The notes under the pieces: model-generated
Databases searched by the model: none
What the model saw: the letters and a program-made list of their open reading frames with translations, nothing else
Told to the model about the DNA's origin: nothing
Made by a program: the position numbers and the translations under genes
In this document: in pieces, positions 1 through 64,000 of the stretch
Numbering within the stretch: position 1 is the stretch's first letter
How the letters are laid out: each line of letters begins with the position of its first letter
Assembly: GCA_963775425.1 (NCBI GenBank)
Contig: CAVZJB010000012.1
Span: 32,001 to 96,000 of the forward strand
Direction: 5' to 3'
DNA length: 64,000 bases
Source: an uncultured delta proteobacterium
Lineage (GTDB): Bacteria; Myxococcota; UBA727; VGSZ01

Positions 1-1476
1 CGCGTCCTGCGCGAGGGCGCCGAGGCCGAGGGCCGCGCCGAGCGCCTGGAAGCGCGGCGCCGCCGACGTCACAGATGCGCCGTCGCCGCCGAGGGTGGCG
101 CCGGCGATGGTGGTCGCCGTGGACGCGAGCTGGCGCCCGAGCGTCACGCCGGTCAGATCCGGCGGCAGCGCGTCGACCTTGTCGCGGTACTGCGACAGCG
201 CGTCGCCGAGCTTGCGATCGGACACGACGCGCGCGGCGCCGGCCACCAGCGCGCTCAGGCGCTGGCGCTCGCCGTGCCTGACGAGATCGGGGCCGCCCAA
301 GGCGACGCTGCGCAGGACGGCGTTGTCGAAGCCCGCGAGCTGCGCCTTGGCGTTCGGTCCGTGGGAGAGCACGCGCTTGCTCTCGTCGAGGAACGGGGCG
401 TCGCGCTCGATGGCGTCGCTGAGCATGCGCGCGCCGCTGTCGCGCTGCGCGAGCGCCGGCACCTGCGCGAGCGCCGCGCGGCTCGCGTCGCCGAGCGGCC
501 CGTCCTCGCGCGCGGCGGTGCCGGCGCCGGGGAGCGCGGCGGCGAGCGCGTGGGCGGCGTTGTCGGCGGCGGCGTAGTCGTCCTTGTGATCCGCCTTGTA
601 GGCGTCGATGCCCGCCTGGATGGCGCCGGGGCTCAAGGCGCCGCCCTTCTGCCACTGCTCCACGGTGATCGCGAGGCGCGCGTCGAGCATGGTGGCGGTC
701 TTGTTGGCGTCGGTGAACGTCTTCTTCGCGTCGTCGATGGCTTCGCCCGCCACCCGCGCGAGCCCCTTGTCGCTGCCGTCTTGCGTGAGGCCGGGCACGT
801 CCTTCGCCGACTGCGCCAGGCTCGTGGCGAACAACGCGCCCCTCCCGCTGGAGACCGCGCCCTTGATGCCGTCGACGAGCTCACCGGGGTTGTCGCCGTC
901 ACCCTTCAGCTCGCTCGGCAGCGCGCGCGCGACGGGATCGGTGATCTTGCGCGCGAGGCTCGGGCCGGCGGTCTCCGTCGCCGACGACAGATCCGCCACC
1001 GCGCGCTTGGTCTGATCACCCGTCAGCTTGTCGAGGCCGGCGCCGATGGCGCCGAGCGCGTGGTGCGTGTCGTCGAGGATCTGCGACTTCTCGGCGTGGG
1101 TCTTGTGCTGCAGCGACTGCGACAGCGTGCGCGCCGCCTGCATCACGGCCTTGCGCTTGCCGTCGTCGTCGTGGGCGGCGCTGATGGCCTTGGCGGCCTT
1201 GTTGATGGCGTGCGTCGCCTGCTGGGTCCGCGTCTTCGCCTCGGCATGCGTCGGCGCCGCGTGCGCGAACCGCGCCCGCGCCGCGTGCTGCACCTGCGCC
1301 GTCGCCTTCTTCGCCACCGCGTGCGTCGCCTTCGCGTTCGCGGCCGTCGCGTGGTGCGTGGGCGCGGCGTGGTCCGCGGAGGCCTTGTGCGTGGCCGCGT
1401 GGGGCACGGGCTTCGGCTTGGGCGGCGGCGGGGGAGGCGGGGGCGGACGGCGGGTGTGATCGACGGTGGAAGACAT
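1..1476 (-). CDS. Hypothetical Ala-rich helical protein with Pro/His/Lys-rich N-terminus, truncated by the window edge
   Basis: Read manually (absent from the ORF track because it has no stop in the window): ATG at 1476, MSSTVDHTRRPPPPPPPPPKPKPVPHAATHK..., open to position 1, GC3-rich codons, no signal peptide. Confidence 0.8.
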   Translation of the reverse strand, partial: MSSTVDHTRRPPPPPPPPPKPKPVPHAATHKASADHAAPTHHATAANAKATHAVAKKATAQVQHAARARFAHAAPTHAEAKTRTQQATHAINKAAKAISAAHDDDGKRKAVMQAARTLSQSLQHKTHAEKSQILDDTHHALGAIGAGLDKLTGDQTKRAVADLSSATETAGPSLARKITDPVARALPSELKGDGDNPGELVDGIKGAVSSGRGALFATSLAQSAKDVPGLTQDGSDKGLARVAGEAIDDAKKTFTDANKTATMLDARLAITVEQWQKGGALSPGAIQAGIDAYKADHKDDYAAADNAAHALAAALPGAGTAAREDGPLGDASRAALAQVPALAQRDSGARMLSDAIERDAPFLDESKRVLSHGPNAKAQLAGFDNAVLRSVALGGPDLVRHGERQRLSALVAGAARVVSDRKLGDALSQYRDKVDALPPDLTGVTLGRQLASTATTIAGATLGGDGASVTSAAPRFQALGAALGLGALAQDA

Positions 1477-1633
1477 GCGCCACGTATCGCGGCCGGGGCG
1501 CACTTCGGTGCACCTCCGCGCATCCCCGCACCGCCGTCGGTCGATCGACGGAGCCTCGCCCGGCGAGGCCGCATCGGACAGCGGCCCCGGCCCGGTCGAG
1601 CGGCTTCCCCCGAAGATCCGACTCGGCAAAGGT

Positions 1634-2458
1634 ATGTTCGTGTCGTACATCGGTCCTGTGCCGGATCAAGAGCAAGACGCGCAGCGCCAGGGGTGGAGCG
1701 GAGCGCGCAGCCCGCGGGGCCTGCCCGACATCGACGAGCTCGACCGGGTGTTGGAGCGCGCCCTGGCGGTCGCGCACGCCTATGTGAAGCAGCCGCGGCT
1801 CGAGCAGCTCATCGGACGGCTGTTGTCCGCGAGCGACGTCCTCGCCGCCCGCGGCATCACGGTGCCGCCGCGGGCGCTGCCGCTGCAGGTCCTCGAGGCG
1901 GTGGACGACCCGGAGGAGTGGTTCGCCCGCTACTACGACACGCTCCGCCTCGGCGTCCTCGAGGTCCTGCTGCACGAGGAGCTCGCCGAGTGGCAGCCGC
2001 TCGTGGACCAGATGCTCGCCGCCTTCCGCCGAAGCGAGCACGCGATGGTCTTGTGCAGCGGCCTCGCCATCCTCGAGAGCGTCATGGCCACCGCCGCCGG
2101 CGGCGCCCGCCCCGGGCTCGCCGCCGACACCAGCCCGCGGCGGGAGCGCGCGCTGCGCGGCCTGGCCGGACGCACGCTCGACCTGTCGGAGACGGACTGG
2201 GGCAGCACCCACCGCCACGTCCTCGGCTGGTCCCTCGACGCCGCCGTGACGCGCCTGCGCCCGAGCGGCGACGGCGGGCGCCACTGGACCATCGAGGGCC
2301 GCGACTCGCCGTCGGGTTGGACGCGCGAAGACGCGATGAAGGTGCTGAACGCCCTCGGCACCGCCGCCACGCTCTTGCCGCAGCGCCTGTCGAGAGACGC
2401 GCCCGCCCGCGTCTCCTTCGGGCCCACGCCCGCGCGCAGACAAGACCCGCTCCTGTGA
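1634..2458 (+). CDS. Hypothetical protein
   Basis: ATG at 1634 inside ORF 1466..2458; typical codon usage; no recognisable motif. Confidence 0.65.
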   Translation: MFVSYIGPVPDQEQDAQRQGWSGARSPRGLPDIDELDRVLERALAVAHAYVKQPRLEQLIGRLLSASDVLAARGITVPPRALPLQVLEAVDDPEEWFARYYDTLRLGVLEVLLHEELAEWQPLVDQMLAAFRRSEHAMVLCSGLAILESVMATAAGGARPGLAADTSPRRERALRGLAGRTLDLSETDWGSTHRHVLGWSLDAAVTRLRPSGDGGRHWTIEGRDSPSGWTREDAMKVLNALGTAATLLPQRLSRDAPARVSFGPTPARRQDPLL

Positions 2459-2552
2459 CGCGCGCTCCGTCCGGTCGCTGATCAAGCGCGGCCGCCGACG
2501 AACGATAGATCCCAGGTGTCGACGCCGTCGGAGCCGACGCGGAGGTGCCGCG

Positions 2553-3456
2553 ATGGATCCTCGAATCGATGCCGCGCTCCCGCCGCTGCCGCTCGCCGCC
2601 TGGCAAGACACCCGCGACACGCTGCACATGTGGATGCAAGTCGTCGGGAAGGTCGCGCTCGCCACCAGCGCGCTCACCAACCACTACTGGAACGCGGCGC
2701 TCGTCCTCACGCCGCGCGGCCTCGCGACACACCCGTTGTTCTTTCGCGACGTCGCCTTCGCCGTGACGTTCGACTTCGTCGCCGATCGCCTCGTCATCGA
2801 AGAGTCGAGCGGCGGCCGGCGCGAGCTCGCGCTCGAGCCGATGAGCGTCGCCGCCTTCTACGAGCGCCTGATGGGCGCCCTGAGAGACCTCGGCATCGAC
2901 GTCCACATCTGGACCACCCCGGTGGAGGTGGCGCGCGCGATCCCGTTCGAACGCGACGTCGAGCACTGCGCCTACGACGCCGCCCAGGCGCACGCGTTCT
3001 TCCGCGTCCTCGTCGGCGTCGAGCCCGTCTTCGAGCGGTTCCGCGCGGGCTTCGTCGGCAAGAGCAGCCCGCTGCACTTCTTCTGGGGCGCCTTCGACCT
3101 CGCGCTCACGCGGTTCTCGGGCCGCCGCACGCCCACGCTGGCCGACGACCCCGTCCAGCGCGAGGCGTACTCGCACGAGGTCATCAGCCACGGCTTCTGG
3201 CCCGGCGGCGGGGGCTACGAAGACGCCGCCTTCTACGCGTACGCCGCGCCGGAGCCGGCGGGCTTCGCGAGCGCTTCGGTGTCACCCCCCTCCGCCTTCT
3301 ACAGCGACGCCCTGCGCGAGATGGTCCTTCCCTACGAGGCGGTGCGCACGTCGCCGTCGCCGTCGTCGGCGCTCGGCGGATTCCTCGAGACCACCTACAC
3401 CGCGGCCGCCGACCTCGCGCGGTGGGACCGCGAGTCCCTCGAACGGAGGATTCTGA
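2553..3456 (+). CDS. DUF5996-like protein; runs in frame into the next gene, probably because of a 1-nt insertion at ~3451
   Basis: W..TRDTLHMWMQVVGKV...NHYWN, FVGKSSPLHFFWGAFDLALTRFSGR, EAYSHEVISHGFWPG motifs; deleting one T in GGATTCTGA gives ERRI-stop with TGA at 3454-3456. Confidence 0.75.
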
Positions 3457-3734
3457 TGGCGTGCTCTCACCTCGCGCAGGTGACGACGCTCAAAGCGCCG
3501 GGCCACGTGTGTGAAGAATGCGTTCGCATCGGCTCGGGCTGGGTGCACCTGCGCACCTGCGAGACCTGCGGCGTGACGCTCTGTTGTGACTCGTCGCCGA
3601 ACCGCCACGCACGCGCGCACGCGCTCGCCGCGGGCCACCCCGTGATCGCCTCGGCGGAGCCCGGCGAGCAGTGGCTGTACTGCTTCGTCGACGAGGAGCT
3701 CGCCGACATCGTGGGCGTGCCCGCGGAGCTGTGA
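3456..3734 (+). CDS. UBP-type zinc finger protein
   Basis: CSH...CEEC...WVHLRTCETCG...CCDSSPNRHARAH...GHP...SAEPGEQWLYCFVDE; GGAGG RBS at 3445-3449 and TGATG overlap. Confidence 0.85.
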   Translation: MACSHLAQVTTLKAPGHVCEECVRIGSGWVHLRTCETCGVTLCCDSSPNRHARAHALAAGHPVIASAEPGEQWLYCFVDEELADIVGVPAEL

Positions 3735-3827
3735 CGAAGAACTCTGACGTGAAGCGACGTCTGCGTGAATGTCGCGAGCGCGCGCGCCGGGGTTGTTCAC
3801 CGGCGTCGTGGCGGCTAGGTCCACCGG

Positions 3828-5758
<1,931 letters not shown>

Positions 5759-5762
<4 letters not shown>

Positions 5763-6091
5763 GCGAGCGCACGTTCAAGGTGACCTTCCTGCCGCTCGGA
5801 AAGACCGTCGAGGTCCCCGAGGGGTGGACGGTGCTCGACGCCGCGCTCAACCGCGACATCGACCTCGAGCACGCCTGCGGCGGCGTGTGCGCCTGCTCCA
5901 CGTGCCACGTCTGGGTCCGCGAGGGCTACGAGGACCTCCCCGACGCCAGCGACAAAGAAGAAGACATGCTCGACAACGCCGCGTGCCTGACGACGAAGAG
6001 CCGGCTGTCGTGCCAGGTCGAGGTGCACCGCGACCTCGTCGTCGAGATCCCCCCGATGTCGCGCAACCTCGTCGCCGAGGGCAAGCACTGA
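5759..6091 (+). CDS. fdx: ISC-type 2Fe-2S ferredoxin
   Basis: [15 protein letters not shown] ... EEDMLD ... SRLSCQ; ATGA overlap with hscA. Confidence 0.92.
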
Positions 6092-6942
6092 TGCACGCGC
6101 CGCGTGGGCAGCGCGCCCCACGACGACGGCCCCTGACGCGCGCGCCCGGCGGGCTCGCCCCCGCGCTCGCCCTCCTCGCGCTCGCGGCGTGTGGGCCGGC
6201 GGCAGCGCCGCCGCCACCGCCGCCGGACGACGTCGTCACCGCGTCCTGCGCCGCGCCGCCGGCGCACGATCTCCTCGGCACCACGGAGACCGAGCCCGGC
6301 TGGGACGAAGCGCTCGCCGCGCTCGACCTCGACGCGCTGCCCGCGCAGATCGACACGAGCGGCTTGAGCGCGCTCAGCCGCGATCTGGTCGCGTACATGC
6401 TCGAGACGCCGCCCGCCGAGCTCGTCGCCGTCGACCGCGACGCCGCGCGCCGCACGCCGCTCGGCGAGGCCGTGCTCGGCGCGTTCGCGAGCGCGGCCGC
6501 CGACGGCAGCGCGGGCGTCGACGTCGCCTTCCTGCGCCGCGGGCTGTTCGCGCGCTACGCCTGCGCGCGCCGGCAGCCCGTGCGCCTCGAGGACTTCCTC
6601 GCGGACTTCACGCCCGACGCCACCGAGGCGCTCGCGCGCTCGATCCCCAAGGCGCGCCCCCGCCGCCTGACGCACGGCACCGACGCCGCCGGCCACGACG
6701 TCTACCTGGGCGAGACGCTCCTCGACGACGGCAGCGTCCGCGAGACCGAAGCGCTCGTCCACGGCGCGCGCGCAGACGGCGCCGTCGACTTCCTCGCCTA
6801 CGACGCCGCCGGCGATCTCCACCGCAGCTCGGTGTTCGCCACGTCGTCGGGCGGAGACGTCCCCGGCCCCGTTCCCTTCGCCTGCATGGCGTGCCACCGC
6901 GACCTCGACGGCGGCACCGGCTTTACGCTCATCCGGCCCTGA
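6091..6942 (+). CDS. Lipoprotein with one C-terminal CxxCH (putative c-type cytochrome)
   Basis: TGATG coupling to fdx; lipobox LAAC; CMACH near C-terminus. Confidence 0.65.
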   Translation: MHAPRGQRAPRRRPLTRAPGGLAPALALLALAACGPAAAPPPPPPDDVVTASCAAPPAHDLLGTTETEPGWDEALAALDLDALPAQIDTSGLSALSRDLVAYMLETPPAELVAVDRDAARRTPLGEAVLGAFASAAADGSAGVDVAFLRRGLFARYACARRQPVRLEDFLADFTPDATEALARSIPKARPRRLTHGTDAAGHDVYLGETLLDDGSVRETEALVHGARADGAVDFLAYDAAGDLHRSSVFATSSGGDVPGPVPFACMACHRDLDGGTGFTLIRP

Positions 6943-6994
6943 GCGCGGCGACGACGTCGTCGTCAGCGACAAACGCCGTCCCGCGGTGGATGCA

Positions 6995-7375
6995 GAGGCT
7001 GACGCGTCACGTGTTGATCCGAGCCACCCGGAAGGGGCCGGTGCTACGGCCCAGGCCGTGGACGACCTCATCGGCCCCGAGCACCCGGCTCGCCTGATCG
7101 ACCGCGTGAGCGGCGGGGGCGAGCTCGACGGGCTCACAGCCAGCGCCAAGGCCGTGCAGTTTGGCGGTGGGCGCCCGATGACGAGCCCGCGGATGCTCCT
7201 GACGCTGTACGCGATAGGCCAAGGGCTCGGGAGCGTCCGGGAGATCGCGCGGCTGACGACGAACGACCACGCCTTCCGTTTCATCGTCGGCGACCTGCGC
7301 CCGAGTCACGACGTCATCGCCAGGTTCCGCGTCGATCACGGCGCCGCGTTCGACAAGCTCCTCGCCGTCAGCCTT
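6995..7375 (+). mobile_element. Internally deleted IS1182-like element, copy 1
   Basis: Terminal inverted repeat AGGCTGACG...CGTCAGCCT; encodes DUF772/InsH-N-like fragment (DLIGPEHPARLID...GRPMTSPRMLL.LY...SVREIAR...FRFIVGDLRPSHDVIARFR); related copy at 17657-17962. Confidence 0.7.
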
Positions 7376-7969
7376 TCAGTGCTTGCAGGTGCCGTCGTAG
7401 AAGACGCGGAAGGAGTCGCCGGTGTTGCTCGGGTCGATCGCCCGCTCGTAGCTGAAGGACTTGCCGTCCTCGGCCTTGGTGAAGGTCACCTTGAGCTTCA
7501 CGGGCTTTCCGTTCTTGGCGCTGTCGATGGTCCACCAAAACCGATCGCCCACCCAGCCCGACGACGTGCCTCGATAGAAGCCGCCCTGGCTGTCGGCGCC
7601 GTTTTGCACGAAGCCGCCGAGCGCCTTGGAAAAGCCCCAGAGCTCGTCGGCCTTGATGGCGTGCGGGTTGTCCTTGGACTTCTGCTCGTCGACGTGCACC
7701 GACAGCCAGCGCCCGAGGTCCGCACGGAAGCGCAGCGTGAAGCGCGTGGCCACGTCGGGCGCGAGCTCGGTGGCCGCCTTGCCGTCGCAGCGCCAGGTGC
7801 CCGTGAACAGCTTGAAGGCGTCCTTTTGCTCCTGCGGCTCCACGCTGTCGTCGACAACGGCGTCCTTGGCCTCGTCGGCGCTCGGGGCCTCGGCCCCCTT
7901 GGGTGTGGCCACGGGCTCGTCGCCGGCCGGGGAGGAGATCAGCAGGGTGAGGGCGCAGGGGAGGAGCAT
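7376..7969 (-). CDS. Secreted beta-rich hypothetical protein (DUF1579-like)
   Basis: Hydrophobic N-terminus; FTGTWRCDGK motif and beta-strand pattern. Confidence 0.65.
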   Translation of the reverse strand: MLLPCALTLLISSPAGDEPVATPKGAEAPSADEAKDAVVDDSVEPQEQKDAFKLFTGTWRCDGKAATELAPDVATRFTLRFRADLGRWLSVHVDEQKSKDNPHAIKADELWGFSKALGGFVQNGADSQGGFYRGTSSGWVGDRFWWTIDSAKNGKPVKLKVTFTKAEDGKSFSYERAIDPSNTGDSFRVFYDGTCKH

Positions 7970-7973
7970 GGGG

Positions 7974-10082
7974 TCATCCGCAGTCGGGATCGGGCTGGGC
8001 GCAGTTCAGGTCGCAGAAGCCGTCGCCGTAGAAGTTGTTGACCACGCAGGGGTCGTCGCAATCGGGATCGTGCTGCGGGCAGAAGGTGTCGCACTCGCGG
8101 TCGCCGTAGAAGTGGTTGACGGCGCAGTTGTCGTCGCAGTCGTCGTCGTGTTGGGCGCAGTCCTGGTCGCAGCGGAGGTCGTTGTAGCGGTGCTCGACGA
8201 CACACGGGTCGTTGCAGTCGGGGTCGGGGGAGCCGCAGTTGGTGTCGCAGAACTTGTCGCCGTAGAAGCCGTCCTGGACGCAGAAGTCGCTGCAGTCCGG
8301 GTCGGGCTGGTCACAGAAGGTGTCGCAGACACGATCGTTGTAGTCGCCGTTGATGACGCAGGTGTCGCTGCAGTCCGGGTCGGGTTGGTCGCAGAAGGTG
8401 TCGCAGGTCAGGTCGCCGTACAGCCCGTTCTGCTCGCAGAAGTCCGGGGCGCAGTCGGGGTCGGGCTGGGGACAGAAGGTGTCGCAGCTCCCGTCGCCGT
8501 ACCAGCCGTTCTGCTCGCAGACGTCGGAGGGGGTGTCGCAGTCCGGGTCAGGTTGCGGGCAGAAAGTGTCGCAGACGCCGTCGCCGTACCAGCCGTTGGC
8601 CTCGCAAGTGTCGGTCTGGCAGTCCTCGGTGTCCGGCTGCGGACAGAAGGTGTCGCAGGTGCCGTCGCCGTACCAGCCGTTTTTGGCGCAGATGTCGTCG
8701 CAGTCGGGGTCGGGCTGGGCGCAGAACGTGTCGCACGAGCCGTCGCCGTAGTAGCCGTTCTGTTCGCAGATGTCGACGGCGCAGTCGGGGTCGGGCTGCG
8801 GGCAGAAGGTGTCGCAGGTGCCGTCGCCGTACCAGCCGTTGCGCCCGCAGACGTCGTCGCAGGCGGGGTCGGGGCGCGGGCAGAAGGTGTCGCAGACGGC
8901 GTCGTCGTACCAGCCGTTCTGGTCGCAGATATCGCTGCAGTCCGGGTCGGGGCGGGGGCAGAAGTTGTCGCATTCGCCGTCGCCGTAGAAGCCCGAGAGG
9001 GCGCAGAAGTCGAGGCAGCCGAGGACATCGGGCAGGGCGCAGTCGGTGTCGCAGGTGAAGTCGAGGTAGCGCCCGTCGGCCGCGCAGGGGTCGCCGACGC
9101 AGGAGCCGGCGGAGCAGGACTGGCCGGCGGCGCAGGCGTTGCCGCAGCCGCCGCAGTTGTGGGCGTCGGTGCTGGTGTCGACGCACTTGTCCCCGCACTC
9201 CTGCGCGCCGTCGAGGCAGCCGGCGCGGCAGGTGCCGTTTTCACAGGTCTCGCGCGGCCCGCAGGCCTGGCCGCAGCGCCCGCAGTTGTGCTCGTCGTCG
9301 CCCAGGGAGACGCAGGTGCCGCCGCAGTTGGTGCGGCCGTCCTGGCACAGCGGGGTGCAGGTGCCGTTGAAGCAGCCGTCGCCGTCGCGGCAGGCGTGGC
9401 CGCAGCCGCCGCAGTTGTCGGCGTCGCGGTTGGTGTCCGTGCAGCGCCCGCCGCACGCGGTCTCGGGCGCGATGCAGCCCGCGGTGCTGCACGCGCCGCG
9501 CACGCAGGTCTCGCCCGGCTGGCAGCGGGTGCCGCAGTCGCCGCAGTTCTTCGGGTCGTTGCTCGTGTCGACGCAGGAGTCGCTGCACAGGCGCTCGCCG
9601 ACCGGGCACGACGCGCGGCAGCCGCCGTGCGAGCACACGGCCTGCCCGGGGCAGGCGAAGCCGCAGCCGCCGCAGTTTTGCAGATCGGATTGCACGTCGA
9701 CGCAGTCGCGGCCGCACAGGCGCTCACCGGCCTTGCACGCCGTTACGCACACGCTGCGGTCGCAGAGCTGGCCGTCGCCGCAGGCGGTGTCGCAGTCGCC
9801 GCAGTGAGCGTCGTTGGAGGTGGTGTCGACGCACTCGTTGCCGCACTGGGTCTTGCCGCCGCAGCCGCCGCCCTGCTCGCCGGTGCACAGGCCCTCGATG
9901 CAGTTCTGTCCGGGGGCGCAGAGGTGGCCGCAGCCGCCGCAGTTGGTGGGGTCGCCCTGGACGTCGGTGCAGGTGCCGTTGCACTCGCGCTCGGTGGCGA
10001 GGCAGTCGACGGGCTCGACGTCGTTCGGGCAGCCCGCCAGGCCAAGGACACCGACGACGACGACGAGACTCCACCCACGCAT
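7974..10082 (-). CDS. Cys-rich repeat lipoprotein: 7 myxobacterial CxDxxxDxxNCGxCGxxC repeats plus ~14 C-terminal 4-Cys repeats
   Basis: GGAGG RBS, ATG at 10082, lipobox LAGC, two repeat blocks visible in translation. Confidence 0.9.
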   Translation of the reverse strand: MRGWSLVVVVGVLGLAGCPNDVEPVDCLATERECNGTCTDVQGDPTNCGGCGHLCAPGQNCIEGLCTGEQGGGCGGKTQCGNECVDTTSNDAHCGDCDTACGDGQLCDRSVCVTACKAGERLCGRDCVDVQSDLQNCGGCGFACPGQAVCSHGGCRASCPVGERLCSDSCVDTSNDPKNCGDCGTRCQPGETCVRGACSTAGCIAPETACGGRCTDTNRDADNCGGCGHACRDGDGCFNGTCTPLCQDGRTNCGGTCVSLGDDEHNCGRCGQACGPRETCENGTCRAGCLDGAQECGDKCVDTSTDAHNCGGCGNACAAGQSCSAGSCVGDPCAADGRYLDFTCDTDCALPDVLGCLDFCALSGFYGDGECDNFCPRPDPDCSDICDQNGWYDDAVCDTFCPRPDPACDDVCGRNGWYGDGTCDTFCPQPDPDCAVDICEQNGYYGDGSCDTFCAQPDPDCDDICAKNGWYGDGTCDTFCPQPDTEDCQTDTCEANGWYGDGVCDTFCPQPDPDCDTPSDVCEQNGWYGDGSCDTFCPQPDPDCAPDFCEQNGLYGDLTCDTFCDQPDPDCSDTCVINGDYNDRVCDTFCDQPDPDCSDFCVQDGFYGDKFCDTNCGSPDPDCNDPCVVEHRYNDLRCDQDCAQHDDDCDDNCAVNHFYGDRECDTFCPQHDPDCDDPCVVNNFYGDGFCDLNCAQPDPDCG
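7977..9092 (-). repeat. Coding tandem repeat, ~14 x 26-29 aa (DxCxxNGWYGDGxCDTFCPQPDPDC)
   Basis: Recurring gcagaaggtgtcgcag and cagtcggggtcgggc at ~78-87 nt period, in frame. Confidence 0.9.
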
Positions 10083-10201
10083 TGACGCCTCCAAGGCCCG
10101 GACGCGGCCAGGCTACCCCTGTTTTCGGCTGGTCCGCGAATTGCGACCGGAGGGAGCGGCCGCGCCGGAAGAGACCCGGGATCACTCCCGGCTCGTGCGG
10201 C

Positions 10202-13200
10202 TCACCGCGCGAGCGCGCGCAGGCCATCGGCCTCATGTCGGAGCGCCCGCGCCGAAGCGCCGTCACCGGCGGCGTCGTCGAGGTCGGCGAGGTGCGCGAG
10301 GACCGCGGCCTCGGCGCGCGCGTCGCCGCGGGCGCGGGCGGAGGCGCGCGCGCTCTCGAGGTAGCCGCGCGCGTCGTCGAGGGAGCCGATCCACGCGGCG
10401 TTGAGCCCCAGGTGGACGCGCGCGCGCTCGGCGAAGGCGACGTCGCCGTCGGCCTCGTGGATCTCGAGCGCGCGCAGGAAGAGCGCGCGCGCGCCGGCGA
10501 GGTCGCCGCGGATCTCGGCGCAGCGGCCGAGCTCGAAGTTGGCGCGCGCCGCGAAGCGCACCTCGCCCTCGGCGGTGAACGCGGCGGCCGCGCGCTCGAG
10601 GAGGAGCTCGGCCTCCGCGATGACGCCGCGCTTGAGCGCGATGCGCGCGAGGGTCCACGTGGCCTTGGCCATGCCGGCGGCGTCGGCGGCGCGGCGGGCG
10701 GCGGCGACGGCGCGGCGCGCGTGCACCTCGGCGGCGACGAGCTCGCCCGCGTCGAGGTCGAGGTCGGCGATGTTCCGCTGCAGCAGCGCGGTGAGCCGCG
10801 CGTCGTCGACGAGGTCGAGGGCGAGGAGGTAGTCCGTGCGCGCTGCGTGGACCTTGCCGGCGAGCTTTTCGTGATCGGCGCGGGCCTCGAGGCCGCGCGC
10901 GCGCAGACGCGCGTCGACGCGAGGGCCGGCGCGCGTCACCGCCTCGTCGAGGATGCGCACGTGGCCGGGCGGCGCGAGGCCGCGCGTGTCGCCGGCGTCG
11001 AGGGCCAGCGCGAGCGCGAGCGCTTCGCGCTCGGCCCCGGCGCGGCGCAACAGGACCTCGACGGCGTCCTCGAGCGCGGGGCGCAGCCGGCCGAGGAGGG
11101 CGGCGGCGCGGGCGCGTGCGGCGGCCGCCTCGCGCGCGTTGTCGTCGACGGACTGCGTGGAGGCGGGGTCGAAGCGAGGCCGCGTCGGGCGCGTCGGCGC
11201 CGAGGGATCGGCGAGCGCGCGGCGGTCGACGGCGCGAGGCTCGCCGCGCTCGGGGGCGCGCGGGGGCGCGACGGGCGTGGCCTCGTCGAGCAACGCCGAA
11301 GCGAGCGCGGCCATGGCGTCGGCGTGGGCGGCGCGCGCGGCGTTGAGGGTGCCGCGGCCGGCGAGCTCGTCGAGCGCGCGCTCCCGCACCTGCGGCGCGA
11401 GCGCGTCGCCCGCGAGGGCGCCGGCGGCGCGGAGCGAGGCGACGACGTCGGCGGGGTCGCGCTCGGGCACCAGGGCGTCGACGACGGCGGGGACGAGCGG
11501 GCCGCGGTGCAACGCGAGCCTTAGGAGCGCGGAGCGGTCTTCGTCGCCGAGCTCCTGCAGGCCACCCTCGAGGAGCGCGCCGAGGCCGTCGTCGCCCGTG
11601 CGCCGCTCGAGCTCGGCGACCAGCGCCGGCGCGCGCCGCTCGACGAGCCAGCGCCCGGCGAGCAAGAGCGACGACGGCATCCCGCCGGCGCTGCGCGCGA
11701 CGTCGGCGAGGGCCCGCCACTCGGCCTCGGACCTCGCTCGCGGGGGGCGACGGGTGGCGTCGCCCTCCCCGACGCGCCCTGCGTGTGCCGCGTCGCCGCC
11801 GTCGTCGTCGTGCGCGCGGCCGAGCAGCAACTGCACGGCGGCGCTCGCGAGGATCAGAATCGGCGGAGGCGTCGGCCGGCGGCAGCGGCAGCGGCCCGAC
11901 GTCGATCGCGCGCTCGCCCATCACGCCGAGCGCCGTCGTCGCCGTGGCCACGACGCGCGCCGAGCGGGACAGGGTGCGCGCGAGCGGCACCGCGGCGGCC
12001 CGGATGTCGTCGATGCCGTCGAGGACGACGACGGGCGGCGCTCCCTCGTGCCCTCGCGCCTCGAGCGCGCGCGCGGCGATGGCGGCGGCCCGCTCGATGT
12101 CGTCAGGCAACGTCCCTGCCGGCAGCCCCAACGCGAACGCGAGCAGCGTGACGACGTCGGCGCCGCTCTCCGCGCCGTCGAGCGCCACCACGTAGCCGCC
12201 CCCCTGCTCCGCGGCGATGGCGCGCGCGAGGTGGGACTTGCCCACGCCGACCGGCCCGACGAGCGTCACCAGCCCGCCCCCGGCGAGCGCGCGGCGGGCC
12301 GCCGCTTTCTCGTCGTCACGACCGAGCAGCGGCGGCGGCGTGAGCTGCCGCGGCGGCCGCACCTCGATGGGGCCGAGGTCGACGCTGGTCGGTCCGTCGT
12401 CGAGCCCGGAGCGCGCGAGGAAGACGCGCTCCGGCAGGGTGCGCTCCTGCGACTGCGCCGGCAGCGGCGCGGGGTCGCCCATGCGCTCCCGCACGATCTG
12501 CCCGAGGGCGCGCGCGCCGCCGTGGACGTCGAAGCCGTCGATGCGGCTGAACAACAGTCCGTCGAGGGCTTCGGCCAGCTCGTCGCACGAAGCGAAGCGG
12601 TTGTCGGGGACGGCGGCCAGCGCCTTGTCGATGACGGCGTCGAGCGCCGCGGGCACCCCGCCGACGACGGAGCCGGCGCGCGGCGCGTCGCACGCGAGCA
12701 CCGCCCGCAGCGTCTCGAGGTCGGTGCCGCGGCGAAAGAGCCGCTGCCCCGTCAACAGCTCCCACAGCACCACGCCGAGGGCGAACTGATCCGCGCGGTG
12801 ATCGAAGGGATCGCCGCACACCTGCTCCGGCGCCATGTAGGCGCACTTGCCCTTGAGCGTGCCCGCGTCGGTGAGCGTGGTCTGGCTGCGCGCCTTGGCG
12901 ATGCCGAAGTCGACGACCTTGGCGTGTCCGTCGAGGGTCACGAACAGGTTTTGCGGCGAGACGTCGCGGTGCACGATCTCGAGCGGCTCGCCGTCGAGCG
13001 AGCGCTTCGCGTGCGCGTAGGCGAGTCCCGAGGCGGCGTCGAGGCCGATCTGCACCGCGGCGCCGAGCGGGAGCCGCTCGCCGCGCACCAGGCAGCGCGA
13101 CAGCAGCCGCCCCACGTCGAGGCCTTCGAGGAGCTCCATCGCGATGAACAGCTCGCCCTCGTCGGCGCCGGCCTCGAGGACCTGCACGACGTTCGGGTGG

Positions 13201-13406
13201 CGGAGGTCGGCGGCGATGCGTCCCTCGTCGAGGAACATGTCGGCGAAGCGCTTGCTGCGCGCGAGGTTCGGCAGGATGCGCTTGACGGCGACGAGCTTGG
13301 CGAAGCCCGCGGTGCCCACGAGCTTGGCGAGCCAGAGCTCGGCCATGCCGCCCTCGGCGAGAGGGCGCAGGAGCTCGTAGCGGCCGGACAGGAGGGACGC
13401 GGTCAC
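10202..13406 (-). CDS. Ser/Thr protein kinase fused to STAND/NB-ARC-like ATPase and TPR region; 1-nt frameshift at ~11858
   Basis: GGMAELW, VAVK, HRDVSPQN, DFG, YMAPE; Walker A GPVGVGKS; VVVLD Walker B; AVQLLL and GGMPSSLLLA (GLPLA-like) in the next frame; helical TPR-like C-terminus; GTG start approximate. Confidence 0.8.
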
Positions 13407-13524
13407 GCTGCGGTCGAGCCTACGGCGATCGACCGACGAGGGGCGACATGTTGCATCCGTAGTCGCACCGAGCACGGCCCCCGCGCCACGCCGACAACCC
13501 ACTTGTTCGGAGGAGGATCTCGTC

Positions 13525-14763
13525 ATGGCACTCGGACTTCCCATCTCGACCGGCGGCAAGGATCTCGAGCAGCTCCTGATGGAGGCCGAGGACTCGATGC
13601 GCCGCGCCGACCAGGCGAACGCCCAGAAGAAGTCGCAGCAGGCGGGCAACTGCGGCGGCAGCGACGGCTGTGGGAACCAGCAGCAACAGCACGGCGCGCA
13701 GAGTCCGGGGCAGAGCCCCGCGCCCGCGCAGGTGCCGCAGCGCCAGGCGCCCGACGTCGCCGCGCAGCAGGCCGCGCGCCGCGCCGTCACGGCCGGCGAG
13801 CAGGATCAAAAGAGCCGCTGTGGCATCTGCCCGTCACCGGTCCCCCCCGAGACGAACAAGCCCACCGCGCCGAGCGAGCTCCAAAAGGCCCTCGAGGCGT
13901 CGACCAGGAAGGCGGTGCCCGCGAGCGTCAACGCCAACGCGCAGGCGCCCGCGAAGACGGCGACGCCGCAGGCGCCCGCGCCGCCGACGCCGCCGCAAGA
14001 TCCGACGTCGCAGGCGCGCACGCCTCGGCCCCAGGCGCTCGCGCAGGCGCAGACCGCGAACCGTCCGGATCGCATCCTGCGGCGCGGCGACTCCGGCGAG
14101 GACGTGCGTGACCTGCAGAAGCAGCTCAACGCGCAAGGCGCCAAGCTCGAGGAGGACGGCAAGTTCGGGCCGAAGACGTTGGCGGCGCTCAGCAAGTTCC
14201 AGCGTTCGCAGGGCATGCGCGCCGACGGCTCCGCGGGTCCGCGCACGCGCGAGGCGCTCAAGACCGCGAAGCCGACGCCGCGCCCGCCGACGTCGGGCAG
14301 CGATCGCACGAGCGGCACCGATCGCACGCAGGAGCCCCAGGCGACGTCCGGGAACCCACCGAACAAGTCCGCCAGGATCGATCAGGTCAGTCACTCCGGC
14401 GCACGCAACCAGATGATCGCCGGCAAGATCACGGTCAACGGCCACACCTATTCGTTCAAGAGCGGCGGCCACGCGCGCGGCAGCCTGCCCAAGGGCGACT
14501 ACACCGTGAGCAACCTGCGCAGCACAAGCCAGGCGGGCATGGTGAAGGACGGCGTGGGCTTCAAGGCCGACCTGAGCAACAAGTACGACGCGCGCGTGCA
14601 CGACACCCGCAGCGCGCTGCGCATCCACCCCGACGGCGGGAGCGCCGGCACCAGCGGCTGCCTCGGCATCGAGGGCAACGCCGCGACGCTGCGCCAGTTC
14701 CGCGCCGACCTCGCCGCGGAGATCAAGCGCAACGGCGGCAGCTTCACGCTGCACATCGGTTGA
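13525..14763 (+). CDS. Peptidoglycan-binding protein with C-terminal Tlde1/YkuD-like L,D-transpeptidase domain
   Basis: GGAGGA RBS; LRRGDSGEDVRDLQKQL...DGKFGPKT...FQ (PG_binding_1); GSLPKGDY ... RSALRIHPDGGSAGTSGCLGI His/Cys motif. Confidence 0.8.
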   Translation: MALGLPISTGGKDLEQLLMEAEDSMRRADQANAQKKSQQAGNCGGSDGCGNQQQQHGAQSPGQSPAPAQVPQRQAPDVAAQQAARRAVTAGEQDQKSRCGICPSPVPPETNKPTAPSELQKALEASTRKAVPASVNANAQAPAKTATPQAPAPPTPPQDPTSQARTPRPQALAQAQTANRPDRILRRGDSGEDVRDLQKQLNAQGAKLEEDGKFGPKTLAALSKFQRSQGMRADGSAGPRTREALKTAKPTPRPPTSGSDRTSGTDRTQEPQATSGNPPNKSARIDQVSHSGARNQMIAGKITVNGHTYSFKSGGHARGSLPKGDYTVSNLRSTSQAGMVKDGVGFKADLSNKYDARVHDTRSALRIHPDGGSAGTSGCLGIEGNAATLRQFRADLAAEIKRNGGSFTLHIG

Positions 14764-14775
14764 ACGTGGTGCGCC

Positions 14776-15252
14776 TCAGGCGCCCCGCTTGGCCTCGAAC
14801 GCGTCCAGGCCCGCGCGCGCCGTCGCCTGCACCTTCTTGCGCAGGAACGGCGCCCAGCCGAGCAGCACACCGGGGGCGCCGAGCGCCTGTCGCGACCAGC
14901 GCCAGAAGCTGAAGGTGTCCTTGTGCGTCGCGATCTTTCCGTCGCGGAACGTGAAGCGCGCGTCGATGCTGTTGTGCACGCGGCGGCCGGTGGCCTGGAA
15001 CGTGTAATACGCGTCCCAGTGGGCGGATCCCGACGTGTCGTCGGCGACGACGTCGCGCGTCTCCAGGCGCAGATCCTTGCCGCGCTCGCAGAGCATCCGC
15101 CACATGTTGCGTGCGCGCTCGCCCTTGAGGCCGGGGAAGACCTCGTCGGAGAAGTCGACGTCGTCGGCGTAGCAGGCGGCCATGCCGTCACCGTCGTGCG
15201 CGTTGAACGCGGCGTAGAAGCGCTCGATGAGCGCGGCGTTGTCGTGGGCCAT
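14776..15252 (-). CDS. SnoaL/NTF2-like family protein
   Basis: ATG at 15252; LIERFYAAFN...MAACYADDVDFSDEVF...MWRML...TGRRVHNSIDARFTFRDGKI..HKDTFSFWRW. Confidence 0.88.
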   Translation of the reverse strand: MAHDNAALIERFYAAFNAHDGDGMAACYADDVDFSDEVFPGLKGERARNMWRMLCERGKDLRLETRDVVADDTSGSAHWDAYYTFQATGRRVHNSIDARFTFRDGKIATHKDTFSFWRWSRQALGAPGVLLGWAPFLRKKVQATARAGLDAFEAKRGA

Positions 15253-15363
15253 GCCCGACAGATACGACGGCGCGGTCGCGCCGTCTCGGGCGTTTGACCG
15301 AGGCCGATCCACCCCCGCGCACACGACGAGAGAGCCGCCGCCCACGACGGCGATAACGACGGC

Positions 15364-16551
15364 ATGCCTGCCATCGGACCCACCAACGCAAACGGGGCCT
15401 CCTCGGCCTCGGCCACCACGACGACCCCGGACGGTGGCGGCAGCCCCGCGGTCGAGACCAGGCTCCACAAGCTCCAGGACGAATTCGACGGGAAGGGCGC
15501 CACCCGCCACGCCGAGAAGATGCTCAAAAAGCTCGGCTTTCACCCCGGCGCCGTCGACACGCACTACAGCGCGCGCACCGAGGCCGCGGTGGAGCAGTTC
15601 CAGCGCGCCGCCGGCCTCCACGCGACCGGCGCCCTCGACGCGCGCACGCTGCACGCGATGCGCAAGGCCGCGGAGCACAAGGCCAAGGGCGTCGAGGCGC
15701 CGGGCCAGAAGAGCAAGGCCGTGGCGCAGGAGGAGCGGCGCCTCAAGCGGCAGGGCTATCACCCCGGCAAAGCCGACGGCGTCTACGACCAGCAGACCGC
15801 CGCCGCGGTGCGCGCGTTCAAGCACGACCAGGGCATCAAGGGCCACACGCGCGCGGCGCAGGACGTGCTCGGCAAGAACGCGCGCAAGAAGCTCGACGCC
15901 GCCGGCGGGGCGACGAAGCGAGCGGAGCAGCAGCTCAAGAAGCTGGGCTTTCACCCCGGCGCCGTCGACGGCAAGTACACGCGCAACACGCAGCGCGCCG
16001 TCGACGCGTTCCGCAAGAAGCACCACATGCGCGGCGTCGGCAAGCACGCCACCCCGGGCACGCTTCGCGCCATCCGCAAGGCGTACCAGAACAAGGTCGG
16101 CGGCCGCGTCGCCAGGCGCGAGATGAAGAACCTCGAGCGCGTGGCGCAGGCGGGCGCGCAGGGGAAGCGCCCGATGGGCCGCTGCCTGTTCGCCGTGCAG
16201 AACTACCTCGACCGCGTCACCTACGGGAAAGGCAAGGTGCCGCGCCTGCCCTACGCCCACGACTACGCCGACTACCTGAACAGCGGGCACAACGCGAAGC
16301 GCCTCGGGCTCAAGAAGCTCAACATCCACAACCCGTACGCCGCGCCGCCGGGCGCCATCATCGTCGTGCGCGCAGGGACGCCGGGCACGAGCCACCCGAC
16401 GGCGGGTGACATCGTCGTGCGTGGCCACGGCAGCCACCTCTACAACGACGGCGAGATGTCCTACGGCGGCCCCGGCAACTTCCCACCGGGCAACAACTAC
16501 GTCCTCGGCGTCTACGTCCCGGCCGGCTACCGCTCGCACGGCAAGCGCTGA
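15364..16551 (+). CDS. Protein with three peptidoglycan-binding repeats and a C-terminal CHAP/amidase-like domain
   Basis: Three L..LGF/YHPG..DG.Y...T..AV..F repeats; GRCLFAVQNYL ... APPGAIIVV ... HPTAGDI. Confidence 0.75.
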   Translation: MPAIGPTNANGASSASATTTTPDGGGSPAVETRLHKLQDEFDGKGATRHAEKMLKKLGFHPGAVDTHYSARTEAAVEQFQRAAGLHATGALDARTLHAMRKAAEHKAKGVEAPGQKSKAVAQEERRLKRQGYHPGKADGVYDQQTAAAVRAFKHDQGIKGHTRAAQDVLGKNARKKLDAAGGATKRAEQQLKKLGFHPGAVDGKYTRNTQRAVDAFRKKHHMRGVGKHATPGTLRAIRKAYQNKVGGRVARREMKNLERVAQAGAQGKRPMGRCLFAVQNYLDRVTYGKGKVPRLPYAHDYADYLNSGHNAKRLGLKKLNIHNPYAAPPGAIIVVRAGTPGTSHPTAGDIVVRGHGSHLYNDGEMSYGGPGNFPPGNNYVLGVYVPAGYRSHGKR

Positions 16552-16608
16552 ACGCGTCCCTGCGCGGGACGCCGGACCCGCGTCACGCCGCCTGCCGGTC
16601 CCGCGCGC

Positions 16609-16614
16609 TAGGGT
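16609..16614 (+). promoter_or_regulatory. Putative -10 box (TAGGGT), 7 nt before ATG; leaderless-type start
   Basis: TANNNT with no Shine-Dalgarno before ATG 16622. Confidence 0.4.
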
Positions 16615-16621
16615 GGGTGTC

Positions 16622-17656
16622 ATGCGAGCGCGCTCGCCCGCCGTCGAGCCCGAACAGCCGCCTGTCCCGGAGGCGCTGCCCATGAAGGCGCTCGCCCACA
16701 TCGACATCGTGCGCGACGAGGAGCGGCCGGTCGCCGCGCGGCGCCGTGCCCTTCGTGTCCTCGAGCGCACGGAGCGCAAGCACCGCGGCGAGGTCGCGCG
16801 CCACCTCACGCCCGCGCTCTCCGCGGCCCCGGACCTCGCCGGCGAGGTGCATGTCGCGCTCCTCGTCCTCGACCCCGACCTCGCCGTCGGGCGCGACGAC
16901 AGCGGGCGCTTCGTCGCCGCGGCGCTGCCGCTGCGCGCGTGCGCCGACGACGGCGTCGGCGGCCGCGTAGACGCCGCCATCGGCCGCGTCGTCGGCCTCG
17001 ACGCCCTCGCGCGGCTCTTCCAGGCCGAGGAGGCCATGCCCGCGTTCCTCGCGCCGCCGGAGCGACCGGCGCCCGCGCCGTACCGCCCGCCGCCCGAGGT
17101 CCTCGAGGCGCGCCGCCTCGAGGCCGCGTTCGTCGATGCGCAGCGGCTGCGGCGCGAGAAGCTCGCGATCCTCGGCCTCGAGCCCGAGGACCTCGACGAC
17201 GATCCGCCGCTCAAGCCCGCGCGCGTCGCGCGGCACAAGGCGCCGATCGTCGCCTACGTCGACGACGACCGCCCCGCCGCCATCACCGTCGGCGCCGCGA
17301 GCGCGGAGCGCCGCGTCGAGCTCGGCCGCGCGCACCCCGGCGCCTGGTGGGCCGCCGAGCGCTCCGGCGATCACCGCGGCGCGCGTCGCTTCCACCTGCG
17401 CCTCGATCGCAACGCGCCGCCGGAGCGCGCCGCCGTGCGCCGCGAGCGCTCGCTGCCCGGCGGCGACGGGCCCGTCGAGCTCACGCTCGGCACGGTCCAC
17501 ATCGAGCGGGACCTCGACGGACGCGGCGCGGTGGTGTGGGTCGAGGAGGAGGACGGCCTCGTCGTGGCGGTGACGCTCACCTGGTCGTCATGGGGCGCGC
17601 TGCGGGCGAGCGAGTCCAAGCCCGGGCCCACCGCGCCGGCGCGCGGCAGCCGCTGA
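16622..17656 (+). CDS. Hypothetical protein
   Basis: ATG at 16622 in ORF 16406..17656; GC3-rich codons; no motif recognised. Confidence 0.65.
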   Translation: MRARSPAVEPEQPPVPEALPMKALAHIDIVRDEERPVAARRRALRVLERTERKHRGEVARHLTPALSAAPDLAGEVHVALLVLDPDLAVGRDDSGRFVAAALPLRACADDGVGGRVDAAIGRVVGLDALARLFQAEEAMPAFLAPPERPAPAPYRPPPEVLEARRLEAAFVDAQRLRREKLAILGLEPEDLDDDPPLKPARVARHKAPIVAYVDDDRPAAITVGAASAERRVELGRAHPGAWWAAERSGDHRGARRFHLRLDRNAPPERAAVRRERSLPGGDGPVELTLGTVHIERDLDGRGAVVWVEEEDGLVVAVTLTWSSWGALRASESKPGPTAPARGSR

Positions 17657-17962
17657 AAGGCTGACGAAAAAAAATAGGGCTCGTAGCAGCACTCGGCGAA
17701 GCCGCCCACAAGGTGGCTCGCCGCGCGGAGTACGTGGCGAGGCACGTCGGCGCGCAAGAACGCCGTGATCGACGCGGAACCTGGCGATGACGTCGTGACT
17801 CGGGCGCAGATCGCCGACGATAAAACGGAAGGCGTCGTCGTTCGTCGTCAGCCGCGCGATCTCCCGGGCGCTCCCGATCCCTTGGCCTATCCTGTCCGCC
17901 GTGTGGCCGTAGCACCGTCCCCTTCCGGGTGGCTCGGATCAACGGTCCATCGGGCCAGCCCT
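17657..17962 (-). mobile_element. Internally deleted IS1182-like element, copy 2 (inverted relative to copy 1)
   Basis: Shares gttgatccgagccacccggaagggg..ggtgctacggcc and a ~130 nt transposase segment with 7012-7342; ends in a T-run plus cgtcagcct; far end degenerate and approximate. Confidence 0.7.
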
Positions 17963-17983
17963 CGTCGTGGACGAGCCCCCGCC

Positions 17984-18382
17984 CTACTTGATGAGGGTGA
18001 GCTCGGCGGCGGCGCGGTCGACCTCGGCGCGGAGGAGCTGGAAGGTCTCGTCCTCGGTGGAGACGGCGCCGAGCTGCTTGAGCTTCTGCTCGGCGTCGTA
18101 GAGCGCCTTGTTGGCGTGCTCGCGGACGACCTCGCCGGCCAACGAAGCGCTCTCGCACATCACCGTGATGTTGTTGGCGTCGACCTCGACGAAGCCGCCC
18201 GACACCATGAGCTTCACCAGCTCGTTGTTGCGGCGGAACGAGAGGATGCCGGTGCCGAGCGCGCTCAGGAACGCCTCGTGGTCCGGCAGCACCTCGAACT
18301 CGCCCTCGACGCCGGGGATGACGACGTCGGTGGTCTCGCCCACGATGACGCGGCGGTCGGGGGTGACGATGTCGAGGTTCAT
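17984..18382 (-). CDS. atpC: F1 ATP synthase epsilon subunit
   Basis: MNLDIVTPDR...VVIPGVEGEFEVLPDHEAFLSAL..G...VSGGFVEV; directly after atpD. Confidence 0.93.
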   Translation of the reverse strand: MNLDIVTPDRRVIVGETTDVVIPGVEGEFEVLPDHEAFLSALGTGILSFRRNNELVKLMVSGGFVEVDANNITVMCESASLAGEVVREHANKALYDAEQKLKQLGAVSTEDETFQLLRAEVDRAAAELTLIK

Positions 18383-18384
18383 GC

Positions 18385-19938
<1,554 letters not shown>

Positions 19939-20251
19939 TCAAGAGGCCAGACGGGGCGAAGAGGGACCTGCGGCAGCTTGCCGCGGTAAGGGCCGCATCG
20001 CCGCCGGCTTCGTTGCTCGTCGGTCACGTGGCGACGGCCACGGCGCGCCTCTCGACAACGCCGCCCCGCAGACGGTCATCGCGCTCTTCGTCGCCGCGCA
20101 GCAGCTTCACCGGGCGCTTCGTCCAGCCGCGGCGCGCGCGCGGTGACCGCGCAGCCGGACGCCGGGATCACGCGGCGCTCCACACCTTGCGTCCCTACCA
20201 GGCTTCAGACGGGGCGAGCTGCTCCTGACTGGAGCTCGAAGGGGGTCACGA

Positions 20252-21907
20252 ATGAAGAGTCAGATCGAATGGCCATGTTCTCTCATCTGCATGATCTTCT
20301 TCCAGGCCATCGTGCTCTGGAGCGGACATGCATACGCGCTGGACAAGTCGGAGCCGGACTACGACCTCAAGCTGTTCGGCAAGTACGTCTTCTTCGACAA
20401 GATTTCGGAGCCGGCCGGCGTGATGGGGTGCGTCACGTGCCACACGCCGGAGACGGGTGGCACCAACGGCGACTCGGACGTCAACCTGCACCAGGTGGCG
20501 ATCACGGGCGCCAACCCCGCGACGGTGGGCAGCCTCAAGCCGCCGTCGAACGCGTACGCGAGCCTGGTCCCTGAGCTGTTCGACTGCGGGCTCGGCGGCG
20601 TTCGCGTGAACGGCATCGGCTTTTGCGGCGGCAACTTCTGGAACGGTCGCGCCGAGGGGATCGCCGCCGCGCTGCCGGGCGGCACCAAGCACATCGGCGA
20701 CGAGGTGTTCCAGGGCCGGCCGTGGAGCGATCCCGTGCGCGCGTACGCCGCGTACTTCGGGCCGACGTCGGACCAGGCGTTGAACCCCTTCGTCAACCCC
20801 GTCGAGCAGAACAACGCCTCGCGCCAGGCGGTGTGCGAGCACGTCGAGCACGCGCCGTACCTCGACCTCTACGAGATGGCCTGGGGCGAGCCCATCGACT
20901 GCAGCGACACCCCCGTCGCCATCCACGGCGACGACGTCGACGGCGAGCTCGCCTACGACATCAGCTTCAAGCGCATCGCGCTCGCCATCGGTGCGTGGCA
21001 GCACTCGGCGGAGCTCAACTCGTTCAGCTCCAAGCGCGACCGCGCGTTGCGGCAGGAGCTCGCGTGCATCGACGGGGGCCAGGGCGAATTCGCCGCGTAC
21101 TACGACCCGTGGGTCTGCGCGGCGGAGCCGGCCGACAACTGGGGGAAGTTCCCGCTCGTGGGATTCACAGAGCAGGAGAACTACGGTCATGACCTCTTCT
21201 ACAATACGAATTTCCCGCCCATCCCCGGGCGCTCTCCACCGCATCCCGAGCTGCCGGTGACCAACTGCTCATTTTGTCACTTGAGCGACGAGAATCACCC
21301 GGATGGAACCGGACTCTTCGAGCGCTATGCCGACGACTCGTACCACAACATCGGCATCCCGGTGAACCCGGAGCTGCCGGCGGACCCGGACCCGGGCATC
21401 AGCGGGCACGCGGAGCTCGCGCCGCCCGACAGCGCCGGCGGCTTCAGGATCCCGACGCTGCGCAACGTCGACAAGCGCCCGTACGACTGCTTCGTGAAGG
21501 CCTACGGCCACAACGGCTGGTTCAAGAGCCTCGAGAGCATCGTGCACTTCTACAACACGTCGCAGTCGCTCCCGCGCTGCGAGACCGTGATCGCCTACCC
21601 GGGTCCCTACACCGAGCAGGAGGCCCTGGCGAACGACTGCTGGCCGCAGGCCGAGTGGCCGGCGACGGTGGCGACGTCGTTGTTGCTCGGCCGCATCGGC
21701 ATGACGCCGGATCAGGAGGCGGCGGTGGTGGCGTACCTGAAGACGCTCACCGATCGCGAGACCGTTCAACCGCCGCGGCCGTACCACCCGTCCCATCGTC
21801 ACGAGGACCACGACCAGCACGGCGATCACGGAGCGCACGGAGCGCACGACCATCACCACCACCACCACGACGACGACGACCGCCGGGGCCGGCCCTTCGG
21901 CCGCTGA
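20252..21907 (+). CDS. Di-heme cytochrome c peroxidase/MauG-like protein with His-rich tail
   Basis: Signal-like N-terminus, GKYVFFD, CVTCH, FWNGRA, QALNPFVNPVE, CSFCH, FRIPTLRNV, YGHNGWFKSLESIVHFYN. Confidence 0.88.
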   Translation: MKSQIEWPCSLICMIFFQAIVLWSGHAYALDKSEPDYDLKLFGKYVFFDKISEPAGVMGCVTCHTPETGGTNGDSDVNLHQVAITGANPATVGSLKPPSNAYASLVPELFDCGLGGVRVNGIGFCGGNFWNGRAEGIAAALPGGTKHIGDEVFQGRPWSDPVRAYAAYFGPTSDQALNPFVNPVEQNNASRQAVCEHVEHAPYLDLYEMAWGEPIDCSDTPVAIHGDDVDGELAYDISFKRIALAIGAWQHSAELNSFSSKRDRALRQELACIDGGQGEFAAYYDPWVCAAEPADNWGKFPLVGFTEQENYGHDLFYNTNFPPIPGRSPPHPELPVTNCSFCHLSDENHPDGTGLFERYADDSYHNIGIPVNPELPADPDPGISGHAELAPPDSAGGFRIPTLRNVDKRPYDCFVKAYGHNGWFKSLESIVHFYNTSQSLPRCETVIAYPGPYTEQEALANDCWPQAEWPATVATSLLLGRIGMTPDQEAAVVAYLKTLTDRETVQPPRPYHPSHRHEDHDQHGDHGAHGAHDHHHHHHDDDDRRGRPFGR

Positions 21908-21913
21908 GGCGCC

Positions 21914-23167
21914 TCACCAGCGGTTGGCGACGCCGACAGGTTGGTCGTTGTCACTGTCGACGCCGAGGCGCCCCTCGTACTTGTGCAGCTCGGCGGAGAA
22001 GCCCGGCGGCTGCGCGCCGTCGGGCGCGCCGGTGTACAGCGTGTAGTCGCCGCGGGCGGGGTCGGGGTTGTAGACGTAGGGCGTGCCGTCGCCGCGCCGG
22101 CCCACGGTGATGAAGTGGCTGGGCGTGGTGTCCTCGTCGGTGCCGGTCACGCGCACGGTCATCGACTCGCCCGGGCCGAGCCTGGCGACGACGTCTTCGA
22201 GCGGGTGCCGTGCGTTGTAGTCGACGTCGACGCGCCGGGGGCTGCCGCCGCCGGCGGTGACCAGGCCCTGGAGCTCGTCGTCGTCGAAGCCGCTGTGGTC
22301 GTTGTCGACGGAGACGCCCCAGTACTGCCGGCTCGCGTCGCCGGGGTGCTGCGGATCGTCCTCGAGCTGCACGGTGACCGGCTTGCCCTCCGCCTTGGTG
22401 AGGAGGCGCGACAGCTCCGCCGGCTCCCCGGCCGCGAGCCCGCCGTTGTTGATGATGACGCGCTGGGTGAACGCCTTCACCCGCGCCTTCTCGGCGCGCG
22501 ACAGGCGCGGGCTGTGCTCCGCGCGGTACAGGGCCGCGTCGAGGTCGCCGCGGCTGTTGCCCGCCTTGTACAAGAGCGCCTGCGCCCGTGAGAGCTGCTC
22601 GAACGTGGCGCTCCTGCCGCCGACGGCGCCGGCAATCCCGCGCAGCTCGCGCTGCTCGGCCGCGCTGAGGCGCGCGCTGCCGGCGGCGTGCTCGAGGAAG
22701 CGCTGCGCGTTTTCGGGGCCCGCCATCAGCGCGCCGCCGAGGAGGTTCGAGGGCCCGCAGCGGTCATCGGCGTTGCCCGCGTGGATGGAGCCGTGCGCGG
22801 CGTGCTGCGTGAGGCGGCCGACGATGCGCTCGGGGTGGTCCCAGTCGCCGCGCGGGATGCGCCCCGAGGCGCTGCGCAGGTGTGTGGCGGCGCCGTTCAA
22901 GCCCTTGCCGGAGTCGTGCGGCGCCGCGCCGCGGCCCATGCGCGCGTTCTCCGAGGAGATGGTGGCGCTCAGGACCGGGTCCGTGGTCTCGGGCACGAGC
23001 GAGGTGTGCCCCACGCGCGCCCGATCGAGCGGCGTCTGCGTGACCTGGTTCCCTGCGGCGAACGCGTCGCCGTCGCCCGCCTCCGCCTCCGCCTCCTCGA
23101 GCGGCGCGGCGGCCTCGCCGGAGACGCCCTTCACCGAAGTCGCGCGCGGGCCGCTGATGCGTGTCAT
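21914..23167 (-). CDS. Hypothetical protein with possible papain-like (C39-type) Cys-His-Asn/Asp triad
   Basis: ATG at 23167 with GGGGGA RBS; DDRCGPSNLL ... SHFITVG ... YVYNPDP; no signal peptide. Confidence 0.65.
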   Translation of the reverse strand: MTRISGPRATSVKGVSGEAAAPLEEAEAEAGDGDAFAAGNQVTQTPLDRARVGHTSLVPETTDPVLSATISSENARMGRGAAPHDSGKGLNGAATHLRSASGRIPRGDWDHPERIVGRLTQHAAHGSIHAGNADDRCGPSNLLGGALMAGPENAQRFLEHAAGSARLSAAEQRELRGIAGAVGGRSATFEQLSRAQALLYKAGNSRGDLDAALYRAEHSPRLSRAEKARVKAFTQRVIINNGGLAAGEPAELSRLLTKAEGKPVTVQLEDDPQHPGDASRQYWGVSVDNDHSGFDDDELQGLVTAGGGSPRRVDVDYNARHPLEDVVARLGPGESMTVRVTGTDEDTTPSHFITVGRRGDGTPYVYNPDPARGDYTLYTGAPDGAQPPGFSAELHKYEGRLGVDSDNDQPVGVANRW

Positions 23168-23366
23168 CGTCGTCCCCCTGTGGAGGGGATGAGCATAGTA
23201 CGTGGCTCCGTCGTGGCGCGGGGAAGTGGCGTATTGACCCTCGGGACCGCCGCCGAACGGGATTCCTTCTGCGGCGCGCGCGAGGCCATCGGGTTCGGGT
23301 CTACAATGATCACCCGCGCGGGCGTCATGGTCGACGCGCGGAGGGCGTAGGCGGGGAGGGGGACCG

Positions 23367-23999
23367 ATGAAGATCGCCTTGTTCGGAGCGAGCGGAAAGA
23401 CCGGCGCACAGGTCTTGAAGCTCGCGCTCGCCGCCGGCCACGACGTCACCGCGCTCGTGCGCGACCCCGCCGCGCTCGTCGGGATCGCCGGCGTACATAT
23501 CCTGAAAGGCACCCCCACCGACGCCGACGACGTCGACCACGCCATGGTCGGCCGCGACGTGGCCATCAGTTGTGTGGGTTCGCGCACCCTCAGCGAGAAC
23601 ACCACGCGCTCGGAGACCGCGCAGAACCTCGTGGCCGCGGCCAAGAAGCACGGCGTGAAGAAGATCATCTTCCTGTCGGCGGTGGGTGTCGGCGACAGCG
23701 CCGCGCAGGCCAAGCGCTCCTCGCGCATCTTCGGCTACGTCATCATGCCGCTCGTGTTGAAGGCCAACTACGCCGACGCCGAGAAGGCCGAAAACATCCT
23801 CCGCGAAAGCGGCGTGCCCTTCGTGATCACGCGACCCGTGGGGCTCACCGACGACGACGCCAAGGACGACGTCGTCGCCGTCACGGACCTCTCCGCGAAG
23901 CTCGCGCGCGCATACATGAGCCGCGCCGACGTCGCCGCCTGGATGCTCGCCCGCGCCGCCGACGACGCCTACGACCGCGAGGCCGTCTCCATCTACTGA
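23367..23999 (+). CDS. NAD(P)-binding Rossmann protein (flavin reductase/BVR-B-like atypical SDR)
   Basis: MKIALFGASGKTG...GHDVTALVRDP ... RPVGLTD ... SRADVA. Confidence 0.9.
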   Translation: MKIALFGASGKTGAQVLKLALAAGHDVTALVRDPAALVGIAGVHILKGTPTDADDVDHAMVGRDVAISCVGSRTLSENTTRSETAQNLVAAAKKHGVKKIIFLSAVGVGDSAAQAKRSSRIFGYVIMPLVLKANYADAEKAENILRESGVPFVITRPVGLTDDDAKDDVVAVTDLSAKLARAYMSRADVAAWMLARAADDAYDREAVSIY

Positions 24000-24096
24000 C
24001 CGCGACGCCCTGCGTCGCGACCCCCGGGCGCGAGGTGCTTGGGGCTCCACGGGCAGGGCAAAACTTTTTGCCCGAGGCACGCGGCTGCGCACGCGC

Positions 24097-24102
24097 TAAC
24101 GT
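24097..24102 (+). promoter_or_regulatory. Putative -10 box (TAACGT) of the giant surface-protein gene
   Basis: cgcgcTAACGTg 12-mer also occurs upstream of 41681; GGAG RBS at 24117-24120. Confidence 0.4.
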
Positions 24103-24126
24103 GACGGCCCTTCGACGGAGATCGAC

Positions 24127-27100
24127 ATGAGGCTGCCCCACGTGTCCGGCGCCGGCGCCGCGCGCACTCTCGCCCTGTTCTGCAGCTCGCTCGCGGTGAT
24201 CGTGGCGGCGTCGTGCGCGCCGACGAACCCGTTCGACCCGAACGCGCCCGCGGAGCTGCAGGCCAAGGCGGCGCTGTCGGGGCGGGTGGTGCTCGTGAAC
24301 CCCGAGGCGGACGACGCCACGCTGGTGCGCGACCTGTCGGCGGCGCGCATCGGGCTCCTCGACGACACGGGCGCGCGGGTGCAGCAGGGCGGCGGCGACC
24401 TCGACGTCCCGCTCAAGGACGTCACCAAGGACGGCGGCGCGCTGTTCGTCGATCAGCTCCTGCCGGGGACGTACACGCTCGTCGTCGAGAACCTCTCGGC
24501 GTACGCGGCGCCGGCGCTGGCGCCGGTGCGCTTGTTGCCGGGCGCGGCGGCCGACGTCGGCGATCTGGTGTTCACGCTCAACGAGCAGGCGGGCCCCGGC
24601 CCCGGCGCCATCACCGGCGACGTCGCGGTGTCGACGGGCGGCGCGCAGCGCAAGGTGTCCTTGTTCCGGAAGAGCGGCGCCGGCGTGGTGCTGCAGGCGA
24701 GCACGGTCACCGACGGGAGCTTCGAGTTTCAGGGCCTGAACCCCGGGACGTACGCGGTGGTGGCGGAGGCGTCGGGCTACACGAGCGACTACCGGCTCGA
24801 CCTCGACGTCGGCGAGGGCGACGGCGCGGCGTTGGCGTTCGACTTCTCGGGCGCGGACGCGTTGAACCTGTTCCCGGTGACGGCGGTGCTGGCGCCGCAG
24901 CCTTCGCCGAGCACGCTGCTCGACGAGGGGACGTTCTTCGTCTCGTCGGACACGGTGTCTTTGGCGGTGCTGGCGTTCGGCGGCGTGACGTCGATGCGCT
25001 TGTCGACCAACGCGGAATTCCTCGACGACACGGGGGCCGATCTGGCCTTCGTCCCATACGCGGCGGCGGCGGAGCAGGCGCTGCCCGACGTGCAGGGGCC
25101 GGTGACGGTGTTCGCGCAGTTCCAGGCGGCGAGCGCGGGCGGCTTCGTGTTCACGTCGGACACGTTCACGACGACCATCGTGCGGGACACCACGCCGCCG
25201 GAGGTGGTGGACGCCACGTTCGTGGGGCTCCCGCAAGACGGCGACAACTTCCTGGCCAACATCCAAAACGGCGGCGGCACACCCGCGCTGCGCATCGACG
25301 CGCAGGACGGCGTGAGCGCGGTGGCGGGCGTGGCGGTGGTGGTGGCGGACGCGGACGCGGCGCCGGCGGTGCCGGACACGTTCGACGACGTCACGAGCAA
25401 CGGCGGCCTCGTGCGCATCGATCGCGCGGTCCCGCTCGGGACGGACGGGCAGCACTTCGTGTTCGTGTTCGTGCGCGACCGGGCGGGCAACGTGTCGACG
25501 CCCGCGCGGCTGCCGGTGCTGCTCGACCGCACGGCGCCGGACGTGCCGCTGGCGGTGGACAACGCCGTGGCGGGCGTGCTCGACACGCGCGTGGCGCAGT
25601 TGCGCTTCGACACGTCGTCGTCGTCGTCGGACCTGCCGGTGGCGATGCAGAATCTCGGCGGGGACGGTGTCGCCGAGCGCGGAGATCGTGCCGTTTTCCC
25701 AGACGGCGACGGTGCTGGTGCCGGCGACGTTCGCGCACGACCAGGACGTGGCGTTCGAGGCGCGGCTCATCGACGCGGCGGGCAACGCGAACGTGGTGCG
25801 CAGCCTCGACGTGCACCTGTCGCTGCTGTCTCGGGTGACGGGCGTGGTGTCGTTCGAGGGTGTGCCCGAGGTGGTCGCCGACGGGGCGGGCGCCACGGTG
25901 TCCATCGTGGACGCGACGGGCGCGCCGGTGGCCGGGGCCACGGGCACCACGGACGCGACGGGGGCGTACGCGCTCGCGGGAATTCCCGAGAACACCGGCG
26001 TGTTCGTCGACGTCGCGCGCGACGGCTGGGCGGCGGCGCACGTGCGCTTGCCTGTGTTGCCGACGCTGACGGCGGCGGAGGCGCCGACGGCGCTCGACCC
26101 GGTGACGCTGCCGCTGTTGCGCGGCTCGCTGACGGGCGTGTTCCGCCGCAGCGACCTCGCCGCCGACAACGCGGCGCACGCGGGCATCGTGGTCACGGCC
26201 ACGCTGCAGAGCGCGGACCGCACGTTCACGACGTCGACGGTGACGGGCCCCGACGGCAGCTACGCGCTGCGCGACCTGCCGGTGACGCGCGCGGACGAGA
26301 GCTACGGGCTCGAGGCGCGGCACGACGACTACGGCTCGGCCACGGCGACGGCGGCGGTGTTGCCGGGGACGCTGTCGCCGGTGAACCCCGACGCGTCGGG
26401 GATCCCGCAGCCGGTGCTGCTGCCGAAGAACACGGGCGACTTCGACGTGTGCACGGTGTCGGGCGCGTGCGTGTCGACGACGTTCTTCAAGGACGCGGTG
26501 GTGCGCGTGAAGGTGCGTGACACCACCAACGTCACGGAGATCAGGGCGCAGGCGCGCACGGCGTTCCTCGCGGGCGACGCGAACCCGCCGTTTCAGGCGT
26601 TCCCGTCGGCGAACGACTTCACCGTCGACATCTCGGGGGCGGACGGGCTCGTCGACCTCTTCGTGCAGGTGAAGAAGGCGGACGGGTCCACGAGCGAGGT
26701 GCTGTCGGCCACGGTGGTGCGCGACACGGTGCCGCCGGTGCTTCAAGAGGTGAAGCGGCTCACGGCGGCGGGCGCGCTCGACCCGCGCTTTTCGAAGAAC
26801 AACTTCGTCGACGTGCAGATCGACGCGGACCCGGGCACGGGCACGGTGGCGCCGCTCGCGCCGGCGCGCATCGCCATCCTCCCCGACGACGGCAGCGCGG
26901 CGCCGGTGGACCCGCCGGGCGCGGCGTCGTCGTGCCCGCCGGGCACCACGTGCCGCGTGCAGCTCCCGGGCGCGGCGACCAACACCGTGGCCGAGGCGCT
27001 CCACCGCATCGCGGGCTGGGCCTGCGACGCCGCGGGCAACTGCAGCGCGCCCGAGGAGAGCTTCGTGATCCACGACCAGACGCCGCCGTCGGCGGCGCAC

Positions 27101-30100
27101 GGCGCGGGCTTTTCGATCACGGGCGCGGCGGCGGTCTCCGCGGGCGTGTCGCTGCTGCGCTCGCCCTTGTACGGCATCTCCCTCGACGTGGGCGCCGCGC
27201 AGGACGCGGGCGGCGGCGCGGTCGTCGACGAGACGGGCGCCGCGGTGGCGGACGTGTACGCGTCGCGCTTTTCGTTCGCGGAGTCCACGTTCGACGCCAC
27301 GGTGCGCGCGCTCGATCCGGCTCCGTCGGCTTCGGCGTCGCGCACCGACGTGACGGTGCCGGCGCTGCCCGCCGTCGACGGGGACTACCGCGTGTTCGGC
27401 GAGCTGTTCGACGCGGCGGGCAACGCGACCATCGTGGAGCCGAACGCGTTCTTCCAGGACCTGCGGCTCGACACGCAGGCGCCGGTGGTGTCCTTCGTCG
27501 TGGCGGGCGGCGCCGACGTCGTCGACAGCGGCACGGTGTCCGTGGACGTGGTGGTGCCGTCGGGCGGCGAGGTGCCCGCGCGCATGGACCTCGCGGCGGA
27601 CGGCGGGCTGTTTCAGACGGGCGTGGTGACCAAGACCTTCCCGCTCGACCCCGCGGGCGAGACGTTCACGCTGCCGGCGAACGGCGACGGCAGCTACACG
27701 GTGTTCGCGCGCATCTTCGACGCGGCGGGGAACGTGATCGAGCGCTCTGACACGGTGCTGCTCGACACCACGCCGCCGTCCATCGTGCTCGCGAGCTGCT
27801 TGAGCTGCACCGCGAGCGGCGGCCAATTGTTCACGAGCAACGCCAACGCGCAGCTCAGCGTGGTGGCGAGCGACGTCGCCGCGGGCGGCGGGAGCGGGGC
27901 AGGGGCCGACGGCAGCGGCGTGTCTTCCCTGGAGATCGACGTCGAGGACGCCAACAACGCGGCCAACGCCACCACGCAGACGGTGCCGTTCAACGGCACG
28001 GCGTCGGTGGCGCTGTTCCCCGACACGCAAAACGTGATCACCCTGCGGGGCATCGATCGCGCGGGCAACACCACGGGCGCGGGCGGCGCGCTCTCGTTGA
28101 CGGTGGCGCACGACGACCGCGCGCCGGTGCTGTCGAAGGTGGAGCTCGCCGACGGCGCGGCGACGACATCGTCGACGCAGGTGGTGCTGCGCGTGGACGC
28201 CTCCGACGCCGAGACCGCGGTCACGCGCATGCGCGTGTCGCCCACGCTCGACTTCTCCACGGCGGTGGCCACCGAGCTGCGCGCGGTGGACTTCGTGGAC
28301 CTCACCGGCGCCGACGGCAGCAAGCAGGTGTGCGTGCAGGTCGAGGACGCCGCAGGCAACACCGCCGCCGACTGCGACACCGTCACGCTCGACCGCGCCG
28401 CCCCCGTGGGCGCCGTCGACGTCACGCCGCTCGTCACCGCCGCCACGTCGGTGCCGGCGGTGCTCACGTACCCGGCCGACACCGCCGAGGTGGCGGTGGC
28501 GCCGGGGGCGCTCGCGTGCTCCGGGGCGACGTACGTGGCGGCCACGGGCTCGCCGCAGACGGTCACGGTGGACCTCGACGGCGGCGACGGCACCGTTCGC
28601 GTCTTCGCCTGCTTCAAGGACGCCGCGGGCAACTTCAGCGCCACGCCGGTGAGCGACACCGTGGTCGTCGACCGCACGGCGCCGGCGGCGAGCGTCCTCG
28701 TCGACGGCGGCGCGGAGTTCACGCTCGACGAGCAGGTGGGCGTCGCCGTCACGGTCGCCCCGGCGGCGGACGCGGCGCAGCTCGCGCTGTCTGCGGACAC
28801 GGCCATCGACTGCTCCACGGCGACGTACCAGGCCTTCGTGTCGCCGCAGACGGTGACGCTCGCGCTCACCGAGGGCGTGCACACCATCTTCGCGTGCGTC
28901 AAAGACGCCGCGGGCAACACCACCGCCGCGCCTTCGAGCGACAGCATCTTCTTCGACCGCGCCGACCCCACCGGCAGCGTGCTCATCGAGGGCGGCGCCG
29001 CGCTCACGCGGAACAGCACCGTCGGCGTGGACATCACGCGCTCGTCGGACGTGGTGTCGATGGCCGTGAGCGCCGGCGCGCTCAACTGCGCCACCGCCAC
29101 CTACGAGGCGTTCACGTCGGTGCGCGCGGTGGCTCTCGCGGCGCCCGACGGGCTCAAGACCGTGAGCGTGTGCCTCAAGGACGCCGCCGGCCGCACGGCG
29201 CTGTTCTCCGACGACATCACGCTCGACACCAAGCCGCCGCTCGCCTCCATCGTCATCAACGGCGACGCGGCCACCACGTCGTCGCCGAGCGTCACCGTCA
29301 ACGCCACCTTCGACGCCGACGCCGTCGAGATGGCGCTCGCGGCGTTCCCGCTCGACTGCGCGAGCACGCCCTACGGCACCCTCGCCACCGACACGCCCTT
29401 CGACCTCCTCGCCACCAGCGGCGCCGCCACGGTGTTCGCGTGCTTCCGTGACGCCGCGGGCAACACCACCGCCGCGAGCGACAGCATCATCCTCGAGCAG
29501 GCCTCGAGCGGCACGCTCGTCGTCGCCATCAACGGCGGCGCCACCGCCACCACCACGAGGAACGTCACCGTCTCGCTCGTGGGCCCGTCCGACGCCGACC
29601 AGATGAAGGTCGCCGAGGCCGCCACGCTCGACTGCAACGATCCCGTCGGCTACGAGGCGTTCGCCACCACCAAGGCGCTCACCCTGGCGGCCGGCGGCGC
29701 CGCGCCCGCCGAGGGCTCGCGCACGGTGTCTGCGTGCGTGAAGACCACGTCGTCGCAGACCTTGTTCTCGCAGGACAGCATCCTGCTCGACACCTTCGCG
29801 CCGAGCGGCTCGGTCGTCATCGAGGGCGGCGCCGCCGTCACGCGCACGGCGGACGTGACCTTGAGCATCACCAAGGACGCGGACTCGAGCGACGTGCATC
29901 AGATCGGCGTGTCGTCGTCGTCGGCCACGGCGTGCCAGAACTTCGAGGCGTTCGTCACCACCAAGACCTTCACGCTCGGCGGCGCCGACGGCGGCAAGTC
30001 GGCCTTCGTGTGCCTGCGCGACGACGCGGGCAACACCACCGTGGTCACCGACGACATCACGCTCGACCGCGCGGCGCCCTCGCCGGTGCTCGTCGACGTG

Positions 30101-33100
30101 CCGGACTTCTCCACGGCCACGAGCATCACGGCGAACCTGACCTTCCCCGCGGCCGACACCGCGCAGGTGGCGGTGGCCGAGGGCGCGCTCGACTGCGCGT
30201 CGACGGCGGCGTACGTGCCGGCGAGCGCCACGGCCACGGTGAGCCTGTCGGCCAGCGAGGGCAGCAAGGTGATCGTGGCGTGCTTCAAGGACGCCGCGGG
30301 CAACACCTCGCAGGCCTCCGACGTCACCACGCTCGACCTCGTCGCGCCCGCGGGCAGCGTCGTCGTCAACGGCGGCGCGGTGGCCACCACCGCGCGCGAC
30401 GTCACGCTCACCATCTCGGCCAGCGCCGACGTCGACCGCATGGCCCTGATTGAGTCGGCGAGCACGCCGGACTGCGACACGGCCACCTACGTGGCGTTCG
30501 TGCAGCAGCCGGCGTTCACGCTGTCGTCGGGCGACGGCGACAAGAGCGTGCAGGTCTGCCTGCAGGACCGCGCCGGCCGCAAGGCGGCCGCGGTGCCGGA
30601 CAGCATCCGCCTCGACCAGGGCGCGCCCGACGGCTCCGTCGTCGTCAACGGCGGCGACGCCTTCACCAACCGCCGTGACGTCATCCTCACGGTGGCGCGA
30701 AACGCCGGCAGCGAGGACGCGAGCCTCATGGCCGTGGGCGAGGGCGCGCTCGTGTGCAACGCCGCCAACCTCGTCTACACCGCGTTTCAGCCCACCGTGC
30801 CCTTCACCGTCTCCACCGGCGACGGCACGAAGACCGTGTCTTTGTGCCTGAAGGACGGCGCCGGCAACGTGAGCACCACCACGCGCCAGGACACCATCAC
30901 GCTCGACACCTCGCCGCCGTCGGGGTCCACCGTCAGCATCGCCAACGACGCCGCGTTCACCACCAGCGCCACCGTCACGCTCACGCTCACCTTCCCCGGC
31001 GACGTCACCGGCGTCGCCGTCGGAAACGACGGGCTCGATTGCTCGTCGGCCACGTACGCGGCGCCCGCGTCGACCATCTCGGGCCACGCGCTCACGCCCG
31101 GCGACGGCGAAAAGACCGTGGCCGCCTGCTTGAAGGACGGCGCGGGCAACACCTTCCTCGCCGTGGACACCATCGTCCTCGACACCGTGGCGCCCTCCGC
31201 GGCCGACAGCTCGCTCGCCATCAACGGCGGCGCCGCCAACACCACCTCGCGCGACGTCAGCCTCGTGTTCACCGCGCCCTCCGACGTGCACCAGGTGGCG
31301 GTCTCCGAGTCCGCGCTCAACTGCGCCACCGCCACGTACGGCGCGCTGTCGTCGCCGCTGCCGTTCACCCTCGCCTCCGGCGGTGACGGCACAAAGACCG
31401 TGAACGCGTGCTTGAAGGAGGACGCCGGCCGCACCGTCGCGCTCACCGACACCATCGTCCTCGACACCACGCCGCCCACGGCGACCACGTTCACCATCAA
31501 CGGCGTCACGAGCCCCGTCACCAACAACCCCGCCGTCACCGTCGCCGTCGCTGCCAGCGCCGACGTCACCGGCATGGCGATCCAAAACGGCGCGCTCGAC
31601 TGCACCACCGCGAGCTACGGCCCCTTCACCTCGCCGGTGCAATTCACCGTCGCCGGCGCGAGCCCCGTCACCGTGTCTTTGTGCTTGCAGGATCGGGCGG
31701 GCAACACGTCGGTGACCGGCGCCAACACCCGCGACGTCGTCCTCGACACCACCGCCCCCGGCGGCAGCGTCTCCATCAACGGCGGCGCCGCCTTCGCCAC
31801 CAGCCGGAACGTCACGCTCACGCTCGACACCTCGCCCCCCGAGAGCGGCCTGCAAAAGGCGGTCGCCAACGACGCCGTCGACTGCACGAGCGCCACCTTC
31901 AGCGCGCTCGGCGCCGTGCCGGCCACCGTGGCGCAGACGCTCTCGGGCGGCGACGGCACAAAGACGGTCTTTGTCTGCTTCAAGGACCCCGCGGGCAACG
32001 TCTCGGTCGCGCAGGACAGCGTCGTCGTCGACACCGCCGACCCCGTGGGCACCGTGGCCATCCTCGATCCCGAAGGCAACGCCGACGGCTTCGCCAACAC
32101 CGCCAACGTCACCGTCGCGCTCACGCTCCCCGGCGAGGACACGGGCACCGCGCAGATGGCGGTGCGCGAGGCGGCCACGCTCGACTGCACCAGCGGCGCG
32201 CTCTCGTACGAAGCGTTTTCGTCCACCAAGGCGCTCGTGCTCGCCGGCGGCCAGGGCCTCCGCACCGTCAGCGCGTGCTTCAAGGACGCCGCGGGCCGCG
32301 TGACGCCGGCGGCGTCGGTGGCGCACGCGAGCATCACGCTCGACACCGTCGCGCCCGCGGGCGTGCTCTCGGTGGCCGAGGGCTCCGTCGTCGGCGGCAC
32401 GCACTTCGTCAACACCGAGAACGTCACGGCCGTCATCTCGGGCACCTCGCCCGACGTCGTCGGGCTCGCGGTGTCCACGAGCGCGCTCAACTGCGCCACC
32501 GCCACCTACGGGCCGTTCTCCGCTGCGACGCCGGTGACGCTGTCGATCGGTGAGGGCGACAAGACCATCAACGCCTGCCTCGAGGACGGCGCCGGGCTCA
32601 CCACCGCGCTCACCACCCAGGTGCGCCTCGACACCACCGCGCCGGCCGGCACGCTCACGCTCGACGGCGGCGCCGACTACACGGCAGACCGCAACGTCGA
32701 CATCAACGTCCAAAGCGGCGAGGCCGACCTCGCGCTCAAGATCCCCGCCACCGACTGCACGCCGCCGTTCAACGTCTCGCCCTTCGACGGCGACGAGACC
32801 CGCACCGCCACCATCGCCGGCAGCGAGGGCACGCGCACCCTCGGGGCCTGCCTGCGCGATCCCGCGGGCAACACCACGTTCCTGTCCGACGCCATCAACC
32901 TCGACCTCACGCCGCCGGTCGGCATCTCCGCCACCTGCGCGTCCTGCCTCGTCGACAACACCACCGGCACGCCGGCGTTCTTCACCGCCGGCACCGACGT
33001 CGACGGCGACAGCGTCGTCGACGCCGCCGTGCTGCTCGGCAACGTCGAGGCCGTGGACCCGAACGCCAACGGCTTCGTCCAGAGCGTGGTCGCGCGCGTG

Positions 33101-36100
33101 GACCTCAACGGCGACGGCGACTTCGCCGACACCGTCGGCGGCGTCCCCGAGACGCAGATCGAGGCCTACGACTCCTTCGTCCCCGTGCGCCTCGGCAGCG
33201 CCGACGGCCCCTACGCCGTCCACATCTCCTTCGTGGACGCCGCCGGCAACGAGAGCCCCGAGCTCGACTTCGACACGAGCTCGCCCACGCCCAATCCGCT
33301 CGTGGTCAACCTCGACCGCGCGCCGCCGTCGGCCGGCACCACGTTCACCGTCAACGGTCGCCTCGGCGACGGCACCACGTCGACGGCGCGCACCGTCACG
33401 CAGAACGTCACCGTGGCGTTCGGCCTGCCCGTCGGCAACGACGTCGTCGCCGCCATCGTCACCGAGGGCGGGAGCTTCGCGGGCCTCTCGCCGCGGCCGC
33501 TCGCCGACGTCCTCGGCAACCCCTTCGTCCTGTCGAGTGGCGACGCCACCAAGACGCTGCACGCGCGCCTCTTCGATCGCGCGGGCAACGCCACCACCCT
33601 CACCGCCGCGCCGGCCATCATCCTCGACACCACGCCGCCCGTGATCCTGTCGTTCGCGCTCTCGGACGCCACCTCGGGCAGCACCACCACCTCGGACAAG
33701 CACGTCGTCAACGCCACGCAGAGCGTGGTCAGCGAGACGGGCTTGCAGATGCGCATCCTCACCCCCGACAACCCCGACGACAACGCCGGCGAGGTCTTCG
33801 GCGCGTTCGCGGGCACGGCCTCGGTCGACGTCGCGGGCGCCGCCGGCGCCGACGGCCAGAAGTCGGCCGTGCTGCAGGTGCGCGACCTCGCGCGCAACCT
33901 CGCCACCGCCAACGCCACCATCGCGGTCGACACCGTCGCCCCCACCATCGCGTCCGTGACGCTCGCGAGCGGCGCGTCGTCCACGCGCAATCTCTCCGTC
34001 CAGCTCAACGTCGACGGCGCCGGCGCCACACGCATGCAGGTCACGGTGCGCGACACCGACGCGTCCACGTCCACGGCCGGCCCGGTGACGGCGTTTCAGC
34101 CGCAGACCCTCGTCACGCTCCCCGCCGGCGACTGCGCCGACGGCTGCAAGCGCGTCGAGGTCACGCTGTTCGACGACGCCGGCAACCCGTCGTCGGTCGG
34201 CTTCGACACCATCAGCCTCGACACCGTCGCGCCTTCTTCCGTGGCGCTGTCGCTCGCGGCGGGAGGCGCGGTCGTGAACAAGCAGACCACGGCCGTCACG
34301 CTCACGTTCACCACCGGCGTCACCGAGGCCAAGGAGGTCGCGCTCGGCGAAGGCATCGACTGCGCCACCGCCTCGTACGCGGCGCTCACCGCCACGAGCC
34401 CCGACACGTCCAAGACGGTGACGCTGACCGCGGGCGACGGCACCAAGACGGTGACGGCGTGCTTCCGCGACGCGTCCGGCAACATCGCCACCGCCGCCGA
34501 TCAGATCGTCCTCGACACCACGGCCCCCGCGGGCATCAGCATCGCCCTCGACGGCGGCGCGGCCAAGACCAACCTGGTCGCCGGCGTCCCCGTCCAGGTG
34601 GTGTTGCCGCCCGGGCTCGTCGACGTCACCGGCATCGCCCTGGCCGACCGCACCGGCACCACGGCGCTGGCGTGCGCCTCGGCCACGTATGTCCCCTTCA
34701 CCGGCGCCGCCACGGTGAGCTTCTCGAACGCCGCCAACCAGCAAAAGCGCGTGGAGGCGTGCTTCGAGGACGCCGCCGGCAACCGGAGCGGCTCCTCGGT
34801 GAGCGACGCCATCACGCTCGACACCACGCTCAACGCCGGCTCCATCACGCTGAGCCTGGCCGGCGTCCCCAGCCAGCAGTTCACGCGCATCCAGACCATC
34901 GGCGCGACCATCTCCGGGATGAACGCGGAGGCCGTCCGCAAGGTGGAGCTGTCCGAGCTCGGGACCTTCGCCGACGCCACCGCCATCGCGGTGGCGGCCG
35001 GCACCGACAGCATCCTGCTGCCGTTCACGCTGTCCTCGGGCGACGGGAACAAGACCGTCCACCTGCGCGTCACCGACGACGCGGGCAACACCAACAGCGC
35101 CGTCACCGACACCATCGTGCTCGACACCACGCCCCCGAGCGCCCCTCGCTTCAACAACACCTCGGTGCTCGTGAACGGCAGCGGCTCGGTCACCATCAAC
35201 GCGCTGGCCACGCAGGCGGCCGACACCGGCTCCGGCCTCCGCTCACCGCGGCCCTACGACCTCCCCGAGGTGAGCTCGTCCAATTGCACGGCCTCGGGCA
35301 TGAGCTTCGTGTCGGGCAACTGCGAGTGGAACGGCACCACGCCGTTCACCATCAACGCCTCGCTGCTCGGTGAGGGCGAGACCCGCTTTCATGTCCACGC
35401 CGTCGACAACGCGAAGAACGCCAGCACTGATGACGTCGTCATCATCACCAAGGACAGCGTGGCGCCCTCGCCGGTCAGCCTCGACGAGGCGATCCCCGGC
35501 GATCGCCAGATCTCGCTGTCGTGGTCCGTCCCCGGCGGGCTCCCGCCCGACGTCGCCGGGTTCCACGTCCACTACCAGGTGAACCCGGGGACCTCGGTCT
35601 TCAACTGCCCGAGCGCGCTGCCTTACGACGGTGACTTCGCCGCGCAGGGGCTCTCCCCCATCGACGTGGGGCTGAGCTTCGGCTTCCAGCTCACAGAGCT
35701 CAGCAACGACATCCCGTTCTGCGTCGCCGTCACCGCGTACGATCACGCGGGCAACGAGATCACGTCCGGTTTCGGCCCCGTCTCGGTCACGCCCTACGCC
35801 GTGGCGCCCACCTTGCGCGCGGACCTCACCGCTGCGCAGATGGGCACCGGCACCAAGGTCGGCGCCGTCGCCGCGCGCGACGGTCTGCTCTACGTGGCGT
35901 CCGCCGGCGCGCCGCTCGTCGTGATGGACGCCGCCGACGACGCGTGCTTCGACGTCACCGATCCCACCGCCTTCGCCACCTGCACGCACCGCATCGCGGG
36001 CGTCGGCAACCTGGTGGATCCGCGCGACATCGCCGTGTCCGGCACGGTGGTGTTCGTCGCGGACGCGGGCTTCGGGCAGGGCTTGCGCGTCTTCCGCGTC

Positions 36101-37733
36101 AACGACGGCTCGTCCATCACGGAATTCGGGTTCTCGCCGCTGCAGAGCGTCGGGGGGTTCTCGCTCGGAGACGCCAAGTCGCTCTCGGTGCAGGGCAACA
36201 CGCTCGCCGTCGTCTCCGACTTCGGCGTCGGCCTCCTCAACCTCGACACCGTGTGGTCGAACGCCGCGCCGACGCTGTTTTCGTCCATCACCGCCAACTC
36301 CGTCACCGGCAAGGGGGTGGGCGTGGACATCCAGGGGAACCGGCTGGCCATCGGCGGCAGCAACGGCCACAACCTGTGGGACATCACCAACCCGGCGAGC
36401 CCGGTGGAGGTCACCACCGACTGCAGCGCCTCCACGGGCTTGCTGCGCGCGGCCAAGCTCGCCGGGCGTACCTTCTACTTCGTCGGCGTCGACAACACGC
36501 TCTACTCCTGCGACACGTTCACGGGGTTGGAGCGGTCGAGCGCGTCCACGGAGAGAGCGCACATCGCGCTCCTCGGGCCGTATCTGGTCACCACCGGCAG
36601 CGGCGCCCTCGAGGTCATCGACGCGTCCGATCGCACCGACATCCGCTTCATCGGGCGTGATGACTCGGGCGGGTTCGGCGACATCGATCTCGGTCCCCTG
36701 GCGGTCGACAAGACGCGCGCCTACTGGGCCACCGGCGTCGGCAGCGACCTCCGCGTGGTCGACTTCACCCGCGTCCGCGCGCTGGAGCAGGCCGATCAGG
36801 AGGGCAACCTCGAGGGCGACAACGCGTCCACCCTCCTCGGCGACGCGTACGTCAACGACATCAGCGACGTCGCCCACGTCCAGCGCTTCGGAGTGCAGAT
36901 CGACGCCAGCGGCTCCGGCGTCGGCATCAACGATCTCGTCGAGGAAAACGGCATCGTCATCGCGCTCAGCACGGGACACATGCGGCTGGAGACGCGCTCG
37001 TCGAACGGCGGACTCACCTCGCCCTTCGTCGTCGCCACCGCCGCCAGCGGGACGTCGGCCACGGTGGCCTCGGCGGTCCTGCGCTGGCCGTACCTCGTCA
37101 CCGTGGAAGACGGCGCGAGCGTCACGGTGCGGAGCTACGACCTCACCACCTGGACCTCGTCCGTGGGGCCGACGCTCCGATCCACCCAGACCATCCCCGT
37201 CACCGCCGGCGTCCGGCTCACCAAGTCGTCCATCTCGTACATGCGCGGCTCGATCTACGTCGGCGTCGGCGACTTCAGCGGCTCCGACGCGGCGCGCGGC
37301 GTCTACCGCATCCCCTTCAACGAGGCGAGCGGCGGCACGCTCAGCACGGCGCAGCCAGGTCCTGTCCGACACGTCCGGCGTCATCGGCCTCTCGCGCCAC
37401 GGGTACCGCATGCTCTTCTGGAAGCACGGCGGCGTGCTCCAGGTGCAGAACTTCCCCACCGCCACATGGAGCGCGGGGAACATCCTCGTGACGTCCGTGA
37501 CCGCCGGCGGCGTCGACGACCCCTCGCCGCGCTCCGTGGGCAACACCGTGTACTTCCCGCGCTCGTCGAGCGTCGGCGTCGTCCAGCTCGACTACGACAC
37601 CGACGGCTTCGCCACCGGCGCGCGCCAACGCATGCAGTTCCCCGGCTCCATCATCGAGGGCGTCGAGGTGGCCGGCGACCGCATGCTGATCAACGAGCAC
37701 GCCCGCCCGCTGATCCTCGTCAGCGTCCGCTGA
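24127..37733 (+). CDS. Giant (~4,500 aa) surface lipoprotein/adhesin: carboxypeptidase-regulatory-like domains, ~30 Ig-like repeats, FN3, LVIVD-like propeller; frameshifts at ~25651 and ~37352
   Basis: Lipobox AASC then NPFDP; about 32 DAAGN...LD(T/R)xxP boundaries; ISLSW...FHVHY...AVTAYDHAGNE; ORFs 24127, 25667 and 36657..37733 join by removing one base at each break. Confidence 0.85.
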
Positions 37734-37739
37734 CGGCGC

Positions 37740-38708
37740 TCAGCGCTCGCCGCGGATGCGCAGGGCTTCGAGGACGAGGTCGGGGCGGTCCGACTGCGGG
37801 ACGTCGAGGCCCTGGTCGAGGACGGGGTTGTAGTCGGCGTCGCCGCCGAGGTTGGCGAGGACGTCGATGGTGAAGACGTCGGTGAGGACGCGGGTGCCGC
37901 GGTCGTGGACCACGGCGAGCCCTTCGTCGAGCTCGTCGAGGTGGAGCTCCACGAGCGCCGGCAACCGCGGCGCGAAGTGGTCGAGCTCGGTGCCGACGGC
38001 GGCGACGGTGTCGGGCCGGTTCATGAAGTGCAGGTTCGGCTCGAGGGCGAGCGCGGCGTCGATCTTGTCCACGCTGCTCGTGTCGAAGATGGCCCAGTCG
38101 ACGGCGTCGGCGTCCTCGATGGCCTGAACGAGCCCGGCGACGTCGTCGGTCTTGTTGGCGTCCACGAGCACCACCACGCGCTCGCGGCAGGTCTGCAGGA
38201 TCTCTTCGAGCGTCGGCACCTTGTCGCAGGAGAAGTCGCCTGGGAGCCCCTTGTCCTTGATGTGCAGCGCGCGGACCTCGTCGAAGGTCATCGCCGCGAC
38301 CTCGCCCGTGCCGTCGGTGGTGCGGTCGACGGTGGGGTCGTGGATGTTGACGAGGACGCCGTCGCTCGTGGGCCGCGGGTCCGTCTCGACGAAGTCGACG
38401 CCGACGGCGATGCCGGCGCGGTACGCCGACAGCGTGTCCTCGGGCGCGATCAGCCCGAGCTGGCCGCCGGCGCCGCGGTGAGCGGAGACCTGGCGGGTGC
38501 GGCACGACGGATCGAGCGCGCAGGCGACGGGCACCGGGCTCGCGCGCGCGGGCAGCCGGTCGCCGTTCGGCCCGAGCGAGCTGCAGTCGAACGCGCTTGG
38601 GTCGACGTGCACGACGTCGCCCGGGCCGGCGTCGGGCGCGCCGTCGACGGCCGGCGCGCACGCGGCGCAGGTCGCGATGACGAGCCAGGCGGCGCCGCGC
38701 CGGCTCAC
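37740..38708 (-). CDS. Glycerophosphodiester phosphodiesterase family lipoprotein
   Basis: SAHRG...APEDTLSAY...VETDPRPTSDGVLVNIHDPTVDRTTDG...VPTLEE...SDRPD; GTG start approximate. Confidence 0.88.
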   Translation of the reverse strand: MSRRGAAWLVIATCAACAPAVDGAPDAGPGDVVHVDPSAFDCSSLGPNGDRLPARASPVPVACALDPSCRTRQVSAHRGAGGQLGLIAPEDTLSAYRAGIAVGVDFVETDPRPTSDGVLVNIHDPTVDRTTDGTGEVAAMTFDEVRALHIKDKGLPGDFSCDKVPTLEEILQTCRERVVVLVDANKTDDVAGLVQAIEDADAVDWAIFDTSSVDKIDAALALEPNLHFMNRPDTVAAVGTELDHFAPRLPALVELHLDELDEGLAVVHDRGTRVLTDVFTIDVLANLGGDADYNPVLDQGLDVPQSDRPDLVLEALRIRGER

Positions 38709-38805
38709 GCGGGGAGCGCCTCGGATCGGCGACCGGAGGGAGCGGCCGCGCTTGATCGCCGCGGCGTCGTCGGCGTCTCGCGCGTCATCCCGTCGATGCG
38801 CCGGG

Positions 38806-40891
<2,086 letters not shown>

Positions 40892-41025
40892 GGGGCACCC
40901 CGGTGCCGACACGTTATCGGCGGAGCCCGAGAGCACCCGCAGGTGTCTCGTTCCGCGGCACGGCAAGCGAGGGATTCTTTCTGCCCAAAGAGATTCGCGG
41001 ATCGGAGGGAGGAGCGGCCGGCGCG

Positions 41026-41583
41026 TCAGCGGGCGGACGACCAGTCCGCCGGGTACGTGACATAGAAGAGGCGCGTCTTGTGCGGCGTGTTGAAGACGAT
41101 GGCGCTGCCCTTGGGGATGTAGACGACGTCGCCGGCACTGGCCTCGACCACGCGGCCCTCGATGTGCACGTGGAGCACGCCCCCGAGGACGAGGTCGATC
41201 TCGTCGTACTCGAGCTTCCATGAAAACGCGTCCGCGCGCGAAAACGCCATGAAGCCCGCGGTCATCGGCGCGCGGTCTTTGCCGGTGACGACGTCGAGCA
41301 GCCCGACGTTCTTGCCGGCGCCGGCGGGCGCGAAGCGCTCGAGCCGCACGCTCTCCCCGCGCACCACCACCACGCCCGACGCGTCCACGCTTCGTTCGCC
41401 GCCGCCGCCGCTCGCCTCCGCGAGGTCTTCGCCCTCGGCGCTCGTGTCGATGACGACGCCGAGCTCCCGCGCGCGCGACCACGCGCTCGGCGTCACCACC
41501 GTGCTCGCCGGCGGCGCGCCAATCCTCCGGCGCCCGGCGGCGTACTGCTGCGCGACGACCTCGTCGGTGACGACCCTCTTCAC
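41026..41583 (-). CDS. eutQ: EutQ-like cupin (ethanolamine utilisation family)
   Basis: VVTPSA..RARELGV N-terminus; MTAGFM...[16 protein letters not shown]...[15 protein letters not shown]....FYVTYPADW. Confidence 0.8.
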
Positions 41584-41666
41584 CCCGCCCGCGTACCTCC
41601 GGCCACCGCCGGCGGCAAGGCATGCGCGCCGGGCCAGACCCCGAGGCGCGCGTGGCCGCCCCGCGC

Positions 41667-41672
41667 TAACGT
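41667..41672 (+). promoter_or_regulatory. Putative -10 box (TAACGT), 8 nt before ATG; leaderless-type start
   Basis: TANNNT with no SD before ATG 41681. Confidence 0.4.
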
Positions 41673-41680
41673 GCGCGGCC

Positions 41681-42238
41681 ATGGCGCGCGAAGTCTTCGT
41701 CTCCACCGACGTCGAGGCCGACGGTCCGATCCCCGGCCCGCACTCGATGCTCTCGTTCGCCTCCGTCGCCTTCGACGAGGACGGCGCCGAGCTGTCGTCG
41801 TTTTCGCGCAACCTCGACACGCTCGCTGGCGCCGCCGGCCACAAGGACACCATGGCGTGGTGGGAGACGCAGAGGGCGGCGTGGGAGGCGTGCCGCAAGG
41901 ACACGGTGCCCCCCGAGGCGGCGATGAAGGAGTACCTCGCCTGGCTCGACGGGCTGCCCGGGCGCCCCGTGTTCGTCGCCTATCCCGCCGGCTTCGACTT
42001 CATGTTCGTCTATTGGTACCTGATGCGCTTCGCGGGCAAGTCGCCGTTTTCGCACTCCGCGCTCGACATCAAGACCTACACGATGTGCACGCTCAAGCTT
42101 CGCTTCCGCGAGAGCACCAAGCGCAACATGCCGCGCCGCTGGTTCCCCGCGGTGAAGCACAGCCACGTCGCCCTCGACGACGCGCGCGAGCAGGGCTTGC
42201 TGTTCATGGCCATGCGCGAGGAGCGCCTGCGCGGGTGA
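41681..42238 (+). CDS. DEDDh 3'-5' exonuclease (exoribonuclease-like)
   Basis: [29 protein letters not shown]. Confidence 0.88.
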
Positions 42239-42352
42239 CGCGGCGTCCTCCCGTCGTCGTCGGTCATCGATCCGAGACGTGACGCGGGACACTCCCACCG
42301 GTGGGATGCCCGAGATCAACGAATTCCGCCGAAGCGCCATCATCGACGGGCG

Positions 42353-44311
42353 ATGCAGCGGTACCAGATCTATGGGCGGTTGGCGGCGGGCGCGATGGGC
42401 GAGGTGCTCCTCGCCCGCGAGCGCAGCCGCGCCGGCCGGCTCGTCGCCGTCAAGCGTATGTTGGTGCGCAGCGACGAGGCGACCACGCAACTCCTCGAGG
42501 AGGCGCGCGTGTGCGCGACCGTGGCCCACCCCCACGTGGTCGGCGTGCTCGACGTCGGCGCCGACGAGGACGGGCCGTTCCTCGTGCTCGAGTACGTGCA
42601 CGGCGCCACGCTCGGCGCGTTGGCGGATCGGGCGGTGGCGGGCGGCGAGCTGTTGCCGGTGGAGGCGGTGGCGCGCGCGATCCACGACGTCGCCCTCGGC
42701 CTCGCGGCGGCGCACGACGCCGGCGTCGTGCACCGCGACGTGAAGCCCTCGAACATCCTCGTGTCCCTCGAGGGACAGGCGCGCGTCGCCGACTTCGGCA
42801 TCGCGTACGCCGCCAAGCGCCTGGTGGCGCCCACCGAGGCGGGCTTCGTCCGCGGCACGCTGCGCTACATGTCGCCCGAGCAGCTCGAGGCCAAGGACGT
42901 CGGCGCGGCGAGCGACCAGTTCGCGCTCGGCATCGTCCTGTGGGAGGCGCTCGCGGGCGCGCCGCTGTTCTACGCGCTCGGCGACCACGACGTCGACGTC
43001 GCGCGCAGGGTGCTCTCGGGCCGCGTGCCGCCGCTGCGCTCGCTGCGTGACGACGTGCCGCGCGCGCTCGAGGCCGCGGTGCTGCGGATGCTCGCGCGCC
43101 GCCCGGGGGATCGCTTCCCGAGCTGCGCGGCGGCCGCGGCGGCGCTGCGCGCGGCGTTCGACGCCGCCGCCTTCGAGCGCGCGCAGGAGGGCCTCGGCGG
43201 CGTGGCGCGGCTGCTGGTGGGGCGCGAGACCGATCGACGGCTGGCGCGGCTGACGGAGCGGACGGCGTTCGACGTCCCTTCCATCCACGCGCTGAACACG
43301 GCGGTGGAGGCGCCGACGCTGACGTCCGTTCCGCGGCCCGTGCGCGACGACGCACCGCGGACGCTCCCGCCGATCGACGAGTCGGTGACCTCCCGCGATC
43401 TGCCGACGGCGCCCACGCGCAAGGCGCGACGCAAGACGCCGCAGGCGAGCCCGCTGCCTGAGCTCGACGTCGACACGCACGCCCCGACCGCGGCCTTCGC
43501 CGTGCCTTCGTCCCCGCGGCGGGCGTCCCCGCGGCGGGCGTCGCCGCCGGCCAAAGACGACGGCGCGCCGGACGCCGGCGCCGTCGCGTCCGCCGACGAC
43601 ACCCCCACGGGCGCCTTCGCCGCGGCGACGGCGTCCACGGGAGTGCGCCCCGCGCGCGCCGCCCGCTGGCCCGTCGCGGCCGCGGTCGTCGCCGTGGTGG
43701 CGGCCGCGTGCGCGTCCTGCGTGGCGGTGCTCGCGACGACGTCGCGCTCGCCCGGCGCGGCCGTCGACGCGCCGGCGATCGTCGAGGTGCCGCGGATAGC
43801 CCCCTACGCCGATCCCGACGGGCGCGCCGCGCAAAGCCCGCCCATCGCCGATCACGCCGTCGCCGATCACGTCGTCGCCGACCACGGCGTCGCCGATCAC
43901 GCCGTCGCCGATCACGGGGCCGTCGACGACGGCAGCGCCGCGGCCCCCGCAGAGAGCGCGACGCCCGTATCGACAGGCCCGTCGCCGTCCTCGGCGCGAC
44001 ACGCGGCGCGCAGGGCAAGCGAGCTCCCCGAGCGCGCCGGGGCCCGGCGGGCGCGCGCGCGCGCCGTCCGCTTCGCGGGCGCCCGCGAGCCGCACCTGGT
44101 GCTCGCGGTCGACGCGTCGATGCGCGCGAGCGCGCAGCAGCGCCTGCGCGGATGCCGCCTCGCGCGCTCCGTCGTCGGCGTCGTCCGCGCGCGGCCCCAC
44201 GGCGTCGCGGTGACCAGCCAGCCGCGCAACGAGTGCGTGGAGCGCGCGCTCGCGCACGCCCTCCGCGGATTCAAGGGCGACGTCGAGCCCTACCAGATCG
44301 ATCGGGATTGA
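42353..44311 (+). CDS. Ser/Thr protein kinase with transmembrane segment
   Basis: GAMGEV, VAVK, HRDVKPSN, DFG, GTLRYMSPE; hydrophobic AVVAVVAAA segment. Confidence 0.9.
   Translation: MQRYQIYGRLAAGAMGEVLLARERSRAGRLVAVKRMLVRSDEATTQLLEEARVCATVAHPHVVGVLDVGADEDGPFLVLEYVHGATLGALADRAVAGGELLPVEAVARAIHDVALGLAAAHDAGVVHRDVKPSNILVSLEGQARVADFGIAYAAKRLVAPTEAGFVRGTLRYMSPEQLEAKDVGAASDQFALGIVLWEALAGAPLFYALGDHDVDVARRVLSGRVPPLRSLRDDVPRALEAAVLRMLARRPGDRFPSCAAAAAALRAAFDAAAFERAQEGLGGVARLLVGRETDRRLARLTERTAFDVPSIHALNTAVEAPTLTSVPRPVRDDAPRTLPPIDESVTSRDLPTAPTRKARRKTPQASPLPELDVDTHAPTAAFAVPSSPRRASPRRASPPAKDDGAPDAGAVASADDTPTGAFAAATASTGVRPARAARWPVAAAVVAVVAAACASCVAVLATTSRSPGAAVDAPAIVEVPRIAPYADPDGRAAQSPPIADHAVADHVVADHGVADHAVADHGAVDDGSAAAPAESATPVSTGPSPSSARHAARRASELPERAGARRARARAVRFAGAREPHLVLAVDASMRASAQQRLRGCRLARSVVGVVRARPHGVAVTSQPRNECVERALAHALRGFKGDVEPYQIDRD
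43847..43921 (+). repeat. 5 x 15-bp coding repeat (ADHxV)
   Basis: gccgatcacgccgtc units. Confidence 0.9.
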
Positions 44312-44455
44312 TTCCCCGGGCCGCGCCTTCGTGCCGCAGCCCCGTGTCGGCGGCGCGTCGTTCGTCCCCGGCGCGACGCGGCGGCTGAGCCACTCTGAGG
44401 CAATCGTTGCGACCGATACGATTTTCGTCAGGGCGTCCGTTAGCATCGTCGTCCG

Positions 44456-45274
44456 ATGCTCACCCTCGCGCTCCTCGCCTCGCTGGCGGCACCGGTGGTG
44501 CGCGTCGCCGTCGAAGGCGACGATCCGGTGGTGGGCTTCGTGCGCGCGCGGCTCTCCGCCGCCGGCCTCGCCCTCGTCGAGCCCAACCAGGCCGACGTGC
44601 GCGTGCGCCTGCGCGTCCTCGAGCACGGCGGCATCCACGTCGTCGTCGAAGACCGCCGCGGCGTCCTCGTGGACCGCGACCTCGACGGTGACGAGCCCCA
44701 GGTCGCCGCGTGGCTCGCCGTGCGCGACGCCGTCGAGCGCGTCGACGTCAGCGCGCCGCCGCCCTCCACGCAAAAGCCCGCCCCGCTCCCCGTCGCCGTC
44801 GACGTCCTCGCCGGCGCCGCCCCCGACGTCGGCCTGTCGTCGACGTCGTTCTTCCCCGTCGCGCTCGTCGTCAGCGCGCGCTGGCCCGTGGTCCCCCACC
44901 TCCGCATCGTCGCCGACGCCGGCTACGCCGTCGGCTTTTCGTCGGGCGTCGTGCTCCACAGCCTCCCCGTCCGCTTCGGCGCCGAGGCCACCGGCGGCGA
45001 CGACGTCGAGTGGTCCGCCGGCGCGCGCGTCTCCACCACGCCGAGCCTGGCGGTCTCCGGCTCGCGCGCGGGTGGCGGCGTCGGCGCCGCCGTCGCCGCG
45101 TACGGCCGCGTCGCGTTCCCGCTCGGGCGCGTGCTCGGCCTCGACGCCGCCGCCGTCGTCGAGGCCGGCCTCGAGTCCAAGCTCGTCCGCGAGGTCGTCG
45201 TCACCGACGCCGGCACGCGCCAGGAGCCCCTGTTCGCCGCGCCCGTCTCCGTCGGCGTGGAGGTGCGCCTGTGA
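44456..45274 (+). CDS. Secreted hypothetical protein with beta-barrel-like C-terminus, first gene of the ECF sigma operon
   Basis: Signal-like MLTLALLASLAA; amphipathic strands ending VSVGVEVRL; TAGCAT 9 nt upstream. Confidence 0.7.
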   Translation: MLTLALLASLAAPVVRVAVEGDDPVVGFVRARLSAAGLALVEPNQADVRVRLRVLEHGGIHVVVEDRRGVLVDRDLDGDEPQVAAWLAVRDAVERVDVSAPPPSTQKPAPLPVAVDVLAGAAPDVGLSSTSFFPVALVVSARWPVVPHLRIVADAGYAVGFSSGVVLHSLPVRFGAEATGGDDVEWSAGARVSTTPSLAVSGSRAGGGVGAAVAAYGRVAFPLGRVLGLDAAAVVEAGLESKLVREVVVTDAGTRQEPLFAAPVSVGVEVRL

Positions 45275-45283
45275 GACGTCCTG

Positions 45284-45289
45284 TGTCAA
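45284..45289 (-). promoter_or_regulatory. Outward-facing -35 box (TTGACA) at the IS110 right end
   Basis: Perfect TTGACA; in the circle junction it lies 17 nt before CAACCT from the left end. Confidence 0.6.
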
Positions 45290-45312
45290 CCACCGCGCTG
45301 CGTCACGCCATC

Positions 45313-46518
45313 TCAGGCGGCGAGCGCGGCGGCGCGGCCGTGAAGGGCCGGGTCGTACGGGACGCGGGCTTTCCAGCACGCGTACAGCACCCGGAGCCAC
45401 GCACGAGCGAGGATGCGGGTCGCATGCGGGTGGTCGTGGCCGCGAGCGCGGGCAGCGTCGTAGAGGGCGGCGGCCCATGGCGAGCTGTGTCGCGAGTTGT
45501 CGGCCCAGAGGGTCACGGCGGAGCGCAGGTGCTTGTTGCACGCCCACCGGAACGCGACGCCGACGTGCTTGCCGGACGCGAACGTTACGGGGCACACGCC
45601 AGCCTCGGCCTCGAGGTGCTCGTGGCTGTCGAAGCGCGCGCGCTCGTCGCCGAGCTCGCTGAGAATCTGCGCGGCGTTGATGCGTCCGCTGCGCGGAAAC
45701 GACATCACGATGTGCCCGTCGGGGTGCGCCTCGACGGCGTGTTCGACGGCGGCGTTGAGCTTCTTGAGACGTGCGACGACGATGTCGAGGACCGCGACGA
45801 GGTGCTGCACGGCTTCCCCCTTCGCCTCGGCCTCCATCTCGCCGCACTTGCCGCTGGGCGCACCTCGCAAGCGGCCCAGGAGCTCGGCGACGTCCCTGCG
45901 ACCGGAGTAGTGGTTGCGCGCCAGGAACGCTTCGAGCCGCTTCTCGCCGACGCGCTCGGCGTGCTGCGGTGTCGGGTACCTCCCGAGGAACGCCAGCGCG
46001 ATGGGCGAGTCGATGTCGCGGAAGATGCACGCGGCGCCGGCCCAGAAGCTCTCAACGAGCGCGCGCAGCTGGTTCGCCAGTGCAACCCGCTCGGCAACGA
46101 GGTCGCCGCGTGCGCGAACGAGGGCACGCAGCGCCTTCGTCTCGTCTCCGAGCGGCGTGAGCGTCTTGAAGCGATGCCCATCGGTGCGCAGCAAGTCTGC
46201 CAGCAGGTAGCTGTCGCCGGGGTCGCTCTTGGCGCCAACGCTCGAGTAGCGCGGACGCGTCGCTTTCACGACGTTCGGGTGAATCGGCACGACGTGGAAT
46301 CCCGCATCGACCAGCGTGTCGACGACGAGCCCCGTCGGCCGCTCGATGGCGATGCGCAGCGGCGCTTCCTCAGTGAACCTACGGAGCTTCGCCACAGCGC
46401 CGGTGAGACCCTCCTCGGTGTGCTTGACGACGAGGCGGAGCACGACGCTGCCCTTGTCGTCGATGACGCAGACGGCGTGTTCGTTCGCCGCCCAATCCAA
46501 ACCTGCAAAGTACGACAC
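45313..46518 (-). CDS. IS110-family DEDD recombinase/transposase
   Basis: AGGAGG then GTG 46518; AGLDWA, IAIE, KSDPGD, SFPRSG, AGVCPVTFASGK, CNKHLR. Confidence 0.95.
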   Translation of the reverse strand: MSYFAGLDWAANEHAVCVIDDKGSVVLRLVVKHTEEGLTGAVAKLRRFTEEAPLRIAIERPTGLVVDTLVDAGFHVVPIHPNVVKATRPRYSSVGAKSDPGDSYLLADLLRTDGHRFKTLTPLGDETKALRALVRARGDLVAERVALANQLRALVESFWAGAACIFRDIDSPIALAFLGRYPTPQHAERVGEKRLEAFLARNHYSGRRDVAELLGRLRGAPSGKCGEMEAEAKGEAVQHLVAVLDIVVARLKKLNAAVEHAVEAHPDGHIVMSFPRSGRINAAQILSELGDERARFDSHEHLEAEAGVCPVTFASGKHVGVAFRWACNKHLRSAVTLWADNSRHSSPWAAALYDAARARGHDHPHATRILARAWLRVLYACWKARVPYDPALHGRAAALAA

Positions 46519-46540
46519 GACGGACCTCCTTGTTGCGGTA

Positions 46541-46760
46541 CCGTCCCCCGGGCTGGGAGCCTTGATCGGTTGCTCATTGACAGGCGCTCCGTCGTCGTCA
46601 GCAAACATCGTCGGGCGCAACGTCCTGTAGCCGCTTCAAGGCTCCCGGCTTCGTCGAGGGGGCGGGTCTCACAGGGGCCGTTCACCGGCAAGCGAGCGCG
46701 GCCCTCCCCGACGAAGCCCGGGAGACGGCGCCGGGAAGATCGCTCAACCCGTCACCGCGG
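46541..46760 (-). ncRNA. Putative IS110 bridge RNA (target- and donor-binding loops)
   Basis: Stems 46541-53/46716-28, 46555-65/46636-46, ~46649-56/46709-16; loops carry matches to donor junction and target site; 5' end approximate. Confidence 0.8.
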
Positions 46761-46775
46761 CGTAGAGGTTGTCCA

Positions 46776-47303
46776 ATGAGCGACGACGTCGACGCCGTCG
46801 TGCGCGCCCACGGCCCCGACGTCTGGCGGCTGCTCAAGCGCATCTTCGGCCAGCACGCCGACGTCGACGACACCTTCCAGCAGGTGATGCTCGAGGTCGT
46901 GCGCGCGCTGCCGTCCTTCCGCGGCGACAGCGAGTTGTCGACGTGGATCCACCGCATCACGCTCAACGTGGCCTACCAGCGCATGCGGCGCGGCTACCGG
47001 GGTGTCGAGGTCGACCTCGACGAGGCCGGCGTCGCCGTGGCCGACGTCGACGTCGAGGGGCAGGTGGCCGACGCCCAGACCGCGCGCCGCCTCTACGAGA
47101 GCCTCGAGGCGCTGCCGCCCAAGAAGCGCATCGCCGTGGTGCTCCACGACGTCGAGGGCCTCACGCTCAAGGAGATCGGCGAGCGCCTGGGCATCCCGTT
47201 GCAGACCGTGGCGTCGCAGCTCCACTCCGGGCGGGCGATGCTCGCCGAGGCGCTGTTCGTCCAGGGCGAAAACCGCGCGCGCGCGAAGGGGGGCGAGCGA
47301 TGA
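46776..47303 (+). CDS. ECF sigma-70 factor
   Basis: DVDDTFQQVML...LPSFRGDSELSTWIHRITLN; LPPKKRIAVVLHDVEGLTLKEIGERLGIPLQTV. Confidence 0.93.
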   Translation: MSDDVDAVVRAHGPDVWRLLKRIFGQHADVDDTFQQVMLEVVRALPSFRGDSELSTWIHRITLNVAYQRMRRGYRGVEVDLDEAGVAVADVDVEGQVADAQTARRLYESLEALPPKKRIAVVLHDVEGLTLKEIGERLGIPLQTVASQLHSGRAMLAEALFVQGENRARAKGGER

Positions 47304-48446
47304 CGCGCTCCTGCGCCGACGTGCGCGCGCTGCTCGGGGGCTACCTGCACGGCGACGTCGCCCCGCTCGAGCGCACCCTCGTGGAGGCGCACCTCGCCCG
47401 CTGCGCGTCGTGCGCGTCGGTGAAGGACGCGCTCGCGGAGGGGCTCCGCGCCGCGCGCATTGGAGCCCGCGATCGACGTCGAGGGCCTCGTCGCGCTGGT
47501 CAGGGCCGCGCCGTCGTCGACGCCGCCGCTCGGCGTCCCCCTCGACGACTCCCTCGGCGTCTCTCTCGACGTCTCCCTCGACGACGTGCCTGGGCGGTCC
47601 CCGCGCCTCCGGCGCGCGCGCCCGTCGCGTCGCTGGGCGTTCGCCGCGGCGCTGGCGTCGGCGTCGGCGCTCGCCGCGTCCTTCGTTGTCGTCGCGCCGC
47701 GCATGCACGCCACGCCGCCCGTGAGCGCCGCGGCGCCGCCCGCGCTGTCGTCGCCCGCGCTGTCGTCGCCCGCGCCGTCGTCGGCCGCGCCGTCGTCGGC
47801 CGCGCCGTCGTCGGCCGCGCCGTCGTCGGCCGCGCCGTCGTCGCCCGCGCCGGAGAGGGCGGCGCTCCCCGCGCCGCACGACGCGCTCGCGCGCCGCGAC
47901 GTCGGCCCGCGCGCGCCGCGCACGCCGTCGCACCACGCCCACCGCGCGCCGCGCGCGCGCCCGCGCGCCACGCCCCCCGACGACGATGGTGGCGCGCGCC
48001 TCGCGCTCGCGACGCCGCCCGCGCCGGCGCCGCCGGAGGCCGCCCTGCGGGAGGCCGGGCTCGACGAGCTGCTGCCGTTGCTCGACGAGGCGGCCCGTCT
48101 CGGGCGCAACGGCGACGGCGTCGAGGCGCTCGCCCGCTATCACGCGCTGGAGTCCGACCCGCGCTTCGCCCGCCACGTCGACCTCATCGCCTACGAGCGC
48201 GCGCGCCTGCAGGGGCTCGTGCTCGGTGACGTCGACATCGCCCGCGCCGAGCTCGCGCGCCTCGCCGCCGAGGGCGCCGGCCACGTCGCCGACGAGGCCG
48301 CGCTCACGCGCTGCGAGGTGGAGCGCACGCGCGCCCCGTGCGCGGCGCTCACCTGCCTCGACGACGTCGCGCACAGCGGCCGCGGCGCCGCGAGCGACGC
48401 CGCCCACCTGCGCGCCCGTTGGGCCGCGTCTTGCCCCGGACGGTGA
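47300..48446 (+). CDS. zf-HC2 anti-sigma-like membrane protein; frameshift at ~47460
   Basis: ATGA overlap with sigma; C...LLGGYLHG...EAHLARCASC; TM segment and helical C-terminus in the +1 frame. Confidence 0.75.
47739..47843 (+). repeat. 7 x 15-bp coding repeat (PALSS/AAPSS)
   Basis: (c/g)ccgcgc(t/c)gtcgtcg units. Confidence 0.9.
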
Positions 48447-48551
48447 CGACGCGCGTTGGTGTGAGGTCGAACTTTGCAAGAGATGCGCCGGAGCGTTTCA
48501 AGGTGAGGCGCTCCGCAGGGACGCGGGCGACGCGCCGGGCGCTTCCCTACG

Positions 48552-49919
48552 ATGGCGAGCGTGCCGTGCTCGCCCGCCCCTGTGTGGAGGAGACCGCTGC
48601 GCCCTCGCAGCGCGGCACGGGTATCGGGCGGCCTCCTGGTCGCTGCGCTGGTGTCGTCGACGCTCGCGTGCCGCCAGGAGATCGATCTGCGCTCGCGCAC
48701 GCGCCTGCGCGCACCGCCGGCGGGGACGCTGCCGACCGTCACCGCGCCGCGCTTCGAGGTCCTCGACGACGACGCGTTCAGCGACGGCGCGCGCTCCGGG
48801 ACGCTGTTCTTCCATGACGGCACCCTCTGGCTCGGCCCGTCCGCCGACGGGCGCCGCGCGCTGCGCTACGACCCGGTCGGCGACGTCCTCGGCGACGTGA
48901 AGTTCTCCATCACCGGCGATCTCGGCTCGGGCAGCAACGCCTCCGGCTCGCCGTACCCCTCGTTCGGCACCGAGGGCTGCCACCCGAACACCGACGCGTG
49001 CGGCCCGGACAACGAGACCGGACCGGTCCTCCTGAACAGCGCCGTGATCGACGGCGCCGAGACGCTCATCGCCGTCGGCGGCAAGGCAGGAGGTGGCTTG
49101 CACGACCTCTACGTCGGCTCCCTCGTGAACGACGTCGCGAGCTTCTCCTTCTTCGACCTCGGCGCCGCGATCGGCAGCCAGGCCAAGGGCGTGTCGTTCG
49201 CGCAACCGCACGGAGGGCACCTCGCGCTCGGCCTGCGCGACCACGGCGCCCACGCGCCGCACATCGTCGATCTGGTGCACGTGCGCCCCGGCGGCGTCGC
49301 CGGCCCCGGTGACATCGACGACCTGCACGGCAACGGCATCGGCGGCGGCCGCGCCATCGACAGCATCCGCGCCGTCGGCGACGTCGCCTACGCCGCCACC
49401 GGCGCCGTCATCGCCCGCAGCGATCGCGGGCTCGACGACCCCGGCTGGGTCGACGCCACGCCCGCGGGCTTCGGCGACGCGGAGTCGCTCGACGTCGACG
49501 GCGCTTCGGCACAGCCGCTGCGCGACCGCGCGGTGCCCGCCTTCGCCACCCTCGACGACGTCGTCGCGTTCGGCCGCAACACCGTCGGCGGGCCGCAACT
49601 GTGGACGTGCCCGCGGCTGTCGTGCGGCGCGGGCGACTGGAGCATGGTGTCGCTCCCCGGCGAGCGCGTGAGCAGCCTCGTCGGCACCGGCGCGACCATG
49701 GTGCTCACCGTCGACGACGCCGCGGGCGCCCAGGTGTTGATCAGCTTCGACGGGCGGCGCTTCGCCACGCTCGACGGCGTCGACGGCCTCGGCACGCGCG
49801 TCCTCGCCACCGCGGCGGCGCGCCTCGCGGGCGACGCCTGGCTGTACGCGCTGGTCGCCGATGACGACGGCCCCGCGCGCCTGGTGCGCGTCCTGCTCCC
49901 GAGCGCCGACGCCGGCTGA
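48552..49919 (+). CDS. Hypothetical lipoprotein, beta-propeller-like
   Basis: Hydrophobic stretch ending TLAC; beta-rich; start uncertain. Confidence 0.7.
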   Translation: MASVPCSPAPVWRRPLRPRSAARVSGGLLVAALVSSTLACRQEIDLRSRTRLRAPPAGTLPTVTAPRFEVLDDDAFSDGARSGTLFFHDGTLWLGPSADGRRALRYDPVGDVLGDVKFSITGDLGSGSNASGSPYPSFGTEGCHPNTDACGPDNETGPVLLNSAVIDGAETLIAVGGKAGGGLHDLYVGSLVNDVASFSFFDLGAAIGSQAKGVSFAQPHGGHLALGLRDHGAHAPHIVDLVHVRPGGVAGPGDIDDLHGNGIGGGRAIDSIRAVGDVAYAATGAVIARSDRGLDDPGWVDATPAGFGDAESLDVDGASAQPLRDRAVPAFATLDDVVAFGRNTVGGPQLWTCPRLSCGAGDWSMVSLPGERVSSLVGTGATMVLTVDDAAGAQVLISFDGRRFATLDGVDGLGTRVLATAAARLAGDAWLYALVADDDGPARLVRVLLPSADAG

Positions 49920-49929
49920 GCGCGCCTCG

Positions 49930-52089
49930 TCAGCCGCCGAGGAAGATGCAGCTCCCGCCGGAGGAGCAGATCATGCCCTCGCAGCAGGCGCGGTGGTCGT
50001 CGCAGGACTCGCCGGCCTGCGCGCACTCCGAGGTGAGGCAGCGGGCGGTGCCGGTGCCGTCGTCGACGCAGAGGCCCTGACAGCAGTCTGCGTCGAGCTG
50101 GCAGATCTGGCCGTCGTCCGCGCACACGGAGCCCGGCGGCAGGCACTGCAGTTGGCCGCTGCCGTCGTCGACGCAGTTGAGGCCGTCGCAGCAGTCGGCG
50201 TCGGCGGCGCAGACGTCGCCGGTGAGCGCGCACGCGTCGTCGGGCGGCACGCACTGCGCGACGCCGTTCACGGGACGGCAGAGGCCGTCGCCGCAGCAGG
50301 CGGCGTCGGAGTCGCACAGGCCGCCGGTCTCCGCGCAGGGCTTGGGCGCGAAGAACGACGAGAGGTTCTCGCTGTCCTCGCTCTGGCCGGGGAGCCAGAA
50401 CGCGGGGTGCGACGGGTCGACGCCGCTCGACGGGTCCGCGGTCTCGTCGACGGCGGCGACCCAGACCTGCGGGCGGTCCTGACCGCGGATGTGATGCCCG
50501 TAGTCGCGCCGCGAATAGAAGGCGATCCACATGTAGCCGCCCTCGACCTTGGGGTTGAACGTGGGCGCGTAGCCCGAGTGCGAGGGGTTCGCGCGCTGGA
50601 GCATCACGCGCGGCGCATCGCCGCTTGGGTCCGCCGCCGACGCGAGCATGAGGTCCGCGGGCGTGGTGGAGCGCGACGCGGTGCCGAACGCGAACGCCAC
50701 GAGGCGCCCGTCGGGCGAAAACGACGGGAAGTAGATGGTGGCGCCGTTGCCGGGCACCAGGGTGCGCACGTTCGAGATGGTGCGCGCGACGGGGTCGACG
50801 TCGGCGACGTCGAGGTCGCTCGAGTTGAAGTCGATCTCCCAGCCGGGCACCGCGCCGTCCTGGCGGATGTTGGCGGCGAAGGCGAGCTGGGTGCCGGTGG
50901 GCGAGAAGCTCGGCTGCGACGCGTCGATGCCGAGGTCTGTGAAGCCGGGCACGACGCCGCCGGTGACGCCGTCGCGCAGCGTGAGGCGGTTTTGGAAGTT
51001 GGTGACGAGGAGCGAGCCGTCGGGGTTGAGCGCCGAGAAGTTCCAGGCGCGCCCGGGCTCGTCGAGGAGCACCGGCGTCCCGTCGGCGCCGATGACGCCG
51101 CCGGCGCCGTTTCCGCCGTTGTAGGTGAAGCTCATCTTCTGCCCGTTGGCGGACAGCGAGTGGCAGGCGCGGCAGCCGGTGTCGGCGGGATCCTGCGAGG
51201 GGATGGCGAGGTCGATGGGGTCGAGGCTGTCGGCGTCGATGCGCACGATGCGGCCGCGGTCCACGGCCCAGTAGTAGACGGTGGACGTGAGGTCCGCGGC
51301 GGCGAGGTTCACCGTGATGGTGCGCCGGGCGATCTCCTGGCCGGGCCCGTCGGTCTCCTCGACGGTGAGCGTGAAGCTCGCGCCCACGTGGGCGAGCAGG
51401 AAGCGCCGCCATGCGTCCGCCGACGGCACCGCCTCGTTGGCGTCGGTGTAGATGTCGAGCGAGCCGAACGCGCCGGAGAGCGCGAGGTGCGCGCGCGCGT
51501 GGCTCTTGTCCCACTGCACGTCCATGGGCGCGAGGTTGGCGGGGATGACGACGCCGTCCTCGGGGTACAGCAGCGACAGCGGCGTCGACGACACCGCGCC
51601 CGTAAAGTCGCCGGGGCTCGAGGCGCCGCCGGCGGTGATGACCTCGTGCAGGTGCACGGACACCGTGGTGGTGCCCTCGAGACCGCCGGCGCGCGCGCGC
51701 ACGAGGCAGTCGCCGGCGCGCTCGCGTGAGGGCGTGAACAGGCCGGTCTGATCGACGGTGCCGACGGCGGTGTCGAGGCTGCCCCAGAACGCGCCCGGCG
51801 CCGGCGTCTGCGCGCCCGCGTCGTCGACGAGGAACGCCTGGAGCTGCTGCGTCTCGGCGCCGCCCACGGTGGCGTCGAGCACCGGGTGGTCCGGCGTGAT
51901 GACGAGCGCGACATAGTGCGGCCCGGGGTCTCCCTCGCCCTCGCCTTCGCCCTCGCCTTCGCCTTCGCCCTCGCCGGCGACGTCGTGGCCGGGGCCCTTG
52001 TGCGCGCCGCCGGGCTTGTCGGCGCAGCCGTCGCAGGACATGGAGAGGAACGGGATTGCGAGCACGAGGGGGAGAGCGCGCAGGAGCAT
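49930..52089 (-). CDS. TolB/PD40-like lipoprotein with Ig-like domain, (GE)7 linker and Cys-rich tail (paralogue of 38806-40891)
   Basis: ATG 52089; SMSCDGC; VYYWAV, CRACH, QPSFSPTG, FPSFSPDG, WIAFYSRRDYG, VDPSHPAFWLPGQ; Cx6Cx5CC tail repeats. Confidence 0.88.
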   Translation of the reverse strand: MLLRALPLVLAIPFLSMSCDGCADKPGGAHKGPGHDVAGEGEGEGEGEGEGEGDPGPHYVALVITPDHPVLDATVGGAETQQLQAFLVDDAGAQTPAPGAFWGSLDTAVGTVDQTGLFTPSRERAGDCLVRARAGGLEGTTTVSVHLHEVITAGGASSPGDFTGAVSSTPLSLLYPEDGVVIPANLAPMDVQWDKSHARAHLALSGAFGSLDIYTDANEAVPSADAWRRFLLAHVGASFTLTVEETDGPGQEIARRTITVNLAAADLTSTVYYWAVDRGRIVRIDADSLDPIDLAIPSQDPADTGCRACHSLSANGQKMSFTYNGGNGAGGVIGADGTPVLLDEPGRAWNFSALNPDGSLLVTNFQNRLTLRDGVTGGVVPGFTDLGIDASQPSFSPTGTQLAFAANIRQDGAVPGWEIDFNSSDLDVADVDPVARTISNVRTLVPGNGATIYFPSFSPDGRLVAFAFGTASRSTTPADLMLASAADPSGDAPRVMLQRANPSHSGYAPTFNPKVEGGYMWIAFYSRRDYGHHIRGQDRPQVWVAAVDETADPSSGVDPSHPAFWLPGQSEDSENLSSFFAPKPCAETGGLCDSDAACCGDGLCRPVNGVAQCVPPDDACALTGDVCAADADCCDGLNCVDDGSGQLQCLPPGSVCADDGQICQLDADCCQGLCVDDGTGTARCLTSECAQAGESCDDHRACCEGMICSSGGSCIFLGG
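51934..51975 (-). repeat. (GGCGAR)7 tract encoding (GE)7
   Basis: Counted directly. Confidence 0.9.
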
Positions 52090-52138
52090 GCGCCCCTCAT
52101 GCCGCCCGCGCGCGTAGGACAAAAGGGGGATCTCCGCG

Positions 52139-52705
52139 ATGGGGTACAAAGGGGAGGTGACGCCGGAGACGCTCGCCAGGATGTGCCCGGGGCTGCCCCT
52201 CGACAAGGCCCGCGCGGTCGCGCCGCACCTCGACCAGGCGATGGAGGAGGCGGGCATCGACACGCCCGCGCGCCAGGCGGCGTTCATCGCGCAGGTGGGG
52301 CACGAGAGCGGCAACTTCAAGTACAGCGAGGAGATCGCGAGCGGCGCCGCCTACGAGGGCCGCCGCGACCTGGGCAACACGCACCCCGGCGACGGCGTGC
52401 GCTACAAGGGCCGCGGCTACATCCAGCTCACCGGGCGCGCCAACTACGAAGCCGCCGGCCGCGCCCTCGGCCTCGACGTCGTCAACCACCCCGAGCTCGC
52501 GGCGCAGCCGCACAACGCCGCGCGCATCGCGTGTTGGTATTGGAGCTCGCGCGGCCTGAACGCCAAGGCCGACGCCGGCGACTTCGACGGCATCACCCGC
52601 GCCATCAACGGCGGGGTCAACGGCAAGGCCGACCGCGACCGGCGCTACCGGCTCGCCCTCTCCGTGCTCGCGCCCGGCGACGCCGATCCCGAAGAGTCCC
52701 TATAG
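52139..52705 (+). CDS. Glycoside hydrolase family 19 (chitinase/endolysin-like)
   Basis: FIAQVGHESG...EE, GDGVRYKGRGYIQLTGRANY, TRAINGG. Confidence 0.93.
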   Translation: MGYKGEVTPETLARMCPGLPLDKARAVAPHLDQAMEEAGIDTPARQAAFIAQVGHESGNFKYSEEIASGAAYEGRRDLGNTHPGDGVRYKGRGYIQLTGRANYEAAGRALGLDVVNHPELAAQPHNAARIACWYWSSRGLNAKADAGDFDGITRAINGGVNGKADRDRRYRLALSVLAPGDADPEESL

Positions 52706-52894
52706 GGACAATTCCTTGGCGACCCGCAGGATTATCCCGAAACGGATAGTTTGCTTTGTCATGCGTGAATGATCCGTAAAGCTCTCGCTCGCGGGGCTGC
52801 GCGTTGCGCACTCGCGGAGTCTTGCCGCGTCGCCGCCTGCCGCCGCGCGGACCACGAGGTCAAGGCTCGCGTCGTTCCACGCTTCGTCGAGCGT

Positions 52895-53464
52895 CTACCT
52901 CAGGTTGAAGAACGACTCCTTGCCGAGGTGGGGCAGGACCTTCTTCGCCAGGGCATCGAGGTCTCCGTGGCCGAGGGGCCACGACCAGCCGCCGTCGCCC
53001 CGGTATGTCATCCGCTCGACATGGAACCCGCGGCGGCCCGCGTCGTCGAGGACGAAGCGGACGACGGGCAGGTAGCGCCCACGAAGCAGCCAATCCTCGC
53101 GCCCGCCCCGGAGGCCGAACGGCGAGAGCGCCTCCAGGTCGATGGTGAGCCGCTCCGGCTCGAAGACGACGAGCGCCTTGTCCTTCTCGCTCGCCTCGAC
53201 CCGATACGCGGTGAGCCCGAGCGCGGCGAGCTCGCGGCGCACCGACTCCTCCTCGTCCGCCAAGAGGACGCGCGCGCGGCATTTCACCAGGCTCACCACC
53301 GCGCTCGCGACGCTCTCCGTCACCTCGTAGCCTTCGGGCACCGCGCCGAGGGCGCCCTCGCCGACGTCGCGCGCGAACACGTAGCGAGGCTTGCCGTTCT
53401 TGCTGCGGCGCTCGTGCAGGTAGAACGTGACGCCCTTGCGGTTGGTGTGGCTGAACGGCGTCAT
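52895..53464 (-). CDS. Hypothetical protein
   Basis: HTNRKGVTFYLH...KNGKPRYVF...VPEGYEV N-terminal module; GC3-rich. Confidence 0.75.
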   Translation of the reverse strand: MTPFSHTNRKGVTFYLHERRSKNGKPRYVFARDVGEGALGAVPEGYEVTESVASAVVSLVKCRARVLLADEEESVRRELAALGLTAYRVEASEKDKALVVFEPERLTIDLEALSPFGLRGGREDWLLRGRYLPVVRFVLDDAGRRGFHVERMTYRGDGGWSWPLGHGDLDALAKKVLPHLGKESFFNLR

Positions 53465-53592
53465 GCGGCACCGCGGTCGGGCGGAAGCGCGCCGGCGATC
53501 TCATCGACGTCGTCGAGGTGCCGTGGCACCTCGAGGAGCTCGGGCCATAGCGTCTCGTCTTCCTTCGCGCGCTGAAGACGGGCTGCATCCAT
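53461..53592 (-). CDS. Small 43-aa ORF or gene remnant
   Basis: MDAARLQRAKEDETLWPELLEVPRHLDDVDEIAGALPPDRGAA*; ATGA overlap with the next gene. Confidence 0.35.
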   Translation of the reverse strand: MDAARLQRAKEDETLWPELLEVPRHLDDVDEIAGALPPDRGAA

Positions 53593-53902
53593 CAGGGGAA
53601 GCTCGGCCAGTGTGTCGAGCCCTGCAAGAGGGCGCGCGGGATGCGCTCCAGCTCAGGGTCCGCGCGAGCGCGCCGCGTTGGTGCGCGCGAGGCTATGCGA
53701 GAGACCAGGGAATCCGTACGGCCTCGATGTCCGGGCGCTGTCCCGCGACTCAGCGATCGAACGAGCGCCGGGCGCACCAACGACGACGCGCTCGCGGGTC
53801 ACGCCGGTTTCACGGGACGTTGCCGACGATGAGAGGGGTCGGCGGGCGCGCTGACGTCACCGAAGCGCCGCGCGGCAGAGCTCCGGCCGCGCCCAAGCGG
53901 TG

Positions 53903-53925
53903 TGCAACAAATGTTGCAGTTGACC
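53903..53925 (+). promoter_or_regulatory. Palindrome TGCAACA-AA-TGTTGCA next to TTGACC; candidate operator/promoter of the WYL gene
   Basis: Perfect 7-bp inverted repeat, AT-rich against GC-rich background. Confidence 0.5.
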
Positions 53926-55014
53926 CCCGACGGCGCGTTCGGCGAGCGTCGGTCGCTGGGGGACAAGCTGGCCAAGCGAGACAAGCACGGCGCGCTCGCG
54001 AACACGGTGCGCCTCATCCAGCTCCTGCGCGGGAGGAGGCGAGGGTTGCGGGTGCGCCGGCTCGTCGACGAGCTCGGCGTGGGCCGGTCGAGCGTGTACC
54101 GCTACCTCGCGAGCCTCGAGCAGGGGCAGGTGCCGATCCGCCGGGAGAACCGCAACGGCGAGGCGTGGGTGGTGCTCGACGAAGTCGCCGGGGACCTCAC
54201 CGACGAGCAGCTCTGGGCGATCGCCGTCGCCCGCAGGCTCCTGCGCGGCCTCGAGGGCACGCCGGTCGCCACGGCGCTCGATCGCCTGGTGGCAGGGGTG
54301 GGCGACGTCAAGCTCGACGTCCGGCCGCCGGCGCCCCACGACAGCGTCGTCGCCGCCCGCGTCATCGACGCCATCCGCCGCCGCCGGCGCCTCGCGATCC
54401 GCTACCGGGGGCTGCGCGACGAGGAGCCCCGCGAGCGGGTCATCGAGCCCGTCGGGCTGCACGTCGCCGCGGGCGCCTGGTACCTCACCGCCTTCGACGT
54501 CGGCGCCGACGAGCCGCGCACGTTCAAGCTCGCCCGGTTCACGTCGGCGGCGGTGACGTCCGAGCGCGTGGCGGAGCGCGACGTCGACGTCGAGCGCATC
54601 TACGCGCAGAGCGTCGCCGTATGGTGCGGCGACCCCGTCGCCGTCGCCGTGCGCTTGACCGGCGAAGCGGCGCGGTTCGTCGACGAGTATCCGCTGCATC
54701 CGCAGCAGGTCGTCGAGCGGGACGGCGACGGCGTGGTCGTCCGCGCGACGGTCGCGGGCCTCGAGGAGGTGACGCGGTGGGTGCTCCGCTGGGGCCGGAG
54801 CGCGCTGGCGCTCGAGCCCCGGGCCTTGGTGGCGCGGGTCCGCTCGGAGATCGACGGCGCCGCGGCCGCCTACGGCGCCGGGTCGTCCGACACGTCCGGA
54901 CACGAATCGCCTGAAGCTGCACTTGTGCCGGGGAGGCTCGCCTCCAGCGCCAACAGGGCGACCGACATCTTGGGGGCGCGTGCCACGCGCACCGGGAGGA
55001 GACATTCGTCGTGA
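53911..55014 (+). CDS. HTH-WYL-WCX transcriptional regulator
   Basis: LVDELGVGRSSVYRYLASL (HTH); LAIRYRG...RVIEPVGL...AWYLTAFD...RTFKLARF; WVLRWG...LEP..L; start could be 53902, 53911 or CTG 53968. Confidence 0.9.
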   Translation: MLQLTPDGAFGERRSLGDKLAKRDKHGALANTVRLIQLLRGRRRGLRVRRLVDELGVGRSSVYRYLASLEQGQVPIRRENRNGEAWVVLDEVAGDLTDEQLWAIAVARRLLRGLEGTPVATALDRLVAGVGDVKLDVRPPAPHDSVVAARVIDAIRRRRRLAIRYRGLRDEEPRERVIEPVGLHVAAGAWYLTAFDVGADEPRTFKLARFTSAAVTSERVAERDVDVERIYAQSVAVWCGDPVAVAVRLTGEAARFVDEYPLHPQQVVERDGDGVVVRATVAGLEEVTRWVLRWGRSALALEPRALVARVRSEIDGAAAAYGAGSSDTSGHESPEAALVPGRLASSANRATDILGARATRTGRRHSS

Positions 55015-55171
55015 CGGGGCAGTCTCACGGCTCGTTAGGGAGAGCTCAGGCACCGGGTTGCTCATCGCTGCCACGCTGCCCGGAGCTCGTGGGTGTCTGC
55101 GCGACAGCGCTCTATGCGCCGACAGGGTCGGTCTATACGGGGGAGCTGGTGACGCAGCCCCTCATGACCGT

Positions 55172-55720
55172 CTATTTCGTCGAGCCACTCCGCACGCCCG
55201 ACGGCGACGCCTCTCGAATAAGCTGCCCGTGGGCGAAGTCTGAGGCGAGCACGATGCGTGCGCACGCAGCAGCGTCCGAGCTGGCATCGTGGTGTACGAG
55301 CGCAATCGAGAGGTGCGCGCAAACCGTTGGCAGCCGCGCGTCCGGGAGCACCCACGTGTTCCGCGCAAGCTCCGCAGTGCAGAGCCATGGGAGACGCGGT
55401 GGAGTGACTCCCGCGCGCGCGCACAAGGTCCAGAGCACACGCCGATCGAACGCTGCGTGGTGGGCCGCGACAAACCGGGCACCGACAAGGAGCGGCGCCA
55501 GCCGGTGCCACGCGTCAACGAACGGGCCCGCTTCCTCGAGCGTCGCGCGCGGAGGGGCAGGAAGGGCGTGGCGACGAGGCCAGCGGTGCGGGGTGAATAT
55601 CTCGGTGCGCGGCTCTTCCACGTTGCGGTGCTCGACGCGAGCGATGGCCACGCACCACGCCGTGTCGGCGTGCAGCGAAAGAGTCTCGAAGTCGATCGCG
55701 ACAAACGCATCCATCGACAT
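55172..55720 (-). CDS. DnaQ-like DEDDh 3'-5' exonuclease
   Basis: FVAIDFET, VAAHHAAFD, WLCT, HHDASSDA. Confidence 0.82.
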   Translation of the reverse strand: MSMDAFVAIDFETLSLHADTAWCVAIARVEHRNVEEPRTEIFTPHRWPRRHALPAPPRATLEEAGPFVDAWHRLAPLLVGARFVAAHHAAFDRRVLWTLCARAGVTPPRLPWLCTAELARNTWVLPDARLPTVCAHLSIALVHHDASSDAAACARIVLASDFAHGQLIREASPSGVRSGSTK

Positions 55721-55761
55721 CAGTCTGCACGAACGCGGCGCGCGCCGCTGCGGAGGCCCTT

Positions 55762-58392
55762 GTGCAAGGAGTGCCTGACGCATTCTGGGGGAAGCTTTCG
55801 CGGGACGAGCCTCCCTCGTGGCACCCGCTAGAGGACCACTGTGCGGATGTGGCAGCCGTGTGCGCGGCATTGCTCGAGCTCCCGATCTGGCGCCGCCGAT
55901 TTGCGCGCCACGCTGGATGGGACGTCCTTGATGACGTGACGGTCGCGCGGCTGGTGGTGCTCGCGGCACTTCACGACATCGGCAAGCTGAACCTCGGCTT
56001 TCAGGCGAAGGGACGACCCGATCTTGGTGTGCCAGAGCGCGGGCACGTCGTCGAAGGCTTCGGAATCCTGCACAAGGGATCGGACGAGGCATTCACGGCG
56101 CTCGGCGCTGGTGCGCTCGACGCGTGGGGCGCCGCCGTTTCCGATCTGTTCGAGGCGAGCATAGCGCACCACGGGCGGCCACCAGAGCCGACCTCGATCG
56201 ACTTTCAGCAGGCATGGTGGGCTGCGCGCGGCGGTCTCGCTCCCCTCGCCGGCCTGCGCGACCTACGCGCGCGGGTCGAGTGCTGGTCACCGCTCGCGTT
56301 CAAAACCGACGGGCGCGAGTTGCCGGATGCGCCAGCGTTCACGCACGCGTTCGCCGGGCTCGTCATGCTCGCAGATTGGCTCGGCTCGGATACCCGCTTC
56401 TTCCCGTACAGCGAGCAGCGGAGCGACGATCCCTCGGCGCGGTTTTCCTGGGCACTCGTGCGCGCGCGTACGGCGCTCGCCGAGACCGGCATCGCAGTCG
56501 AGGGGGCGCGCAAGGGGCTCAGCCGGCGTGACACCTTCAGTGCCGTAAGCGAGCACGCGCCGAACGCGGCACAGCGCGCATTGGCGAACCTGCCTTTGCC
56601 GGTAACCGATTCGAGCAGCATCTGTGTGCTCGAGTCGGAGACCGGCTCGGGAAAGACCGAAGCGGCGCTCGCGCGTTTCGTCACATTGTTCGCCGCCGGC
56701 CTCGTCGATGGGCTCTACTTCGCGCTACCCACGCGGACGGCAGCGACGCAGATTCACGGGCGCGTGGTGAAAGCGGCGCAGCGCGCGTTCGCGTCGCCGC
56801 CGCCCGTGGTGCTCGCGGTCCCAGGGTATCTGCGCGTCGACGACGTCGCCGGGCGACAACTGGCTCCCTTCCAAGTGCTCTGGCCGGACCAAGACCGCTT
56901 TCGGTTTCGAGCGTGGGCCGCGGAGCAGCCGAAGCGCTTCCTCGCAGGCGCCATCGTCGTCGGCACCATCGATCAGGTGCTGCTCTCTTCGCTACAGGTC
57001 GGCCACGCGCATCTGCGCGCGACCGCACTGCAACGACACCTGCTCGTTGTCGACGAGGTGCACGCATCGGATGCGTACATGACGCGCATTCTCGAGGAGG
57101 TGCTCGCGCATCACGCCGCGGGCGGCGGGCACGCCCTGTTGCTGTCGGCCACGCTCGGCGCGGAGGCGCGGTCGCGCTTGCTCTCTCCCAACGCAGGCTT
57201 CTCACTCGCTCGGCCGTCGCTCGCAGAGAGCATCGATGCACCGTACCCGGCGCTGACGTGCGCGGGAGCACACGTGGCATCCATCGTCCACGATGGGCGC
57301 GTCCGCGATGTCGAGGTTCGGCCTACGCCGTTGCTCGAGCATCCCAATGCGGTGGCGCAGGCCGCGCTCGAGGCAGCGGCGGAAGGAGCCAAGGTTCTGG
57401 TCCTGCGCAACACCGTGGCGGACTGCCTCGAGACGCAGGCCGGGCTCGAGGCGTGCGCGCAGGCGACTGGCCATGAGGATCTGCTCTTCTCGTGCAGAGG
57501 CGTGATCGCTCCTCACCACGCTCGCTACGCGCGCGCCGATCGCGTCGCGCTCGACGAGGCGATCGAGGCGCGCTTCGGCAAGGCCAGACCGGAGGGTGGT
57601 TGCGTCGTCGTCGCCACGCAGACGGTGCAGCAATCGCTCGATCTCGACGCTGACGTCCTGCTCACCGACCTGTGCCCGATGGACGTGCTCCTCCAGCGCA
57701 TCGGCCGCTTGCATCGGCACGAACGCATCCGTCCCGCGGGGTTCAACGGCGCCATCGTTCATCTTCTGGTGCCTGGGTCTCGCGATCTCGGCGCGCTCAT
57801 TCGGAGCGATGGGCGCGGGAGCCACCACCATGGGCTCGGCTCGGTTTACGACGACCTGCGTGTACTTGAGGCAACGTGGCGGTGCGTCGAGCGCACGCGG
57901 AACTGGACAATCCCGCACCACTGCCGACGCCTCGTCGAGCAGAGCGTGCATAGCGATGTTCTAGCGGAGATCGTGCGCGAGCTCGGAGGCGTGTGGGCAC
58001 TGCATGCACAGAGCATCCTCGGAGGCGTCAGCGGCCAAGCGCGTATCGCCGAGCTTGGCCTCGTCGACCGGACGAAGCCTTACGCGGCGATGCCGTTCGC
58101 GAGCGATCGAAAGATCCAGTCCAGGCTCGGGGAGAGCGATCGCCTAGTTTCGTTTGCGACAGGTTTCGTCGCACCTTTCGGCGACAAGGTCGACACGTTG
58201 TCGCTGCGGGCGGCGTGGGCGCGTGGGGCGGGGACGGATGAGACCGAGGCGACGGACGTGGAGCTGCTGGCGAGCGGCGGGGCGCGGTTCATGTTCGCCG
58301 ATCGGCGCTTCGTGTATGACCGTCTCGGTCTGCGCCCGCACGAGGAACCACAGATCGCGCCAACAATCAGAGGGGAGGACGACGATGCCTGA
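55762..58392 (+). CDS. cas3: CRISPR-associated helicase/HD nuclease Cas3
   Basis: HCADV, LHDIGK, LADWLGS, ETGSGKTE, DEVH, LSAT, QSLDLD, QRIGRLHRH. Confidence 0.96.
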   Translation: MQGVPDAFWGKLSRDEPPSWHPLEDHCADVAAVCAALLELPIWRRRFARHAGWDVLDDVTVARLVVLAALHDIGKLNLGFQAKGRPDLGVPERGHVVEGFGILHKGSDEAFTALGAGALDAWGAAVSDLFEASIAHHGRPPEPTSIDFQQAWWAARGGLAPLAGLRDLRARVECWSPLAFKTDGRELPDAPAFTHAFAGLVMLADWLGSDTRFFPYSEQRSDDPSARFSWALVRARTALAETGIAVEGARKGLSRRDTFSAVSEHAPNAAQRALANLPLPVTDSSSICVLESETGSGKTEAALARFVTLFAAGLVDGLYFALPTRTAATQIHGRVVKAAQRAFASPPPVVLAVPGYLRVDDVAGRQLAPFQVLWPDQDRFRFRAWAAEQPKRFLAGAIVVGTIDQVLLSSLQVGHAHLRATALQRHLLVVDEVHASDAYMTRILEEVLAHHAAGGGHALLLSATLGAEARSRLLSPNAGFSLARPSLAESIDAPYPALTCAGAHVASIVHDGRVRDVEVRPTPLLEHPNAVAQAALEAAAEGAKVLVLRNTVADCLETQAGLEACAQATGHEDLLFSCRGVIAPHHARYARADRVALDEAIEARFGKARPEGGCVVVATQTVQQSLDLDADVLLTDLCPMDVLLQRIGRLHRHERIRPAGFNGAIVHLLVPGSRDLGALIRSDGRGSHHHGLGSVYDDLRVLEATWRCVERTRNWTIPHHCRRLVEQSVHSDVLAEIVRELGGVWALHAQSILGGVSGQARIAELGLVDRTKPYAAMPFASDRKIQSRLGESDRLVSFATGFVAPFGDKVDTLSLRAAWARGAGTDETEATDVELLASGGARFMFADRRFVYDRLGLRPHEEPQIAPTIRGEDDDA

Positions 58393-59947
58393 GATGATTC
58401 ATGATTTGCTGAACGAGCCAATACTGTCGTGGCGCGATGCGAAAGGCACGATCGCAAAGACCACGCTGCCTGGACTACTTGCGCGGCTCGGCGACGGCGC
58501 CTGCGTCGACTTCCCGCGCACACGCCCGCACCAGCACCACCCATGGGCAATGTTCCTGACGCAACTCGCGGTGCACGCGCTGAAGAAGGGTGGCGCGATC
58601 GATCCGCGGCAGAGCGAGCGATGGTGGCGCGAGCACCTGCTGGCGTTGTCTGGCGGGGCGGCAGAGGCGTGGCATCTCGTCGTCGAGGATTTGACGAAGC
58701 CGGCGTTTCTCCAGTCGCCGGTGCCCGAGGGCGCGTTGGTGAAGAAGGCCAAGGCGGGCAAGAAGGGCGCTCCGTGGGAGATCATTGCGCACGCCGACGA
58801 GCTCGATGTTCTCGTGACGAGCAAGATCCACGACGTGAAGGAGGGCGTCGTGGCGCGCGAAGATCACGAAGAGTGGGTCTATGCACTCGTTGTTGTGCAG
58901 ACGACGCAGGGCTATCCGGGCCGCGGCTATAATGGCGTCGCCCGCATGAACGGCGGCTACGGGAATCGTCCGCGCGTCGGCCTCTCACCGGGGTTGGATC
59001 CATCGCGGCGCTTCACCCGCGACGTAGCAGTGATGCTCGATGAGTGGCCGAAGCTGACGAAGGATCGCGGCTTCGCTGACGCAGGCGCCGGCGTGGTTTG
59101 GCTCCTGCCGTGGGACGGAGTGAAGTCGCTGGCGTTGACGGAGTTGGCCCCGCACTTCATCGAAATCTGCCAACGCCTGCGCTTCGAGCACGGAGACGAC
59201 GGCGTTGCAGCGCGGCGAACGACCAGCGAGCAGCGGAGGTGCGCGCCCGAGGTAGATAAGGGCGATGTCGGCGATGTTTGGATTCCTGTCGACGTCGCCG
59301 AGGCGAGCGCGTTTACCGCCGGCCCGTCCGGCTTCTCGTACGACAAGCTCGCCGCGCTGCTCTTTCACGACGGACATCGCGCCGCGCCGGCACAGGAGGC
59401 GCGCCCTGGCGACACCGACGTCATGTGGCTCGTGGCGTCCGCCCTCGCGCGCGGTCAGGGCAAGACTGAAGGGGTGCACGAGCGCCGATTGCGGCTCGTC
59501 GAACCCTTGCGAAGGCGCCTCGCCCAACGCGAAACGCGCGAGGCGCTTGCGACCCGCGCAAAGGAGCGGGTGGCGCGCGCCAAGCACCTCCGCTCGAAGG
59601 TTCTCTACCCGGCGCTTTGCCAGCTCGCTCGCGGAGACGAGGTACCGAAGGACGACTTTGGCGATCGAGTCGACGAAGTGTTCTTCGCTGAGCTGTTCGG
59701 CCACGTCGATGCCGACGACAAGGCGGCCAAGATGGCGTGGGACGTGAAGCTGCTCGTGCTTGCCCAGGCAGAGCTCGACCGAGCCATCGAGATGTGGCCG
59801 CTGCCCGACGCGCGCCGCTATCGCGCGGTGAGCGCGGCGACCGGCATGTTCGGCGGCTGTGCGCGCAAGCAAGCGCCCGACGCCTGGGCCGCGCTTCACG
59901 CGCGTGCCGACTATGACACCCAACAACCGACGGGAGACGTGGGATGA
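58385..59947 (+). CDS. cas8e: Type I-E Cascade large subunit Cas8e/Cse1
   Basis: Position after cas3; RPHQHHPW..FL.QLA, PAFLQ, ARMNGG, ARGQGKTEG.HER. Confidence 0.85.
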   Translation: MPEMIHDLLNEPILSWRDAKGTIAKTTLPGLLARLGDGACVDFPRTRPHQHHPWAMFLTQLAVHALKKGGAIDPRQSERWWREHLLALSGGAAEAWHLVVEDLTKPAFLQSPVPEGALVKKAKAGKKGAPWEIIAHADELDVLVTSKIHDVKEGVVAREDHEEWVYALVVVQTTQGYPGRGYNGVARMNGGYGNRPRVGLSPGLDPSRRFTRDVAVMLDEWPKLTKDRGFADAGAGVVWLLPWDGVKSLALTELAPHFIEICQRLRFEHGDDGVAARRTTSEQRRCAPEVDKGDVGDVWIPVDVAEASAFTAGPSGFSYDKLAALLFHDGHRAAPAQEARPGDTDVMWLVASALARGQGKTEGVHERRLRLVEPLRRRLAQRETREALATRAKERVARAKHLRSKVLYPALCQLARGDEVPKDDFGDRVDEVFFAELFGHVDADDKAAKMAWDVKLLVLAQAELDRAIEMWPLPDARRYRAVSAATGMFGGCARKQAPDAWAALHARADYDTQQPTGDVG

Positions 59948-60483
59948 GCGAGACCACACTTGAACGGCCGAGCGACGACGAACTCGTTCACCGCCTCGCT
60001 GCCGCGCTCGCCCAGGATGTCGGACGGCTCACGAGCGGCGACGTCGCCGCGCTACGGCGCATGGACCCGCGCCGCATCGACGCCGCCGGGTTCTGGAAGC
60101 TCGAGGCGCTCTTCCTCGAGGGTGTGCTCAAAGGGGAAGCGTATGCGCGCGCTCGACAAGAGACCCGCTGGGCAGCCGTGATGACCGGTCTCGCCGTGCT
60201 CGGACCGCTCCATCGCAGAGGAGCACGGCTCGGCGACGCGCTGCGCGCTGCCGGCCTCTCCGAGGTGCGTTTTGTGCGTCTGCTGCGGGCGGACGAGGAG
60301 ACGCTGCTCGACGAGCTTCCTTCGCTCGCGCGCCAGCTCGCGGCCAAGGGCACCGCGGTGGATTGGGCGGACGCCGCCCGACTGCTGCTCGTCGACGATA
60401 GAGACAGTGAGCGCGCCGAGCGTCACCGCCGCGCGCTCGCACGCGACTACTACCGAGACCCCGACACCAAGCCTTCGGCCTGA
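59944..60483 (+). CDS. cse2: Type I-E small subunit Cas11/Cse2
   Basis: GDVAALRRM...SEVRFVRLLRA...VDW...ARDYY. Confidence 0.88.
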   Translation: MSETTLERPSDDELVHRLAAALAQDVGRLTSGDVAALRRMDPRRIDAAGFWKLEALFLEGVLKGEAYARARQETRWAAVMTGLAVLGPLHRRGARLGDALRAAGLSEVRFVRLLRADEETLLDELPSLARQLAAKGTAVDWADAARLLLVDDRDSERAERHRRALARDYYRDPDTKPSA

Positions 60484-61735
<1,252 letters not shown>

Positions 61736-61739
<4 letters not shown>

Positions 61740-62491
61740 CACGCGTGCTCTTGCTGCGCCTCGACGCGCCGCTCGTCGCGTTCGGCGCGACGATGGTCGA
61801 CCAAAATGGAGTCGTGCAGCGGTTCCCGGCGCGCTCGCTTTTGACGGGGTTGTTTGCGAACGCGCTTGGCTGGGAGCACAGCGAGCACCAGAAGGCGCAG
61901 CGACTCCAAGCGCGCGTGCGCTTCGCGGCCCGCATCGACCGAGCCGGCGCAGCGCTCGTCGACTACCAGACCGTTGATCTCGGTCTGCCGTGGATGGATC
62001 CAGAACAGGCCGGGTGGACGACGCGCGGGCGCATCGCGGAGCGCGGTGGCGCTAGCAGCAAGGCAACGCACATCCGCTATCGGCATCACCGCGCCGATAG
62101 CGTTCATACCGTCGCCGTTGAGCTGGCCGGCGAGGACGACCCGGACGTCGAGGCCATGGCCGCGGCGCTGCGCGCACCCGCAAGGCCGCTGTTCATAGGC
62201 CGGAAGGCGTGTCTACCGGGAGCGCCGCTCGTCCTTCGCGTTGTCGATGCAATCAGCGCGCTCGCAGCGCTGGCGGCCGAGCCGCGACTCGTGTTGCGGC
62301 GGGGTGACAACGGCGCGCTGCTCGCGTGGTGGGACGAGGCGCTCGGCACCGAAGCGCAAGGCGTGCTCGGGCCGTTTGAGCCCGTCGTCGTCACAGACGA
62401 ACGAGACTGGCAGAACCAAATCCACGTAGGCCGGCGCTTCCTGACGCACGGCCGCGTTGACCCACCTCCTCCAGAGGCTCGCAATGCCTGA
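61736..62491 (+). CDS. cas5: Type I-E Cas5
   Basis: LLLRLDAPLVAFG...FPARSLLTGLFANALG...DYQT...PARPLFIGRKAC. Confidence 0.92.
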
Positions 62492-63254
62492 GAAGCTCCA
62501 TCTCGTGAAGATCCCGCTGCGCGCCGCTGCCCTGGTTCACATCGCGGAGCGCCGCGGCATCCCCTTGCGCGAGCTCGACGACGGTTACCTCGCCCACTGC
62601 CTGCTCACCGAGCTGTGGCAGGCGGAAGCGCCAACGCCTTTTCATCTGAAGGGGGCTGCTCTGAAAGGAGAAGGCGCTCGCGGCCGCGGGGTCATCGACG
62701 TGTGGGGTTACACCGGGAAGTCCGCCGAGGACCTCGCAGCCCATGCACGCGACTTCGGCGACCCCGTGCTGCTCGACGCAATCGATGGCGGACCGGCGTC
62801 GATCGCGAGCAAGGAGATGCCGCGCTTCGAGGTCGGGCGCCGCGTGGGTTTTCTGCTGCGCGCGTGCCCTGTGGTTCGGACAAAGAGCCCGCGCGAGCCC
62901 GGCCGCTCACGCGAGGTCGACGCATTCATCGCCGCTTGCACCAAGCACGAGGACGAGACGGTGGAACGCGAGCGCGTCTACGTCGACTGGCTGCGCGAAC
63001 GGCTGAAGGACAAGGGTGTGACCATCGAACGGCTCGCGCTCGCGGGCTTCTCCCGCGAGCGCCTGGTTCGCCGCACGCAAGGCGAACCGCGTGCGGCTAA
63101 AACCCTCGAACGGCCCGATGCACGGTTCGAGGGCGACCTGTGCATCGAGGATGCCGATGCCTTCACTGCGCTTCTTCGGCACGGCGTCGGCCGCCACCGT
63201 GCATTCGGCTTTGGGATGGTCGTCGTCGTACCGCCGGGGAACGGATGGTTCTGA
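62484..63254 (+). CDS. cas6e: Type I-E Cas6e/Cse3
   Basis: C-terminal Gly-rich loop GVGRHRAFGFGM; GFLLRACPV. Confidence 0.9.
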   Translation: MPEKLHLVKIPLRAAALVHIAERRGIPLRELDDGYLAHCLLTELWQAEAPTPFHLKGAALKGEGARGRGVIDVWGYTGKSAEDLAAHARDFGDPVLLDAIDGGPASIASKEMPRFEVGRRVGFLLRACPVVRTKSPREPGRSREVDAFIAACTKHEDETVERERVYVDWLRERLKDKGVTIERLALAGFSRERLVRRTQGEPRAAKTLERPDARFEGDLCIEDADAFTALLRHGVGRHRAFGFGMVVVVPPGNGWF

Positions 63255-64000
63255 AGGGCCGCCTCGGCCTAGAGACCGCACGCGTGCCTCACGCCGACCG
63301 GCACGGATGCATCTCGCTGAAGCGCGGCAACCTCTATGTTGAGGACGGCACGCTGCGCTTCAAGGCGGCGGGAGATGGCGATCTCGAGCCAGGCGACTAC
63401 GGCCTGCCGTTCCAGACGATCAGTGTCTTCTTTCTGGGGCCCGGCACGACGGTGAGCCACGATGCGCTTCGCCTCCTCGCGCGCCACGGGACGGCCCTGG
63501 TGGCAACAGGCGAGGACGGCGTGCGCTTCTACGCCTCGATGCCGTTTGGCGCTGATGCGTCAAAGCTCGCGCGCCGACAAGTTGAGCTCTGGGCGGACGC
63601 GCGGAAGCGTGTTTCCGTTGCGCGACGCATGTACGCGTGGCGCCTCGGCGAGGTTCTGCCGTCGACGGACATCACGGTTCTTCGCGGCATCGAGGGAGCG
63701 CGCGTCAAGACGATGTACAAGGCCCTGGCGCAGCAACACGGCATCGCATGGCAAGGACGCCGATATGACCGCGACGATCCAGAGGCGACCGATCGCGTAA
63801 ACCAGGCACTCAACCATACGGCGACGGCGCTGAGAGCCGCGGCGATGATCGCCGTTGCTGCGACATCGACCATCCCGCAGCTCGGCTTCATCCATGAAGA
63901 CTCGGGTAACGCATTGCCCCTCGACATCGCCGACTTGTATCGGGAGGCGGTGGCGTTGCCCGCCGCGTTTATCGCCGTCAAGCGCTTCGAGCAGCGACCG
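63245..64000 (+). CDS. cas1: Type I-E Cas1, partial (runs off the window)
   Basis: Read manually: MVLKGRLGLETARVPHADRHG...LGPGTTVSHDA...LRGIEGARV...NQALN...LGFIH...DIADLY. Confidence 0.95.
   Translation, partial: MVLKGRLGLETARVPHADRHGCISLKRGNLYVEDGTLRFKAAGDGDLEPGDYGLPFQTISVFFLGPGTTVSHDALRLLARHGTALVATGEDGVRFYASMPFGADASKLARRQVELWADARKRVSVARRMYAWRLGEVLPSTDITVLRGIEGARVKTMYKALAQQHGIAWQGRRYDRDDPEATDRVNQALNHTATALRAAAMIAVAATSTIPQLGFIHEDSGNALPLDIADLYREAVALPAAFIAVKRFEQRP

Follow-up and report, generated by a model that had tools for sequence, protein, structure and literature searches.

The window, a stretch of 64,000 nucleotides from contig CAVZJB010000012.1 of an uncultured delta proteobacterium, carries a 1,505-bp IS110-family element between an ORF of 272 codons and a gene for an ECF sigma factor. 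The following features were identified (positions are those of the window).

44456..45274, + strand: upstream host ORF of 272 codons, from the ORF list; GC1/2/3 of 0.81/0.55/0.98; tail ...VEVRL-stop
45259..45273, + strand: host GGAGG-N7-GTG, the former sigma translation start, now the head of the element-long ORF
45271..46779, + strand: element-long open frame of 502 codons, from the host GTG to a TGA (46777-46779) overlapping the rebuilt ATG
45274..46780, - strand: IS110-family element bounded on either side by a copy of the core dinucleotide (AG as read on the + strand, CT as read along the element; 1,505 bp core to core)
45276..45312, - strand: short right end of 37 nt, with left donor ACAGGACGT and an outward-facing TTGACA at 45284-45289
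45313..46518, - strand: transposase/recombinase of 401 aa (DEDD_Tnp_IS110, Transposase_20, NF033542)
46764..46778, + strand: AGAGG-N7-ATG, the element-borne rebuilt sigma start; its complement overlaps a -10-like CAACCT (46766-46771)
46776..47303, + strand: ECF sigma factor gene of 175 codons (Pfam Sigma70_r2 and Sigma70_r4_2; TIGR02937)
47300..48446, + strand: anti-sigma gene, its start sharing ATGA with the stop of the sigma gene; N-terminal zf-HC2 (4.5e-11)

No Pfam or NCBIfam match was obtained for the upstream ORF. The downstream pair has the composition of an ECF sigma/anti-sigma module, the sigma factor containing Sigma70 regions 2 and 4 only and being followed by a gene with a zf-HC2 domain. 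In the anti-sigma gene the coding frame switches near 47424-47460, according to the GC3 frame plot.

At the left junction GGAGG (45259-45263) is followed after 7 nt by GTG (45271-45273), which overlaps the TGA (45272-45274) that ends the upstream ORF, and the letters of the element (ACGTCC...) begin after 45275. At the right junction AGAGG (46764-46768) lies 7 nt before ATG (46776-46778), which continues as AGCGACGAC... and opens the sigma ORF. The upstream stop has survived the insertion, and the sigma gene now begins at the ATG at 46776. The initial annotation had described an IS110 element antisense to the host genes, inserted exactly on a GTGA stop/start overlap, with the upstream stop retained and with a start codon and an SD-like block supplied by the element. 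The domain matches and the minus-strand position of the transposase gene bear out the first of these points, the junctions as read directly the second, and the AGAGG at an unchanged 7-nt spacing before the ATG the third. Its wording that the last base of the element makes the ATG describes the same DNA as the convention used for bridge recombinases, in which the core is AG and the whole ATG comes from the element. Since TGAG is present at both junctions (45272-45275 and 46777-46780), the crossover is located to these 4 nt, within which its exact position is not readable from the sequence.

Based on the flanks common to four copies and on the guide RNA, the empty site was reconstructed as GGAGGTGCGCCTGTGAGCGAC, and the unoccupied allele of this locus is predicted to read ...CCTGTGAGCGAC... 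/ ...GCGCCTGTGAGCGACGAC.... Such an allele was not found in the genomes and metagenomes searched. The upstream protein was absent from 40 relative genomes (it was matched in 1/41, G000 only) and had no relatives among 599 pattern matches in metagenome contigs. Relatives of the sigma factor were present at 44 metagenomic loci, all of them at most 38% identical, so that none was counted as an orthologue. A search for sequencing runs turned up one DNA run (0.06 share of words) and none of RNA. The DNA run yielded eight short pieces only, the organism being absent from it; one of the pieces matched a part of the transposase over 172 nt at full identity.

The 1,505-bp stretch occurs in this genome as four full copies at 100% identity and one partial copy of 933 bp, on three contigs. 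Every full copy is flanked as ...SCTGTGAG-element-(ATG)AGCG..., with TGAG, that is the core AG and two further nucleotides, at both junctions in 4/4. Four identical copies with shared flanks identify the feature in the window as an insertion and not a chance arrangement, and the four copies have been recently active. All four follow the CTG-TGA stop of a co-directional ORF in the same orientation, and there was no random interruption of genes among the copies collected. The proposal that the copies sit at RTGA-coupled junctions fared less well in this genome: only the window copy lies on an overlapping start (1/4, or 2/4 when copy B's linker ORF of 27 codons is included), whereas the pattern is strong among relatives, as described below. 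Copy C follows a dcd-like tail that was missed by the first, crude stop-codon classifier, whose figure of 11/44 was an undercount and was replaced. As a baseline, 306 of the 15,664 RTGAGC sites in this genome are stop and start overlaps and 2,901 lie outside the crude gene calls. Among gene ends with RTGAGC, 306/613 (about half) already have an overlapping start, and thus the excess of overlaps is modest once a stop-codon site is given.

The transposase was matched to DEDD_Tnp_IS110 (PF01548, 1.5e-32, residues 5-158), to Transposase_20 (PF02371, 2.3e-14, residues 269-353) and to the NCBIfam model NF033542, "IS110 family RNA-guided transposase", with 183.1 bits against a cut-off of 140. Its match to IS621 is distant (E 3.8e-7) and confined to the C-terminal domain, where the phmmer alignment placed ...FASGK... 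of the query on ...YESGS... of IS621. The element's non-coding ends are unequal (262 nt on the left, 37 nt on the right), and terminal inverted repeats are absent, the inverted termini agreeing at 3/30 positions. On domains, end lengths, lack of inverted repeats and a predicted non-coding RNA, the element is assigned to the IS110 family, in the IS110 subgroup of bridge-RNA recombinases. The TTGACA at 45284-45289 is likely the -35 box of a junction promoter formed in the circle: TTGACA, a spacer of 17-18 nt, then CAACCT or TACCCT spans the joined element ends, and this role is suggested by the description of such circles in Durrant 2024 (PMC11208160). A scan of 44200-47400 with the sigma-70 consensus, which is too strict for this G+C content, gave 0 promoter-like sites. 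No terminator-like sites were found on the + strand within the element.

The left end was predicted to encode a bridge RNA, with the following parts.

46545..46741, - strand: putative bridge RNA region within the 262-nt left end (fold z = -6.1; stem/loop covariation; guide-flank covariation)
46691-46699, - strand: target loop LTG, GCGCUCG-CU
46668-46675, - strand: target loop RTG, CCUG-UGAG
46620-46628, - strand: donor loop LDG, ACAGGACGU
46573-46579, - strand: donor loop RDG, CAAUGAG

According to the rule stated by Durrant 2024 (PMC11208160), the first loop of a bridge RNA recognizes the target and the second loop the donor; within a loop, pairing involves 8-9 nt of the bottom strand on the 5' side and 4-7 nt of the top strand on the 3' side, core included. 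The four guides of this element fit that rule of loop and strand, again with the core included. A consensus fold of 18 left ends gave two modules of stem and internal loop, with compensatory changes in 20/38 pairs. Across relatives, RTG matched the right flank at 52/76 positions (reached in 0/20,000 shuffles) and LTG the left flank at 67/133 (reached in 1/20,000), these and the frame probabilities below being non-independent because the relatives are kin. LDG and RDG track each element's own ends when relatives are compared. An alternative register for LTG, CCGCG-CU, was rejected since the core-pairing CU of relatives sits 4 nt further 3'. Rfam 15 contained no matching bridge-RNA family and returned a snoRNA hit at chance level only. 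The left non-coding end is thus predicted to encode a bridge RNA whose guides match both the target and the ends of the element, and this RNA, which was absent from the initial annotation, appears to be what specifies the site.

The target loop would specify 5'-CTG TG-AG CGAGCGC-3' on the strand of the host genes. Its 3' guide (CCUG-UGAG) would read the last codon, R and TGAG, and its 5' guide (GCGCUCG-CU) the letters that follow. Recombination at the core AG would then have placed the element inside the GTGA that the upstream ORF shares with the gene for the ECF sigma factor. The sequence of the donor end, ...AGAGGTTGTCCA-ATG-AG, means that the upstream TGA is retained and that the sigma gene has its GTG replaced by ATG and its GGAGG by AGAGG, both with the same 7-nt spacing.

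To compare insertion sites more widely, 31 relative loci were scanned; both ends were found in 21, and the 10 without ends recognized by regular expression were dropped from later counts. One locus on the Mesorhizobium plasmid pMLa (L100) holds a decayed copy without recognizable ends. Cultured candidate carriers of relatives are Roseomonas sp. CECT 9278 (L059), Salinispora pacifica CNR114 (L063) and Variovorax sp. PBL-E5 (L101). A downstream ORF with a Pfam match lies in frame with the rebuilt RTG in 14/21 insertions, and in 10 of those 14 (10/21) there is a Pfam match on both sides with the upstream gene ending at the TGA; where Pfam gave nothing, flanking genes were called crudely by GC3 rules. 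The flanking pairs include VirB8/VirB9, LivG/LivF, XseB/IspA, OppD/OppF and KdsA/KdsB. For the insertion between xseB and ispA (L061), 9/10 orthologous unoccupied junctions are GTGA overlaps, and one of them has 12 nt in common with the flanks of the occupied site. In each of the 14 distinct RTGs a purine precedes the closing UGAG, UGAC or UAAC, and purine-rich blocks occur at the matching place in the element ends of relatives. Two plasmid relatives conform in length and open frame, and in one of the two the start of the downstream gene as annotated in RefSeq is the element-type ATG. The clade spans several phyla, with predicted target and donor guides fixed to R-UGAG, and judging from the flanking genes most of its insertions occupy a 4-nt overlap of stop and start between the two genes of an operon pair.

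The frame that opens at the host GTG crosses the whole element without a stop, while the other two host-strand frames contain 8 and 12 stops. It is codon-for-codon antisense to the transposase gene. Of the 21 relatives, 13 combine a length of 2 mod 3 with a through-frame that runs open as far as the terminal TGA, in 4 others stops fall within the last 3-13 codons, and in 4 the frame is broken, the transposase gene being damaged in three of these; L064 does not fit the pattern at all. In L102 the frame is kept though the annotated neighbour genes run with the transposase. Element lengths took nine distinct values (1478-1592), all 2 mod 3, and left-end lengths (256, 259, 262, 271, 355 and 358) were all 1 mod 3; single indels in the alignment are not multiples of 3, yet the residue class is kept. 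The left-end part of the frame had 0 stops in 5/5 elements first tested, against a per-element chance of 0.11-0.26 by shuffling. Over the transposase gene itself, avoidance of TTA, CTA and TCA codons was considered as a sign of a selected antisense frame and was rejected, because 5/5 control transposases of the IS110 family (35-61% identity) also lack them; openness opposite this coding sequence is therefore a by-product of high G+C. The expectation for these codons drawn from the flanks was unreliable, as the flank ORFs were over-extended. The length of the right end mod 3 was also discarded as independent evidence, since in-frame shifts of the transposase stop yield multiples of 3 automatically.

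The best explanation of the locus is a bridge-RNA-guided insertion in the GTGA overlap that rebuilt the start codon and across which ribosomes would be relayed, and a probability of roughly 0.6 is given to it, the relay being the conjectural part. On this view, transcription from the upstream promoter would continue through the element. Ribosomes that finish the upstream gene would reinitiate at the host GTG, traverse the element while translating, stop at the rebuilt ATG and start again from that codon. Polarity would then be no more than weak, the sigma/anti-sigma pair would remain linked in translation to the upstream gene, and the insertion has probably not knocked the pair out. The initial annotation had proposed that the element uncouples and may re-regulate the pair. 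This finds no support: the anatomy, in which one ORF runs the length of the element and start and stop codons overlap at either end, points to coupling being kept.

It could be argued that the rebuilt start and the long frame are both by-products of the same RNA-guided targeting. CTCAY beside the core would be needed by the recombinase or the bridge RNA, in the donor as well as in the target; the purine block would be the -10 box read on the other strand, G+C of 69-72% would account for the open frame, the surviving copies would be at gene ends only because those inserted within genes had been lost, and the 1.5-kb antisense insertion would be polar and cut the sigma/anti-sigma pair off from the upstream promoter. 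The control transposases agree with this as far as the coding sequence is concerned, and so do the TTGACA and CAACCT or TACCCT across the joined ends, an arrangement described for IS110 circles (PMC11208160); the SD-like block coincides in part with the probable -10 box as read on the opposite strand, and its conservation may have that other cause. In this genome no start overlaps the stops at which three of the four copies sit, and roughly half of the RTGAGC stop sites have a start in any case. The R-UGAG common to donor and target guides could be required by the recombinase and not by translation. Against such an account stands the single residue class mod 3 held by six left-end and nine total lengths despite non-triplet indels, together with the stop-free left-end frame. 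In addition, the purine block often extends past the -10 complement to GGGAGGG or AGGAGG, and overlaps dominate among relatives although intergenic RTGAGC sites outnumber them several-fold in this genome. A by-product origin is accordingly judged unlikely, though by no means negligible.

Two further readings were considered. The ORF might encode a functional protein, like the hed (host-expression-dependent) ORF proposed for IS900, so that landing on a host SD and start would serve its expression and the sparing of the downstream gene would be secondary. The geometry is that of hed as described in PMC8141618 (whole-element span, complementary strand, no RBS or start of its own), and relatives whose transposases are as little as 48-54% identical still keep the frame. 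The 502-residue product, however, matched no Pfam family, and being codon-for-codon antisense to the transposase and running through the structured bridge-RNA region, the ORF has little room for constraints of its own. In the account of IS900 in PMC8141618 hed appears without a reported function, and a relay is the better explanation of why TGA and RTG overlap exactly at the far end; a protein-coding role is quite improbable. It is scarcely credible that the true sigma start lies further down, at codon 9, which would make this a plain stop-proximal intergenic site with nothing rebuilt. An in-frame GTG does exist at 46800-46802, and the Pfam Sigma70_r2 match begins at residue 9, but the TIGR02937 alignment begins with residue 5 at profile position 3, that to metagenomic homologues with residues 2-4, the host GGAGG stands 7 nt before the overlapped GTG, and parallel cases among relatives are many.

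Taken as a guided insertion with a rebuilt start, the element can be compared with known systems. It resembles IS621 and the IS110-subgroup bridge recombinases as described in PMC11208160 (IS621 and bridge recombinases are also treated by Hiraizumi et al. 2024, PMC11208158) in its DEDD/Tnp recombinase and CT core, in a long left end encoding the putative RNA with target loop before donor loop, in guides whose 5' sides match and whose 3' sides complement the top strand, and in a circle junction that brings a putative -35 from the right end together with a -10 from the left end. Apart from its distance in sequence, it differs from IS621 in that donor and target share CTCAY and not just CT, that the natural targets of its clade are gene stop/start overlaps instead of REP elements, and that it has a whole-length frame on the opposite strand. 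As in REP-targeting ISPpu9 and ISPpu10, so far as these are described, homing is sequence-specific, non-disruptive and directed to a recurring short genomic sequence; for those elements the recurring feature is an extragenic repeat, whereas here it is an overlap of coding signals with a sequence that varies by site.

The precedent of IS900 cited in the initial annotation is real. This IS110-family element of Mycobacterium avium subsp. paratuberculosis inserts in one orientation at translation initiation signals and rarely disrupts genes; its target is CATGNNNNNNTCTCCTT, with insertion between SD and ATG, and hed lies on the complementary strand (PMC8141618, which cites Doran et al. 1997 for hed). 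The frame at 45271-46779, open for 502 codons, is likewise a whole-element ORF opposite the transposase without its own RBS or start. The IS900 target (CATGN6TCTCCTT, between SD and ATG; PMC8141618) differs from that found here, CTGTG-AG-CG..., where the crossover falls inside RTGA-G, after the start codon. Unlike IS900, the element in the window re-supplies the start codon and an SD-like block, and its ORF terminates at a TGA that shares letters with this start. The nearest transposases from Mycobacterium avium-complex plasmids are about 51% identical, the likeness to IS900 itself being one of description. A literature search returned no paper on IS110 elements at stop/start overlaps or in translational coupling; the sole match for "IS110" with "translational coupling" concerns IS66.

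Bridge recombinases are under development as programmable genome-writing tools. To our knowledge, little is known of why the natural elements choose their sites. We tentatively suggest, at somewhat less than an even chance, that a cross-phylum IS110 clade has evolved as translationally transparent inserts of operon junctions, with guides fixed to R-UGA-G, a re-supplied SD and start, a phased relay frame and no polarity, and that hed of IS900 is the same device. If so, one clade would have solved the problem of safe landing by choosing the stop/start overlap, restoring the start and letting ribosomes through, and the old hed observation in IS900 would gain a function. The arrangement would also be a model from nature for placing cargo in operons without polar effects, and would supply the biology of translational coupling with an example from mobile elements. 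In genome annotation, some genes would have to be regarded as owing their start codons and SD sequences to an element, the RefSeq-annotated plasmid gene being one example.

The insertion sequence between the 272-codon ORF and the ECF sigma gene lies at a GTGA overlap of stop and start. The initial annotation had proposed an insertion at such an overlap with a rebuilt sigma start, and each of its coordinates was right when the junctions, ORFs and domains were read.

Features of the insertion locus and guide segments of the putative bridge RNA (window coordinates)
44456-45274, plus strand: upstream ORF of 272 codons, its stop being the TGA at 45272-45274
45259-45263, plus strand: host SD-like GGAGG, 7 nt before the GTG at 45271-45273
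45271-45273, plus strand: host GTG, overlapping the TGA at 45272-45274
From 45276: mobile-element sequence (left junction read on the plus strand)
46518 to 45313, minus strand: transposase ORF (Pfam DEDD_Tnp_IS110 and Transposase_20)
46764-46768, plus strand: AGAGG near the element end, followed by 7 nt and the ATG at 46776-46778
46776-47303, plus strand: ECF sigma ORF of 175 codons (Pfam Sigma70_r2 and Sigma70_r4_2), with AGCGACGAC... directly after the ATG
From 47300, plus strand: anti-sigma ORF (Pfam zf-HC2), starting in an ATGA overlap
46691-46699: left target guide GCGCUCG-CU, matching the target left of the core
46668-46675: right target guide CCUG-UGAG, complement of CT-CA-CAGG
46620-46628: left donor guide ACAGGACGU, identical to the right end
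46573-46579: right donor guide CAAUGAG, complement of CT-CATTG at the left end

The sigma start was placed at ATG 46776, not at the GTG eight codons downstream, because residue 5 corresponds to profile position 3 in the NCBIfam ECF model alignment and alignments with homologues begin at residues 2-4. The element belongs to the IS110 subgroup of the IS110 family by its domains, the family model it matches (NCBIfam "IS110 family RNA-guided transposase", 183 bits with a cut-off of 140), the architecture of its ends and its bridge RNA.

RNA-guided insertion at the core AG within GTGA-G has kept the upstream stop and supplied a start and an SD-like block anew at equal spacing, and the host SD and GTG now lead into a frame of 502 codons whose stop lies on the new ATG. 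In the proposed course of events, upstream transcription would read through the element, in which no terminator-like sites were found on the plus strand, ribosomes would be handed on at both overlaps, and the polarity of the insertion would be lowered. The suggestion that the insertion uncouples or re-regulates the sigma/anti-sigma pair found no support, and the anatomy suggests the reverse.

According to the available text of Durrant et al. 2024 (PMC11208160), IS110 left ends specify an RNA whose two internal loops serve the target (first loop) and the donor (second loop); the 5' side of a loop pairs with the bottom strand over 8-9 nt and the 3' side with the top strand over 4-7 nt, and each pairing takes in the core. 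The 262-nt left end of the present element folds much better than its shuffles (z = -6.1) and holds four guide segments in the order of that scheme. No Rfam model for this bridge RNA was found.

Relatives of the element (transposases at 45-67% identity) were collected from genome contigs and from whole-genome searches in three groups, and three plasmid records were added. Their carriers are Methylomirabilota/'Rokubacteria' MAGs, Roseomonas, Gemmatimonadales and Actinomycetota, with two genomes of the window's own phylum. In an alignment of 18 left ends the scaffold was conserved and the guide blocks were variable; the consensus fold consists of two stem/internal-loop/hairpin modules, with compensatory changes in 20 of 38 pairs. 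Over 19 distinct guide-site pairs, right target guides matched the right flank at 52/76 positions (four variable positions; equalled in 0 of 20,000 shuffles) and left target guides matched the left flank at 67/133 (seven positions; equalled in 1 of 20,000), the latter match peaking beside the core (19/19 at -1, 14/19 at -2). Both donor guides track each element's own ends, including CATTG/CAAUG, CACTG/CAGUG and CACTA/UAGUG, and in locus L063 they track a GT core. All 14 distinct right target guides have a purine before a terminal UGAG (UGAC in L063, UAAC in L064), so that the guide RNA itself reads R-UGA-G (R, purine); the right donor guides end in the same R-UGAG pattern. No other part of the account is as well supported as the RNA-guided choice of the insertion site.

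Both element ends were located by regular expression in 21 of 31 relative loci, to which the counts out of 21 that follow are confined. Read in frame with the rebuilt RTG start, the downstream ORF had a Pfam match in 14/21 insertions, mostly beginning no later than about residue 25; of these matches, two are weak (L058, Glyco_transf_4, 27.9 bits against a curated cut-off of 28.5; L098, DinB_2 from residue 69). The ORF ending at the TGA had a match in 12/21 (11 without a weak TPR match), and both sides were matched in 10/21. The flanking pairs are classical operon neighbours, among them VirB8|VirB9, LivG|LivF, XseB|IspA, OppD|OppF, KdsA|KdsB and solute-binding protein|permease; in L093 the downstream gene begins with the DnaX N-terminus. 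Two loci from two genomes (L060, L086) hold different elements with different target guides, each placed where a LivG-type ABC ATPase gene ends. Conserved operon junctions may be landing sites common to several hosts.

The empty allele of the window locus was not found among 40 relatives or in metagenome contigs. For the XseB|IspA insertion (L061), orthologous junctions from same-family genomes were read in 10 of 12 loci, leaving aside the occupied locus and L108, which belongs to an unpublished genome. Nine of these ten unoccupied junctions are GTGA overlaps, and one junction has GAGGCGTGAGCG, identical over these 12 nt to what flanks the occupied site, so the reconstruction rule holds in a case open to checking.

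In the source genome (18 contigs, 8.26 Mb, 72% G+C) the element is present as four full copies, 100% identical to one another, and as a single partial copy of 933 bp. All four full copies are flanked by ...(G/C)CTGTGAG on the left and ...CCAATGAGCG... on the right, and both junctions carry TGAG. Following the usage for bridge recombinases, the core is taken as CT when read along the element, which is AG on the plus strand, and the distance from core to core is 1,505 bp; the termini have no inverted repeats. In every full copy a co-directional ORF of coding-type composition (GC1>GC2<GC3) terminates at the TGA (tails ...VEVRL*, ...DEGGL*, ...VVPPRL* and ...GVPGL*), and the element is antisense to this ORF. 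The claim of non-disruptive insertion at coupled junctions is strongly supported by the relatives, but of the four full copies the one in the window alone has a rebuilt ATG that opens a long ORF; the ORFs opened in copies B, C and D have 27, 26 and 18 codons. The 27-codon ORF of copy B (C12:321147-322649) ends in a TGA overlapping the ATG of the next gene (ATGA), which encodes a small membrane protein starting MTSLVVIVGG..., and there may be a chain of overlaps there as well. The partial copy (C18:86450-87382) retains the left end and about 288 transposase codons and lies between rsmG-like and parA-like genes, with TGAG-CAGCC as flank and, on both sides, direct repeats that are about 60 nt long and nearly identical (...GTGACCGGCGCCCGCGGACCTCGAGCGCCC...).

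Genome-wide, 44 CTGTGAGCG sites are still empty, so copy number is not limited by target availability. By crude gene criteria 11 of the 44 are at ORF stops, two of these also with an in-frame downstream ORF. Some extend the guide match, e.g. CCTGTGAGCGCGG on contigs C16 and C17.

RTGAGC sites in the source genome (one genome only)
All sites: 15,664
At a stop and start overlap: 306
At a stop only: 307
Outside crude gene calls: 2,901 (an upper bound for intergenic sites, as the calls span only 80% of the genome)

About half of the RTGAGC stop sites already have a start, and a start at a stop-codon site is therefore unsurprising. If all non-disruptive sites were equal, overlaps would be expected as a minority on this baseline, yet they are the majority among the relatives' insertions. 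This comparison bears on the rival explanation, that the insertion is polar and that its start and frame features are by-products of recombinase requirements, a junction promoter and G+C content. At 17 of 18 element ends compared by eye the rebuilt RTG is preceded, at a spacing of 7 nt, by a block rich in purines (GAGG, GGGAGGG or AGGAGG), L059 being the exception. Across joined ends, a left-end hexamer (CAACCT, TACCCT or CACCCT) is conserved 17-18 nt past the right-end TTGACA; its sequence is complementary to a portion of the block, which may thus serve a promoter, ribosomes or both.

The frame was examined as a through-frame, open on the host-gene strand from the host RTG to the TGA overlapping the rebuilt RTG. 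Thirteen of the 21 insertions combine an element length of 2 mod 3 with a frame that is stop-free to the terminal TGA (495-531 codons), two of the 13 ending TAG-TGA. It ends 3-13 codons early in 4/21 (lengths 1591 in three loci, and 1579) and is broken in 4/21, three of these with damaged transposase genes; L064 shows no fit at all. Over the transposase CDS the frame is codon-for-codon antisense, and its openness there was rejected as evidence of selection, as TTA, CTA and TCA codons are absent in five control IS110-family transposases too. In 5/5 elements first tested the frame crosses the non-coding left end without meeting a stop (chance 0.11-0.26 per element), as it does in most of the wider set. 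Left-end lengths (256, 259, 262, 271, 355, 358) are all 1 mod 3, with single alignment gaps of 1, 2, 4 or 7 nt, and nine distinct total lengths (1478, 1484, 1490, 1505, 1517, 1520, 1583, 1589, 1592) are all 2 mod 3. Left-end openness and these length classes point to selection on phase, although the elements are kin and the figures are not independent probabilities. The by-product explanation is considered less likely, though still a serious competitor, and insertion with relayed translation is the preferred reading.

As far as IS900 is described in the available part of PMC8141618, the present element resembles it in landing on translation signals and in carrying an element-long complementary-strand ORF (hed in IS900), and differs in its target motif. 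No paper on IS110 elements at stop/start overlaps or on a coupled-translation relay was found in the literature search, outside which lay supplementary tables possibly listing such targets. What makes the case of interest is mainly the clade-wide pattern, in which the old puzzle of hed meets bridge-RNA targeting and the coupling of translation.

Two plasmid elements, L101 of Variovorax (1478 bp) and L102 of the M. avium complex (1517 bp), are likewise 2 mod 3 in length and keep the frame open. The latter (Mycobacterium avium plasmid pS2b, locus 1530-3048; 51% identity, GT core, 506-codon through-frame) sits between ...ACGTGAGG and CATG of neighbour genes annotated as co-directional with the transposase, nearer the IS900-type SD/ATG geometry. 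At L101 (1468-1552, Variovorax sp. PBL-E5 plasmid 3) a 17-nt left-end-terminal motif, CTCATAAGGCAACCTCC, occurs twice, 65 nt apart, the two copies being joined by an ORF of 22 codons that begins and ends in an ATGA overlap. RefSeq annotates an alpha/beta hydrolase gene as starting at the outer copy's ATG, which lies inside this duplicated element-end remnant and has AGGAGG/GGAGG 7 nt upstream; the motif looks like a leftover element end that now provides the gene's start signals.

In the window, a Ser/Thr protein kinase gene (42353-44311; Pkinase, 9.8e-40) lies immediately upstream of the ORF/sigma/anti-sigma group. In the anti-sigma gene (47300-48446) the coding frame switches near 47424-47460: up to about 47420 the frame that holds the zf-HC2 N-terminus has a GC3 of 1.0, and beyond it a GC3 of 0.93-1.0 is seen in another frame, the one with the transmembrane segment. 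The change is either a frameshift mutation, an assembly error or a split gene. At 47730-47850, 15-nt tandem units (GCCGCGCCGTCGTCG and variants) encode AAPSS/PALSS repeats, which fall where the anti-sigma protein is predicted to have its outer part.

Follow-up and report, generated by a model that had tools for sequence, protein, structure and literature searches.

A probable bridge RNA gene with readable guides in the left end of an IS110-family insertion sequence from an uncultured delta proteobacterium

The element, its recombinase and its copies

The window, i.e. the whole 64-kb stretch of DNA that was analysed, contains on its minus strand an element classed from its sequence as an IS110-family insertion sequence, placed at the start of a sigma factor gene (Table 1). 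The layout follows that of the IS110 group, with a left end (LE) of 258 nt against a right end (RE) of 37 nt and the word CTCA bordering the element on both sides (46780-46777 and 45275-45272). The consensus of the right end among related elements is GTTGACACAGGnnGT, followed by CTCA.

Table 1. Features of the element and its surroundings (positions in the window)
Feature	Positions	Strand	Remarks
IS body	45276..46776	-	1,501 bp; 4 full copies 100% identical; identity stops at the same borders
Left end (LE)	46519..46776	-	258 nt, non-coding for the recombinase, carries the putative bridge RNA gene
Right end (RE)	45276..45312	-	37 nt; contains TTGACA 45289-45284 and the left donor arm ACAGGACGT 45284-45276
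Recombinase gene	45313..46518	-	401 aa; GTG start 46518, AAGGAGG upstream, stop at 45313; Pfam matches
Left junction word CTCA	46777..46780	-	CT core copy + CA (first two bases of the right donor arm)
Right junction	45268..45275	-	second CT(CA) copy + right target arm CAG(G)
5' stem-loop ahead of the junction	46732..46751	-	minimum-free-energy fold, predicted, this copy only
Outer stem, 5' strand	46716..46728	-	closes the three-way junction; 13 pairs with 46541-46553
Outer stem, 3' strand	46541..46553	-	same 13 pairs
Target-binding arm	46650..46715	-	basal stem 46715-46701 with 46663-46650, internal loop, inner hairpin 46689-46677
Donor-binding arm	46556..46645	-	stems 46645-46641/46560-46556 and 46634-46631/46569-46566
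Donor-binding arm, continued		-	internal loop, inner stem 46618-46615 with 46587-46584
Left target guide (LTG) UCGCUUG	46689..46695	-	UCGCU 46695-46691 equals left flank tCGCT(CA): 5 Watson-Crick matches to left flank + core, then wobble-capable U, G
Right target guide (RTG) CCUGUGAG	46668..46675	-	positions 46675-46668, reverse complement of CTCACAGG (45275-45268), i.e. of CTCACAG(G); effective 7 nt CUGUGAG
Left donor guide (LDG) ACAGGACGU	46620..46628	-	positions 46628-46620, equal to 45284-45276, the last 9 nt of the element
Right donor guide (RDG) CAAUGAG	46573..46579	-	positions 46579-46573, reverse complement of CTCATTG (46780-46774), i.e. core + the element's first 3 nt
Candidate handshake guide AC	46666..46667	-	3' of RTG; complementary to GT 45277-45276, the element's last two bases
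Candidate handshake guide C	46572	-	3' of RDG; complementary to the G before the target core (46781)
Antisense frame	45271..46779	+	502 codons; from captured host start GTG 45271-45273 through the whole element to TGA 46777-46779
Interrupted host gene	46776..47303	+	ECF-type sigma factor, 175 aa; Pfam Sigma70_r2, r4_2, ECF

The recombinase is the single long gene of the element. Its Pfam matches, DEDD_Tnp_IS110 (PF01548, 1.5e-32) and Transposase_20 (PF02371, 2.3e-14), are both above the curated cut-offs. Residues D8, E59, D99, D102 and S315 were invariant across 20 homologues. The first two were assigned as catalytic by position only; the last three align with two Asp and the Ser of the IS621 chain, located at 104, 107 and 243 when counted along that chain, which would correspond to D102, D105 and S241 of the IS621 paper via a numbering offset of two residues. 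The only solved relatives, IS621 and ISCro4, were weak matches restricted to the C-terminal half (E = 3.8e-07 and 9.7e-07), and with 401 aa the protein is longer than the solved IS621 chain of 328 residues. By sequence similarity it is classed as only remotely related to IS621. A database search returned more than 7,900 relatives at E <= 1e-40, with an identity of 88% for the nearest one and of around 65% for most of the others. The nearest relatives on plasmids were those of Mesorhizobium (62%), Mycobacterium avium and M. intracellulare (about 51%) and Streptomyces (about 47%). The description of the enzyme as uncharacterised in the initial annotation, which had been made from the sequence without database searches, is plausible.

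The host genome (8.26 Mb in 18 contigs) carries four identical full copies and one partial copy. The latter (contig 18, approximately 86450-87382) retains the left 933 bp only. The left flanks of the five copies read tCGCTCA, gCGCTCA, gCGCTCA, cCGCTCA and cTGCTCA, with GCTCA terminating all five left junctions, a word that is also kept at the left junction of homologous loci. Among the four full copies, the right flank is CTCACAGGC in two and CTCACAGCC in the other two. All left flanks thus contain (C/T)GCTCA and all right flanks CTCACAG(G/C), as the two target guides of the putative RNA predict. The element is site-specific and orientation-specific, since the identity of the copies ends at the same borders and the flanks share these words. 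A protein search in 60 taxonomic relatives of the host gave no close homologue, the best result being one match of 30% identity, and the element was therefore probably acquired horizontally.

These copies also bear on the possibility that the window copy is an inactive relic, in which guide-like strings have been inherited and are no longer used. While one of the five copies is truncated, and three of the four full copies lie at sites matching the left guide over CGCT only, the full copies are 100% identical over 1.5 kb and each is found at a different site with the predicted target, which points to recent movement. The recombinase frame is moreover intact and its catalytic residues are conserved, so that a relic is considered very unlikely.

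The left-end RNA, its guides and their conservation

The left end was folded as an RNA of 263 nt. The minimum free energy was -143.2 kcal/mol (z = -5.95), a value equalled by none of 200 shuffled sequences. The outer stem of 13 bp proposed in the initial annotation is real in the sense that 46728-46716 pair with 46553-46541 within the minimum-free-energy fold, with a single U-G pair among them. A scan of positions 45000-47100 against Rfam 15 returned matches at chance level only, the best with E = 0.5 (snoRNA and miRNA models), and none to a bridge-RNA family.

Four guide segments had been read in this RNA, two related to the flanks of the element and two to its own ends. Re-extraction by script returned all four strings, each related to the flanks or ends as claimed (Table 1). 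As a chance control, 122,568 segments of 258 nt were taken from both strands of the window with the element excluded. The 8-mer, 9-mer and 7-mer guides each occurred in none of these segments, nor did the four guides occur together in any, so that each of these three matches is improbable by itself. Shortened to 7 nt, the right target guide was present in 0.8% of the control segments. The 5-mer UCGCU was found in 25% and the left target guide is therefore not significant alone; the caution expressed beforehand, that it is a match of only 5 nt, is justified, the match being weak and continuing through wobble pairs. The two right guides had been called long. For the right target guide, seven rather than eight positions are effective: the right flanks facing it in the host genome are CTCACAGG (twice) and CTCACAGC (twice), and the eighth base matches at two of the four sites. 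The right donor guide keeps its extent in the family, CTCA plus three nucleotides.

To compare the RNA among relatives, 80 homologous loci with a protein identity of 59–67% were collected in a scan using one genome per species. Their hosts belong to the Kofleriaceae, Acidobacteriota, Gemmatimonadota, Methylomirabilota (Rokubacteria), Alphaproteobacteria, Planctomycetota, Actinomycetota and others. A UGAGC motif lies 46–84 nt ahead of the start codon in 79 of the 80 (L041 being the locus without this anchor), and the left ends align well. Using RNAalifold on the 61 distinct left ends, the same architecture was obtained as from the single sequence, with an outer helix, a first arm consisting of a basal stem, an internal loop and a small hairpin, and a second arm built likewise.

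Pairs were counted after removal of the three that join the two donor guides. Standard pairs occupied 94.8% of the cells in the 61 left ends, against 74.5% in 500 shuffles, and at most 44.4% of cells were paired when the partners were slid along each other. Two-sided (compensatory) changes were observed in 27 of 34 pairs. These included all four of the innermost outer-stem pairs (46720-46717 with 46552-46549) and 16 of the 17 pairs of helices 2–4 in the target-binding arm, which were 85–99% paired; helices 5–7 of the donor-binding arm were 97–100% paired. The combination of folding and covariation across homologues that had been suggested as a check thus returned the three-way junction proposed from the single copy, its outer helix included.

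For the guides, the columns were taken from the alignment and the element ends were located by patterns independent of the guides, namely a conserved motif of the ACC[T/C] type following the left end and words of the GAC-ACAGG type at the right end. Loci in which an end was not located were dropped, 18 of the 80 in the case of the left end and 12 in that of the right, and L033, L034 and L043 were kept though probably mis-delimited. The match of each guide to its own DNA was compared with 10,000 shuffled pairings. The match counts, which overstate independence because the shuffles ignore relatedness among the elements, were 303 of 352 for RTG (shuffled 243.4), 283 of 390 for RDG (249.9), 218 of 275 for LDG (192.2) and 307 of 550 for LTG (263.3), and in each of the four whole-guide tests the observed total exceeded that of every shuffle. 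All four loop segments accordingly track their own ends or flanks above shuffled pairings, as expected from the initial annotation, with LTG the weakest.

The extent of each guide in the family was read from the single positions. RTG covers CTC plus four nucleotides: the positions after CTC match in 44, 44, 39 and 34 of 44 pairs and the next one, the eighth base, in 10 of 44. At its variable positions 171 of 220 match, compared with 111.4 after shuffling. For RDG, each of the three variable positions agrees in 38 of 39 pairs, and agreement at the three beyond them does not exceed chance. Seven distinct RDG triplets (CAA, CAG, UGA, UAG, UAA, CUA and GAA) each match their own left end, which reads TTG, CTG, TCA, CTA, TTA, TAG and TTC respectively, with 21 of 24 positions in agreement. 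LDG extends over 9 nt. Its family positions match in 89 of 98 cases (shuffled 74.7), the dinucleotides AC, AU, GU, AA and CU facing the same dinucleotides in the right end, and in three loci (L023, L045 and L047) ACGGG replaces ACAGG on both sides. The two bases that follow LDG show no Watson-Crick pairing to CT (7 and 0 of 25).

LTG consists in the family of GCU[C/U]G, opposite the target GCTCA and with the last two positions pairing by wobble, and about five weaker positions. The five positions upstream match in 22–36 of 50 loci, about 15.5 being expected, and 137 of 300 cells upstream of GCU match. An alternative register of this guide, CGCUC(G) at 46698-46693, was rejected, as the family alignment places GCU[C/U]G opposite GCTCA, which is the register of the initial annotation.

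The changes of state are many and also occur between close relatives. L095-L097 read CTCAAGCG, L049 reads CTCACGC and L090 reads CTCATGCG, and each matches its own guide. In one Acidobacteriota assembly (L019, L020 and L022), two variants of an element differ in both target guides, RTG being CGGAUGAG in one and CGUGUGAG in the other, and their flanks differ accordingly in the first bases; from these sequences the pair looks like a case of natural reprogramming. On plasmid pMLa of Mesorhizobium japonicum (L100) the family RNA is present, with a right end of ACAAGGTAT and a left donor guide of ACAGGGUGA; this may be a decayed copy.

Compensatory changes in the structure, together with guides that track their own DNA, support by comparison the reading of the interval as the left-end bridge RNA gene of an active IS110-group element, which is considered very probable. 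A conserved structure in this position might instead be a leader or regulatory RNA for the recombinase, the end matches being subterminal repeats that are recognised by the protein without RNA guidance. The structure is indeed situated directly upstream of the recombinase start and its AAGGAGG, and LDG and RDG match parts of the element itself, as such repeats would. RTG and LTG, however, match host DNA outside the element and change with it, as the variable positions of RTG demonstrate. Repeats recognised by a protein need no compensatory changes in RNA pairs, and the Shine-Dalgarno sequence of the recombinase lies outside the sequestered parts of the fold. A leader RNA is accordingly regarded as very unlikely.

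A core of 4 nt (CTCA), shared by target and donor, had been proposed from the window copy. This does not hold in the family, in which the shared core is CTC at most. In L089 the left junction reads CTCA and the right one CTCC, the corresponding words in L043 are CTCA and CTCG, and in both loci RTG follows the right-junction version. Target and donor thus each have a fourth base of their own, which is part of the right arms. IS621 has a core of CT, and its top strand is reported to be cut directly behind this word (PMC11208158). By homology, the core shared in this family is likely to be CT, and the right arms would then begin with CA. All junctions seen contain CT, which is covered by RTG, RDG and LTG, but not by LDG under Watson-Crick rules.

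In IS621, the nucleotides directly following RTG and RDG on the 3' side are also described as pairing with the partner molecule once strands have been exchanged (PMC11208158). The bases AC and C at the corresponding positions of the window copy are consistent with this model and are listed as candidate handshake guides in Table 1. In the family GAGAC and the GT end are near-invariant, as is the target GCTCA, and UGAGC is invariant; with both sides nearly invariant, no covariation is possible for these bases. The second DBL position did not track the target in the family.

Comparison with known systems and the proposed cycle

The bridge-RNA mechanism was described in 2024, and bridge recombinases are under development as genome-writing tools. 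To our knowledge, every bridge system tested so far comes from the neighbourhood of IS621 and ISCro4. Like the element described here, IS621 of Escherichia coli and ISCro4/IS622 have a DEDD RuvC-like domain and a Tnp domain with a catalytic Ser. Further resemblances to IS621, as far as set out in the descriptions of that system (PMC11208160, PMC11208158), are the RNA gene in a long left end combined with a short right end, the target loop preceding the donor loop, and the complementarity of the 3' guide side to the core and right arm. The 5' sides of the loops read as left arms, so that the strand rule is as in IS621 (PMC11208160, PMC11208158). The order LTG-RTG-LDG-RDG, recognised from the window copy in the initial annotation, is the published IS621 layout (PMC11208160). 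CT is likely to lie at the crossover here as in IS621, and the candidate handshake bases 3' of the right guides, which would be able to pair with the partner molecule, may be a further resemblance (PMC11208158).

The element differs from IS621 in several respects. Its outer helix closes both arms, while the IS621 description gives a 5' stem-loop, two loops and a linker (PMC11208158). CA follows CT in every donor seen, unlike in IS621, and LDG lacks the Watson-Crick pairing to the core that is part of the IS621 description. A literature search for a three-way junction or multiloop in connection with bridge RNA or IS110 gave no such description among the matches listed.

The elements of the IS1111 group guided by a seekRNA (ISEc11 and the IS4321/IS5075 type) are similar in that a DEDD recombinase is combined with a short RNA in which both target strands are matched, according to their description (PMC11187229). 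In the same description the RNA is located in the right end, as opposed to the left end here, the subterminal inverted repeats are long (7–17 bp) and the order of the strand matches is reversed (PMC11187229). The element does not fall in the IS1111 group, its right end being 37 nt and its structured RNA lying in the left end.

Recombinases of similar length and 47–51% identity are found in actinobacterial elements of the IS110/IS900 type, on Streptomyces and Mycobacterium plasmids. The Streptomyces copy (L099) and the M. avium plasmid copy (L098) have the same loop plan as the element and, again like it, an antisense frame that is open over the whole element; the M. avium plasmid copy has GTCA where the family has CTCA. 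Because these relatives share the plan, the element belongs to a large clade together with classical actinobacterial elements of the IS110 type.

Bridge RNAs were predicted in 85.7% of the IS110-group elements of ISfinder according to Durrant et al., and a bridge RNA of the IS110 kind is therefore already known; finding one confirms published biology and in itself is no extension of it. On the features given above, the element is classified as a new member of the bridge-RNA-guided IS110 group, in a clade distant from IS621 and with a three-way-junction RNA. It stands for a large clade (the more than 7,900 proteins mentioned above) that extends over many phyla and is far from the tested systems. 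With guides readable from sequence, a three-way-junction RNA and a target of about 10 nt, it is a reasonable candidate for determining how far the IS621 rules generalise.

By homology with IS621, the element would be excised as a circle in which the right end is joined to the left end over one CT core. An RNA of about 200 nt from the left end would form the three-way junction and its two arms, with an internal loop in each. A tetramer of the 401-aa DEDD/Ser recombinase would cut after CT and exchange strands, a step that would be assisted by the proposed handshake bases, AC following GAG and C following UGAG. Insertion would then take place in one orientation at sites resembling CGCT^CACAG (^ denoting the cut after the CT core). 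Transcription, RNA-protein binding, the cleavage position and the programmability of this element we only infer.

A simple scan of the integrated copy found no promoter of the sigma-70 type, and one terminator-like site at chance level. The hexamer TTGACA (45289-45284, minus strand) is conserved at the right ends of the family, just before the left donor arm. In the circle it would be placed 17 nt upstream of CAACCT, giving a good -35 and a poor -10 box. A junction promoter has been reported for IS621 (PMC11208158), and a similar promoter at the circle junction of this element is possible by analogy.

The antisense frame and the interrupted gene

On the plus strand, the whole element is traversed by an open reading frame (Table 1). 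The Shine-Dalgarno sequence GGAGG (45259-45263) and the GTG of the host gene stay behind at the right junction, in frame with it. The terminal TGA overlaps an ATG (46776-46778) that is regenerated by the first base of the element, and the coding sequence of the sigma factor is therefore intact. Its start has changed from GTG AGC... to ATG AGC..., and its own Shine-Dalgarno sequence is now 1.5 kb away. A GAGG is situated 8 nt before the new ATG, in the reverse complement of the first 20 nt of the element, and the matching ACCT[T/C] is conserved in the family.

The antisense frame is fully open in 30 of 45 distinct homologous elements for which both ends are available, and in six more it stops one codon earlier. 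Considering only the left end, 32 of 41 elements keep the antisense phase open, compared with 6.0 +/- 2.1 after shuffling and with 4, 0, 13, 10 and 6 for the other five frames. Between the first base of the element and the UGAGC anchor, 16 different distances were observed within the range of 161 to 287; 14 of them equal 2 modulo 3, and one of the two exceptions is compensated downstream. Over the recombinase gene, the antisense phase is the one that a high G+C composition keeps open anyway.

From the open left ends and from length variants that differ by multiples of three, it could be argued that the strongest constraint on the interval is protein coding on the opposite strand and that RNA structure is secondary. 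Coding leaves the compensatory pair changes and the guide covariation unexplained, since these are signals of RNA and DNA pairing. In addition, the antisense frame in the left end has no GC3 periodicity (0.68, 0.66 and 0.69), and an element present at 13 loci (the L068 group) does without an open frame. Coding as the dominant constraint is thus hardly credible. Antisense coding and RNA constraints can coexist, the former as a layer added to the bridge RNA gene and not as its replacement.

A more tentative reading is that the whole element, including its bridge RNA gene, is overlaid by an antisense read-through frame and built to sit in gene starts while leaving the coding sequence undamaged; this is possible, if on balance somewhat doubtful. 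With an RTG that is mostly (A/G)UGAG, insertion would be directed to start codons, which appear as ATGAG or GTGAG in the host strand. The ribosome-binding site and start codon of the host would remain at the right junction and open the frame, which would run for about 500 codons through the element and stop at the TGA of the left junction, overlapping the regenerated ATGA or GTGA start. The interrupted gene would perhaps be translated by coupling. Among 59 sites examined for gene-start targeting, a long ORF followed the regenerated start at 35, compared with 25 of 59 for the control frame, so that start-codon targeting is not shown to be general. In the host genome only the window copy is located on a verified gene start; the other three full copies are not at gene starts.

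The target consensus of IS900 reportedly lies between the ribosome-binding site and the start codon. For the same element, 'hed' is described as a complementary-strand ORF that extends over the entire element, with neither a ribosome-binding site nor a start of its own (PMC8141618). The present element corresponds to that definition, with a frame open from 45271 to 46779 that is kept in 36 of the 45 homologous elements. The antisense frame would link the 'hed' observation of 1997 in IS900 with RNA-guided targeting of start codons, and would be of interest for how mobile elements limit the cost to their host. If the reading is correct, the RNA gene evolves under a rule of 'no stop, length in threes' imposed from the other strand, and the novelty would consist of the overlap with the RNA gene and the possible translational coupling.

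The element of the L068 group is a family member present in at least 13 copies in one Acidobacteriota assembly (L068-L084), without an open antisense frame. Its right flanks contain a repeated palindrome-like word of the GACGCCTCCCGGAGGCGGCC type, which suggests, from the sequence of these flanks, a REP-like target.
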